From Myxococcota bacterium (GTDB lineage: Bacteria; Myxococcota_A; UBA9042; PHBI01; JAWLBL01): a stretch of 52,228 nucleotides of DNA. Both the position numbers and the translations under genes were made by a program. Positions 1 to 52,228 of the stretch are shown in pieces (positions within the stretch are counted from its first letter, which is position 1; each line of letters opens with the position of its first letter). The notes beneath the pieces are model-generated. The model was given only the letters and a program-made list of their open reading frames with translations, was not told the origin of the DNA and did not search any database. The stretch covers positions 1 through 52,228 of the forward strand of contig JAWLBL010000040.1 of the NCBI GenBank assembly GCA_041687695.1. Reading direction: 5' to 3'.

Positions 1-10
1 AATGGTCCGC

Positions 11-1009
11 ATGGCGCGGCCACTGAGAATACGGGGGGCGGGGCTCTGGCACCACGTGATGAACCGTGGGCTGGGTCGGCGTGATGTGTTTCTGGACGAC
101 AAGGATCGACTGGAGTTCCTGGAGCTGGTCGCCGAGGTTCGCGAGCGGTGGGGCGTTCACACTCACGCGATGTGCCTGATGAACAACCACTACCATCTGC
201 TCGTGCAGGACCGGGCCGACAAGCTGGGTCGCGCCATGCGCCACGTCAACGGGGTCTACACTCAGCGCTTCAACGGCCGCCGCGGGATTGACGGGCCGCT
301 GTTCCGCGGGCGGTATCGCTCGCGTGTGGTGCAGCACGAGAGCTATTTCGCGGAGCTGGTCCGGTACATTCACGCGAACCCGGTGAACGCGAAGATGGTG
401 GCGCGAGCCGGTGACTACCGTTGGAGCAGTCACCGCTCGTACCTGTCGGGGGCCACGCCGGAGTGGCTCGAACCCAGCGAGGTCGTTCGCGTCTTCGCGA
501 CCAGGTCAGCCGAGGGCCGGCGCGCGTTCGATGAATTCGTTCACGCGCGCGTCGACGTGAAGGTGCGCGCGGCCATCGAGAAGTGGGGCAAGGAACCGGT
601 TCTGGGCGATGAGGCGTTCAAGGAGGCCTGGCGCAAGCAGCACCGTGACGAGCACCAGGACGGCCGACCCGAAGTGACCTCCGAGCGGCGTTGGCTGGCG
701 GTGCGCTGCCAGGAGGTCATCGAAGAAGTCTGCGCTCACTTCGAGATCGGCGAAGACGTCATCCGCAGCTCGACGCGAGGCAGAAGGAACCTCGCCCGGC
801 AGTCGGCCATCGTCCTCTGCCTCGAGCTGACGGGATGCACAGCTACCGAGATCGCGAAAGCCGTCGCCGCCCGCCCGACGAGCGTTTCAGTCCTTGCTGG
901 CCGCTATCGTCGACAGGCCCAGGATGACGCCGAACTCGCCTCCGCTCTCGCGCGCATCCGAGCCCGCCTCCGCGAGCGACTTACCCCTGCCGACGGCGCT
1001 CAGACGTGA
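11..1009 (+). CDS. REP-associated tyrosine transposase (RAYT/TnpA-REP, HUH Y1 family) with C-terminal DnaA-C-like helix-turn-helix
   Basis: MARPLR N-terminus, HHVMNRG, HUH motif NNHYHLL, LFRGRYRS, catalytic Tyr in YIHANPV, YRWSS; C-terminal EVCAHFEI...LARQSAIVL...TEIAKAV resembles the DnaA C-terminal HTH. Start at ATG 11 preferred over ATG 2. Confidence 0.9.
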   Translation: MARPLRIRGAGLWHHVMNRGLGRRDVFLDDKDRLEFLELVAEVRERWGVHTHAMCLMNNHYHLLVQDRADKLGRAMRHVNGVYTQRFNGRRGIDGPLFRGRYRSRVVQHESYFAELVRYIHANPVNAKMVARAGDYRWSSHRSYLSGATPEWLEPSEVVRVFATRSAEGRRAFDEFVHARVDVKVRAAIEKWGKEPVLGDEAFKEAWRKQHRDEHQDGRPEVTSERRWLAVRCQEVIEEVCAHFEIGEDVIRSSTRGRRNLARQSAIVLCLELTGCTATEIAKAVAARPTSVSVLAGRYRRQAQDDAELASALARIRARLRERLTPADGAQT

Positions 1010-1150
1010 AGTTGTTTGTAAGTTGGGACTTGAGCCCTGAGGTTCTACCCCTGCCGACGGCGCTCAGACGTGAAGTTGTTTGGAGGTTCTACCCCTGCCG
1101 ATGGTGCTCAGACGTGAAGTTGTTTGTAAGTTGGGACTTGACCCCTGAGG
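982..1150. repeat. Three tandem stuttered copies of the transposase 3' end, finishing in the REP-like end motif AGTTGGGACTTGACCCCTG
   Basis: 37-nt unit tacccctgccgacggcgctcagacgtgaagttgtttg starts at 982, 1046 and 1090 (third copy has 2 mismatches); copies 1 and 3 continue taagttgggacttga(g/c)ccctgagg. Confidence 0.9.
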
Positions 1151-1244
1151 CTCGGTAGTGGTGCGGCCGTCGAGCAGCGGAGGTACGCCGACCCTTGAGA
1201 TCCAGGCGGAGAAGAACCGCATCAAGATTCGCTATGGGGACTGA
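1149..1244 (+). pseudogene. Clipped C-terminal tail of a probable polymorphic (Rhs/CDI-type) toxin gene
   Basis: Frame opens right after the repeat end (cccc-tga) with no RBS-supported start and reads GSVVVRPSSSGGTPTLEIQAEKNRIKIRYGD*; RPxSS..PTLEIQ...IKIRY resembles toxin C-termini as I recall them; stop lies 1 nt before the next gene. Confidence 0.55.
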
Positions 1245-1245
1245 C

Positions 1246-1653
1246 GTGACCAAACAGCGCCTTCGGGTTTGGAAGCCTCTCGACGGGATACCGCAGCGTC
1301 TATACTTGGAGGCGTTACACGACGACTACGAGGGGCTTCGGTTCTTGCTGCGAGCGGACGACGCCACACGGCCGGTGCTTCGGCTGACCTTCGAGTCGCC
1401 CGTCGGCTACAGGAACATCAACGAAAGCTACCGGTTGCGGACTTGGGCGTCAGTGCCGGAGATGAAGAATTTGAGCACCCTTCTAACGGTGGAGAACTCC
1501 AAGTGGGTCTCGTGGCTGGTTGATGAATCGGGCGGTGTCCTTCGGACGGAGGCTCTATTCCACTACGCCATCTACACCGAGGAGGACTGCATCGACGTGG
1601 TCACTGAGTTCCCACCGGCAGTCGAGTGGTTGCCGTCGAAGGACGACGGCTGA
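1246..1653 (+). CDS. Small hypothetical protein, probable toxin-immunity protein
   Basis: GTG 1246 with GGGGA upstream (alternative ATG 1234); WKPLDGIPQRLYLEAL...YRNINES...HYAIYTEEDCIDVV resembles proteins found downstream of Rhs toxins; more A/T-rich codons than host genes. Confidence 0.7.
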   Translation: MTKQRLRVWKPLDGIPQRLYLEALHDDYEGLRFLLRADDATRPVLRLTFESPVGYRNINESYRLRTWASVPEMKNLSTLLTVENSKWVSWLVDESGGVLRTEALFHYAIYTEEDCIDVVTEFPPAVEWLPSKDDG

Positions 1654-1691
1654 CGCCCGCCCCGCCGGTCGGCCGCCGTGCTGGACCCCAA

Positions 1692-2142
1692 AGCTCAGGG
1701 GCCACCTCCGTAAAAGTAAAATTGCTCCTGCCGAGTTCTGCCAGATCAGGGGCCACGTCCGCGAAAGATAAATTGCTTCTGCCGAGGAAAGCTCGGCGTG
1801 TTCCAGGGGGCAAGTCAGGTAGAGTCACAACTAACGAAACAACTTGTGAGGGAGCTCAGGGGCCACGTCCGTAAAAGTTAAATTGCTCCTGCCGCGTGAG
1901 AGCTCGGGGGCCACGTCCGTGGGAGCTCAGGGGCCACGTCCGGGAGCTCAGTGCTCGGTGCTCAGGGGCCACGTCCGAAAAGGTTAGTTTGCTCCTGCCG
2001 AGAACAGCTCGGCGTGTCCCAGAGCTCAGAAGCTCAGAAGCTCAGGGAGCTCAGGGGCCACGTCCGTAAAAGTTAAATTGCTCCTGCCTGAGCTCAGGGC
2101 CTGAGCTCAGGGCCCACGTCCGTAAGAGTGAAGTTGCTGCTG
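1692..2142. repeat. Irregular tandem array of REP-like unit (g)agctCAGGGGCCACGTCCGtaaaagttaaattgctcctgcc
   Basis: Core starts at 1696, 1747, 1857, 1905 (short), 1928 (short), 1963, 2052 and 2108, plus agctcag stutters and a degenerate copy of the transposase-end motif at 1804-1845; core matches CAGGGGTCAAGTCC at 12/14. Confidence 0.9.
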
Positions 2143-2227
2143 GGCGCAGCTGCCGTCGACCATGCTGGCGACCGAGCGCATGCTGCGCGGCCGGTCGTGA
2201 CCTCGCCTTGGGCGTCGCGCGCGCGGC

Positions 2228-3280
2228 TCAGACGTCGGTGCGCGTGACGTTCGGGAACTGGCAGATGAAGTCGGCCCCGAACAGGCCCGCCGGGGTCTGG
2301 TAGCCGGGGCGGGCCTCGCCGGCCAGGGCGTGGCGGGCGATCTCGAGCGAGGTCATCGCGGTGAGCGTGTAACCCTCGGGCGTGCGCAGGCGGCTCTCGA
2401 CGCGCTGGCCGGCGGCGTCGGTGGCCTCGCCCCAGACCAGGGTGTGGGCGCGGGCGCGCGCCTCGTCGCTGGGCCCCGCCGGGCCGGCCTTGACGCGCGA
2501 GAGCAGGAAGCGCTGCGCCGGCTTGGAGCCCAGCAGCCAGCCGAAGTACCCGGCGACGCGCGTCGCGGCGACCATGGCCCGGGGCAGCGCGGTGTAGACC
2601 TCGATGTTGGGGATGCCGGTCGTGCGCCAGGCGGTGGCGATGTCGCCCCACGGGATGCCGACCGACGACATCGGGCCGTCGCCGTAGTCGATGTCGCGGC
2701 GGCGCGAGCCCGAGCGCACTTGCGTCAGGCGGCCCCCGCGGCGCACGAAGTCGCCCCGGTGGAGGTTCTCGACCATGGTGGTCGCCGTCCCGCGCGAAAA
2801 CGATCCGCCCAGGCCGGCGAAGGCCAGGGTCAGGTGGGTCGCGGTCGGCAGGCGGGCCTTCAAGTGCGCGGCCAGGCAGTCGGTCGGGACGACGTCGAAG
2901 CCGGTGCCCGGCATCAGCATGACGCCGGCCTCGCGGGCCTCGGCGTCGCGGGCGGCCAGGCGCTCGAAGACCTCGGCCTCGCCGGTGATGTCCAGGTAGT
3001 GGGTGCCGGTCTTCAGGCAGGCGGTCGCCATCGGCTGGGCCGTGCGGCTGAACGGGCCGGCGCAGTGCAGGACCACGTCGACGTCCTCGAGCGCCGCCGC
3101 CAGGGCCGCCGGATCGTCCAGGCCCACCGCCCGCGAGTCCAGCTGCAGCTCGTCGGCCAGCGGCGACAGCTTGCTCTCGTCGCGCCCGGCCAGCAGCGGC
3201 CGCATGCCCTTGGACACGGCCATGCGGGCCGTCAGCGCGCCCGTGTAGCCGTAGGCGCCGTAGATCATCAGCTCGCCCAT
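2228..3280 (-). CDS. Saccharopine dehydrogenase-like NAD(P)-binding oxidoreductase (trans-acting enoyl reductase family)
   Basis: True start MGELMIYGAYGYTG (Rossmann fold), HCAGPF, HYLDITGE, GFDVVPTD, SRGT motifs. Confidence 0.9.
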   Translation of the reverse strand: MGELMIYGAYGYTGALTARMAVSKGMRPLLAGRDESKLSPLADELQLDSRAVGLDDPAALAAALEDVDVVLHCAGPFSRTAQPMATACLKTGTHYLDITGEAEVFERLAARDAEAREAGVMLMPGTGFDVVPTDCLAAHLKARLPTATHLTLAFAGLGGSFSRGTATTMVENLHRGDFVRRGGRLTQVRSGSRRRDIDYGDGPMSSVGIPWGDIATAWRTTGIPNIEVYTALPRAMVAATRVAGYFGWLLGSKPAQRFLLSRVKAGPAGPSDEARARAHTLVWGEATDAAGQRVESRLRTPEGYTLTAMTSLEIARHALAGEARPGYQTPAGLFGADFICQFPNVTRTDV

Positions 3281-3378
3281 GGGAACGCCCCTCCTGCCGT
3301 GCGGTGAGCCGACGGTATAGAGCAACCGGGCGGAGCGCGCCAGCCAGGTGCGCCTGTGCGCCGGACTACGCTCGTCCT

Positions 3379-4101
3379 TCAGCCGCCCGGCCTGCGCGCC
3401 ACGCGCCGCAGCTTGGCGTCGGCCATGCGCGTGACCGGCGGCCCGTGCCCCGAGCACAGCGCGCGGATGGGCGGCAGCGTCCGCATCACCTCGCGGACCC
3501 GCGCCCGGCAGGCGTCGACGTCGATGCTGTAGGCCGGCTTCGCCAGCGACAGCCACTCGATCGCCCGCAGCGGCGGCGGCCCCGACAGCACGCCGTCCCC
3601 GGTGAACAGCGTGCCGGTCGGCTCGTGCAGCAGCAGGCTCGACCCCTCGGTGTGCCCGGGGATGGGGATCGCCCGGAAGCGCTCGCGCCACCGGCCGTCC
3701 GCGAAGGTCTCGTCGACCTCGCAGCGCGCGGGGAAGCGGTCCTCGACCCGGCACAACACCTCGTCCACCAGCGACCCCTTCCCGCGGGCCAGCCGCTCGG
3801 GCGGCCGCCGGCCCGACAGGATCTCGGCGTCGTGCTCGTGACACACCACCGGGCAGCCGAAGCGGCGCCTCAGCCACGCCGCGTTGCCCGCGTGGTCGCT
3901 GTGCCGGTGGGTCAGCACCACCGCCCCCAGGTCGCCCCGCCGCCGCACCCCGGCGCGCCACAGGCTCCACAGCAGCGCGGGCCGCTCGAGCGGGTGCCCG
4001 GTGTCCACCAGCACGCGCCCGCACGGGCCTGCGTCGATCAACCAGACGTTCGAGATCCGCATCGCGGTCGCCAGACCGAGATGCGGCTGAATCCGCCGCA
4101 T
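3379..4101 (-). CDS. MBL-fold metallo-hydrolase
   Basis: LVDTG, THRHSDHAG, PGHTEG, FTGD, GHG motifs; GGAGGGGA RBS upstream of MRRIQP. Confidence 0.9.
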   Translation of the reverse strand: MRRIQPHLGLATAMRISNVWLIDAGPCGRVLVDTGHPLERPALLWSLWRAGVRRRGDLGAVVLTHRHSDHAGNAAWLRRRFGCPVVCHEHDAEILSGRRPPERLARGKGSLVDEVLCRVEDRFPARCEVDETFADGRWRERFRAIPIPGHTEGSSLLLHEPTGTLFTGDGVLSGPPPLRAIEWLSLAKPAYSIDVDACRARVREVMRTLPPIRALCSGHGPPVTRMADAKLRRVARRPGG

Positions 4102-4234
4102 CGTCCCCTCCAGCCTGCTCACCCGAGATGACACGACCCTCGCGCCAGCGCAACCCACCGCCGCCGTCCCGGGCCGCCGCTCGCCGCCCCCGGCCCCCGT
4201 TGACGCCGGCCGGGGTCTCTGTCATGCCTCAGGC

Positions 4235-5062
4235 ATGGAAGCCACCCGAGCCGAAGTCATCGACGCCTGGATCCAGCACCCCAACGCGCGGCTGGTCGGT
4301 CACCCGATGTTCGAGTCGCTGCGCCGCTGGATGCGCATCACCAAGGTCCCCGACCGCTTCCCGCCCGAGCTGACGCTGGCCGCGCTCGACGCCGCCCGGG
4401 TCTCGCGTGCCGTGGCCTGCGCCTGGTGGGGCCCCGAGGGGCCGCTCATCCCCAACGACGAGGTGGCCGCCCTGGTCGCGGCGCACCCGGACCGCTTCGT
4501 CGGGCTGGCCTCCGTCGACCTCGCGCGCCCCATGGCGGCGGTCCGCGAGCTACGCCGCTGCGTGCGCGAGCAGGGCTTCCGCGGCGTCCGCCTGCTGCCC
4601 TGGCTCTGGGGGCTGCCGCCCAACGACCGCCGCTACTACCCCATCTACGCCGAGTGCTGCGAGCTCGCGGTGCCCTTCTGCCTGCAGGTCGGCCACGCCG
4701 GCCCGCTGCGCCCCTCCGAGCCGGGCCGCCCCATCCCCTACCTCGACGAGGTCGCCTGCGACTTCCCCGAGCTGACCATCGTCGCCGGCCACATCGGCTA
4801 CCCGTGGACCACCGAGATGATCGCCCTGGCGACCAAGTACCCCAACGTCCACATCGACACCTCGGCCTACAAACCCAGCCGCTACCCGCCCGAGCTGGTG
4901 GCCTTCCTGCGCGGCCACGGCCGCCGCAAGGTCCTCTTCGGCAGCAACTACCCCATGCTCACCCCCGCGGCCTGCCTCGCCGAGGTCGACACCCTCGGCC
5001 TCGACGACGAGGCCCGCGCCCTCTTCCTCGCCGGCAACGCCCGCCGCGTCTTCGGCCTCTGA
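4235..5062 (+). CDS. Amidohydrolase_2 family protein
   Basis: IDAWIQHP, DRFVGLASVD, FPELTIVAGHIGYPW, NVHIDTS, KVLFGSNYP, FLAGNARRVFGL. Confidence 0.9.
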   Translation: MEATRAEVIDAWIQHPNARLVGHPMFESLRRWMRITKVPDRFPPELTLAALDAARVSRAVACAWWGPEGPLIPNDEVAALVAAHPDRFVGLASVDLARPMAAVRELRRCVREQGFRGVRLLPWLWGLPPNDRRYYPIYAECCELAVPFCLQVGHAGPLRPSEPGRPIPYLDEVACDFPELTIVAGHIGYPWTTEMIALATKYPNVHIDTSAYKPSRYPPELVAFLRGHGRRKVLFGSNYPMLTPAACLAEVDTLGLDDEARALFLAGNARRVFGL

Positions 5063-5233
5063 TCCGACGAGCCGGACCCACAGTCGCCCGGCCGCTCGGG
5101 TCACGGCCCGGCGGTCACGGGCGCGCCGATCAGACGCTGTGACGCCTGGCGACCTGACGGCCCGGCGCGGGCGAGGCCGGGCTCAGGTGGGGTCGGGAGT
5201 CCTCACCGTCGCGCCCAGGGGGCCGGGGGCTGC

Positions 5234-5515
5234 CTAGGCCGTGACGAGGGCGGCCTGGACGTCGCGGTCCTCCCAGGCGAAGGCGACCGGGATGGCGAAG
5301 CGGGTGTCGCCGAGGCGGCGGATGAAGGTGTCGACGCCGGGGACCGATCGGCGCGGGTTGACGAGGACGCTGTCGACGGGCGTGTCGAGGGCCAGGCTCG
5401 CCTCGGCGCCGGTGCGCGCGGTCACGACTTCGAAGGCGCTGGGGGCGTTGGCCAGCATCAGCTTGGAGAGGGCGTCGGTGTCGTCGATGAGGAGGATGCG
5501 CTTGGTCGGGGTCAT
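5234..5515 (-). CDS. Small atypical (pseudo-)receiver domain protein
   Basis: MTPTKRILLIDD...EVVTARTGAEA...DSVLVN: receiver-like N-terminus, Asn at the expected phospho-Asp position, only 93 aa. Confidence 0.6.
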   Translation of the reverse strand: MTPTKRILLIDDTDALSKLMLANAPSAFEVVTARTGAEASLALDTPVDSVLVNPRRSVPGVDTFIRRLGDTRFAIPVAFAWEDRDVQAALVTA

Positions 5516-5594
5516 GGAGTTCTCTCGCTGGGTTCCGGCGCCGCCGTCGGTGCTGGGGACTGTCGCTCCCACCGCTTGGGCTGCGCCGCGTTTA

Positions 5595-5611
5595 TGCAAG
5601 TTCGACGCCAA
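5595..5611 (-). promoter_or_regulatory. sigma54 (-24/-12) promoter for the pseudo-receiver gene
   Basis: Minus strand TTGGCGTCGAACTTGCA: GG-N10-GC with a TTGCA -12 element, about 80 nt upstream of ATG 5515. Confidence 0.6.
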
Positions 5612-5749
5612 ACCCTACACCCCGCGAGCGTAGTCCCGGACCCCGGATCACCCCACCGAAGCGGTCGCGACGACCGCCGGCGGAGATTCCCTTCCCGCAC
5701 CGCTCGGGCCCCGCTTGACACCTCGCCAGGCGCCGGGCAGTCAGGACCC

Positions 5750-7666
5750 ATGAGCGCACGGCCGGCCAGCTCCTCGATCGTCACGGTTCTCCTCGCCCTG
5801 GCCCTCGCCTGCGGCGGCGCGCCTGGCCCGGCCGACGCCCCCGACGGCGACGCCCCAGCGCTCGACACCCAGGGCGGCGACACCGAAGACGTCCCGGGCG
5901 ACGACGTGCCCCCACCGGACGCCCTCGCCGACGCGCTCGAGGACGTCGCCGACGCGGCGCCTCCCGACGCCGAGCCCGACACCCCGGACACCCTCGGCAC
6001 CCCCGAGCCCGAAGTCGGCTCCGACGTGGCCACCCTCGACGAGACCTCCGACTCCGCCGACGCCGACCCCGGCCCTCCCGAGCCCTGGCGAAGCGCCCTG
6101 TACCCCGAGACGTGGACCCCGGACCACACCGGCCCCGACGGCCGCTTCCTGCACGACTTCTCGTACGCGGGCTGGCGCGGCGGCGCCGACGGCGAGCCCA
6201 TGGTGACGCCGGGCCTCCTCGCCGACGTGACCACCTTCGGCGCCGACCCGACGGGCACCGCAGACTCGACCGCCGCCGTCCAGGCCGCCATCGACGCCGC
6301 CAGCGCGGCCGCGGCACCGGGCGCCCACGGCGTCGTCCACTTCCCCGCGGGCACCTACCACGTGGGAGGCACGCTGAACGTCGCCGCCTCGTGGGTGGTC
6401 CTGCGTGGCGACGGCCCCGACGTCAGCCGCCTCGTCTTCGCCAAGACCGACGGCATGAGCTTCAAGGCCCACCTGCGAATCGGCGTCGTCCCCCAACACG
6501 GCGCCGACCTCCCGCTGGCCCTCGACGCCGCCGCGCGCGACTTCACCGTCGAGGTCTCCGACGCCAGCGCGCTCGCCCCCGGCGACGACGTCGCCCTCGG
6601 CTGGACCATCACCCCCGAGTTCGTCGCCGACCACGGCATGACCGGCACCTGGGCCGCCTTCAACGGCACCTGGCAGCCCTTCTTCCGCCGCACCGTCGTC
6701 GCCGTCGACACCACGGTGGCCCCGCACCGCGTCACCCTCGACGTCCCGCTCCGCTACCCCGCCCTCGTCCGCGACGGCGCCAGCCTCCGCCCCGAGACCG
6801 GCCTCCTCCGCGAGGTCGGCGTCGAGTCGCTCGGCCTCGCCAACGCGGCCAGCTGGGAGGCCGCCTGGGACCTCTCGCAGGTCCACGCCCTCGCCCTCGT
6901 GGGCGTCGCCGACGCCTGGGTCCGGGACGTCGCCTCCTTTCCCTCCCCGCTCGCCCCCGCCTCGGGCCAGGGCGCTGGCGGCCACCTCCTCTCCGGCGGC
7001 CTCATCGTCGCCCACGCCAAGCGCGTCACCGTCGCCGACACCTCCCTCGGCTTCGCCCAGAACCGCGGCACGGGCGGCAACGGCTACCTCTTCGAGGTCC
7101 GGCAGTCCTCCGAGGTCCTCTTCCGCGACTGCGACGCCCGCGCCGGCCGCCACAACTTCATCCAGAACTGGGGGTTCGGCACCAGCGGCGTCGTCTGGCT
7201 CCGCGTCTTCACCGCCGACGGCAAGGCCCTCAACGCCAGCGGCATCGCCGTCACCGGCCTCAGCGAGTTCCACCACTCGCTCGCCATGGCCAACCTCATC
7301 GACTCCTCGGTGCTCGACGACGGCTGGGGCGCCCTCAACCGCAAGGACTACAGCTCCGGCGCCGGCCACACCTCGACCGCCACCGCCTTCTGGAACAGCT
7401 CGGGGAGCGGCCTCATCCGCTCGTACCAATACGGGCACGGTTACGTCATCGGCACCGCCGCCTCCCTCGCGGTCAAGACCGTCCCCGAGCCCCCACTGCC
7501 CGGCCTCACCGAGGAAGAGGCCGCGCTCCTCGACTCCCTCGCCCCCTGGTACGGCGCCGCCCCCGACGACTGGACCGAGGGCCTCGGCCTCGGCCCCGCC
7601 CTCATCCCCCCGTCCCTCTACGAAGACCAGCTCGCCCGCCGCCTCGCCGCCCCCCCCGCGCCCTGA
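5750..7666 (+). CDS. Lipoprotein with pectate-lyase-3-like right-handed beta-helix (probable polysaccharide-active enzyme)
   Basis: Lipobox LALAC, acidic D/P-rich linker, DFSYAGW, DVTTFGADPTGTADSTAAVQAAID, VHFPAGTY, VVLRGDG, GNGY...GRH, PSLYEDQL. Confidence 0.8.
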   Translation: MSARPASSSIVTVLLALALACGGAPGPADAPDGDAPALDTQGGDTEDVPGDDVPPPDALADALEDVADAAPPDAEPDTPDTLGTPEPEVGSDVATLDETSDSADADPGPPEPWRSALYPETWTPDHTGPDGRFLHDFSYAGWRGGADGEPMVTPGLLADVTTFGADPTGTADSTAAVQAAIDAASAAAAPGAHGVVHFPAGTYHVGGTLNVAASWVVLRGDGPDVSRLVFAKTDGMSFKAHLRIGVVPQHGADLPLALDAAARDFTVEVSDASALAPGDDVALGWTITPEFVADHGMTGTWAAFNGTWQPFFRRTVVAVDTTVAPHRVTLDVPLRYPALVRDGASLRPETGLLREVGVESLGLANAASWEAAWDLSQVHALALVGVADAWVRDVASFPSPLAPASGQGAGGHLLSGGLIVAHAKRVTVADTSLGFAQNRGTGGNGYLFEVRQSSEVLFRDCDARAGRHNFIQNWGFGTSGVVWLRVFTADGKALNASGIAVTGLSEFHHSLAMANLIDSSVLDDGWGALNRKDYSSGAGHTSTATAFWNSSGSGLIRSYQYGHGYVIGTAASLAVKTVPEPPLPGLTEEEAALLDSLAPWYGAAPDDWTEGLGLGPALIPPSLYEDQLARRLAAPPAP

Positions 7667-7674
7667 TCCTCGAC

Positions 7675-7690
7675 GGCGAGGTCTGACACC
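7675..7690. repeat. Single degenerate REP-like end GGCGAGGTCTGACACC
   Basis: 15/16 identical to ggcgaggtctgactcc at 9179-9194 and ends in the CTGACACC terminus shared with the hairpins at 11.3 and 12.05 kb; marks the left edge of the accessory block. Confidence 0.4.
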
Positions 7691-7916
7691 GACGCAACGC
7701 CCGCCACCTCGCCGCCCCCGGCGCCGTGATGCCCAGCGTCCTCCTGGAGTGCCCTCGCTCGCGAGGGCTCGTCGGATCAGCGCCGCTAGCGGCGCTCCCA
7801 ACGCCGCATCCCCTCTCCTTGGAGCCCCCTCACCGCCCCCCTGGGCTTCCCCCGCACGCCAGGCTTCGTCGGCTTCGACCGCGACCCTGAGGGCCGAGAG
7901 GGGACCGTTCGAGAGC

Positions 7917-7963
7917 GACGGCAAGTGTGGCCACGTCGCCATGATGTGGCTACACTTTCCGTC
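7917..7963. promoter_or_regulatory. 21-bp inverted repeat (probable autoregulatory operator) abutting the AbiEi start codon
   Basis: gacggcaagtgtggccacgtc (7917-7937) versus reverse complement of gatgtggctacactttccgtc (7943-7963): 18/21; TACACT -10-like hexamer at 7951-7956. Confidence 0.7.
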
Positions 7964-8539
7964 ATGTTGCTCGACGCCTTGCCCAACGCCTTCTCCCACA
8001 GCCTGGCCCAGGAGCGCGGTCTGTCGGACCGCCGCCTCAGAGGTCTCGTCGCCGACGGCGCCCTGGAGCGCCTGGGCCATGGCCTTTACCGCAAGGCCGC
8101 TGCTCCCCCGGCTGACCTCGACCGCATCGAGATCGCGCTCCGCGCGCCCGAAGCCACGCTCTGTCTGACCACCGCCCTGTCTCTCCACGATCTGACCGAC
8201 GTCATCCCCTACGAGATCGATGTGGCCCTGCCGCGCTCGCGGCGCCCCCCGAGGGTCGGCGCCCCGGTCCGGTGGCACCGCTTCCAAGAGGACACGTTCC
8301 TCGTCGGCCGCGAGACGATCGAGGTCGATGAGGGCCTGTCCTTGGGCGTCTATGGTGCCGAGCGCAGCGTCATCGACGCCTTCAGGCTCCGCCACCAGGA
8401 GGGCGAAGAGCTCGCGGTCGAGGCGCTTCGGCGCTGGCTCGAGCGGCGTGGCTCGAGGCCAGCAGACCTCCTCGCGATGGCGCGGCGCTTTCCCAAGGTC
8501 GAATCCTCGCTCCTGCAGGCCCTGAGGATCCTGTCATGA
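7964..8539 (+). CDS. Type IV toxin-antitoxin AbiEi-family antitoxin
   Basis: Winged-HTH N-terminus (GALERLGHGLYR), CLTTALSLHDLTDVIP, YGAERSVIDAFRLR, EALRRWL. Confidence 0.85.
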   Translation: MLLDALPNAFSHSLAQERGLSDRRLRGLVADGALERLGHGLYRKAAAPPADLDRIEIALRAPEATLCLTTALSLHDLTDVIPYEIDVALPRSRRPPRVGAPVRWHRFQEDTFLVGRETIEVDEGLSLGVYGAERSVIDAFRLRHQEGEELAVEALRRWLERRGSRPADLLAMARRFPKVESSLLQALRILS

Positions 8540-8586
8540 GTCCGAAACCCAGCCACGCCGACCCTTCCGTTTCGATCCACGATTGA
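8536..8586 (+). pseudogene. Possible stump of the cognate AbiEii toxin gene
   Basis: ATGA overlap with the antitoxin stop, reads MSPKPSHADPSVSIHD* and is followed by unrelated, more A/T-rich DNA; no nucleotidyltransferase ORF follows. Confidence 0.35.
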
Positions 8587-8718
8587 ATGGGAAACGCGTA
8601 GCCCGGACATCTCTTGTTCCATCGCTCCATCGCTCCAGGGCTTCAATCCGTGCACTTGGTCATTGAGGTTCAAGAGGTTCCGCCCTCTGGCGCGGGGCTG
8701 CCGCTTCAGGAGGAGATC

Positions 8719-9162
8719 ATGGGGACGTCGTTTGTGCACATCGGAGACAAGGGCTTCTGGATGCGAGACGGGGTCCTCGAACTGTGGCTGCGCTTGCTAG
8801 CACTGCACGTCCCGGACCCGGCCGAGCCCGGCACCGTCGCCAGCGCCATCCGCGACCAGTGGTTGCTCGCCTCTCGCGGCTTCTTCACCGGCTGCGTGCC
8901 TCATGGCCTCGATGAAGCGGTCTCCACGCCCGAGGGCGAGGCTGTGGTGCGGTCCGCCATCGGCTCGCTCCTCGCCGCTCTCGACGAGACCCCAAGTCCG
9001 CTCGACAAGAACGTCCTGAACTTGCTCGGCTTCGAGGCGAGATGGGAGCGGGACTTCGACTCGAGCCGATTGGTCGAGGTGGGGCGCGCGTTCATGGATC
9101 TCCTCGACGGCAAGATCACCTCGGACGCGAGGAGCACGGCGTTCATGCCGGGATCACGCTGA
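8719..9162 (+). CDS. Small hypothetical protein, immunity-protein-like
   Basis: Strong AGGAGGAG RBS before ATG 8719; 147 aa MGTSFVHIGDKGFWMRDGVLELWL...; stop immediately followed by a degenerate REP-like hairpin. Confidence 0.7.
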   Translation: MGTSFVHIGDKGFWMRDGVLELWLRLLALHVPDPAEPGTVASAIRDQWLLASRGFFTGCVPHGLDEAVSTPEGEAVVRSAIGSLLAALDETPSPLDKNVLNLLGFEARWERDFDSSRLVEVGRAFMDLLDGKITSDARSTAFMPGSR

Positions 9163-9163
9163 T

Positions 9164-9194
9164 AAAGTCAGGTTAGAGGGCGAGGTCTGACTCC
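9164..9194. repeat. Short degenerate REP-like hairpin (agtcag...ctgact)
   Basis: aaagtcaggttagagggcgaggtctgactcc; termini resemble the GTCAGG.../...CTGACACC ends of the larger hairpins. Confidence 0.4.
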
Positions 9195-9251
9195 AGCGCT
9201 CCAAGGCAATCGTGCGGTGATCCGGGTGAGCCAGTTCGACCCCTCGCCGAG

Positions 9252-9609
9252 TGGTCGAACGTGGGCGCTCGACGTTGGCGGGCTTTCGATCGGCTGGTCG
9301 ACTACCCATCGTTCGGCCTCTGCGGGTCGAAACCGTGGTGGTCGACCATGCCCAGTCGACCCCGCTGAGCCTGCGAACCCCATGGTCGACCATGCCCGTT
9401 CGACCCCGATGAGCCCTCGAACCCCATGGTCGACCATGCCCGTTCGACCCCGATGAGCCTGCGAACCCCGTGGTCGACCACCCGCGCTTGGGCCTGACGG
9501 GGGTCGAAGCATGGTGGTCGACCCCTCGCTGGATGGGGGGCGAGGGGGGCGCACGATGGTCGACCACCCGTGGGGAGGGTCGGAGGGGGTTCGCGCCGGT
9601 GGGCGACCC
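9252..9609. repeat. About 44-bp-period array of the palindrome TGGTCGACCA with partly variable spacers
   Basis: Palindrome or variant starts at 9252, 9295, 9339, 9383, 9427, 9471, 9515, 9557 and (degenerate) 9600; units 3-5 are nearly identical, units 2 and 6 form a second spacer class. Confidence 0.9.
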
Positions 9610-9721
9610 TGCGCCAGTAGCGCTGCGACGTCGCAGGTGGGCTTGACCTCCGCGACCTGCGGTGCAGGATGGACGCGTCACACGCGACGCTTCGCCAACC
9701 CAGCCTTCAAGGAGGAGACCG

Positions 9722-10570
9722 ATGAGCGGGTCCGTGATCGACGAGCAGGACGTGACCGAGGCGGTGATCGCCACCGAGATGGGCGCGCCCTATGAAGAGG
9801 CCAAGGCCCATCAGGCCTGGAAGACCGCCGAGAGCGACGCGCGCGCCTTGAGCGCCTCGGACATCGGCGTCATCAATGCCAACCCGGCCTCGGCGGCGTT
9901 CCAGGCCATGAAGGTCTATCGCGCCGCCAGCGAGCAGGGCGTGTTCGCGCGCTTCTCGCGGCTGCCGCCCGAGGAGTTCGACATCGGGCACGTCGGGCGC
10001 CAGAAGACCTACGGCTGGGCGCTTCTGTACGTGCAGCGCAAGGCGACCGGCGAGTCGATGCGTTCCAGCAGCGCACAGGTGCCGCCCAAGATCGTCTCGG
10101 CCGCCCTGGAGCTGCGTCGCGGGATGATCAAGGTCGTCGACTACCACCTGGGCGACGACCCGGTCATCGCCAACGAGCTGACCGGGATCCGCGCCGGCTC
10201 GGGCCACGTCGACACGGCCAACGACCTGGCCGAGCTGGCCGACCTCTACGAGACGCACTACGCGCTCCTCTCGCTCGACAAGCGCCACTTCCGGGCCCAG
10301 GACACCGCCGAGGCCCGGCGCCTCTCCGACGCGATCTACGACCACCTCGGCCGCTCGGCCGAGATCCGCGAGTGGCTCGAGGCGCGCAACCGCGTCTTCG
10401 CCCTGCTCAAGCGCTCCCACGCCGAGGTCCTGGCCGCGGCCTCCTTCCTCTTCCGCAACGAGCCCCACCAGCTCGCCCGCTTCCCCTCCCTCTACACGGC
10501 GCCCGCCAAGCCCAAGCCCTTCTCCCCGGCCGAGCCGCCCAGCGCTCCGGCCGAGCCCTCGCCCGCCTGA
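9722..10570 (+). CDS. Uncharacterised, probably all-helical protein of myxobacterial type
   Basis: AAGGAGGAG RBS; host-like codon usage; IRAGSGHVDTANDLAELA...RNRVFALL...FLF...FPSLY pattern; Pro-rich tail. Confidence 0.8.
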   Translation: MSGSVIDEQDVTEAVIATEMGAPYEEAKAHQAWKTAESDARALSASDIGVINANPASAAFQAMKVYRAASEQGVFARFSRLPPEEFDIGHVGRQKTYGWALLYVQRKATGESMRSSSAQVPPKIVSAALELRRGMIKVVDYHLGDDPVIANELTGIRAGSGHVDTANDLAELADLYETHYALLSLDKRHFRAQDTAEARRLSDAIYDHLGRSAEIREWLEARNRVFALLKRSHAEVLAAASFLFRNEPHQLARFPSLYTAPAKPKPFSPAEPPSAPAEPSPA

Positions 10571-10715
10571 CCTCTCGCGGCGGTCCTGCCTCTCGCAGGA
10601 CCGCCGCGTCGGAACTGCTATGCGATTCGAGAGATGTCGCCGAGTGCAGCGCCACGGTTCTCGTTGCGGAGTCGCCAATGACGCCAAGGCACCGTTCGCG
10701 GTCGAGGGCAGTCTG

Positions 10716-11096
10716 ATGCTGCATCTGCGTCGCTTCGCGAGAGAAGTGCGACGCGCACTTCGCGCGATGCGCTACATCATCATCGGCTCTTTCGCGCTGG
10801 CGACGTTGGCCCCTCGTGGCACCGACACCGACATCCGAGAGCTGGCTTGGCTCATGGCCGTCTCCGGCTGGGTCATCATCCTCATCACATGGTTCTCCTT
10901 CAACCCAGGGTCGACGCGGAGGCTCACAGCCTCGATCGGTTGGGCCGCCTCGACTCTCACCGTCATCAGCTTCTTCGAGAGACATGGGTTCTTCACGGCC
11001 TTGCCCTTCATCGCGCTGGCCGCAAGTAGCTGCCTACTATGGCTTTGGCTTGGGCGAAGGATGGCAACCGCTGACAGCCATGTCCTCGGAGAGTGA
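10716..11096 (+). CDS. Small membrane protein (about 4 TM), possible membrane immunity protein
   Basis: Four hydrophobic stretches, atypical codon usage, start uncertain (10716 or 10767); stop directly followed by a repeat stutter. Confidence 0.55.
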   Translation: MLHLRRFAREVRRALRAMRYIIIGSFALATLAPRGTDTDIRELAWLMAVSGWVIILITWFSFNPGSTRRLTASIGWAASTLTVISFFERHGFFTALPFIALAASSCLLWLWLGRRMATADSHVLGE

Positions 11097-11098
11097 AC

Positions 11099-11181
11099 CA
11101 GAGGAATCAGAGGAATCAGAGGTGCGGTTCCCCACTCCTACTTCGCAGACCAAGACGCGGAGGTGGGAACCCTGCCACGTC
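11099..11181. repeat. Degenerate REP-like hairpin preceded by (cagaggaat)x2 stutter
   Basis: aggtgcggttccccactcc ... ggaggtgggaaccctgccacgt; arms resemble the AGGTGTCAGGGTT / AACCCTGACACCT family. Confidence 0.55.
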
Positions 11182-11237
11182 CCTGCGAAGGCTCCGTCAG
11201 CGCGCGGACGCGGCGGGCGTCGGGTGTAGGAAGGTGT

Positions 11238-11308
11238 AGGTGTCAGGGTTCGCCATCTCCCAATTAATTCCGGTGGCGCAAAGTGGGAAATGGGGAACCC
11301 TGACACCT
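11238..11308. repeat. REP/REPIN-like hairpin, AGGTGTCAGGGTT family
   Basis: aggtgtcagggttcgccatctccca (11238-11262) and tgggaaatggggaaccctgacacct (11284-11308): 23/25 inverted match; preceded by a ggtgtagg stutter. Confidence 0.9.
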
Positions 11309-11346
11309 CTGGTTTGAAGTCCGCACCGCAAAGGTAGGCACAGCCC

Positions 11347-11679
11347 ATGTCGGAGAATCAACACTGGCAGCGTATGAAGGCGAGGTATGCCGAGTTTCTG
11401 GTCTCGGTTCACCTTTCCTCGCTCGATCCTGATCACGTTCCCGAAGCCCTACGGGAATACATTCCGTTTGCGGCGGTCTGGGGGATCGCAGATGACGTCG
11501 AACGTGACTCGCTCATTGAGCGAGCGCCCGTCGAGGCGAAGGAGGATCTGATTGCGATAGTCGAACGCATCGACGACGAACTGGACAAGTGGCTCGCTGG
11601 CCCAGAGGCTGACAGTCCGACCCCATCGTCCGAGTATGTAGCGTTCTCGGCGATGCGCATGGCAGCCGATTGCATCTGA
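11347..11679 (+). CDS. Small acidic hypothetical protein, immunity-protein-like
   Basis: 110 aa, LDPDHVPEALREYIPFAAVWGIADDVER...WL...EYVAF; A/T-richer codons; sits exactly between two hairpins. Confidence 0.7.
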   Translation: MSENQHWQRMKARYAEFLVSVHLSSLDPDHVPEALREYIPFAAVWGIADDVERDSLIERAPVEAKEDLIAIVERIDDELDKWLAGPEADSPTPSSEYVAFSAMRMAADCI

Positions 11680-11691
11680 CGCGCGGGCCCC

Positions 11692-11786
11692 AGGGGTCAA
11701 GTCCCAACTTGCAAACAACTCGAGTGCAGACGGTTGGTTACGGGAGGTGCATGATGAAGAAGTATGCAAGTTGGGACTTGACCCCT
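11692..11786. repeat. REPIN/MITE-like element made of two inverted copies of the RAYT end motif
   Basis: Perfect 22-bp inverted repeat aggggtcaagtcccaacttgca (11692-11713) / tgcaagttgggacttgacccct (11765-11786); 11691-11720 matches the reverse complement of 1118-1147 at 29/30. Confidence 0.92.
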
Positions 11787-11916
11787 ACGCTCCCGTCCGC
11801 CTCGTGCGCCCCGGTTGGGAGCGGGACGCTGGGTCTGGACACCTACCGCGAGCTGTTCACGGCGCCTGGGGCCGAGTTCTTCATGGAGCCGAGCGAGGAT
11901 CGACACCGAGAAGAGT

Positions 11917-12055
11917 AGGTGTCAGGGTTTCTCATATTCCAGGGGAAAGGGGTCAGGACCAATCACTTGATCCCTGTGAGACCCAGGTGTCAGGGGTCAT
12001 CACTTTTCACTTTCGGGTCCGGCGGAAAATGGAATGTGACGAACCCTGACACCTG
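11917..12055. repeat. Cluster of REP-like arms and a 31-bp hairpin (AGGTGTCAGGG family)
   Basis: Half site aggtgtcagggtttctcat at 11917, ggggtcagg at 11949, then inverted repeat 11984-12014 / 12025-12055 (26/31); further gacctgacccg at 12103. Confidence 0.85.
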
Positions 12056-12221
12056 AACTACGGAGAGGCCACGTGCAGCTGAGGCGAAGTGAAACATGAA
12101 ACGACCTGACCCGTGCACCCTTGATCGCTCCCTTCAGAGAGGCGCCGCTATCCGGAGGCGGCCCAGCTCAGACGCACGCGGCCGCTGACGGCCCAGTTCC
12201 GGACCCGACGAGGAGCGAACA

Positions 12222-12698
12222 GTGGTCATTGTCGTCGTTCAGCACCGCGGTGAATGGCTATGGTTTCGAAGTGACCCCGAGTACTGGATTCTCGACCAAC
12301 GGAAGTGGGTCGCAGCGTTCAGGAGTGCTGGCTTCCAGTTGGCCGATTACGACTTCTCGGAACGCTTTGACATTCCCGTAGTAGACCAGGGGACGGTGGA
12401 CGCGTTTGTTGCTAAGATGGCGTCATTCTCCGTTTCGAAGGCGCAGCTAGCAGCCGATTTCCTCGAGGCTGAGGCCGCAGCCGGAGATTGGTTAGATGTT
12501 GCGGACGCATTGCCGGTGTTGTTCGTGGACTTCGACAACGAGAGACTCTGGTCGCTGGATTCCGAGAGTTCTACATTCGAGGAGTGTGTTCCAGACGGCT
12601 GGCGAGGCGAGTACGAGGACTTCCTGGGTGAAATCCCCATGGAGCAGAGGTACTGGTTCAAGGGTGGTCGGGACCTGTTGAGCCGATTTCTACCGTAG
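12222..12698 (+). CDS. Hypothetical protein, immunity-protein-like
   Basis: GAGGAG RBS, GTG start; WILD...ERFDIPVV...PVLFVDFD...FEECVPDGWRGEYEDF...IP...YW pattern; noticeably A/T-richer than host genes. Confidence 0.75.
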   Translation: MVIVVVQHRGEWLWFRSDPEYWILDQRKWVAAFRSAGFQLADYDFSERFDIPVVDQGTVDAFVAKMASFSVSKAQLAADFLEAEAAAGDWLDVADALPVLFVDFDNERLWSLDSESSTFEECVPDGWRGEYEDFLGEIPMEQRYWFKGGRDLLSRFLP

Positions 12699-12853
12699 TG
12701 GCCAATGAATCGCAGAGACGCGGTCGCCTCCCGGCGGCCACCTCCTGACACGTCGAAACGCTTCGCCGAGGGTGGTCCGTGCGGATTCACTGACGCGATT
12801 CGTGTGGGCCCGTGGGCGAGTATCGAAACAGGCCCACCTGAGACCGTTGAACC

Positions 12854-14200
12854 TCAGCGTTCGCCGGGCAGGTCGAAGATTTCCATCAAGCTTGGGAAGC
12901 CCGGTTCGCGGGGGTCTTCCTGGGCGGGGTCGTAGGGTTCGGTCCAGGATTGGCCGTCGGTGAGGCCGGAGCGGAGGAGGCCCTGGAGGCCCTGGCCGTT
13001 CGCGTGGACGAAGCTGCAGTCGATGGGGGGCGTGCTGGCGACCAGGCGTTCGAGGGCGAAGATGGCCTCCCGCAGGCCGACCCGAGGCGCGCCGTAGGCG
13101 TAGTATTCGGGACCCGACTCTCCGAGGCTGGCGTGGATGGTGCCGCCCGACTTGCGGTCGCGGAAGATGAAGAGGTCGCCGGAGCGTCGGTCGGGAGGGC
13201 CGTAGAGGGCGGCCAGACGGCAGGCGAAGTCGACCGGGTCGAGCTTGGCCGGGTCGTCCACCTCGTAGTCGTCGTCGAGATCCCAGCGCACGGCGAAGTA
13301 GACCTCGTCTTCGGCCGGGGGGACGGTGAGCGACGGGATCCCAGGCTCGGAGCGTGAATCCTGGATGATGCGCTCGAGGATGGAACGCTCGAGGACGCGC
13401 TCGAAGCGCGAGGGAGGAGGCGGCGGGCCGGTCAGGTCGCCGCTCGCGGCGGCCATGGCGGCCGTTGACGCCTCGAGCGCTTGCGGAAGCCTCCACGTGA
13501 GGGCGAAGATCACGGCGAGCGAGACTGCGACGTAGGACGCCAGGGCACGGGGGTTGGCGTGGAAGGCCCAGGGGCGCGCTTCGCGACGTCGGGTGGCTGG
13601 GATCCGACGGTAGTCTCGCCAGGCCGCGGCACGCATTTCGGCGGCGGCTCGAGTGTCGCCGTGGGCATCGAGGGCGTCGGCGAGCAGGACCTTGGCCTCG
13701 ATGGAAGACGGCTGGGCGACGAGGGACGCCTCGAGGGCCCGGCATGCGGCCGCTGCGTCCTGGCAAGCGAGCCGGCCGCGGCCGAGCTCGAGGTCGATGG
13801 CGCCCGGTGGCCTGCGCAGGCCCAGGGTGCGCGCGCGCTCCATGGCCGTCTCGGCGCGGTCCCGCTGCCCGGCGCCGAACGCGGCCCTTCCGATGAGGAA
13901 CGCGGTCTCGGCGTCGGCGTCCCCGTCGTCGACGTGGGGCTCGAGCAGCTGGAGCGCCTGCTCCGGCTGTCCGATGTCTTCGAGCGCCTCGGCAAGCGCT
14001 AGCCGGGTGCGGGCGAGGGGGGCCGCGGCCAGGTGCCGCCTCAGGGCGGAGATCCGCGCCAGCGAGCGCCAGTGGTCGAGCGGGCTGGGGAGCAGCCGCC
14101 AGGTCAGCTGGTCGACGATCCACCAGACGACGAGCAGCGAGACGAGCGCCGCGAGCGGGTCCCCGAAGAGCAGCCAGAGGATGTATTGGGTGGGGTTCAC
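12854..14200 (-). CDS. Membrane-anchored TPR-repeat protein
   Basis: N-terminal hydrophobic helix, several TPR-like helices (LAEALEDIGQPEQA, ELGRGRL, AKVLLADAL), second TM segment, unknown C-terminal domain. Confidence 0.7.
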   Translation of the reverse strand: MNPTQYILWLLFGDPLAALVSLLVVWWIVDQLTWRLLPSPLDHWRSLARISALRRHLAAAPLARTRLALAEALEDIGQPEQALQLLEPHVDDGDADAETAFLIGRAAFGAGQRDRAETAMERARTLGLRRPPGAIDLELGRGRLACQDAAAACRALEASLVAQPSSIEAKVLLADALDAHGDTRAAAEMRAAAWRDYRRIPATRRREARPWAFHANPRALASYVAVSLAVIFALTWRLPQALEASTAAMAAASGDLTGPPPPPSRFERVLERSILERIIQDSRSEPGIPSLTVPPAEDEVYFAVRWDLDDDYEVDDPAKLDPVDFACRLAALYGPPDRRSGDLFIFRDRKSGGTIHASLGESGPEYYAYGAPRVGLREAIFALERLVASTPPIDCSFVHANGQGLQGLLRSGLTDGQSWTEPYDPAQEDPREPGFPSLMEIFDLPGER

Positions 14201-14213
14201 GCGCGTCAGGAGG

Positions 14214-14774
14214 CTACTTCTTGCGCGGGACGACCAGCTGGTAGGGCTGGAACTCGCAGAACATCTGGACGGGAGCGTAGAGGATCTCGGGGGCCTTGGG
14301 GGCGCCGGGCTCCTTGAAGAAGGTCACGCCCTTGTAGGCGCCGGCGGAGGTGACCTCGTTGACGCCCAGGACGCGGGGGAGGCCGTACTTGACGTAGCGC
14401 TTGCCGAGCAGGCGGACCTCCTTGCTGTCCTTGTACCAGGGCTGCTCCTTGGCGTAGGGGCCGCCGACGTGAACGCCCTGGTACGTGGCGTACTCGACCG
14501 TGACGGTCTTGCCCTCGTGCTCGAAGGTCGCCTTGCCGGTGGCGCTGTCGTAGTCGGCCTTGGCCTCGACGAGCTTGCCCTTGTGGACGTAGCAGACCGA
14601 GACCTTCCTGAGCGCCGGGACCGGAGGCTTGGCCGGGGGCGGGGCGGGCGCCTTGGACGGAGGCGCAGGCGCGTCCTGCGCGGCCGGAGCGGGCGCGGGC
14701 TCGCTGGCGAGCAGCGGGGCGGCGGGGGCGGTCACGAGGGCGAGGGTCGCGAAGAGGCCGGCGAGGCGTCGCAT
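14214..14774 (-). CDS. Secreted hypothetical protein
   Basis: Signal peptide MRRLAGLFATLALVTA, Pro/Ala linker, YVKYGLPRVL...FQPY domain; GC3-rich codons. Confidence 0.8.
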   Translation of the reverse strand: MRRLAGLFATLALVTAPAAPLLASEPAPAPAAQDAPAPPSKAPAPPPAKPPVPALRKVSVCYVHKGKLVEAKADYDSATGKATFEHEGKTVTVEYATYQGVHVGGPYAKEQPWYKDSKEVRLLGKRYVKYGLPRVLGVNEVTSAGAYKGVTFFKEPGAPKAPEILYAPVQMFCEFQPYQLVVPRKK

Positions 14775-14884
14775 GGGAGGCTCCTGGGGCGGGGCTGGAG
14801 GACGCGCCGACGATACAGCGTGTCTCCACGGGGCGCCATCCCCCTCAGGGCGCGGTGGCAGGGCCGTTGCTGTTCATGGCGCCG

Positions 14885-15300
14885 GGGTGGCCGGCGCGGT
14901 CCATGGCGCGGGAGTTGCGAGGGTGTCGTGACGATGCTGGCGAAGGTGGCCCTGGAGTGCTCCAGCTTGCTGGAGCCCGGGTACCGGCGGCTTGCCGCCG
15001 GGATCTGGCCGCCAACCCGGCGCAGCAAGCTGCGCCGAATCGTGGCTCCGGCAAGCCGGAGCACTCCGGGAGGGCTCTTGCGAGACCCGGGTGGCCGGCG
15101 CGGTTCATGGCGCCGGCGTTGCGTGGGTGTGGTGACGATGCCGGCGAAGGTGGCCCTGGAGTGCTCCAGCTTGCTGGAGCCCGGGTACCGGCGGCTTGCC
15201 GCCGGGATCTGGCCGCCAACCCGGCGCAGCAAGCTGCGCCGAATCGGGGCTCCGGCAAGCCGGAGCACTCCGGGAGGGCTCGTGCGAGACCCGGGTGGCC
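14885..15300. repeat. Two tandem 204-bp units, each containing a TGGAGTGC...GCACTCC REPIN-like element with four nested hairpins
   Basis: ctggagtgc at 14952 and 15156; internal hairpins gctccagcttgctggagc, cggcggcttgccgccg, cggcgcagcaagctgcgccg, gctccggcaagccggagc; intergenic. Confidence 0.9.
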
Positions 15301-15363
15301 GTTGCGAAGTCCACAGCGCCGGCTTGGCCGGCGCGGTCCAGAGCGTCGCTGGTCACGGGCCGG

Positions 15364-15789
15364 TCAGGAGGTCAGGCGCGCCTCGAGGGTGATGTCGACG
15401 CCCGCGAGGGCCTTCGAGACCGGGCAGTTGGCCTTCGCCTCGTCGGCGATGCGCTGGAACTCGCCGGGGTCGAGGCTCGGGACGTGGGCCTCGCAGACGA
15501 GGTGGCTCTTGGAGATTCGGAAGCCGCCGTCGTGCGGGCCGACGGTCACGTGGGCCGTGACGTCGACGTACTCGGGGTCGTGGCCGGCCTGGCCCAGCGC
15601 CAGCGCCAGCGCCATCGAGAAGCAACCGGCGTGGGCGGCCGCGAGGAGCTCCTCGGGGTTGGTCCCGGGGGCCTCCTCGAAGCGCGACCCGAACGAGTAG
15701 GCGCCCTCGAAGGCGCCGCGGCCGAAGTCCATCCGGCCCCGGCCCTGCTTGGCCCCCTCCCAGCGCGCGTGCGCCTTGCGTGTCGGCAT
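15364..15789 (-). CDS. osmC: OsmC family peroxiredoxin
   Basis: MPTRKAHARWEG, SRFEE.PGTNPEELLAAAHAGCFSMAL, AKANCPVSKAL; GGAGG RBS. Confidence 0.95.
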   Translation of the reverse strand: MPTRKAHARWEGAKQGRGRMDFGRGAFEGAYSFGSRFEEAPGTNPEELLAAAHAGCFSMALALALGQAGHDPEYVDVTAHVTVGPHDGGFRISKSHLVCEAHVPSLDPGEFQRIADEAKANCPVSKALAGVDITLEARLTS

Positions 15790-16031
15790 CTCGCTTCCTC
15801 CGTGAAAGACCAGGGTGCGAACGGGGTGCCTGACCCGTCCAGTCGGCACCGATGAGCCCCGCTGCAAGTCTGGAGCGGGGGGCACGGCGGCGCTGACAGG
15901 GGCGGCGTGGTGGGGTAGGGTCCGCCCCATGATGTTCGCGCTCTGAACCCCACACAGGCCCGGCGTGTCCGGGCCCCGAGACCGCGTCGGGTGAGCCGCC
16001 TTCCAGGCGCGCCCCCGCGCCTGGAGTCATC

Positions 16032-17150
16032 ATGTCCAAGCTCGAAGACGGGCTCGTCGAGTCCGTCGCGGCGGTGGCCGCGTCCCATGCCGCCGTGGTC
16101 GACGGCGGCGCCTTTCCCAACGCGTCCCTGGCCGCTGCGCGAGAGGCCGGCCTGCTGGGGCTGGTCTCCAGCGCCGAGGTCGGCGGGGCGGGGGCCGGCC
16201 TTGCCGAGGCCAGCCAGGTCGTCGAGCGGCTCGCGCGCGAGTGCGGGTCGACGGCGATGGTCCTGTGCATGCACTACTGCGGCGCCGCCATCATCGAGGC
16301 CCTGGGGCCGCGCGAGGTGCGCGAGGCCATCGCGGCCGGGCGGCACCTGACGACGCTGGCGTTCTCGGAGGCCGGCTCGCGCAGCCACTTCTGGGCCCCG
16401 GTCGGCACCGCGGCGGCGGCCGGCGAGGCGGTCGTGTTGAACGCCCGCAAGAGCTGGGTGACGTCCAGCCGCCACGCCGACAGCTACGTGTGGTCGAGCC
16501 GGCCGCTGGCCGGTGACGAGGCGAGCAGCCTGTGGCTGGTTCCGCGCGACACCGCCGGGCTGCGGGTGGCCGACGCCGGCTTCGACGGGCTGGGCCTGCG
16601 CGGCAACGACTCGAGCCCGGTGACGGCCGAGGACGCGCGCGTCCCGGCGAGCGCGCGCCTGGGCGACGACGGCGGCGGCTTCGGCGCGATGATGGGGACC
16701 GTCCTGCCGTGGTTCTGCGTCCTGAACGCGTCGATCTCGGCCGGCTTCATGGAGGCCGCCACGACCCGCGCGGCCGCCCACGTCGCCGGCACGGGCTTTG
16801 CGCACTCGGGGACGACGTTGGCGGACCTGCCGACCGTGCGGGCGTACGTGGCGCGGATGCGCATCGCGACCGACATGGCCAAGGCGCTGGTCGCCGACAC
16901 CGTCGCCGCGATCGCGGCGGGGCGTGAGGACGCGATGCTGCGGGTGCTCGAGAGCAAGGCCGCGGCGGGCGAGGCCGCGACGCAGGTGGGCGACCTGGCC
17001 ATGCGTGTGTGCGGCGGGGCGGCCTTCCGCAAGGAGGTCGGCGTCGAGCGGGTCTTCCGCGACTCGCGCGCCGCGCTCGTCATGGGGCCCACCACCGACG
17101 TGCTCTACGACTTCATCGGCAAGGCCGTCTGCGGCCTGCCGCTGTTCTGA
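16032..17150 (+). CDS. Acyl-CoA dehydrogenase family flavoprotein
   Basis: CGSTAMVLCMH, LAFSEAGSRSHFWAP, LNARKSWVTS, GLRGNDS, MRVCGGAAF, ERVFRD. Confidence 0.9.
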   Translation: MSKLEDGLVESVAAVAASHAAVVDGGAFPNASLAAAREAGLLGLVSSAEVGGAGAGLAEASQVVERLARECGSTAMVLCMHYCGAAIIEALGPREVREAIAAGRHLTTLAFSEAGSRSHFWAPVGTAAAAGEAVVLNARKSWVTSSRHADSYVWSSRPLAGDEASSLWLVPRDTAGLRVADAGFDGLGLRGNDSSPVTAEDARVPASARLGDDGGGFGAMMGTVLPWFCVLNASISAGFMEAATTRAAAHVAGTGFAHSGTTLADLPTVRAYVARMRIATDMAKALVADTVAAIAAGREDAMLRVLESKAAAGEAATQVGDLAMRVCGGAAFRKEVGVERVFRDSRAALVMGPTTDVLYDFIGKAVCGLPLF

Positions 17151-17183
17151 ACACCCACCGAAACCGACGAGCAGGAGCCCCAC

Positions 17184-18039
17184 ATGACGCTGCAACCCAT
17201 CCAACCCAGCCCCGACGACGCGCTGGTCCTCGGCGCCGTCGCCTACGACGCCAAGGTGGTCCCCATCTGGGAAGGCTTCCGCGCCTGGTTCGAGACCCGC
17301 GGCCTACTTCGACTTCGTCCTGTTCTCGAACTACGAGCGCCAGGTCGAGGCGCACCTGCGCGGCGAGATCGACGTCGCGTGGAACTCGCCGCTGGCCTGG
17401 ATCCAGGCCGACCGGGCGGCGCGCGCGCAGGGGCGGACCGCGCGGGCCGTCGCCATGCGTGACACCGATCGCGACCTGACCAGCGTGGTGCTGGCGCGCG
17501 CCGATGGCCCGCTGCGCGCCCCCGCCGACCTCGAGGGGCGCCGGGTCGGGGTCGGGGCGGCCGACTCGCCGCAGGCCACGCTCATCCCGCTGCTGGCCCT
17601 GACGGAGCACGGGGTCGAGGTCGAGGCCGTGCGCCACGACCGCCTGGTCGGCAAGCACGGCGACCACGTCGGCGGCGAGCGTGACGCCGTGCGCGCCCTG
17701 CTGAGCGGCGAGGTCGAGGCGGCGTGCATCCTGGACGCCAACCGGCTGGCCTTCGCCCGCGAGGGCCTGTTCGCGCCGGGGGCGCTGCGGGTCGTCACGC
17801 AGACGGAGCCCTACGACCACTGCAACTTCACGGTCATCGGCGACGGGCCGGCGCGCCTCGAGCGCTTCGTGGCGCTGCTGCTGGAGATGTCGTGGGACGA
17901 CCCGGCGGTGAGGCCGCTGCTGGACATGGAGGGCCTCAAGCGTTGGCTGCCCGGGCGGACCAGCGGGTACGCGCAGCTCGAGCGGGCGGTCGACCGGTTC
18001 GGGACGCTGGAGCCGTTCCTGGCGGGCGTCGCCCGGTGA
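17184..18039 (+). pseudogene. PhnD/SsuA/transferrin-type substrate-binding-fold protein, frameshifted near 17305
   Basis: Frame 1 gives LGAVAYDAKVVPIWEGFRAWFETRGL; from 17308 the +1 frame gives FDFVLFSNYERQVEA...AWNSPLAW and continues into MRDTDRDL...DHCNF. Real lesion or sequencing error. Confidence 0.85.
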
Positions 18040-19214
18040 GCGGGGCGCCCGAGGCGGGTGGCCTCGTCGACCTGGGTGATCTGGGCTTCGACGAGGGCGC
18101 CCACCTGCTGGTGCGGCGGGCCCTGGCCGGCGCGGCCGTGGTCGAGGTCCGCGGGTCGGCCCCGAGCCTGGGGGTCGACCTGCCGGCCTGGTGCCGCGCC
18201 CAAGGGCACGCGCCGCGTCGCGTTCCGGGCGGCTTCGTCCTCACGCGCGGCGAGGCGGACCGCTGGCGAGGCGCCGAGCGGGCCGGAACCCCGGAGTCGC
18301 CCTCGGAGCATGCGCCGGCGCGCTGGGGGCTGGCTGCGCGCGGCGCGCTGGTCGAGGCGGGGGCGCCCGAGCTGAATCGGCCGCTCGCGGACAAGCGGAC
18401 GGTGTGGGCCGACGAGGCGGCGAGGCTGTACGCGCAGGCGGCGGCCGCCCAGTGGGACCCGGCGACCGCGATCCCCTGGGACGCGCCGCGGACGCACCCG
18501 CCCGAGGTCGAGGCCGCGGTCGTGCAGGTCATGACCTACCTGGTCGAGAACGAGACGGCGGCCCTGCTGGTCCCGGCGCGGTTTCTTGGGCGGCTGCACC
18601 CGCACTTTCGCGAGGTGATGCAGCTGCTGGCCATCCAGGTCGCCGACGAGGCGAGGCACATCGAGGTCTTTGCGCGGCGCGCCGGGCTCTCGGGCGGGCC
18701 GCTGGGCGGGTCGAGCGCGGGCGGGCAGGCCTCGCTGGCGACGCTGTTCGACGAGCCCGACTTCGCGGTGGCCGGCTTCTTGTTGTCGGTGCTGGGCGAG
18801 GGGAGCTTCCTGTCGCTGCTGTGGTTTCTGCGCGACCACGCGCCGGACGAGTGCACCCGGGTCATCGCGAAGTTGGCGGCGCAGGACGAGGCGCGCCACG
18901 TCGCCTTCGGGCTGGCGCACCTGGGGCGGCATCTGGGCGAGGAGCCGGCGCTGCGGGAGCGGCTGGAGGCGGCCATCGAGCGCCGGCACGCGGCCCTGGC
19001 GCACACGGCCGGGCTGAACGCCGAGGTGTTCGACGCGCTGGTGCTGCTGGCGGCGGGCGACTGGAGCCCCGGCGCGCTGCGGCGCGGGCACGGCGCCGTG
19101 GTGGATCTGCAGCGGGCGATGGACGCCGGGCGGCGCCAGCGGCTGGAGCGGTTGGGGTTCGAGCCCGAGCGGGCGGCGCGGCTGTCGTCGCTGCACACGC
19201 GCAACTTCATGTGA
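18036..19214 (+). CDS. Ferritin-like diiron protein with TusA/SirA-like N-terminal domain
   Basis: GTGA overlap with the upstream stop; DLPAWCRAQGH; diiron ligands ENE, DEARH, EG, QDEARH; ends LHTRNFM. Confidence 0.85.
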   Translation: MSGAPEAGGLVDLGDLGFDEGAHLLVRRALAGAAVVEVRGSAPSLGVDLPAWCRAQGHAPRRVPGGFVLTRGEADRWRGAERAGTPESPSEHAPARWGLAARGALVEAGAPELNRPLADKRTVWADEAARLYAQAAAAQWDPATAIPWDAPRTHPPEVEAAVVQVMTYLVENETAALLVPARFLGRLHPHFREVMQLLAIQVADEARHIEVFARRAGLSGGPLGGSSAGGQASLATLFDEPDFAVAGFLLSVLGEGSFLSLLWFLRDHAPDECTRVIAKLAAQDEARHVAFGLAHLGRHLGEEPALRERLEAAIERRHAALAHTAGLNAEVFDALVLLAAGDWSPGALRRGHGAVVDLQRAMDAGRRQRLERLGFEPERAARLSSLHTRNFM

Positions 19215-19291
19215 CCCGGCGCGCGGGAGAACCACCTCCAGCACGCGGCAGCGCCGGATGCGACCGAACGAGAAGAATGTGCAGTGAACAC

Positions 19292-19320
19292 TTGAGTACC
19301 GAACGGAAGTTCAGTATGAT
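19292..19320 (+). promoter_or_regulatory. sigma70-type promoter with an overlapping LexA-box-like site
   Basis: TTGAGT-17 nt-TATGAT; spacer contains CCGAAC-GGAA-GTTCAG (GAAC-N4-GTTC). Confidence 0.65.
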
Positions 19321-19347
19321 GCGCGCCTTCGCCTGACAGGAGCGCCC

Positions 19348-20730
19348 ATGTGCCAGGAATCCAAGCGTGTTTCCTTGTTCGCGGACTTCACCGTCGAGCA
19401 GCTCGAGGAGATGAAGCGAAGCGACCTCGGTGAGCACATCGCCGAGGCGGCCGCGCATCTGGCTGCGGCCGAGGCGCGCGTTCTGAGGATGCTGGCGGTG
19501 TTCGACCGGCGGTACGGGTGGACCGGCGAGGGGGTGCGGTCCTGCGCGCACTGGCTCAGCTGGCGGTGCGGGATTGGCCTCGTCGCCGCGAGGGAGCGGG
19601 TCCGGGTGGCGCGCGCGCTCGAAGACCTGCCGCGCATCGCCGAGGCCTTCGAGGCGGGCGTCATCAGCTACTCGAAGGTGCGCGCTGTGACGCGGGTGGC
19701 GTGTCCGAAGACCGAGGACTACCTCCTGCAGATAGCGAAGACGGGGACGGCGGCGCACGTCGAGAAGCTCGTCCGAGCGCAGCGCAGGGCGGATGCTCGG
19801 GAGGCGAACGAGGCGGCGAACGAGCGGAGCGGGCGGCGGCGGTTGAGCTGGTTCTGGGAGGACGGGGGCTGCCTCGTCATCAAGGCCGTGCTGCCGCCCG
19901 AGGAGGGGGCGCTCTTTCTCGAGGGGCTCGCTTCCGCGGAAGCGCGTCTTCGCGAGGAGCGGGAGGAGCGGGAGGAGCGGGAGGAGCGGGAGGACGCTTC
20001 CGCGGAATCGTCGGGGGTGCCGCCCGAGTCGGCGAAGGCGCGGAAGGCCGATGCCCTGGTCGCGCTCTCCGAGGCTTGGCTCGCCGCGCCCGCGAGCGCC
20101 GAGCGGGCGCTCAAGGGCGCCGAGCGGCATCAGGTGGTCGTGCATGTCGGGCTCCCTGTGCTGCAGGACGACGCGGGCGAGGGCTGCTGCGCGGTGGAGG
20201 ACGGTCCGGCGCTCGCTCCCGAGACCGCGCGGCGCCTGGCCTGCGACGCCTCGGTCATCAAGGTGCTCGAAGACTCGGTGGGGCAGCCGCTGTCGGTCGG
20301 GCGGAAGACGCGCTCCATCCCGCCGGCCATCTCCCGCGCCCTGCGGCTCCGGGATGGCGGTTGTCGCTTCCCGGGCTGCACGAACCGCCGGTACGTGGAT
20401 GGGCACCACATCCAACACTGGAGTCAGGGAGGCGAGACCAGCCTCTTCAACCTGGTGCTCCTCTGTCGGCACCATCACCGGCTGGTCCACGAGGGCGGCT
20501 TCAGCGTGCAACGTGAAGGGGGCGCGGTCGTCTTCCGGCGCCCCGACGGCACCGTCTTGCCCGTTACGCCGCCGCCCCGGGCCCGGCCAGCGGCCGCGCG
20601 CCGCATCGTCGAGTCGAACGCCGCGTTGGGGCTGGTCATGACGCCGAAGACCGCGTATCCAGGCTGGCGCGGCGAGCGCATGGATCTGGGGATGGCGCTC
20701 GATCCGATTCGGGCGCGTAGAGCGGGCTGA
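19348..20730 (+). CDS. DUF222 + HNH endonuclease protein
   Basis: SCAHWLSWRCG, ERVRVARAL, SYSKVRA, RRLACDA, GRKTR, RDGGCRFPGC, HHIQHWSQGGET..NLVLLCRHHHRLVH. Confidence 0.92.
   Translation: MCQESKRVSLFADFTVEQLEEMKRSDLGEHIAEAAAHLAAAEARVLRMLAVFDRRYGWTGEGVRSCAHWLSWRCGIGLVAARERVRVARALEDLPRIAEAFEAGVISYSKVRAVTRVACPKTEDYLLQIAKTGTAAHVEKLVRAQRRADAREANEAANERSGRRRLSWFWEDGGCLVIKAVLPPEEGALFLEGLASAEARLREEREEREEREEREDASAESSGVPPESAKARKADALVALSEAWLAAPASAERALKGAERHQVVVHVGLPVLQDDAGEGCCAVEDGPALAPETARRLACDASVIKVLEDSVGQPLSVGRKTRSIPPAISRALRLRDGGCRFPGCTNRRYVDGHHIQHWSQGGETSLFNLVLLCRHHHRLVHEGGFSVQREGGAVVFRRPDGTVLPVTPPPRARPAAARRIVESNAALGLVMTPKTAYPGWRGERMDLGMALDPIRARRAG
19929..20012. repeat. Two intragenic palindromes flanking (gaggagcgg)x4
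   Basis: Perfect cgcttccgcggaagcg at 19929-19944; near-perfect gacgcttccgcggaatcgtc at 19993-20012; 9-bp repeat between them encodes EER x4. Confidence 0.8.
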
Positions 20731-20946
20731 GGTTCGCCACAGGAAATGGAGTCCCCTGACACTCGAGAGGACTACCGATGGCCATTTACCACCCAGTGCA
20801 AGGGCGAATGAGTTGTCCGTTCCACGGCCGCGCAGCGCTATTGCATCGGTGACTCGGTTGTGTGGTTCGAGGGCGACCCCAAGACGGCTCGGCCTCCGAA
20901 TGGAGACATCACAGGGGTCGAGTACGACCCGTCCATACCTGGCTAA
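20731..20946 (+). pseudogene. Degenerate REP-like arm followed by a broken small-gene remnant
   Basis: ggttcgcca..ggaaatggagtcccctgacac (20731-20762) resembles the 11238-11308 hairpin; RBS + ATG 20778 MAIYHPVQGRMSCPFHG, then in another frame QRYCIGDSVVWFEG; caggggtcgagt at 20912. Confidence 0.5.
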
Positions 20947-21031
20947 CTGAGCCCGACGGTCTCGTCGAAGACTGATTTCGGTGCGAAACACGGGGGGCAA
21001 GCCATCATCCCAAGGGCGTGGGGACAGGGCC

Positions 21032-21317
21032 GTCACGAGCCGGTCAGGAGGTCAGGCGCGCCTCGAGGGTGATGTCGACGCCCGCGAGGGCCTTCGAGAC
21101 CGGGCAGTTGGCCTTGGCCGCCTCGGCGATGCGCTGGAACTCGCCGGGATCGAGGCCTGGGACGTGGGCCTCGCAGACGAGGTGGCCGTCCTCCGTGCAG
21201 TCCTGGTGCGAACGGGGTGCCTGACCCGTTCCTTGGGCACCGATGGGCCCCGCTGCAAGCCCCCGGGGTCGCGGCTGGGGCGTTGACTGGCGGCAGGGCC
21301 GGGGTAGGGTGCGCCGC
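21032..21317 (-). pseudogene. osmC: Internally deleted second copy of osmC including upstream region
   Basis: 21032-21186 closely matches 15352-15506; 21189-21259 matches 15796-15868, with weaker similarity to about 21317/15928; about 290 bp including the start codon are missing. Confidence 0.9.
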
Positions 21318-21343
21318 AACGGAACAGCGAGCGAGGAGCGAGC

Positions 21344-22330
21344 ATGGAGCGCGTGCGGTTGGGGCGGACGAACGTCGAGGTGCCCATCATCAGCCTGGGG
21401 ACCTGGGGCCACGGCGGGCCGAACGTGGCGGGCGGCAACAGCGTGGGGTGGAGCGGGCACGACGACGCCAAGGCGCGCGAGGCGCTGGTGCGGGCGTGGG
21501 AGCTGGGCATCACGCACTGGGACACGGCGGACGTGTACGGCAACGGGCACGCCGAGCAGCTCATCGGCGAGGTGTTCGGGCGCGTGCCGCGCGGCGACGT
21601 CTTCCTGGCGAGCAAGGTCGGCTACGACCGAGGACCGCACGAGCTGGCCTACGACCCGGCCTGGATGCGGCGTCAGCTCGAGCGGTCGCTGCGCAACCTG
21701 AAGACCGACGTCATCGATCTCCACTACTTCCACCACTGCGACTTCGGCCCCGACGACGCGCGGCTCGAGCCGGCCCTGGCCGAGATGCGGCGCTTTCGCG
21801 ACGAGGGCAAGATCCGCTTCATCGGCCTGTCCGACTGGTCCGACGCGCGCATCATGCGGGTCATCGACCGTGTCGACCCCGACGTGGTGCAGCCCTATCG
21901 CAACCTGACCCACGACTCGTTCGCCGAGTCGGGGCTGAAGGACTGGGCCGAGGCGCACGACGCCGGGCTGTGTTTCTTCTCGCCGCTGCGCCACGGGCTG
22001 CTGCTGGGCAAGTACGAGCGGCCGACGACCTTCCCCGAGGGCGACTTCCGGCGGACCGACGCCGCCTTCGGCGACGCGCAGGTCATCGCGCGGCTGCGGG
22101 ACAACGCCCAGCGGCTGCGCGAACGCTTCGCGGACGACCCCGAGCCGGTGCTGCGGCCGATCGTGGCGGCCCTGCTGGACGACGCGCCGACGGCCTGCGT
22201 GCTGCTGGGCCAGCGGAACGCGCAGCAGGTCGAGTCGGCCGCCCGGGCGGGGCGGCGGCTGACCAACGACGAGGCGGCGTTCGTGCGGTCGCTGTTCGCG
22301 GACCTGCGCGAGGCGCCCGAGGCGGGCTGA
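21344..22330 (+). CDS. Aldo/keto reductase
   Basis: LGRTNVEVPIISLGTW, WDTADVYGNGHAE, ASKVG, SLRNLKTDVIDL, GKIRFIGLS, SPLRHGLLLGK. Confidence 0.95.
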   Translation: MERVRLGRTNVEVPIISLGTWGHGGPNVAGGNSVGWSGHDDAKAREALVRAWELGITHWDTADVYGNGHAEQLIGEVFGRVPRGDVFLASKVGYDRGPHELAYDPAWMRRQLERSLRNLKTDVIDLHYFHHCDFGPDDARLEPALAEMRRFRDEGKIRFIGLSDWSDARIMRVIDRVDPDVVQPYRNLTHDSFAESGLKDWAEAHDAGLCFFSPLRHGLLLGKYERPTTFPEGDFRRTDAAFGDAQVIARLRDNAQRLRERFADDPEPVLRPIVAALLDDAPTACVLLGQRNAQQVESAARAGRRLTNDEAAFVRSLFADLREAPEAG

Positions 22331-23536
22331 TCAGGGCTCGACGTCGGCCGGGGCCTTGGCCTCGACCGGGGCCGGGGCCGGGGGCGCCTCGGGCTCGGGC
22401 GTGCGGAAGGCCGAGGGGGTCAGGCTGAAGGGCAGGATCCTGGCCAGCAGCGGCAGGAGGATCGCGCCGCCGGGCAGGGCGAAGATGGTCAGGGCGGGCA
22501 CCGAGCGGCACAGGTCCAGCAGCTGCTCGTTCATGCGCGCCTGCTCGTCGGGGGTGAGCGGCGTGTGCGCCGACCGGGCGAGCAGCACCAGCAGGTCGCC
22601 GGTCTCGCGCAGCTCGGTCCCGATGGCGGCCAGGTTCTGGCGGACCAGGGCCTCGACGCGGCCATAGCTGAGGGCGGCGAAGAAGGACTCAGGGCGCTCG
22701 GAGTGGGCGGCCCAGGCGGTCAGGGTCTCGACGTGCAGCGCGTCCAGGGCGTCGCCGCCCAGGCCCATCGCGCGGGCGATCGCCTCGACCAGCGGCGCCT
22801 CGGCCTCGTGGGCGACGCCGTCGGCGTGGCCCATCAGCAGCATCAAGCGGACCAGGAGATCTCGCTCGCGGGCGTCGGTCACGCGCGCGGCGAGGTCCTG
22901 CGGGGTCATGGGCTCGGCCAGCGCCAGGTCGACGACGTGCGCGCTCTCGGAAGGAGGCAGGCCGGAGAGGGCCGCGAGGCGCTCGGTCAGGGCGCGCTCG
23001 GCCGGGGCGACCTGGTCGTCGGCCAGGGCGAGGGTGCCGGCGGCGCGGAGCCACAGCCAGCGGCGGTCGAGGCCGTCCTCGTGGAGGTCCTGGACGGCGT
23101 CCGGGGCGAGCGGGCCGTGGGCGAGGGCGTCCTGGAGGGTGGCCAGGTGGGCGAGGTCGGCGTGGGCGCGCAGCGGCCAGACCACCGGGTCGAAGGCCGG
23201 GTGCCAGTCGGTGAGCTGAGGCGGGTGCAGCCGGCGCAGCAGCGCGTCGAGCAGGCTGGCCAGCATGGGCGGCGGGGTCTCGGCCGCGGCCGTGTCGGCG
23301 TCGTCGGGGTGGGCGGCGAGGGCGTCGGCCAGGGTCGGGTCGCCGGCGAAGAGGGCCAGGAGGCGGGCGCGGGCGACGGGGGTGGCGGCCCGGAGCAGGG
23401 CGGCGAGGCCGGTGACCAGGCGGGCGAAGGCGTGGGCCTGGCCCTGGGCGGCCCCGGCGGCGGCGACGGCCTGGGGCAGCGTCGAGGCGTCTTCGGAAGT
23501 GTGGTCGCGGAGCGCGGGCCAGAACCAGGTCAGCAT
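22331..23536 (-). CDS. TerB-like / LETM1-related domain protein
   Basis: Two TerB-like repeats (LADDQVAPAE, HADGVAHEAE) and C-terminal ELRETGDL...QLLDLCRSVPALTIFALPGGAILLP..LTPSAF. Confidence 0.75.
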   Translation of the reverse strand: MLTWFWPALRDHTSEDASTLPQAVAAAGAAQGQAHAFARLVTGLAALLRAATPVARARLLALFAGDPTLADALAAHPDDADTAAAETPPPMLASLLDALLRRLHPPQLTDWHPAFDPVVWPLRAHADLAHLATLQDALAHGPLAPDAVQDLHEDGLDRRWLWLRAAGTLALADDQVAPAERALTERLAALSGLPPSESAHVVDLALAEPMTPQDLAARVTDARERDLLVRLMLLMGHADGVAHEAEAPLVEAIARAMGLGGDALDALHVETLTAWAAHSERPESFFAALSYGRVEALVRQNLAAIGTELRETGDLLVLLARSAHTPLTPDEQARMNEQLLDLCRSVPALTIFALPGGAILLPLLARILPFSLTPSAFRTPEPEAPPAPAPVEAKAPADVEP

Positions 23537-23540
23537 CCGC

Positions 23541-25010
23541 TCAAGGTGACGGGCGGGTCGCCGGTCTGTCAAGCCGGCGGCGGAGGAGCGCACGGGCCAG
23601 GGCGGCGGCGGCGGCGGCGACGAGGCACCAGGCGAGGGGCTCGATCATCATGCGGAAGCGCATGTTCTCGCCGAGTTCGAAGAGGACGCCGACCGCGAAG
23701 ACGTAGGCGATGGTGGACGCGACGAAGAGGCGGGTGACGGCGCGGGGGCGGGCGGAGGGGTCGCGGAGGCCGCGGGCGCCGGTCCACAGGGCCCACAGGG
23801 TCGCGGCGGCGGCGAGCAGGGCGGAGAGCCAGCCGGCGCGGCGGGCGAGATCGGTGAGGTCGTCGGGGTCGGGGCGGCCGGGGGGAGCGCCGGGGACGCC
23901 GTAGAGGGTGTCCCAGGGGGTGACGAGGGGGTGGAGGCGGCCGCGGTTGGGCTCGAGGAAGGCGTAGTCCCACGGGGGGCGGGCGAAGAGGAGGGCGGCG
24001 CGGGCGACGGAGCGGGCGTAGTGGGCGGGGCGGGCGGCGATGAGGCGGCGGGCGTCGGCGAGGTAGGCGCGGGAGATGGGGATGTAGGCGTGGTGGTTGT
24101 AGTTGGTGGCGCCGGTGGACTTGGTGGGGGCGGTGAGGGCGGGGTGGGGCGGCAGGTGGGCGGGGAGGGCGAAGGCGTCGGGGGCGGCGTCGGCGTAGGC
24201 GGCGAGGGGGGAGAAGGGGACGTGGACGGAGACGGGGGAGAGGAGGCCCTGGTCGGCGAGGTGTTGGCGCTCGGCGGGGGGGAGCGGGTGGGTGGTGAGC
24301 TTGGCGAGGTTCATGCCGAGCCAGGTGCTGCCGGCGGGGGCGCCGAAGAGGGCGGCGTTCTTGACGAAGACGAGGGCGACGAGGGCGAGGGGGGCGGCGG
24401 CGGCGAGGGCGGCGCGGCGGCGGGGGGGCGGGTGCAGGGCGAGGGCGAGGGCGGACCAGGCGAGGAGCCACAGGGGGTGGAAGGCGCCGCGGGTGAGGAC
24501 GACGGCGGACAGGGCGCCGATGAAGGCGGCCGTGGCGAGCGGGGTGGGGCGGGTGGCGAGGCGGTGGAGCTGGACGGCGGCGACGGTCAGGAGGGCGGCG
24601 ACGGGCCAGGTGTAGAAGAGCCAGGCCTCGTACAGGAGCGAGGCGGGGGTGAAGGCGAAGGCGGCGGTGACGGCGAGGGCGGCGGCCGGGCGGACGGAGA
24701 GCCGGGTCATGAGGGCGGTCATGGCCAGGTGGAGGGCGAGGCCGAGGAGGTGGAAGACGGCGCTGAGGAGGGCGGGGGCGGCGGGGCCGCCGAGCTTGAG
24801 GGAGAGGCCGACCAGGGCATTGAACAGGGGCGGCTGGCTGTGCAGGAGCCAGAGCGAGCGGCCGAGGTCGTGCTGGAGCAGCGCGGGGTCGAGGAGCTGC
24901 CAGTAGGTGTCGATGGGGCTGGCGTCGAAGGCGACGCCGTGCGCCAGCGCGTACAGGCGCGAGAGCAGGTAGGCGAGGGCGGTCCCGACGAGCGCGGTGC
25001 GGGGCGACAT
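23541..25010 (-). CDS. Polytopic membrane protein, GT-C (PMT/ArnT-like) glycosyltransferase-like
   Basis: About 11 hydrophobic segments, LHSQPPLFN, LYEAWLFYTWP, GENMRFR. Confidence 0.7.
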   Translation of the reverse strand: MSPRTALVGTALAYLLSRLYALAHGVAFDASPIDTYWQLLDPALLQHDLGRSLWLLHSQPPLFNALVGLSLKLGGPAAPALLSAVFHLLGLALHLAMTALMTRLSVRPAAALAVTAAFAFTPASLLYEAWLFYTWPVAALLTVAAVQLHRLATRPTPLATAAFIGALSAVVLTRGAFHPLWLLAWSALALALHPPPRRRAALAAAAPLALVALVFVKNAALFGAPAGSTWLGMNLAKLTTHPLPPAERQHLADQGLLSPVSVHVPFSPLAAYADAAPDAFALPAHLPPHPALTAPTKSTGATNYNHHAYIPISRAYLADARRLIAARPAHYARSVARAALLFARPPWDYAFLEPNRGRLHPLVTPWDTLYGVPGAPPGRPDPDDLTDLARRAGWLSALLAAAATLWALWTGARGLRDPSARPRAVTRLFVASTIAYVFAVGVLFELGENMRFRMMIEPLAWCLVAAAAAALARALLRRRLDRPATRPSP

Positions 25011-25129
25011 GCAACGGACTGTAATGCTTGGAGGGCCCGGGAGGCCCCTGCTTTTCTTGGCGGGCGCTGGAGCGGCGCTACGATGAGGGGCGTGTCGAGC
25101 GCTCCCTCCGCAACCGCGAGTCCGCCGCC

Positions 25130-26347
25130 GTGACCGTGACGTTGGCCCAGCATGCCTTGCGCTTCGCGACGACGCTGCTCGCGTTGGGGGCGGCGTGGTT
25201 CGTCGCGAGCTCGGCTGGGCTGGCGGGCGGCTGGGGGGCGTTGGTGCCGACCGCGCCGGTGGCTGCGTTGGCGGCGGCGATGCTGTTGGCGGCGCGGTTT
25301 CGCAAGGAGCGGATCTTCCTGGCGCTGGTCGTGATCGGCGCCTGGACCGTCCCGATGACGCTGGGGCCGGCGGATCTGGCGGCGGTGCATTGGGCGGCCG
25401 TGGTGGTGCCGCTGTCGCTGGCGGTGCTGGCGTGGCTGCCCGAGGCCGAGCTGACCGGGCCGTGGGGGCTGGTGCGGCTCGCGGCGGCGGTGGGGCCGGC
25501 GGCGGCGCACGCGTACGCGCCGCATTGGGGCGCGGGTGGGCTCGAGGCGTTGCTCGAGGCGACCGGCTGGCCGGAGGTGGCGACCGCGCTGGCGCCGTAC
25601 ACGCCGTTGCCGCCGGTGGCCGTCGCGACGGCCGTGGGGGCGGCGCTGGTGATCGCGGCGCGCGGGATCACGGCGCGTCGGCCGGTCGCCGGCCCGTCGA
25701 TCGGGCTGCTGGCGGCGGCGGTGCTGGCCGTGCACGTGGCGCCCGACCCGGCGGCGGTGTCGGCCTTCCTGACCGCTGCGGCCCTGGTGTGCGTGGTGAC
25801 GCTGGTGCAGACGTCGTGGCGGATGGCCTACGTCGACGAGCTGACGGGGCTGCCGGGGCGGCGGGCGCTGGAGGAGGCGCTGGACCGGCTGGGGCGGCGC
25901 TACGCCGTCGCGATGGTGGATGTCGACCACTTCAAGAAGTTCAACGACACCTACGGCCACGAGGCGGGCGACCAGGTGCTGCGCATGGTGGGCGCCAAGC
26001 TGCGCGCCGTCGAGGGCGGTGGTCGCGCGTATCGCTATGGCGGCGAGGAGTTCACGGTCGTGTTCCCGGGGGCGGAGCCGCGCGAGGTGGTGCCGGCGCT
26101 GGAGGCGTTGCGTCAGGCCATCGAGGCGGGGCCGTTCGTCCTGCGCGGCCCGGAGCGGCCGGCGCGCAAGCGGCAGGGGCGGCTGGTGCGGGGCGTCGGC
26201 GGCGGCAAGACGGTGCGCGTGACGGCGTCCATCGGCGTGGCGGGGCGCGTGGCGGCGACGCGAGATCCGCGCGAGGTGGTCAAGGCCGCCGACAAGGCGC
26301 TGTACCGGGCCAAGAAGAAGGGCCGCAACCAGGTCTGCGCGGGCTGA
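25130..26347 (+). CDS. Membrane-bound diguanylate cyclase (GGDEF)
   Basis: Multi-TM N-terminus; DELTGLPGRR, DVDHFKKFNDTYGHEAGD, RYGGEEF, ADKALYRAKKKGRN; start approximate. Confidence 0.93.
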   Translation: MTVTLAQHALRFATTLLALGAAWFVASSAGLAGGWGALVPTAPVAALAAAMLLAARFRKERIFLALVVIGAWTVPMTLGPADLAAVHWAAVVVPLSLAVLAWLPEAELTGPWGLVRLAAAVGPAAAHAYAPHWGAGGLEALLEATGWPEVATALAPYTPLPPVAVATAVGAALVIAARGITARRPVAGPSIGLLAAAVLAVHVAPDPAAVSAFLTAAALVCVVTLVQTSWRMAYVDELTGLPGRRALEEALDRLGRRYAVAMVDVDHFKKFNDTYGHEAGDQVLRMVGAKLRAVEGGGRAYRYGGEEFTVVFPGAEPREVVPALEALRQAIEAGPFVLRGPERPARKRQGRLVRGVGGGKTVRVTASIGVAGRVAATRDPREVVKAADKALYRAKKKGRNQVCAG

Positions 26348-26393
26348 CATCGAACGGGAGGCATCGAGCCGCGCCTTGGGGTAGGTTGGCCGC

Positions 26394-28937
26394 ATGTCGC
26401 CGCGTCACGTGCTCACAGGCCTGTCACTCGTCGTCCTGATCGTCGCCGCGTGCGGGGCCGACGTCGAGGTGGGGGGCGACGGTGACGCGGTCGCCGAGGC
26501 TCCCGATGCGTGGGAAGTCGCCGAGGCGGGCGGACCCGACGAGGGAGACGCCGAGGCCTCGACCGACGCCGACGCCGACTCGGCGTCTCCGAACGATGCT
26601 GGCCCCGAGGTCACCCCGACCTCCTGCGGTGACGGCGTGGTCGACCCGGGCGAAGCCTGCGACGACGGCAACACCGACGAAGGCGACTGGTGCAGCGCCG
26701 ACTGCCTGGCGCTGGTCGACGTCACCTCACCCACGGCCTACGCGCCGCACACCTCGTACCAGGTCCTCACGACCTCGAACGGCCTCGCCGCCGCGATGTT
26801 CGCCGTCACCGACCTCGACGCGCAGCCGCAGAACAAGGTCACCGCCTTCCGCGACCACCTCTACTCGGCCTACGACGAGGGCGTCCCCTCGCGCGACTGG
26901 CTGTGGGATCTCTACTTCGGCTACCGCGCGAGCGGCGTCAGCTCGGCCGGGACCTGGCTGGACCAGGTGCTGGTGCAGTCGGCCGCCTACGCCGTCGGCA
27001 CCAACGTCGTCGAGGTCGTCCAACAGGCCGCCGGCCTGCGCTTCGAGTCGCGCTGGTTCGCGCCGTTCCACGCTCCGGACGGCGCCGACAACGAGCTGCG
27101 CGCCCTGGTCGGCGTCGTCCAGGTCACGAACACCACGACGGCGCCCATCCCGGACGTCGCCGTGTTCTCGCTGGTCAACGTCCACGTCGGCGGCGAGGGC
27201 GACAGCGCCGACGAGGCGGTCGCGTGGGACGCCGAGCACGCCGTCCTGACCGAGCAGCGCGGCGAGCGCCGCTTCGTCTACCGCAACCTGGTCGCCGAGC
27301 ACGCCTCGCACACCGCCGACAACGGCGGCGACGTTCACAACCCCTGGCGCCTCGTCTCGGAAGGCCAGCACTTCTCGAACTACGTCGAGGCGACCCCGTC
27401 GGACGACATCGCCGTCGGCTTCGAGAACCGCGTCGACGGCGGCGCCGCCCTCGCCCCCGGCGCATCGCGCTGGTTCGGCCTGGTCGTCGCCACCAGCGAC
27501 CAGCACACGACCGCACAGCTCGCCGCGCAGGTCGACGCCTTCGTCGCCGGCCGCACCCCCGAGGCCATCGTGCAGGCCGAGCTCGCCTGGTGGGACACCT
27601 GGCACGCCGCCGGGCCGCCCCCCGCGGCGCTGACCCCCGACGAGGCGGCGCTGTGGCGCCAGTCCACGGCCATCCTGAAGATGGGCCAGGTGCGCGAGAC
27701 CGCCGCCTCGGGCTGCCCCAGCGGCAAGTGCTTCGGCCAGATCCTCGCCAGCCTGGTCCCCGGCCAGTGGAACATCTCGTGGGTCCGCGACGCCAGCTAC
27801 GCCATCGCCGGGCTGGTCCGCGCCGGTCACTTCACCGAGGCCCGCGACGCGCTGGCCTTCATGCTGCTCGCCGACCTGCTGACCGACGGCCCCGACAACC
27901 ACTATCAGAAGCACTTCATCGAGAGCACCGACCCCGCGCCGGGCACCTGGGGCCTCGGCGTCCCCCTCAGCGCCCCCTACGCCATCTCGCTCACCCGCTA
28001 CTTCGGCCGCGGCCTCGAGGAGTCCGACGCCAACGCCGCGGGGCCGAACCTCGAGTGGGACAACTGGGGCCTGTTCCTGTGGGCCTTCGCCGACTACGTC
28101 GAGGCGTCCGGCGACGAGGCTTTCCTGGCCGAGCACTGGGGCACCGTCTCCGACCAGGTGGCCGACCTCCTGCTCGACCTCATCGATCCCGACCTGGCCC
28201 TGCTCGTCCCCGACTCGTCCATCTGGGAGCGCCACTGGTGCCCGCACGGCCAGTGCCCCGAGCCCGACACCCGCAAGCACTTCACCTACTCGACCCTCAA
28301 CGCCATCCACGGCCTCGAGCGCGCCGCCGCCCTCGCCACCGCCGTCGGCGACGCCGAACGCGAGGGCCTCTACCTCGCCGGCGCCCAGACCCTGCGCGCC
28401 GGCGTCCGCGCCCACCTCGTCGTGACCCCGCCCGCCACCGGCCTGCCCGCGCTGGCGGGCAACCTCGAGGAGATCCCCTACCCGGTCTACTACCTGGACG
28501 TGTCGGTCATCGAGGCCGTCAACTTCGGCGTCGTCCCGCCCGGCGACCCGCTGGCCTTCGGCACCCTGGCCGCCTTCGACGCCTACCTCGCCATGGGCCC
28601 CCACAGCCCCGGCTTCCGCCGCACCGACGACGGCACCTGGTACGACGCCCAGGAGTGGGTCGTCGTCGACCTGCGCCTCGCCAGCGCGCTCACCCGCATG
28701 GGCCAGCTCGGCCGCGCCCGCACCCTGCTCGACTGGGTGACCGGCCAGGCCCACGCCAACGGCCTCATCATCGGCGAGCTGCTGTCCGACGGCGTCTACC
28801 AGCCCGGCAGCGAGGACGAGCGCTGGCAGCCGGGTACCGACGCCGGCGGCGACTACCAGGGCGCCATCCCGATGTGCGGCTTCGGCCCGGGCGCCTGGAT
28901 CCTGGCCGTCAGCGACCTCTACGCCGCGACGCCGTGA
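26394..28937 (+). CDS. Lipoprotein glycoside hydrolase family 15 (glucoamylase-like) with a myxobacterial cysteine-rich repeat
   Basis: Lipobox VAAC, CGDGVVDPGEACDDGN, WNISWVRDA, PDSSIWE, IIGE. Confidence 0.85.
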   Translation: MSPRHVLTGLSLVVLIVAACGADVEVGGDGDAVAEAPDAWEVAEAGGPDEGDAEASTDADADSASPNDAGPEVTPTSCGDGVVDPGEACDDGNTDEGDWCSADCLALVDVTSPTAYAPHTSYQVLTTSNGLAAAMFAVTDLDAQPQNKVTAFRDHLYSAYDEGVPSRDWLWDLYFGYRASGVSSAGTWLDQVLVQSAAYAVGTNVVEVVQQAAGLRFESRWFAPFHAPDGADNELRALVGVVQVTNTTTAPIPDVAVFSLVNVHVGGEGDSADEAVAWDAEHAVLTEQRGERRFVYRNLVAEHASHTADNGGDVHNPWRLVSEGQHFSNYVEATPSDDIAVGFENRVDGGAALAPGASRWFGLVVATSDQHTTAQLAAQVDAFVAGRTPEAIVQAELAWWDTWHAAGPPPAALTPDEAALWRQSTAILKMGQVRETAASGCPSGKCFGQILASLVPGQWNISWVRDASYAIAGLVRAGHFTEARDALAFMLLADLLTDGPDNHYQKHFIESTDPAPGTWGLGVPLSAPYAISLTRYFGRGLEESDANAAGPNLEWDNWGLFLWAFADYVEASGDEAFLAEHWGTVSDQVADLLLDLIDPDLALLVPDSSIWERHWCPHGQCPEPDTRKHFTYSTLNAIHGLERAAALATAVGDAEREGLYLAGAQTLRAGVRAHLVVTPPATGLPALAGNLEEIPYPVYYLDVSVIEAVNFGVVPPGDPLAFGTLAAFDAYLAMGPHSPGFRRTDDGTWYDAQEWVVVDLRLASALTRMGQLGRARTLLDWVTGQAHANGLIIGELLSDGVYQPGSEDERWQPGTDAGGDYQGAIPMCGFGPGAWILAVSDLYAATP

Positions 28938-28959
28938 CCGCCGTCGGGCCGCGCCCGGG

Positions 28960-30144
28960 TCACGCCACCAGGCTCACCAGCCAGCCGAGTCCGACCCACG
29001 CACCCAGCGCCGACCCCAGGGTCGCCGCGATGGTCACCAGCAGCACCCGCGTGAACTTGTTGCGGTAGAAGCCGCGCAGGCTCTGGGTGTCCTCGTTGAC
29101 CCGCTCGATGTCGGTCACCGTCGGCTTCTTGCGCCACGCCTCGACCAGCCCGACCACGATCCCCGCCCCGATGAGCGGGTTGAGCGACGTGATGGGCGAG
29201 GCGACGAACCCCGTCACGATGGCCAGCAGGCTGCCCCCGGCCAGCGCCGTCAGCAGCGCGCACAGGACGGAGTTGGGCAGGATCCAGGCCCACAGCATCT
29301 GCTCGAAGCTCTGACCGCCCTTGTCGCTGAGCCCGAACCAGAAGGCCACCAGGATGATGGCCGGGATGATCCACTTGATGAGGCCGGTCCAGCGCGCCTT
29401 GGGCGGGACCTCGTCCAGGGCCGCGCGGTCGATAGGCTGCTTGAAGTGGGTCTGCATCCCCGGCACGTGCGCCGCGCCGACCACCGCCACGATGCGCTTG
29501 CCGGGCGCGTCCTCGATGCTGGACATCAGGTACTGGTCGCGCTCGTCGATGAGCGGCTCCTTCACCTCGGGCAGCGCCTTGGCGAACTCGGCCAGCATCT
29601 CGGACAGGTGCGCCTTCTCCTTGAGCTGCTCGATGGTCGCGGCGTCGATCTCCTCCTTGCCGCCGAACATCGAGCCCACGATGGCGCCGAACAGGTTGTA
29701 CTTCTTGAAAAAACCCAGCCGGCGCCAGGTGCGCTTGAGCGTCACCTGGATGTCTCGGTCCACCAGCTCGACCTTGGCCCCGATCGCTTCGGCCGCCTCG
29801 GTCGCGGCCAGCAGCTCGGCGCCCGGCTTGACCCCCAGCTCGGCCCCCAGCCGCCGCTGGTGCGCCCCGATGGCCAGGTTCGCCAGCAGGAACAGCGTCT
29901 TGCCCTGCTTGATCACCTGGAAGACGTCCAGGTTCCGCCAGCGCGACGGGTCCGTCAGCGCCTTGTAGCGCGTCTCGCACAGCTCGACACACACCGTGTC
30001 GGGCCGCACCTCGGCGATGACGCGCCGCACCTCTTCCACGCTCTCTTTGGAGACGTGGGCCGTGCCGACCAGGTAGTAGGTGCGGTCGCCGTCGGTCAGG
30101 ACGGTGACGTTCGAGCCGAGGTCGCTGAGGGCGGGGTCCGTCAT
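28960..30144 (-). CDS. TraB/GumN family protein with C-terminal membrane segments
   Basis: LVGTAHVS, VCVELC, KPGAEL, DRDIQVTLKR, LIDERDQY, VVGAAHVPG. Confidence 0.92.
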   Translation of the reverse strand: MTDPALSDLGSNVTVLTDGDRTYYLVGTAHVSKESVEEVRRVIAEVRPDTVCVELCETRYKALTDPSRWRNLDVFQVIKQGKTLFLLANLAIGAHQRRLGAELGVKPGAELLAATEAAEAIGAKVELVDRDIQVTLKRTWRRLGFFKKYNLFGAIVGSMFGGKEEIDAATIEQLKEKAHLSEMLAEFAKALPEVKEPLIDERDQYLMSSIEDAPGKRIVAVVGAAHVPGMQTHFKQPIDRAALDEVPPKARWTGLIKWIIPAIILVAFWFGLSDKGGQSFEQMLWAWILPNSVLCALLTALAGGSLLAIVTGFVASPITSLNPLIGAGIVVGLVEAWRKKPTVTDIERVNEDTQSLRGFYRNKFTRVLLVTIAATLGSALGAWVGLGWLVSLVA

Positions 30145-30226
30145 GGTGGCGGCGGACATTGACACAGGCTGGTCCATGCGTCGAGAACCGGCCTCGCCGG
30201 CCACGTCTTCCCCCGGGAGCCCACCC

Positions 30227-31027
30227 ATGCCCCTTCTGCGCTGGCTTCGCCGCCGCCGCCGCGCCCGCCTCCGCGCCCAGCCCTTCCCCGCGCCCTGGTG
30301 CGAGGCCCTGTCGCGCAACGTCGCCCTGTACCGCGTCCTCCCGCCCGACGACCAGCGCGAGCTCGAGGGACACGTCCAGGTCCTGCTCGCCGAGAAGTCC
30401 TTCGAGGGCTGCGGCGGCCTGACCCTCACCGACGAGATCACCGTCACCATCGCCGGCTGCGCCGCGCTCCTCCTGCTGCACCGCGACACCGACTACTACC
30501 CCGGCCTCCGCTCCATCCTCGTGTACCCCAGCACCTACTTCGCCCCCGCCCAGACCCACCTCGGCGGCGGCGTCGTCCTCGAGGGCACCCAGGCACGCCT
30601 CGGCGAGTCCTGGCACCGCGGCGCCGTCGTGCTCGCCTGGGACGACGTCCTGCGCGGCGCCGCCGACATGCACGACGGCCGCAACGTCGTCCTCCACGAG
30701 CTCGCCCACCAGCTCGACCAGCAGGACGGCTGGGCCGACGGCGCCCCCGAGCTGCCCCACCGGGCCATGTACCGCCCCTGGGCCCGCGTCCTGTCCCGCG
30801 AGTTCGAGGCCCACACCCGCGCCGTCGACGCGGGCCGTCCGACCCTCATCGATCCCTACGGCGCCCTCAACCCGGCCGAGTTCTTCGCCGTCGTCACCGA
30901 GGCCTTCTTCGAAAAGCCCAAGCAGCTCCGCGCCCGCCACCCCGATCTCTACGAGCAGCTCCAGGCCTTCTACCGCCAGGACCCCGCGGCCCTCCGCGAC
31001 GCCGTCGACCGCGCCGACCCTGCCTGA
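30227..31027 (+). CDS. mtfA: Zinc-dependent peptidase M90 (MtfA family)
   Basis: EKSFEGCGG, ILVYPS, GESW..GAVVLAW, NVVLHELAHQLD, DPYGALNPAEFFAV.TEAFFE. Confidence 0.88.
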   Translation: MPLLRWLRRRRRARLRAQPFPAPWCEALSRNVALYRVLPPDDQRELEGHVQVLLAEKSFEGCGGLTLTDEITVTIAGCAALLLLHRDTDYYPGLRSILVYPSTYFAPAQTHLGGGVVLEGTQARLGESWHRGAVVLAWDDVLRGAADMHDGRNVVLHELAHQLDQQDGWADGAPELPHRAMYRPWARVLSREFEAHTRAVDAGRPTLIDPYGALNPAEFFAVVTEAFFEKPKQLRARHPDLYEQLQAFYRQDPAALRDAVDRADPA

Positions 31028-31030
31028 CCG

Positions 31031-32770
31031 TTACGGCGCGGCCGGCGAGTCGGAGAGCGCGCACTCGGCCGCCGCCGCCGCCGCCGCCAGCGCCCGCCCC
31101 AGCGGCTCGCGCCCGGCCGGCCCGACCCCGTACCAGCCCTCCGCCGCCGCCACCCGCGACCCCACGCACGCCCGCAGCGCCCCGGCCGCCTCGCCCCGCG
31201 CCTGCGTCAGCGCCGCCACGTCCACGCCGGCCGCGCTGGCCTGCTCCTCGGGCAACAGCAGCGCCTCCAGGTACTCCAGCTCGACCCGCGCCGGCGCCCG
31301 CGCCGCCCCGCCTTCGGCGCCGACAGCCTCGACCACCACGTCCGGCACCACGCCCGCCAGGTGCAGCGCCCGCCCCGACGGCAGGTGGTACCGCCCCGAC
31401 GTGAAGTACACCGTCGCCTCGACCCCCTCGCCCCAGGGGAACGGGTTCTGCACGGTCCCCTTGCCATAGGTGCGCTGGCCCACTACCCGCGCCCGCCCCT
31501 CGTCCTGCAGCGCCCCCGCCAGGATCTCGGCCGCGCTGCCCGTCGACGCGTCGACCACCACCACCAGCGGCAGGCTCGTCGCGGCCTCGGCCTCGGTCCG
31601 GTACTCGACCGGCTCGCCCGAGTCGCGCAGCAGCCGCGCCACCAGCCGCCCCGCCGGCAGGAACAGGTCCGCGACGCACAGCGCCTCGTCGGTCAGCCCG
31701 CCGACGTTGCCGCGCAGATCCAGCACCCAGGCCGCGACGTCCTGCGCCTCGAGCCGCGCCAGCCCCTCGCGCAGCTGCGCGCAGATGTGCGTGCTGTAGA
31801 AGGTCGGGACGTACACAAAGCCCAGCCGCCGCTCGCCGACGTGCAGCGTCGCCTCCTGCACGTAGCGCGTCGCCACCTTCGCGCGGGTCACCCGCAGCGC
31901 CAGCGCGGCGCCCTCGCGACGCAGCCCCATGGCCACCTCGCTCCCGGCCTCGCCCCGCAAGCGCGCCACCACCTCGTCCGCCGACAGCCCGGCCGTCGCC
32001 GCGCCGTCGATGGCCTCGAGCACGTCGCCCACGCGCACCCCGGCGCGCGCGGCCGGCCCCTCGGCGACCAGCCCCGAGATGACGGCCTGCCCGTCGTGCA
32101 CCTGCACGTACGCCCCGACGCCGACGTGCGTGGTCCCCGCTCGCTCGCGCAGGGCGTCGTCGCGCTCCGTCGGCACGATGCGGTGGAACGGGTCCTTGGC
32201 CGTCGCCAGGAAGCCGTTGATCGCCGCGGCCGTGGTCGCCGCCTCGTTGGCCGTGGTCACCCGCGCGTCGCGGAACCACGCGACCAGCCCCGCCCAGTCG
32301 ACGCGCTCGGTCGCCGTCGCCGCGTGCACCGCCCGCCAGGCCGCGATCTCGGCCCGCAGCGCCTCCGCGCGCGCCTGGGCGTCGGGCTGGTCGACCGCCG
32401 CGCCCCGCTCGACCACCGCCAGGCGTCCTTCGCGGCGCAGCACGCGCGCGGCGGGGACCTCGGCGTGCGCGTGGGCCAGCGGCACCAGGGCCAGGCGCTC
32501 GTCCACCGCGCTCAGGGCCTCGGAGAGCCCGTGCACGCACGCAAGGAAGCGCTGCTCGGACTCGTAGCAGCCCTCGGGCGTCATCGCCTCGGCCGCCTGG
32601 TCGAAGGTCAGCCCGGTCAGGGCCCACGGGTCGTCGGGGTCGGGCGCGAGCGGCGCCTCGGCGGTCGCGGGGGGCTCGGCCGGGGGCTTGGGCGCGGGCG
32701 CCTCGTCACCGCCGCGGCAGGCGGTCGCCATCAGCAAGAGCACGGACCACAGCGTAAGGCGCGTCGACAT
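31031..32770 (-). CDS. S41 family C-terminal processing protease with PDZ domain (lipoprotein)
   Basis: Lipobox ATAC, PDZ (GPAARAGVRVGD), LDLRGNVGG, TGSAAEI (Ser), GKGTVQ (Lys), GVVPD. Confidence 0.92.
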   Translation of the reverse strand: MSTRLTLWSVLLLMATACRGGDEAPAPKPPAEPPATAEAPLAPDPDDPWALTGLTFDQAAEAMTPEGCYESEQRFLACVHGLSEALSAVDERLALVPLAHAHAEVPAARVLRREGRLAVVERGAAVDQPDAQARAEALRAEIAAWRAVHAATATERVDWAGLVAWFRDARVTTANEAATTAAAINGFLATAKDPFHRIVPTERDDALRERAGTTHVGVGAYVQVHDGQAVISGLVAEGPAARAGVRVGDVLEAIDGAATAGLSADEVVARLRGEAGSEVAMGLRREGAALALRVTRAKVATRYVQEATLHVGERRLGFVYVPTFYSTHICAQLREGLARLEAQDVAAWVLDLRGNVGGLTDEALCVADLFLPAGRLVARLLRDSGEPVEYRTEAEAATSLPLVVVVDASTGSAAEILAGALQDEGRARVVGQRTYGKGTVQNPFPWGEGVEATVYFTSGRYHLPSGRALHLAGVVPDVVVEAVGAEGGAARAPARVELEYLEALLLPEEQASAAGVDVAALTQARGEAAGALRACVGSRVAAAEGWYGVGPAGREPLGRALAAAAAAAECALSDSPAAP

Positions 32771-32816
32771 CGACGCGAAGGTGCCACAGCCAGCTTCGAG
32801 ATGGTATGCATGCGTC

Positions 32817-33470
32817 ATGCGCTGCCCAGCCTCCGTCATCTGCGCCGCCTTCGCGGCGTGCTTGGGTCTGTTGGCCTGCGACGACTCCGCCGTGGGCCCC
32901 GGCACGTCCCAGCCCGACGCGGACGCGGCCGACACGGCCACGCCCGGCGACCCCGACCGGGTAGACGCCACCTGCCAGGAGCCCTCGTGGTCGGCCGGCG
33001 CCTGCGTGGCCGGCGCGATCGAGGCGCGCCCCGCGACGGAGCCGCCTCTGCACGTCGCGCTGCCGACGCCCATCAGCTACGCCGAGTCGCCGCCCGCCAG
33101 CGGGCCGCACCGCGGCACCTGGGCCCGCTGGGGCGAGTACGCGTTCCTGCCGCCGCAGCGCTGGGTGCACAACCTCGAGCACGGCGGCGTGGCGCTGCTC
33201 TATCACCCGTGCGCGCCCGCCGCGGTCGTCGACGCCCTGCGCGAGTGGGCCCGTTCCCAGCCCGCGGACGACGGCGGCGAGCTCCGGTGGGTGCTGACGC
33301 CGTACCCGGGGCTGGCGTCCGCGGTGGCGCTGGTGGCCTGGGAGCAGGTCTACGCGGCCGAGTGCGTGCGTCCCGACGAGCTGGACGCGTTCTTGCATCA
33401 ACACTATCGCAAGGCCCCGGAAGACGTCGCTGTCGACGGGCCGTACGAAACCACATGGCTCGGGAGGTGA
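32817..33470 (+). CDS. DUF3105 family lipoprotein
   Basis: Lipobox LLAC; PPASGPH, VHNLEHGGV, ALVAW. Confidence 0.85.
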   Translation: MRCPASVICAAFAACLGLLACDDSAVGPGTSQPDADAADTATPGDPDRVDATCQEPSWSAGACVAGAIEARPATEPPLHVALPTPISYAESPPASGPHRGTWARWGEYAFLPPQRWVHNLEHGGVALLYHPCAPAAVVDALREWARSQPADDGGELRWVLTPYPGLASAVALVAWEQVYAAECVRPDELDAFLHQHYRKAPEDVAVDGPYETTWLGR

Positions 33471-33474
33471 GACG

Positions 33475-33756
33475 ATGAGCGTGATCCAGGGCCCCGAGGC
33501 CCACCGTCTGGTCGAAGAGGAGGGCGCGCGCCTGCTGGACGTGCGCATGCCCGAGGAGCTGGCCGAAAAGAGCGTGCCCGGGGCGATCAACGTGCCAGTC
33601 CAGGAGCTGTCGATGCGCCTGGGTGAGCTGCCCGACAAGGGCACGCCGCTGGTCGTGTTCTGCCGCAGCGGGCGGCGCAGCGAGATGGCGGCCAACCTGC
33701 TGCGGCAGGCCGGCTGGAAGCGGGTGTACGACCTGCAAACGGTCGACGCCTGGTGA
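33475..33756 (+). CDS. Single-domain rhodanese (sulfurtransferase)
   Basis: LLDVR..EE, PGAINVP, active-site loop CRSGRRS. Confidence 0.92.
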   Translation: MSVIQGPEAHRLVEEEGARLLDVRMPEELAEKSVPGAINVPVQELSMRLGELPDKGTPLVVFCRSGRRSEMAANLLRQAGWKRVYDLQTVDAW

Positions 33757-33803
33757 CATCGACAGGGGCCGGTCACCCTCGGGTGACGAGGCCTGAAACG
33801 ACG

Positions 33804-33835
33804 AGGGGCCGACCACCATCAGGTGATCGGCCCCT
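33804..33835. terminator. GC-rich hairpin between convergent genes, probable terminator
   Basis: aggggccgaccacc-atca-ggtgatcggcccct. Confidence 0.55.
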
Positions 33836-33859
33836 TCGCCGTGAACGAGTGCTTCGCGC

Positions 33860-34306
33860 TCAGCAGGACGGCTGGGTGGCCGTGCGCGCCAGGGCGATGC
33901 GCTCGAAGACCAGGTCGTGCAGCAGCATGCCGGCCGACATGGCCACGACGAAGATCAGCGGGCCGGTGCCCAGGGTGCCGACGGACGTGAGGGCGGGCCC
34001 GGGGCAGAAGCCGGCCATCCCCCAGCCGACGCCGAACATGGCCGACCCGGCGAGCAGGCGCGGGCTCAGATCGCGGCGCGTCGGCAGGGCGAAGGCGCCG
34101 CCAAGCAGGGGCGCGCCCCGGCGCAGGACCAGGCGCATCAGGACGGCGTAGACGACGACCGCGCCGCCCATGACGAAGGCCAGGCTGGGGTCCCAGGATC
34201 CGGTGAAGTCCAGGAAGCCGACCACTTTGTGGGGTTGGGTCATGCCGGCGAGCGCGAGGCCGACGGCGAAGAGGACGCCCGTGGCGAACGAGACGAGGTG
34301 CTTCAT
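33860..34306 (-). CDS. YeeE/YedE (DUF6691) sulfur-compound transporter subunit
   Basis: GMTQPHKVVGFLD..WDPSLAFVM, FGVGWGMAGFCPGPA. Confidence 0.92.
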   Translation of the reverse strand: MKHLVSFATGVLFAVGLALAGMTQPHKVVGFLDFTGSWDPSLAFVMGGAVVVYAVLMRLVLRRGAPLLGGAFALPTRRDLSPRLLAGSAMFGVGWGMAGFCPGPALTSVGTLGTGPLIFVVAMSAGMLLHDLVFERIALARTATQPSC

Positions 34307-34317
34307 GGAGATGTTCC

Positions 34318-34746
34318 TCACGCGCCCGGAAGGACGAGGTTGAGCATGACCCAGGTCGTCACGGCGCCCGTGGCGATGAAGGTCAGGGTGGCGACCAGCG
34401 AGCGCGCCGACAGGCGGCTGAGGCCGCAGACGCCGTGGCCGCTGGTGCAGCCGCTGCCCAGGCGGGTGCCGAAGCCGACCAGGAGCCCGGCCGCGGCGGT
34501 CAGCGGCAGCCCGGGGTCGTAGGTCGAGGCGAAGCTGGCGGGCGACAGGGCGAGGTAGCCGACGCCGCCGGCGACCAGGCCCAGGACGAACGCCCAACGC
34601 CAGCCGCTGTCGCGCGGGGACGACAGGGCCAGGCCGAAGATGCCGCTGATGCCGGCGACGCGCCCCTTGAACAGGAGCAGGAGCGCCGAGGCCAGCCCGA
34701 TGAGGGCGCCGCCCAGCGCGGGCCAGATGAAGTCGGTGGGGTTCAT
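34318..34746 (-). CDS. YeeE/YedE sulfur-compound transporter subunit
   Basis: [49 protein letters not shown]. Confidence 0.93.
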
Positions 34747-34918
34747 GATCCTCCTTGATGGCCCCGATCGGTACGAAGGGATCGGGTGGACCCGCCACAA
34801 CGGCGGCCGGGTCGAGAGTTGGGTCGAAACCAGGACTTTTCAAGTCATCGAGGCCAGCCTGCCCGAAGTCGCCTCCGAGTCGAGGCGGTTCGGGTGAGCG
34901 TGCATGCGGGCAAGTGTG

Positions 34919-34936
34919 AAGCACATCGCGTGCCAA
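34919..34936 (-). promoter_or_regulatory. sigma54 promoter for the yeeE pair
   Basis: Minus strand TTGGCACGCGATGTGCTT (GG-N10-GC), divergent from a sigma54 activator gene. Confidence 0.7.
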
Positions 34937-35060
34937 CCGGGCCGAGACCCGGGTGGGGCACGTTTCGAGGGTGGGCGGGCCTTGTCGTCAGCTTCGGATG
35001 TGTTTCACTGACGTGGCAAGTTGCGACGATGTCGCGACGAATCGTGCGAGAGGTGACCCG

Positions 35061-36026
35061 ATGCGAGCCCGTCCCCACCGTCGACCCGAACAGGCGCCCA
35101 CGATCTTTCACGGCATGGTGACGGTGGCGCCCGAGATGCTGCAGCTGTTCGAGCTGATGCAGAAGGTCGCGCGGACCGACGCGCCGGTGCTGGTGCGCGG
35201 CGAGACCGGGACGGGCAAGGAGCTGGTCGCGCGGGCCCTGCACGCGCTGGGGCCGCGGGCCGGGCGCCCCTACCACGCGCTGAACTGCGCGACGCTCACG
35301 CCGGAGATGCTGGCCTCCGAGCTGTTCGGCCACGTCCGCGGCGCCTTCACCGGGGCCGTCCGCGACCGCCCCGGGCTGTTCCGTCTGGCCGACCGGGGCA
35401 CGCTGTTCCTCGACGAGATCGCCGAGATGCCGCTGCACATCCAGGCGCAGCTGCTGAGGGTCCTGCAGACGCAGACCTTCGTGCCGCTGGGCGCCAGCGA
35501 GTCGGTGACGGTGGACGTCCGGCTGGTGTCGGCGACGCACCAGGCGTTGCGCGAGGCGGTGGAGACGCGGCGGTTTCGCGAGGACCTGATGTACCGGGTG
35601 CGGGTCGTGCCGCTGTACCTGCCGCGGCTGGCGGAGCGAGCGGGCGACGTGGAGGCGCTGACGTGGCACCTGATAGACCAGCTCAACGGGCGGGGCTGGC
35701 GGCAGGTCGAGGCCATCGCGGCCGACGCGATGGAGGCGATGCTCGAGTACGAGTGGCCCGGGAACGTGCGCGAGCTGCGCAACGTGCTCGAGTACGCGTT
35801 CGTCATCGGTGACGGGCCGGAGCTGCGCCTCGACGAGCTGACGCCCGAGCTGCGGGGAGAGGCGCCGCCGCGGCGCGTTGGGGAGGCGACCGACGAGGCG
35901 GGGGAGCGGTCGCGCATCGAGGAGGCGCTGCTGAAGACGCGCGGACGCAAGGGAGAGGCCGCGGAGCTGCTGGGGATGAGCCGCTCGACCCTGTGGCGCA
36001 AGATGCGCGAGCTGCGCCTGCCCTGA
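35061..36026 (+). CDS. sigma54-dependent enhancer-binding protein lacking an N-terminal sensor domain
   Basis: [46 protein letters not shown], Fis-type HTH; only about 15 aa before the AAA+ domain. Confidence 0.93.
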
Positions 36027-36028
36027 GG

Positions 36029-37203
36029 TCAGCGCGGCGGCAAGGCGTCGAGCGGCCGCAGGCTCAGCTCGCCGGCCCCGAGCCAGCCGACGATGCCCTC
36101 GCCCAGCACGACGGCGTCGAGGAAGCCGGTCGAGCGTCCGACGAGGACCGGCTCGTCCTGAGCGACGAGGTCGGCCACGAAGACGGCCGTCGGGTGGGTC
36201 ATGGCGTCCAGGGGCTCGGCGATGAAGGCCACCAGGCCGTTCCGCAGGGCAGGGCGCTGCCACAGCGCCGGCCGCTGCCAGGCGCTCCAGGCCACGAAGT
36301 CCTCAGGCTGGCCGGGCAGGCGCCCGTAGATCTGGAACTCGCTGTACTTCGGCTCGGGGTTGATGCCGCGCCAGTCCAGCCAGACCACGCCCCCGCCGGC
36401 GTCGTCCAGCGCCGGGCGCAGCTGCTTGCTCGGGTGGTCGGTCACGACGAAGCCCTCGCCGCTCGCGGCGTCCCAGCCCAGGATGTCGCCGTTGTTGCTC
36501 TCGGGGTCGGAGATGGGCAGGTAGGTCCCGTCCGGGTCGTTCACGTAGTCGGTCCAGACGATGCGGTCGCCGCGGACGTGAGGCTGAGCCTGCTCGGCGG
36601 CGTCGTCGGTGACGCGCGTGACCTCGCCCTCGGTCAGGCGCATGGCCATGACGTCGGCCTCGGTCGGGCCGTGCGGCGGCTTGTCGCGGCTGATCCACGC
36701 CAGGTGGTCGCCGTCCAGCGAGGGTTGGTCCTGGTCGCCCGGTGCCTCGACCAGCGGCGTCACCTCGCGCGTCGTCAGGTCGACCATGTACAGGTCGAAG
36801 TCGCCGTCGCGGTCGTCCGCGAACACGACCCGGTCGCCCGACAGGGTAGGGTCCTTTTGGGTGGCCGGGTGCGCGACCAGCGGCTCTGTCGCGCCCGTCG
36901 CGAAGTCGTGCAGCCACAGGTCGCCCGCCTCGGCCCAGACCACGCGCGAGCCGTCGACCGCCAGGCAGCACGCGTCGGCGCCGACCGGCACCGTCACGAC
37001 CGGGTCCGACGCGTCCGGCGCGTCACCGCCGACGTCGCCGCCTGCTCCGGGACCGTTCACGTCCAGAGCTCCCGGGACGTCCTCCGCCTCGACCTCGGCG
37101 GCCACTTCCGTCGCGTCCGGCGGCGGCGTCACCTCGCCCGAGCCGCCCTCGCACGCCCCCAGCCCCAACGCCACCAGGGCGCCAAAGCGCCACGCCACGT
37201 GCC

Positions 37204-37207
<4 letters not shown>
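36029..37207 (-). CDS. Beta-propeller (TolB-like) lipoprotein
   Basis: Lipobox LGAC, acidic linker, repeated P.(L/V).GD.(V/I)VW.D blades; start overlaps the upstream gene stop. Confidence 0.8.
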
Positions 37208-42099
<4,892 letters not shown>

Positions 42100-42192
42100 G
42101 ATGAGTTTCCATTTGTAAGATTTGTTTGCAGCAAGGGTCCGCCTTGCTGTCAGGGTAGCTTACATTCTCTGCGCCTCGACCTGTCAACGGCG

Positions 42193-42209
42193 CTGGCACG
42201 TGCCTTGCT
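42193..42209 (+). promoter_or_regulatory. Consensus sigma54 promoter for the carbamoyltransferase operon
   Basis: CTGGCAC-GTGCC-TTGCT, exact TGGCAC-N5-TTGCW, divergent from the kinase-EBP gene. Confidence 0.85.
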
Positions 42210-42221
42210 CTTCCGTCCGGC

Positions 42222-43385
42222 ATGAGCCAGCCCGCTTCCACCCCTGACCATCGGCCGCGACCTTCGCTGAAGGTGCGCGTGATGGTCGGCCTCTGTGCGA
42301 CCGTCGTGGCCCTGGCCCTGGCCGAGGCCGTGGCCGGGTGGGTGCGCGGAGGCGCCTACCCGTTCCTCAACGTGTTCGTGGCCGACCCGATCTACGGCGT
42401 CCGGCTGGAGCCCGACGCCTGCACGGCGACGCGCAGCCGGGAAGGCCGCGTCACCGAGGTCTGCACGAACGCGCAGGGGTTTCGGGGGCGCGACTGGACC
42501 GAGGCGCCGCTCCCGGTGCCCGTCCCAGGGCGCGTGCTCCTGCTCGGTGACTCGCAGATGCTCGGCTACGGCGTCGACGTCGAGGACGCGACCGCGGCGC
42601 GGCTCGAGCAGCGCCTGGGCGACGGGGCCGAGGTGTTGTCCGCGGCGGTGCCGACCTGGGGGCCGCCCGAGTACGCGGCGGCCGTCGCCGAGCTGGCGCC
42701 CGTCTACCGCCCCGAGGTGGTCGTCTTCGTGGCCAACCTGGCCAACGACTGGTTCGAGGTGCGCGTGCCCAACGCGCGCCGGACCACGGCCCTGGACGGC
42801 TGGGCCGCCCACGATCTGCCGGCGACGGCCGAGGCGACCTGGTTCCCGGGGCGGTCCTTCCTCTTCGGGCGCTCGCACCTGGTCTTCGCGGTGCGCGAGC
42901 TGTCGGCCCGCCGCCGTGGCCCGCCGCCGGCGCCCGCGGCCATGGCCCAGCGCCTGAGCCGTGAGGTCGCCACGCTCCTACGCCCGGAGGGGCCGCACCG
43001 TTCGCGGGTCACGCCGCAGGTGCTCGCGGCAGTCGAGGCCTGCCGTCCGCTGGGCTGTCGGGTGGTGGTCGCGACCTTGCCGCTCGACGTCCAGGTGCAC
43101 GCCGCCGAGTGGGCCAAATACGACGGCGAGCCGATCGACATGACCGGGACCACGCGGCTCGCGGCCGGGCTGCTGACCGACGCCCTGCGCCACGACCTGC
43201 CCGCCATCGACCTGCTCCCGGCCCTGCACGCGGCCTCGCCGGGCGCCTTCCTGCCGGACGACTACCACCTCTCGCCGGCCGGGCACGCCGCCGTGGCGCA
43301 GGCGCTCGCCCCCGTCGTGCGCGCCGCCGCCGGCCGCTCGGCCGTCGCCGTACCCGTCGCGACCCACTCCAGGAGCTCCCTGTGA
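42222..43385 (+). CDS. SGNH/GDSL hydrolase family protein, membrane-anchored
   Basis: N-terminal TM, NAQGFRG, LLGDSQMLGYG, AND, DYHLSPAGH. Confidence 0.85.
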   Translation: MSQPASTPDHRPRPSLKVRVMVGLCATVVALALAEAVAGWVRGGAYPFLNVFVADPIYGVRLEPDACTATRSREGRVTEVCTNAQGFRGRDWTEAPLPVPVPGRVLLLGDSQMLGYGVDVEDATAARLEQRLGDGAEVLSAAVPTWGPPEYAAAVAELAPVYRPEVVVFVANLANDWFEVRVPNARRTTALDGWAAHDLPATAEATWFPGRSFLFGRSHLVFAVRELSARRRGPPPAPAAMAQRLSREVATLLRPEGPHRSRVTPQVLAAVEACRPLGCRVVVATLPLDVQVHAAEWAKYDGEPIDMTGTTRLAAGLLTDALRHDLPAIDLLPALHAASPGAFLPDDYHLSPAGHAAVAQALAPVVRAAAGRSAVAVPVATHSRSSL

Positions 43386-44128
43386 TCGCCACCACCCAAC
43401 GCGCCCCCCTCGTGCTCCGCGTCGCCGCCCCGCTGGCGTGGCGCGGCGATCGCCGCATCGCCGACAAGCTGATGGGCTTCTCGGCGACCGAGCTGGGCAG
43501 CGCCCTGGACATGCTCCGCGCCGCCGAGCTGACGACCGACCCGGACCTCCGGCGCCTGTTCATGAAGCACGCCCTGGACGAGGCCCGGCACGCGCAGCAG
43601 TTCCGCGACGCGGCCAAGCAGCTGCTCGGGCGCGATCCCGAGGTGCGCCCCTGGGAGCGGCACCACGCGCTGCGCCAGGACCTGTTCGAGCGCTGGGGCG
43701 TCACCCGGTTCGTCGCCTTCGTCTGGATCAGCGAGGCCAAGGCGTCGCGGCAGTTCGAGGTGCTCTGCGGGCACTTCTCGGGGCGGCCCGAGCTGCAGGA
43801 CCTGTTCGCGCGGGTCGGCCGCGACGAGCGCTACCACGTCGCCTACTCCAAGCACCTGTTGGACATGTGGCGCGCCGAGGGGCGCGGCGCCGAGGTCGAT
43901 CGCGCGCTGCGCGAGATCCGGTTGTCGCTGGCGTGGATGGCCTGGCGTCGCGCCGGCCGCCGGATCGGCGAGCTGATGACCCTCGGCCTCATGGCCGCCC
44001 TCTATGTCGCGGTGGTGCCCGTGTTCGCGCTGCTCCAGCGCGCCCTGGAGCGCCCCCAGCACGGTTGGCGAGCGCCCCGCCGCGAGCTGACCACGACGAC
44101 GCTCGACGACGCCCGCCGCCCCTTCTGA
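43382..44128 (+). CDS. Ferritin-like diiron domain fused to an SxtJ-like C-terminal membrane segment
   Basis: GTGA overlap; ATE...DEARH...SE...DERYH ligand pattern; tail WMAWRRAGRRIGELMTLGLMAALYVAVVPVFALL. Confidence 0.75.
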   Translation: MIATTQRAPLVLRVAAPLAWRGDRRIADKLMGFSATELGSALDMLRAAELTTDPDLRRLFMKHALDEARHAQQFRDAAKQLLGRDPEVRPWERHHALRQDLFERWGVTRFVAFVWISEAKASRQFEVLCGHFSGRPELQDLFARVGRDERYHVAYSKHLLDMWRAEGRGAEVDRALREIRLSLAWMAWRRAGRRIGELMTLGLMAALYVAVVPVFALLQRALERPQHGWRAPRRELTTTTLDDARRPF

Positions 44129-44160
44129 ACCGCCCTCCAGCCGCCCGGGAGACCCCAGCC

Positions 44161-45921
<1,761 letters not shown>

Positions 45922-45957
45922 ACTTCGCTGCAACGCAACATAGAACCGGAGCCCCCC

Positions 45958-46119
45958 ATGCAACGCGTCAGGACCCTCTTGCAGCTCACCCAGCTCCTCG
46001 GCCGCACCGGCCGCTGGTGGCTCATCCCGATGGTCGCGGTCTTCCTGCTCACCGCGGGCCTGCTCGTCCTCGTGCAGGTCGTCGAGTACGCCGCGCCCTT
46101 CGTCTACACGATCTTCTGA
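45958..46119 (+). CDS. DUF5989 / SxtK-like small membrane protein (missing from the ORF track)
   Basis: MQRVRTLLQLTQLLGRTGRWWLIPMVAVFLLTAGLLVLVQVVEYAAPFVYTIF; WWL.P and terminal APF.YT.F signature next to a carbamoyltransferase. Confidence 0.88.
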   Translation: MQRVRTLLQLTQLLGRTGRWWLIPMVAVFLLTAGLLVLVQVVEYAAPFVYTIF

Positions 46120-46216
46120 GCGTCCAGCTCGCCCGGCCGCGGCGCTCGCGCTCCGCCCGCTCACCGTCGCTGTCTCTGCCCGTTCGCCTCACCTCTCGAC
46201 CCCAAAGGGATCCCTC

Positions 46217-47548
46217 ATGCGCTCGCTCTCGCTCCGCGCCGTCGCCCTGCTGGCCGCCGCGCCCCTGTTCACAGCCTGCCTCGACGCGGGCCCCGGTGGC
46301 TCGGGCACGGCCCAGCCGCTCCCGGACGCCACCGACACCTCGACCAGCGCGCCCGACGCCGACGCCGGCAAGGACGTGGCGGAGCCCGACGCCGCCACGT
46401 CCGACGCCGCTGGCGACGCGCCGACCCCCGCCTGTCACGCCATCGGCGAGGGCTGCGACGATGGCGGCGCGTGCTGCCAGGGCTTCTGCTCGTCGACCCT
46501 TCAGGTCTACGCGCCGGGCGTCTGCACCGCGCCCCAGCCCGACGGCGCCTTCTGCACCGAGGGCGCCCAGTGCGCCTCGGGCGCCTGCACCGACTCCATC
46601 TGCGGCGCCGCCCCGGTCTGTACGCCGACCGGCGCCGAGTGCTGGGACGACGACGCGTGCTGCACGGGCATCTGCACCTTCGACCCCAACCAGAACGACG
46701 TCGGCGCCTGCGTCGTCTCGAGCCCCCAGTGCCAGGCCCTCGGTGCGGCCTGCGTCCTGGGCGCCGAGTGCTGCAGCGGCGCGTGCTCGGGGCAGGGTGG
46801 GGCGACCGGAGCCTGCGTCGAGGCCGGCCCCAGCTGCGACGATCAGCCCGCCGAGTGCTGGTCGTCGACCGAGTGCTGCGCAGGGACCTTCTGCTCGTAC
46901 ACGGGCTTCGACTACACGCCGGGGCAGTGCATGCCGCGCCTCCCCGACGGCGCCTGGTGCGCCAGCGCGCAGTGGTGCGCGAGCGGCCACTGCGTCGACG
47001 CCCAGTGCGTCCCGGCCCAGTGCGGCGCGGCCGGAGACGACTGCTACTGGGGCGGTGACTGCTGCACGGGCCTGTGCTCGAACAGCGGGCAAGCCTACGT
47101 GCCCGGAAAGTGCTTCGAGCCGCTGAGTGAAGGCGCCACGTGCGAGGCCGACGCCTGGTGCGCGACCGGCCACTGCGCCGACGGCCTGTGCGCCAAGCCG
47201 GCCCAGCCGGCCACGTTCCAGCGCGTTTGGGACGAGGTGCTGGTCCCCAAGGGCTGCACCAGCGGCTACTGCCACGGCGCGCCCGGCGGCGGGCTCGATC
47301 TGAGCAGCGAGGACATGGCCTACTGGAGCCTGACCGGCCCGCCCGCCGGCACCCCGGCCTGCGGCGCCTTCCTGCGCGTCGTGCCGGGGCACCCGGACCA
47401 CAGCGTCCTGTGGCTGCGGGTCCGCCCGATGGCCCTCGAGCCCAGCGGCGAGGCCTGCCTGCCCAAGATGCCGCACGGCTCCCAGGGCCTCGACGGCGCC
47501 ACGGCCGCGCTGGTCGAGGACTGGATCCTGCAAGGCGCGCTCCCCTGA
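46217..47548 (+). CDS. Cysteine-rich repeat lipoprotein with C-terminal cytochrome c-like domain
   Basis: Lipobox FTAC; repeated G..C....CC.G.C modules; C-terminal GCTSGYCHG, RVVPGHPDHS.L, KMP, WILQGA. Confidence 0.8.
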   Translation: MRSLSLRAVALLAAAPLFTACLDAGPGGSGTAQPLPDATDTSTSAPDADAGKDVAEPDAATSDAAGDAPTPACHAIGEGCDDGGACCQGFCSSTLQVYAPGVCTAPQPDGAFCTEGAQCASGACTDSICGAAPVCTPTGAECWDDDACCTGICTFDPNQNDVGACVVSSPQCQALGAACVLGAECCSGACSGQGGATGACVEAGPSCDDQPAECWSSTECCAGTFCSYTGFDYTPGQCMPRLPDGAWCASAQWCASGHCVDAQCVPAQCGAAGDDCYWGGDCCTGLCSNSGQAYVPGKCFEPLSEGATCEADAWCATGHCADGLCAKPAQPATFQRVWDEVLVPKGCTSGYCHGAPGGGLDLSSEDMAYWSLTGPPAGTPACGAFLRVVPGHPDHSVLWLRVRPMALEPSGEACLPKMPHGSQGLDGATAALVEDWILQGALP

Positions 47549-48204
47549 TGAGGCCGCCCCCCTGGCCAAGGCTGTCGCGCCGGGCGTTCCTCCGCGGTCT
47601 CGCGGCGGCGCCCGGCGCGCTCCTGCTCGCCTGCGACGCCGAGCCGGGGGCTCCGCTCGACCCCTCGCCGGCGCCTTCCCGCGCGCGCGCCGCGCTCCCG
47701 GCCCCGACGGTCACTTGTGACCCGACGACCCCCGACCTGCTCGGCCCGTACTACCGCAGCGGCGCCCCCGCGGTGACCCGCCTCGCCGCCGCCAGCGACG
47801 CCGGCGATCCCTTCCGGCTCGTCGTCGACGTCCGCGACGCGAGCTGCCGCAAGCCGCCGCCCGGCGCCCTCCTCGAGCTCTGGCAGGCCGACGCCGACGG
47901 CGTCTATCACCCCGACCGCCTCCGCGCCCGCCTCCCGGTCCCCGAGGACGGCCGCCTCGTCTTCGACACCATCGTCCCGGGCCGCTACCTGCAGGCCTCC
48001 GGTTGGCGCCCGGCGCACCTCCACCTGCGCCTCACCCCGCCCGACGCCCCGCCCCTGGTCACGCAGCTCTACTTCGCGGGCGACCCCTACCTCGCCGCGG
48101 CCGACTCCTGCGGCGAGTGCGACTCCGCCGACCCCACCCGCCACCTCGAGCTCCGCCTCGACCGCGGCGGCCAGGCCTACGCCCACGTCCGCCTGGTCGT
48201 CTGA
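47548..48204 (+). CDS. Tat-exported intradiol ring-cleavage dioxygenase-like protein
   Basis: SRRAFL Tat motif, LLAC, GPYY, ELWQADADGVY, TIVPGRY, RPAHLH, TQLYF. Confidence 0.85.
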   Translation: MRPPPWPRLSRRAFLRGLAAAPGALLLACDAEPGAPLDPSPAPSRARAALPAPTVTCDPTTPDLLGPYYRSGAPAVTRLAAASDAGDPFRLVVDVRDASCRKPPPGALLELWQADADGVYHPDRLRARLPVPEDGRLVFDTIVPGRYLQASGWRPAHLHLRLTPPDAPPLVTQLYFAGDPYLAAADSCGECDSADPTRHLELRLDRGGQAYAHVRLVV

Positions 48205-48222
48205 CGCCCTCCGCGCGCCCCC

Positions 48223-49104
48223 TCAGCCCTCGCCGCCCGGATCAAGCTGGTCCAGCGCCTCGGCCAGCACGTCCCGCAGCGCCACCGCGCTCGCCGTCAC
48301 GCGCTCGCCCCCGTCGCCCGGCAGCCCCTCGAACTGGTAGCGCCCGTCCACCAGCTCCAGCTTGAACGCCGAGAACCGCTCCTCGACCGCCACCAGCGCC
48401 TTGGCCACCGTCGGCCTGACCGGGCGCGCCGCCTCGCGCATCCGCCGCGCCTCGGCGACCACGGCCTCCTCGCCGCGCGTGACGAGCTCGCGCTGCGCCG
48501 GCTGCTCGAGCTGCGCCACCTCCTCGGCCGCCCGCATCGGCACCCGCCCGCGCTCGACCGCCGTCACCAGCTCGGGCACCGCCGTGTCCATCAGCGCCCG
48601 CCCGCGCGCCACCGCCCGCGTCGACACCCGCACCAGCGCCGCCGTGTCCTGACGCACCTTGCGCCGCTCGGCCCGCGGCAGCGGCGGCGTCTCGTCCGCG
48701 CCGCTCACCTCGAGCGGCGCCTCCACCCCGCTCGCGGCCGCGGCGGCCGCCGCCTCGGCCAGCATCCGCGCCTGCGCCTGCGCCTCCAGCATCGCCTCGG
48801 CCCGCGCCGCCACGATGGCCTTCTGCCCCTCCGTCAGCTGCCGCCGGTGGAAGTTCAGCGACAGCACCCAGCGCACCGGATCCGGCCCCTGCCACTCGAC
48901 GACCTTCGGCGGGACCCCCGCCGCCAGACACGCCCGCAGCCGGTGCCGCCCGTCCAGCACCTTGCCCTCGAACAGCACGATCGGCTGCTGCTGCCCGTGC
49001 CGCCGGATGTCCTCGACCATCCCGGCCAGCTCCTCGTCCGGCAGCGACGGCAGCAGGCTGCACGCCTCGTGGACCTCGTACCCGCCCAGCTCGCTCGCTT
49101 CCAT
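48223..49104 (-). CDS. ParB/Srx N-terminal domain protein
   Basis: HEACSLLP, DIRRHGQQQPI, VLDGRHR.RAC, SLNFHRRQLT, HTH-like region. Confidence 0.8.
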   Translation of the reverse strand: MEASELGGYEVHEACSLLPSLPDEELAGMVEDIRRHGQQQPIVLFEGKVLDGRHRLRACLAAGVPPKVVEWQGPDPVRWVLSLNFHRRQLTEGQKAIVAARAEAMLEAQAQARMLAEAAAAAAASGVEAPLEVSGADETPPLPRAERRKVRQDTAALVRVSTRAVARGRALMDTAVPELVTAVERGRVPMRAAEEVAQLEQPAQRELVTRGEEAVVAEARRMREAARPVRPTVAKALVAVEERFSAFKLELVDGRYQFEGLPGDGGERVTASAVALRDVLAEALDQLDPGGEG

Positions 49105-49274
49105 TCGCCCGCGCTCCTCGTCGCCTCCGTCGCGGAGGGGCGCCCCCTATACCACAGCCCACCGACCGCACGGATCCCCCACCGTGCGCGCTCCCGCACC
49201 ATGCGCTGTGCGTTTTCCATCGCGCCGCGCTGCACCATGATCTCGATCACGGAGCGGCGCCGCCCCCGCACCCG

Positions 49275-49291
49275 CTGGCACGCCTCTTGCG
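49275..49291 (+). promoter_or_regulatory. sigma54 promoter for the kinase operon
   Basis: CTGGCAC-GCCTC-TTGCG, about 40 nt upstream of the kinase start. Confidence 0.75.
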
Positions 49292-49329
49292 TTGCACGGC
49301 ATCGAAGACGTTCAGTGAGAGGCCACCCT

Positions 49330-50592
49330 TTGTCGCGCCCGACCCCAGCCAGTGAACCGCCGGTCTCCGATCGGCTCGCCCCAGGCACCCTGCTCCAGCA
49401 GCGCTACGAGATCGTCCGCCCCATCGGATCCGGCGGCATGGGCGACGTCTACGAGGCGATCCACCTGCTGCTCCGCAAGCGCGTCGCCATCAAGGTGCTC
49501 CACGATCAGTGGGCGCGCGACCGCCAGGTCGTCGCCCGCTTCGTCGGCGAGGCCCGCGCCGCGACCCTCATCGGCCACCCCCACATCGTCGCGGTCACCG
49601 ACTTCGGGACCACCGACGACGGCCGCCCCTTCTCGGTCATGGAGCACCTCGACGGCCTCGGCCTCGACCAGCACCTGCGCGCCTCGGGCCCGATGGCCTG
49701 GCCCCACGCGCGCGCGCTCGCGCTGCAGGTCGCCTCCGCCCTCTCGGCCGCCCACGGCGAGGGCATCGTCCACCGCGACCTCAAGCCCTCCAACGTCGTC
49801 CTCACCCGGCGCCCCGAGGGCCTGGTCGCCAAGGTCGTCGACTTCGGCATCGCCAAGGTCGCCGCCAGCGCCCACCGCGCCCTCTCCGAGGACCTCGCCG
49901 GCCTGACCCGCCCCGGCACGATCTGCGGCACGCCCGAGTACATGGCCCCCGAGCAGGCCTACGGCGACGCCATCGACGCTCGCGCCGACGTCTACGCCCT
50001 CGGCGTCGTCCTCTTCGAGATGGTCACCGGCCGCCTGCCCTTCACCGGCCCCACCCCGATGGCCATCGTCGCGAGGCACCTCTCCGAGCCGCCGCCCGCG
50101 CCGCGCCTGCTGCGTCCCGACCTCTCCGAGCTGGCCGAAGCCGTCATCCTCCAGGCCCTCGCCAAGGAGCCCTCCCGCCGCTTCCAGAGCATGACCGCGC
50201 TCGCCGCCGCCCTGACCGCCTGCCCGGTCGACGCCGGGGACCACGCGCCGCTGCAGCCCGTCGCCGCCCGCCCCCTGTCCGCCCCGAGCCACACCCCCCT
50301 CCACGCGACCCCCGCCCCCTCCGTCCGCGGCGCCGCCTGCCTCGACCGCGACGCCCGCCCCTCGCGCCAGCGCGGCGACTTCTCCCCCTGGGACGGCGCC
50401 ATCGCCACCCGCGCCGTCCGCGCCGCCGCCGCCCTGGGCCATGCCCTCGACCTGGGCCCCGTCCACTCGATCGAGCTGCGCGGCGCGGGCGACCGCTGGC
50501 TGGGCTGCGTCCCTCGGCGCGGCGAGGTCCTGGCCGTCGTCGCGGCCCCCGGTGCCGACCTCGTCGCCGCCCTCGCCGCCGAGGAGGCCTGA
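49330..50592 (+). CDS. Hanks-type Ser/Thr protein kinase
   Basis: IGSGGMGDVY, VAIK, HRDLKPSN, DFG, GTPEYMAPE, DVYALG; TTG start with GAGAGG RBS (approximate). Confidence 0.95.
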   Translation: MSRPTPASEPPVSDRLAPGTLLQQRYEIVRPIGSGGMGDVYEAIHLLLRKRVAIKVLHDQWARDRQVVARFVGEARAATLIGHPHIVAVTDFGTTDDGRPFSVMEHLDGLGLDQHLRASGPMAWPHARALALQVASALSAAHGEGIVHRDLKPSNVVLTRRPEGLVAKVVDFGIAKVAASAHRALSEDLAGLTRPGTICGTPEYMAPEQAYGDAIDARADVYALGVVLFEMVTGRLPFTGPTPMAIVARHLSEPPPAPRLLRPDLSELAEAVILQALAKEPSRRFQSMTALAAALTACPVDAGDHAPLQPVAARPLSAPSHTPLHATPAPSVRGAACLDRDARPSRQRGDFSPWDGAIATRAVRAAAALGHALDLGPVHSIELRGAGDRWLGCVPRRGEVLAVVAAPGADLVAALAAEEA

Positions 50593-50593
50593 C

Positions 50594-51241
50594 ATGCTCG
50601 CCGGCGCCTCGGGCCCCATGCTCCCGCCCCTGACCCGCCTGTCGGCGCTCCCCGGCTGCCGCGGCGCCGCCCTGGTCGCCGATGGCCAGGTCCTGGGCGC
50701 ACGCTGGTCGCGCGCCGAGTCACCGGGCGCCCTCGAGCACGTCGGCGCCACCCTCGCGCGCCTGGGCGAGATGGCCGCCCGCGCCGGCTACCCGCGCGCC
50801 GACGTCGTCGCTCGCTTCGCCGCCGGGGTCCTCGTCTGCCACCCGGTGGGCGACGGCGCCTGGCTGGTGCTCCTGTGCGACGACGACGCCCCGCTCGCCG
50901 TGGTCGCCCTCGAAGCCACAGCCGAGGCCCCCGCCTTGGCTACCTTCGCCACCCCGCCGCCCACCGCTCCGCCCCCGACGCCCCCGCCCACCGGCCGCCA
51001 CGAGGCCGAGCGCGTCCTCGCCGACCGTCTCCCGGTCCTGCGCGATCTGCTGGTCCATCACGTCGGCCCCATGGGCCGCCTGCTGCTCGATCGCCACCTC
51101 GATGCCTGGTCCGCCCAAGGCCCGGCCACCGCCTCGCGACTGTCCGACCTCGCCACCCGCCTCGCCGCCGAGATCGACGACGCCGCCGATCGCGCCGCCT
51201 TCCACCGCCACCCCGTCTGGCACTCGAGCTGGAGACCCTGA
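50594..51241 (+). CDS. Roadblock/LC7 (MglB-like) domain protein with extra C-terminal helical domain
   Basis: LSALPGCRGAALVADGQV ... WLVLLC pattern; C-terminal VGPMGRLLL...LAAEI; coupled to the kinase stop. Confidence 0.6.
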   Translation: MLAGASGPMLPPLTRLSALPGCRGAALVADGQVLGARWSRAESPGALEHVGATLARLGEMAARAGYPRADVVARFAAGVLVCHPVGDGAWLVLLCDDDAPLAVVALEATAEAPALATFATPPPTAPPPTPPPTGRHEAERVLADRLPVLRDLLVHHVGPMGRLLLDRHLDAWSAQGPATASRLSDLATRLAAEIDDAADRAAFHRHPVWHSSWRP

Positions 51242-51243
51242 CC

Positions 51244-52119
51244 ATGCCGCCCTCGCACGCCGCCGCGCCCCAAGCCTCCACGACCCAGGCCGCCGCGCCC
51301 CACGCCCCGACGGCCCAGGCCGCCGCGTCACCCTCCGGCCTCGGCCGCCTGTCGCGCCTCAGCATCCACACCCAGCTCTTCCTGGTCGTGACCCCGCTGG
51401 TCGTCCTGGTCGTCACGCTCGCCGCCGGCATGCTCCACCTCACCCACACCCTGGCCACCGGCACCCGCCACGCCGACGTCGCCGGCCGCCAGCGCGCCCT
51501 CACGCACCGCATCGTCGCCGACGCCGCCCGCTACCACGCCACGCGCGCCCCCTCCGACATGGCGCGCCTCGCCAGCTCCGTGGCCCTGTTCGACCGGTCC
51601 CTCGCCGCGCTCCTCGAGGGCGGCCCCATCGACAGCGCCTCGGGCGACGACCTGCCGCCCATCGAGGACCGCGAGGCCCGCCGCGCCGCCATGCGCCAGC
51701 TCCAGCTGTGGGGCGGCGCCGCCCTCGCGGCCCAGCGCCTGCTCGCCTCGGGCGGGGCCGACGAGGCCGCCTCGCGCGACCTGGCCGCCGCCGAGACCGG
51801 CCTGTTCGACGCGGCCAACGAGGTCACCCACCGCCTGACCGTCGCGGCCGCCGATCGCGGCCGCCTGATGATGGGCATCCAGCTGGCCCTGCTGGTCTTC
51901 GCCGTCCTGGCCGCCGTCGCCGCGGCCCTGGTCGGCCGTCGCATCTCGCTGTCCATCGCGCGCCTGACCCAGGCCGCCGACGCGATGAGCCGCGGCCGCC
52001 TCGACGCCCCGGTCCCCACCGACGGCACCGGAGAGCTCGCCGTCCTCGGCAAGTCGCTCGACCGCATGCGCGTCAGCCTCGCCAAGGCGATGCGCCTGCT
52101 CGAGCAGCCCCGCGCTTGA
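51244..52119 (+). CDS. Membrane sensor with PilJ/NarX-like domain and HAMP, no output domain
   Basis: TM1, DVAGRQRAL (P-box-like), TM2, HAMP (LTQAADAMSRGRLD...GELAVLGKSLDRMRVSL), then stop. Confidence 0.8.
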   Translation: MPPSHAAAPQASTTQAAAPHAPTAQAAASPSGLGRLSRLSIHTQLFLVVTPLVVLVVTLAAGMLHLTHTLATGTRHADVAGRQRALTHRIVADAARYHATRAPSDMARLASSVALFDRSLAALLEGGPIDSASGDDLPPIEDREARRAAMRQLQLWGGAALAAQRLLASGGADEAASRDLAAAETGLFDAANEVTHRLTVAAADRGRLMMGIQLALLVFAVLAAVAAALVGRRISLSIARLTQAADAMSRGRLDAPVPTDGTGELAVLGKSLDRMRVSLAKAMRLLEQPRA

Positions 52120-52228
52120 CCGCGCCTGACCGCGCTAGGAGCCTGTAGGGAATTGCACCGAGGCGCTCGGCTTGTGGGGCCGCCCGGCTAGCGAAGCGAG
52201 GCGTCAGCCGTGCTCGTGTGGCCCAGTA

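Follow-up and report, generated by a model that had tools for sequence, protein, structure and literature searches.

Clipped toxin tails with probable immunity genes at TIRYT repeat tips in a Myxococcota genome

Introduction

TIRYTs, or TIRtrons, combine a Y1 transposase that has a C-terminal DnaA-like helix-turn-helix with non-palindromic inverted repeats ending in a GGGG-type sequence; the repeats occur as dimers and clusters, and several enzymes, each with its own repeat, may be present in one genome, all of which also applies to the genome described here. As far as the accessible parts of the sources go, the elements were defined by Di Nocera et al. 2013 (PMC3733652) and correspond to the TnpA-REP subclass 2.1.2 (Quentin et al. 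2018, PMC6006769) and to group 1 of the RAYTs (Bertels et al. 2017, PMC5581495), which is the largest RAYT group but is little studied, the accessible literature giving neither a function nor biochemistry for it. In the same texts, within those parts, the elements are described without cargo, gene capture or immunity genes, whereas here their repeat tips are joined to the remains of three clipped toxin families. Related RAYTs, according to the available portions of two studies, cut single-stranded DNA at C|T, at most 400 nt from the repeat, and rejoin it (PMC3333891, PMC8266576). Subclass 2.1 TnpA-REPs have been linked to prochlorosin genes, with the causality left open in the portion available of Laurenceau et al. 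(bioRxiv 10.1101/2020.03.09.984088); there, as here, whole transposases and C-terminal stumps lie amid small variable genes.

The rAID-1 clusters of the Bacteroidales combine a recombinase of the XerD family with as many as 31 co-directional genes (Ross et al., bioRxiv 10.1101/471110, accessible part). Judged from that part, they share with the present locus a recombinase-type gene followed by low-GC orphan immunity genes, repeated intergenic motifs and diverse donors. In contrast, the enzyme here is an HUH Y1 transposase with no XerD, the clusters are small, scattered and of mixed orientation, the protection is putative, and behind the single gene of the locus come an array of repeats and then host-like genes in the opposite orientation instead of a co-directional array. 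By analogy, the locus would thus work like such an acquired-immunity cluster without being a member of the class.

Classical orphan modules of Rhs and CDI systems consist of a startless C-terminal toxin fragment and an immunity gene, an arrangement also found here; in them, however, the whole toxin domain is kept downstream of the host's own rhs or cdiA gene, ready for recombination, whereas here the domain itself has been cut and the site is beside neither Rhs gene of the host (contigs C16 and C21). Integron cassettes likewise place single foreign genes between repeated sites, and relatives of the gene studied here lie between attC-like sites elsewhere, but cassettes normally lack a fragment of the upstream gene, and neither border of the present locus has an attC-like hairpin. 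A full-text literature search, with most subscription journals and supplements outside its scope, found no link of TIRYT repeats to immunity genes or clipped toxins.

Results

Organization of the locus

The window, meaning the whole analysed stretch of 52,228 nucleotides, is the complete contig C40 of a 7.97-Mb genome (G000; 63 contigs, 99% complete, 73% GC). Its left end is arranged as follows.

2..1009, plus strand: TIRYT (group-1 RAYT) tyrosine transposase of 335 aa, an open frame with Y1_Tnp and Bac_DnaA_C matches
982..1145, plus strand: three tandem copies of the transposase 3′ end with a family A repeat (TIR), the middle one truncated; the last tip, CCCC at 1142-1145, faces the cargo
1146..1151, plus strand: six-base element-side linker, from the tip-flank consensus and homologue alignment
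1152..1244, plus strand: clipped toxin tail, the last 30 codons and stop of a ~90-aa Rhs/CdiA C-terminal domain
1246..1653, plus strand: probable immunity gene of 135 aa, positioned behind the toxin tip in homologues and matching no Pfam or NCBIfam family
1654..1690, plus strand: GC-rich spacer of 37 nt, probably donor-derived
1691..2142, minus strand: family B array of seven copies in one orientation, tips toward the cargo, plus a degenerate A-like end at 1802-1832

A single base of the contig precedes the transposase gene. The protein matches Pfam Y1_Tnp (E 9e-10) and, at its C-terminus, the helix-turn-helix of Bac_DnaA_C (PF08299; E 5e-8, 33.3 bits, above the cut-off), it scores 71.9 bits against NCBIfam REP_Tyr_transpos, below the cut-off of 80, and it has the His63-Tyr-His65 motif and the catalytic Tyr122. 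The repeat on its 3′ side, GGGGTCAA, is one base from the GGGG[AT][CG]A[CG] consensus, and the 5′ side lies beyond the contig end. Several TIRYT genes, intact or broken, are present in the genome, those on contigs C59 and C29 having repeats on both sides. A transposase with such flanking non-palindromic repeats is a TIRYT/TIRtron, a known class.

Repeat families in the genome

Four main TIR families, labelled A to D, were distinguished in the genome, the outward end of a repeat being called its tip. About 126 tips of these non-palindromic repeats are scattered as dimers and clusters, and many dimers are isolated between host genes. Ends of family B flank other TIRYT genes of the genome, and both family B (GGGGCCAC) and family D (GGTGTCAG) deviate from GGGGWSAS. 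The base directly after the tip is T in 110 of 127 copies, and family A and B tips mostly run on as TG(A/G)G past CCCC. Single repeats fold no better than their shuffled versions, while dimers fold. The 18-nt end motif of family A occurs in 28 copies in this genome, with one one-mismatch copy among 350 other genomes; 12 wider TIRYT loci from relatives, sampled from 40 genomes of which the nearest belong only to the same order, contained few tips recognisable with the motif set used. Viral contigs gave nine matches to the family A motif, none near a TIRYT, which were taken as chance, and none to the family B motif.

Genome-wide, DNA of low GC content (≤63%) adjoins 25 of 79 outward tips compared with 2% of random windows. 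Family C departs from this pattern (1/19), its dimers standing alone between ordinary host genes. Genes of toxin-antitoxin type (Phd/PIN, YhcG) adjoin other tips. On contig C29 (L128, 106600-110450), single genes alternate with two TIRYT stumps that have family B ends, are internally deleted and are nearly identical to each other, and this is the clearest cassette-like array of the genome; on contig C38 (L130, 56700-61500), facing tips enclose 3.7 kb of low-GC DNA with genes for a Shedu-like nuclease and a SAM-domain protein.

The junctions at 1142-2142

The cargo between the two repeat groups is a piece of about 540 bp with 62% GC against 73% in the genome, which supports its foreign origin. 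Its left and right repeats belong to different families, A and B, and as both tips point at the cargo, it lies outside the elements. The right-hand array, initially annotated as outward-facing and about 40 nt after the gene, starts 37 nt after the stop codon, and its tips face the cargo; its GGGG tip is at 1698-1701, and the first copy is the variant CCACCTCC.

The tail frame, GSVVVRPSSSGGTPTLEIQAEKNRIKIRYGD, occupies 1149-1241 and is followed by the stop codon TGA (1242-1244), one base (1245) and the GTG of the 135-aa gene at 1246, in agreement with the initial annotation of a startless frame that stops 1 nt before that gene. The frame has no start codon since an in-frame TGA at 1146-1148 precedes it. 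Because most repeat copies continue as TG(A/G)G, this TGA and the first Gly codon are attributable to the element flank, and because the TGA is in frame with the toxin, the linker is not intact donor sequence. An alignment with five homologues places the beginning of the toxin-like DNA at about 1152, leaving 30 codons, with a boundary uncertain by about 3 nt. CCCC is accordingly not the end of the repeat. Microhomology at the junction was suggested by a resemblance seen by eye and was rejected, as no more than 2 of 29 homologues had their top score at the break.

A Shine-Dalgarno-like GGGGA at 1236-1240, read from the sequence, lies inside the tail and would serve the 135-aa gene, and no promoter or terminator consensus was found at 950-2200. 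The spacer has no match in the 3′ flanks of three homologues. Within it, 22 bases (1656-1677) are identical to DNA downstream of a Tox-SHH immunity gene in another genome (G102, locus L165), a likeness that may be due to chance, a second copy in the same genome having no such context.

Identity of the clipped toxin

The peptide at 1149-1241 aligns to the last 29 residues of a complete 1,951-aa Rhs protein (L006) with a score of 103, reached by none of 3,000 shuffles, and with a profile of 28 tip sequences, itself included, it is the only significant match in the genome (E 1e-10). These comparisons bear out the initially noted resemblance to the C-termini of Rhs/CDI toxins and support its identification as the clipped C-terminal tip of such a toxin. 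The set of relatives of the 135-aa gene comprises 68 loci (7 from genomes, 61 from metagenomes), a number that overstates their independence as several are duplicates. The same ~90-aa toxin tip domain is found directly upstream in 47 of the 68: it is essentially complete in 38, the contig start truncates it in five, and it is internally clipped in four, of which two share one sequence and are marginal matches (E about 0.1). The peptide and the 135-aa protein thus have homologues that are adjacent as a whole toxin C-terminus plus downstream gene. Another four loci from 300 genomes comprise one whole domain, one clipped tail without a TIR and two cases without the toxin. Six of 16 long upstream frames scanned contain RHS and one contains haemagglutinin repeats, placing the domain at the C-terminus of different delivery scaffolds.

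The toxin domain has no match in Pfam, NCBIfam or PDB sequences, and its Atlas clusters carry no family name; a toxin-immunity pair without a family name is defined here. The model of the toxin domain is compact (pLDDT 94), and the closest fold is the ABD-like domain of animal teneurins, a middling match from which no function follows (Z 7.7, rmsd 2.4, 77 aligned residues, 22% identity); Foldseek returned no match at E 0.001 or better. The teneurin domain sits after the YD shell, a place that matches that of the L006 toxin tip (5664-5933), which, judged from the models, may be its bacterial relative. An RNase label by way of a barnase-like teneurin ABD was rejected, as that domain is called antibiotic-binding-domain-like (PMC5851990) and the only support was the invariant Arg, Glu and Arg residues. 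These invariant residues suggest that the toxin domain is an enzyme. The tail retains all four invariant domain residues (R65, P73, T74 and R87) and has no internal stop.

The initial annotation had the toxin discarded, and an unfiltered profile search indeed found nothing of its first 60 residues in the assembly, from which the sequence to the left of the transposase is absent; both Rhs proteins of the genome terminate in other domains. The true donor is not represented among the relatives, the closest of which are about 75% identical, and each junction is therefore uncertain by about 3 nt.

The probable immunity gene

As the toxin tip lies directly upstream in 47 of the 68 loci, the gene at 1246-1653 is likely the immunity gene of that toxin, as initially proposed, and on the strength of this genomic position it is called its probable immunity gene here. 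No Pfam or NCBIfam family covers it. Its model (pLDDT 93) best resembles an uncharacterised Neisseria protein (Z 7.2) and, as a middling match, PIM7 (8owu_E; Z 6.9, rmsd 6.0, 96 aligned residues), the rmsd being about 6 in both cases; PIM7 is described as an immunity protein in the available part of bioRxiv 10.1101/2021.10.19.465003. Complex prediction of the 135-aa protein with the non-cognate toxin tip from L006 scored 0.57 against 0.00 for the best control, with runs sharing at least 94% of contacts and a partner pLDDT of 90. Of 157 solved pairs 116 attain the mark applied, as do 2 of 215 mismatched ones, and since passes at 0.60 or under comprise only 18 solved pairs along with both mismatches, the predicted complex gives weak support for binding. 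The gene would protect against neighbours delivering this toxin family.

The relatives start within 15 nt of the toxin stop codon in 27 of 33 homologues checked, so the ribosome-binding site is usually contained in the last codons of the toxin, and a toxin tail should accordingly remain after any break that leaves the immunity gene intact.

Recurrence of the tail-plus-gene arrangement

Seventeen segments of 120-4,000 bp are found between facing tips in the genome, two tips on contig C12 having been added by hand. Six of these are small, low in GC and contain a single gene whose stop codon is 0-98 nt from a tip, whereas the other 11 are host-like in GC, multi-gene or gene-free. Different TIR families are present at the two ends of five of the six small pieces, and three of the six, namely this locus, a piece on C12 and the piece at 11307-11693 of the window, open with a proven toxin tail. 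In all three, which represent three toxin families, about 6 nt separate the repeat tip from the beginning of the donor-like DNA outside it. The same anatomy is thus found twice more in one genome with different toxin families, and since one layout is repeated in three families, these repeats likely made the cuts. The piece in the window comprises the following features.

11239..11313, no strand assigned: dimer of family D with a six-base linker, the left border of the piece, tips at 11239 and 11307
11314..11337, plus strand: tail of a Tox-SHH (HNH-type) toxin, seven codons plus the stop, matched to the toxin end in L165
11347..11679, plus strand: probable immunity gene of the Tox-SHH toxin, 110 aa, with a 78% identical relative behind a whole toxin domain
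11693..11785, no strand assigned: dimer of family A from the repeat search, 13 nt past the stop of the 110-aa gene

The Tox-SHH tail matches L165 at 24 of 33 bases from the seventh base after the tip and at one of the six before it, and none of 100,000 shuffles did as well. The relative of the 110-aa gene lies directly behind a complete domain, and in all three homologues scanned the domain upstream of the relatives is Tox-SHH.

The C12 piece consists of a family A tip, six bases, an 18-codon EndoU tail and a MafI gene (NF033691, 44.9 bits, above the cut-off) whose stop codon touches a family D tip. Its tail is identical at 9 of 15 positions to the EndoU end of a Rhizobium CdiA with a MafI gene downstream of it (E 3e-5, 0/5,000 shuffles). 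Both flanks of this mini-element are visible, the far one being the end of an unrelated gene, and EndoU was not found in the genome; simple insertion is therefore excluded there, and DNA was lost or rearranged. Seven MafI-family loci were found outside this genome among 300 genomes; two of the six inspected are behind EndoU-like tips, and no TIR was seen by eye at any of the six. As to the other small pieces, the 120-aa gene of C12 is preceded by a candidate frame of eight codons, upstream of its single relative no toxin is evident, and family scans gave no match for the cargo genes on C29 and C38.

Two genes of the window lie near repeat ends without a toxin tail. The segment 12113-12698 contains a 158-aa gene (at 12222) 109 nt from a family C tip, and in Burkholderia ubonensis a relative is encoded immediately behind a 4,897-aa protein; the gene is probably another orphan immunity gene, judged by this neighbourhood. 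The segment 8719-9194 contains a 147-aa gene directly followed by a fifth type of TIR-like end that points away; one relative of this gene (8719) lies between integron-like sites and a distant one behind a toxin-like frame.

Discussion

Other contexts of the gene family

The gene family goes solo by many routes. Among the 21 loci without the toxin, four are integron-cassette-like with attC-like sites, from which the family appears cassette-prone, and three lie between a different direct repeat, both assignments having been made by eye. Clipped tails without TIRs are found in at least four unrelated contexts among 72 loci (L157, L039, L047/L049 and L021/L022), the last adjoining an IS66-like gene end recognised by eye. 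In another organism (L050), 26 nt separate a relative of the 135-aa gene from the TIR-like tip in front of it, and in L027 the distance is 45 nt; both tips are short motifs recognised by eye, and that of L050 is a 9-mer also given by 48 of 200 shuffles, with a nearby transposase end likewise recognised by eye only. Two side observations concern the same family. In L031, L032 and L034, three loci that differ in host context, the immunity gene is flanked by direct repeats some 24 bases long, which suggests another small mobile unit, and in L027 (300-480 and 860-1000) a stretch of about 80 bases from the end of the host gene upstream recurs downstream of the gene inserted behind the TIR-like tip.

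Origin of the junctions

The segment 1152-1653 is best explained as the end of a foreign toxin gene with its likely immunity gene, and the joint as the likely work of a TIRYT at its own repeat, an explanation whose chances are put at about even. A TIR-ended element would join its tip to a site inside a toxin gene, and the toxin side would then be lost by a one-sided deletion; alternatively, the element would move on with the downstream DNA up to another TIR tip and land in a TIR cluster. Selection would keep those pieces that retain the whole immunity gene and the ribosome-binding site in the last codons of the toxin, and the tail would be a scar without a start codon. The gain of an immunity gene would thereby be a by-product of TIRYT cutting and joining together with selection, not the output of a programmed cassette machine, a reading favoured because the tips point at the cargo, five of the six small pieces have mixed families and family C dimers stand alone. 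Several points count against it: the apparent joints are 6 nt beyond C|T and not at it, a biochemical test of any TIRYT was not found in the accessible parts of the TIRYT literature, clipped tails also precede the same gene family where there are no TIRs, and the immunity-like gene at 12222 has no toxin tail.

In the initial annotation a piece of roughly 550 bp was cut from a foreign toxin-immunity locus and captured. The foreign origin holds; excision and capture as a cassette are a proposal, and an element insertion into a toxin gene with loss of the flank would leave the same footprint. Programmed capture, the main alternative, in which TIRYTs would excise gene-sized foreign pieces and paste them between facing tips as exchangeable, integron-like but HUH-driven cassettes, is regarded as rather unlikely, although it would readily account for the six small single-gene pieces ending close to facing tips, for the toxin tails that open half of them and for pieces from unrelated donors lying side by side (on C12 and at 11.2-12.7 kb of the window). 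Trimming alone would hardly produce arrays in which unrelated single genes sit between TIR dimers, and this favours such capture, as do the four loci with attC-like sites and the tips near the gene relatives in L050 and L027, although shuffles often equal the L050 motif. On the other hand, exchangeable cassettes are difficult to reconcile with mixed families at the ends of five of the six pieces, cargo outside the elements, clipped tails without TIRs, no common orientation, no promoter consensus found and 11 facing-tip segments that do not look like cassettes at all. The two further tail-plus-gene pieces at tips make the case stronger than it was initially; clipped tails are also found where there are no such repeats.

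Somewhat less probable still is the decay of an orphan toxin-immunity module by some other process, with TIR elements settling later on both sides of it in the nearest non-essential DNA, foreign islands being tolerant of insertions. The TIR-free clipped tails and the general preference of tips for low-GC DNA agree with this, and any intergenic insertion ends near gene ends; in all three proven cases, however, the toxin homology ends a few bases from the element flank with no unrelated filler, and a later insertion should leave more of the toxin on the far side, of which there is none on C12 or elsewhere. Continued production of the tail through read-through from the transposase, forming with the downstream protein a small toxin-antitoxin pair that stabilises the element, is very improbable: its invariant residues and open frame have been kept, but an in-frame TGA lies upstream, there is no start, two thirds of the compact predicted domain are gone, and the other two tails have only 18 and seven codons. 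The least probable origin, by a narrow step, is a chimeric join caused by repeats in the draft assembly; several of the 63 contigs do end in TIR clusters, whereas the junction is in unique sequence outside the repeat, TIRs border the piece at either end with host genes farther out, and the same layout is found for three toxin families on two contigs.

By itself, a single orphan immunity gene that bears the scar of a toxin would be ordinary. Clipped toxin tails are useful since they mark the exact place of a foreign-DNA cut, and the three marks about 6 nt outside a tip amount to a concrete cleavage-site prediction. If the preferred explanation by TIRYT cutting and joining is true, TIRYT repeats are a route to immunity against toxins that the bacteria do not make. 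A much broader and doubtful proposal is that group-1 RAYTs are a general capture machine that cuts at a fixed distance from its tips and collects the antitoxin genes of rivals as an HUH counterpart of integrons and rAID; should it hold, the largest RAYT group would gain its missing host function.

Other features of the window

At 7925-8539, an AbiEi-like antitoxin gene has a downstream partner apparently cut after a few codons, and at 9339-9497 a 44-base unit that contains palindromes is repeated in tandem three to four times. A tandem duplication of 204 bases is found at 14882-15289, and a DUF222-HNH gene at 19348-20730. The end of an OsmC-like gene, a 155-base piece at 15352-15506, is duplicated at 21032-21186, 5.7 kb away, with 95% identity.
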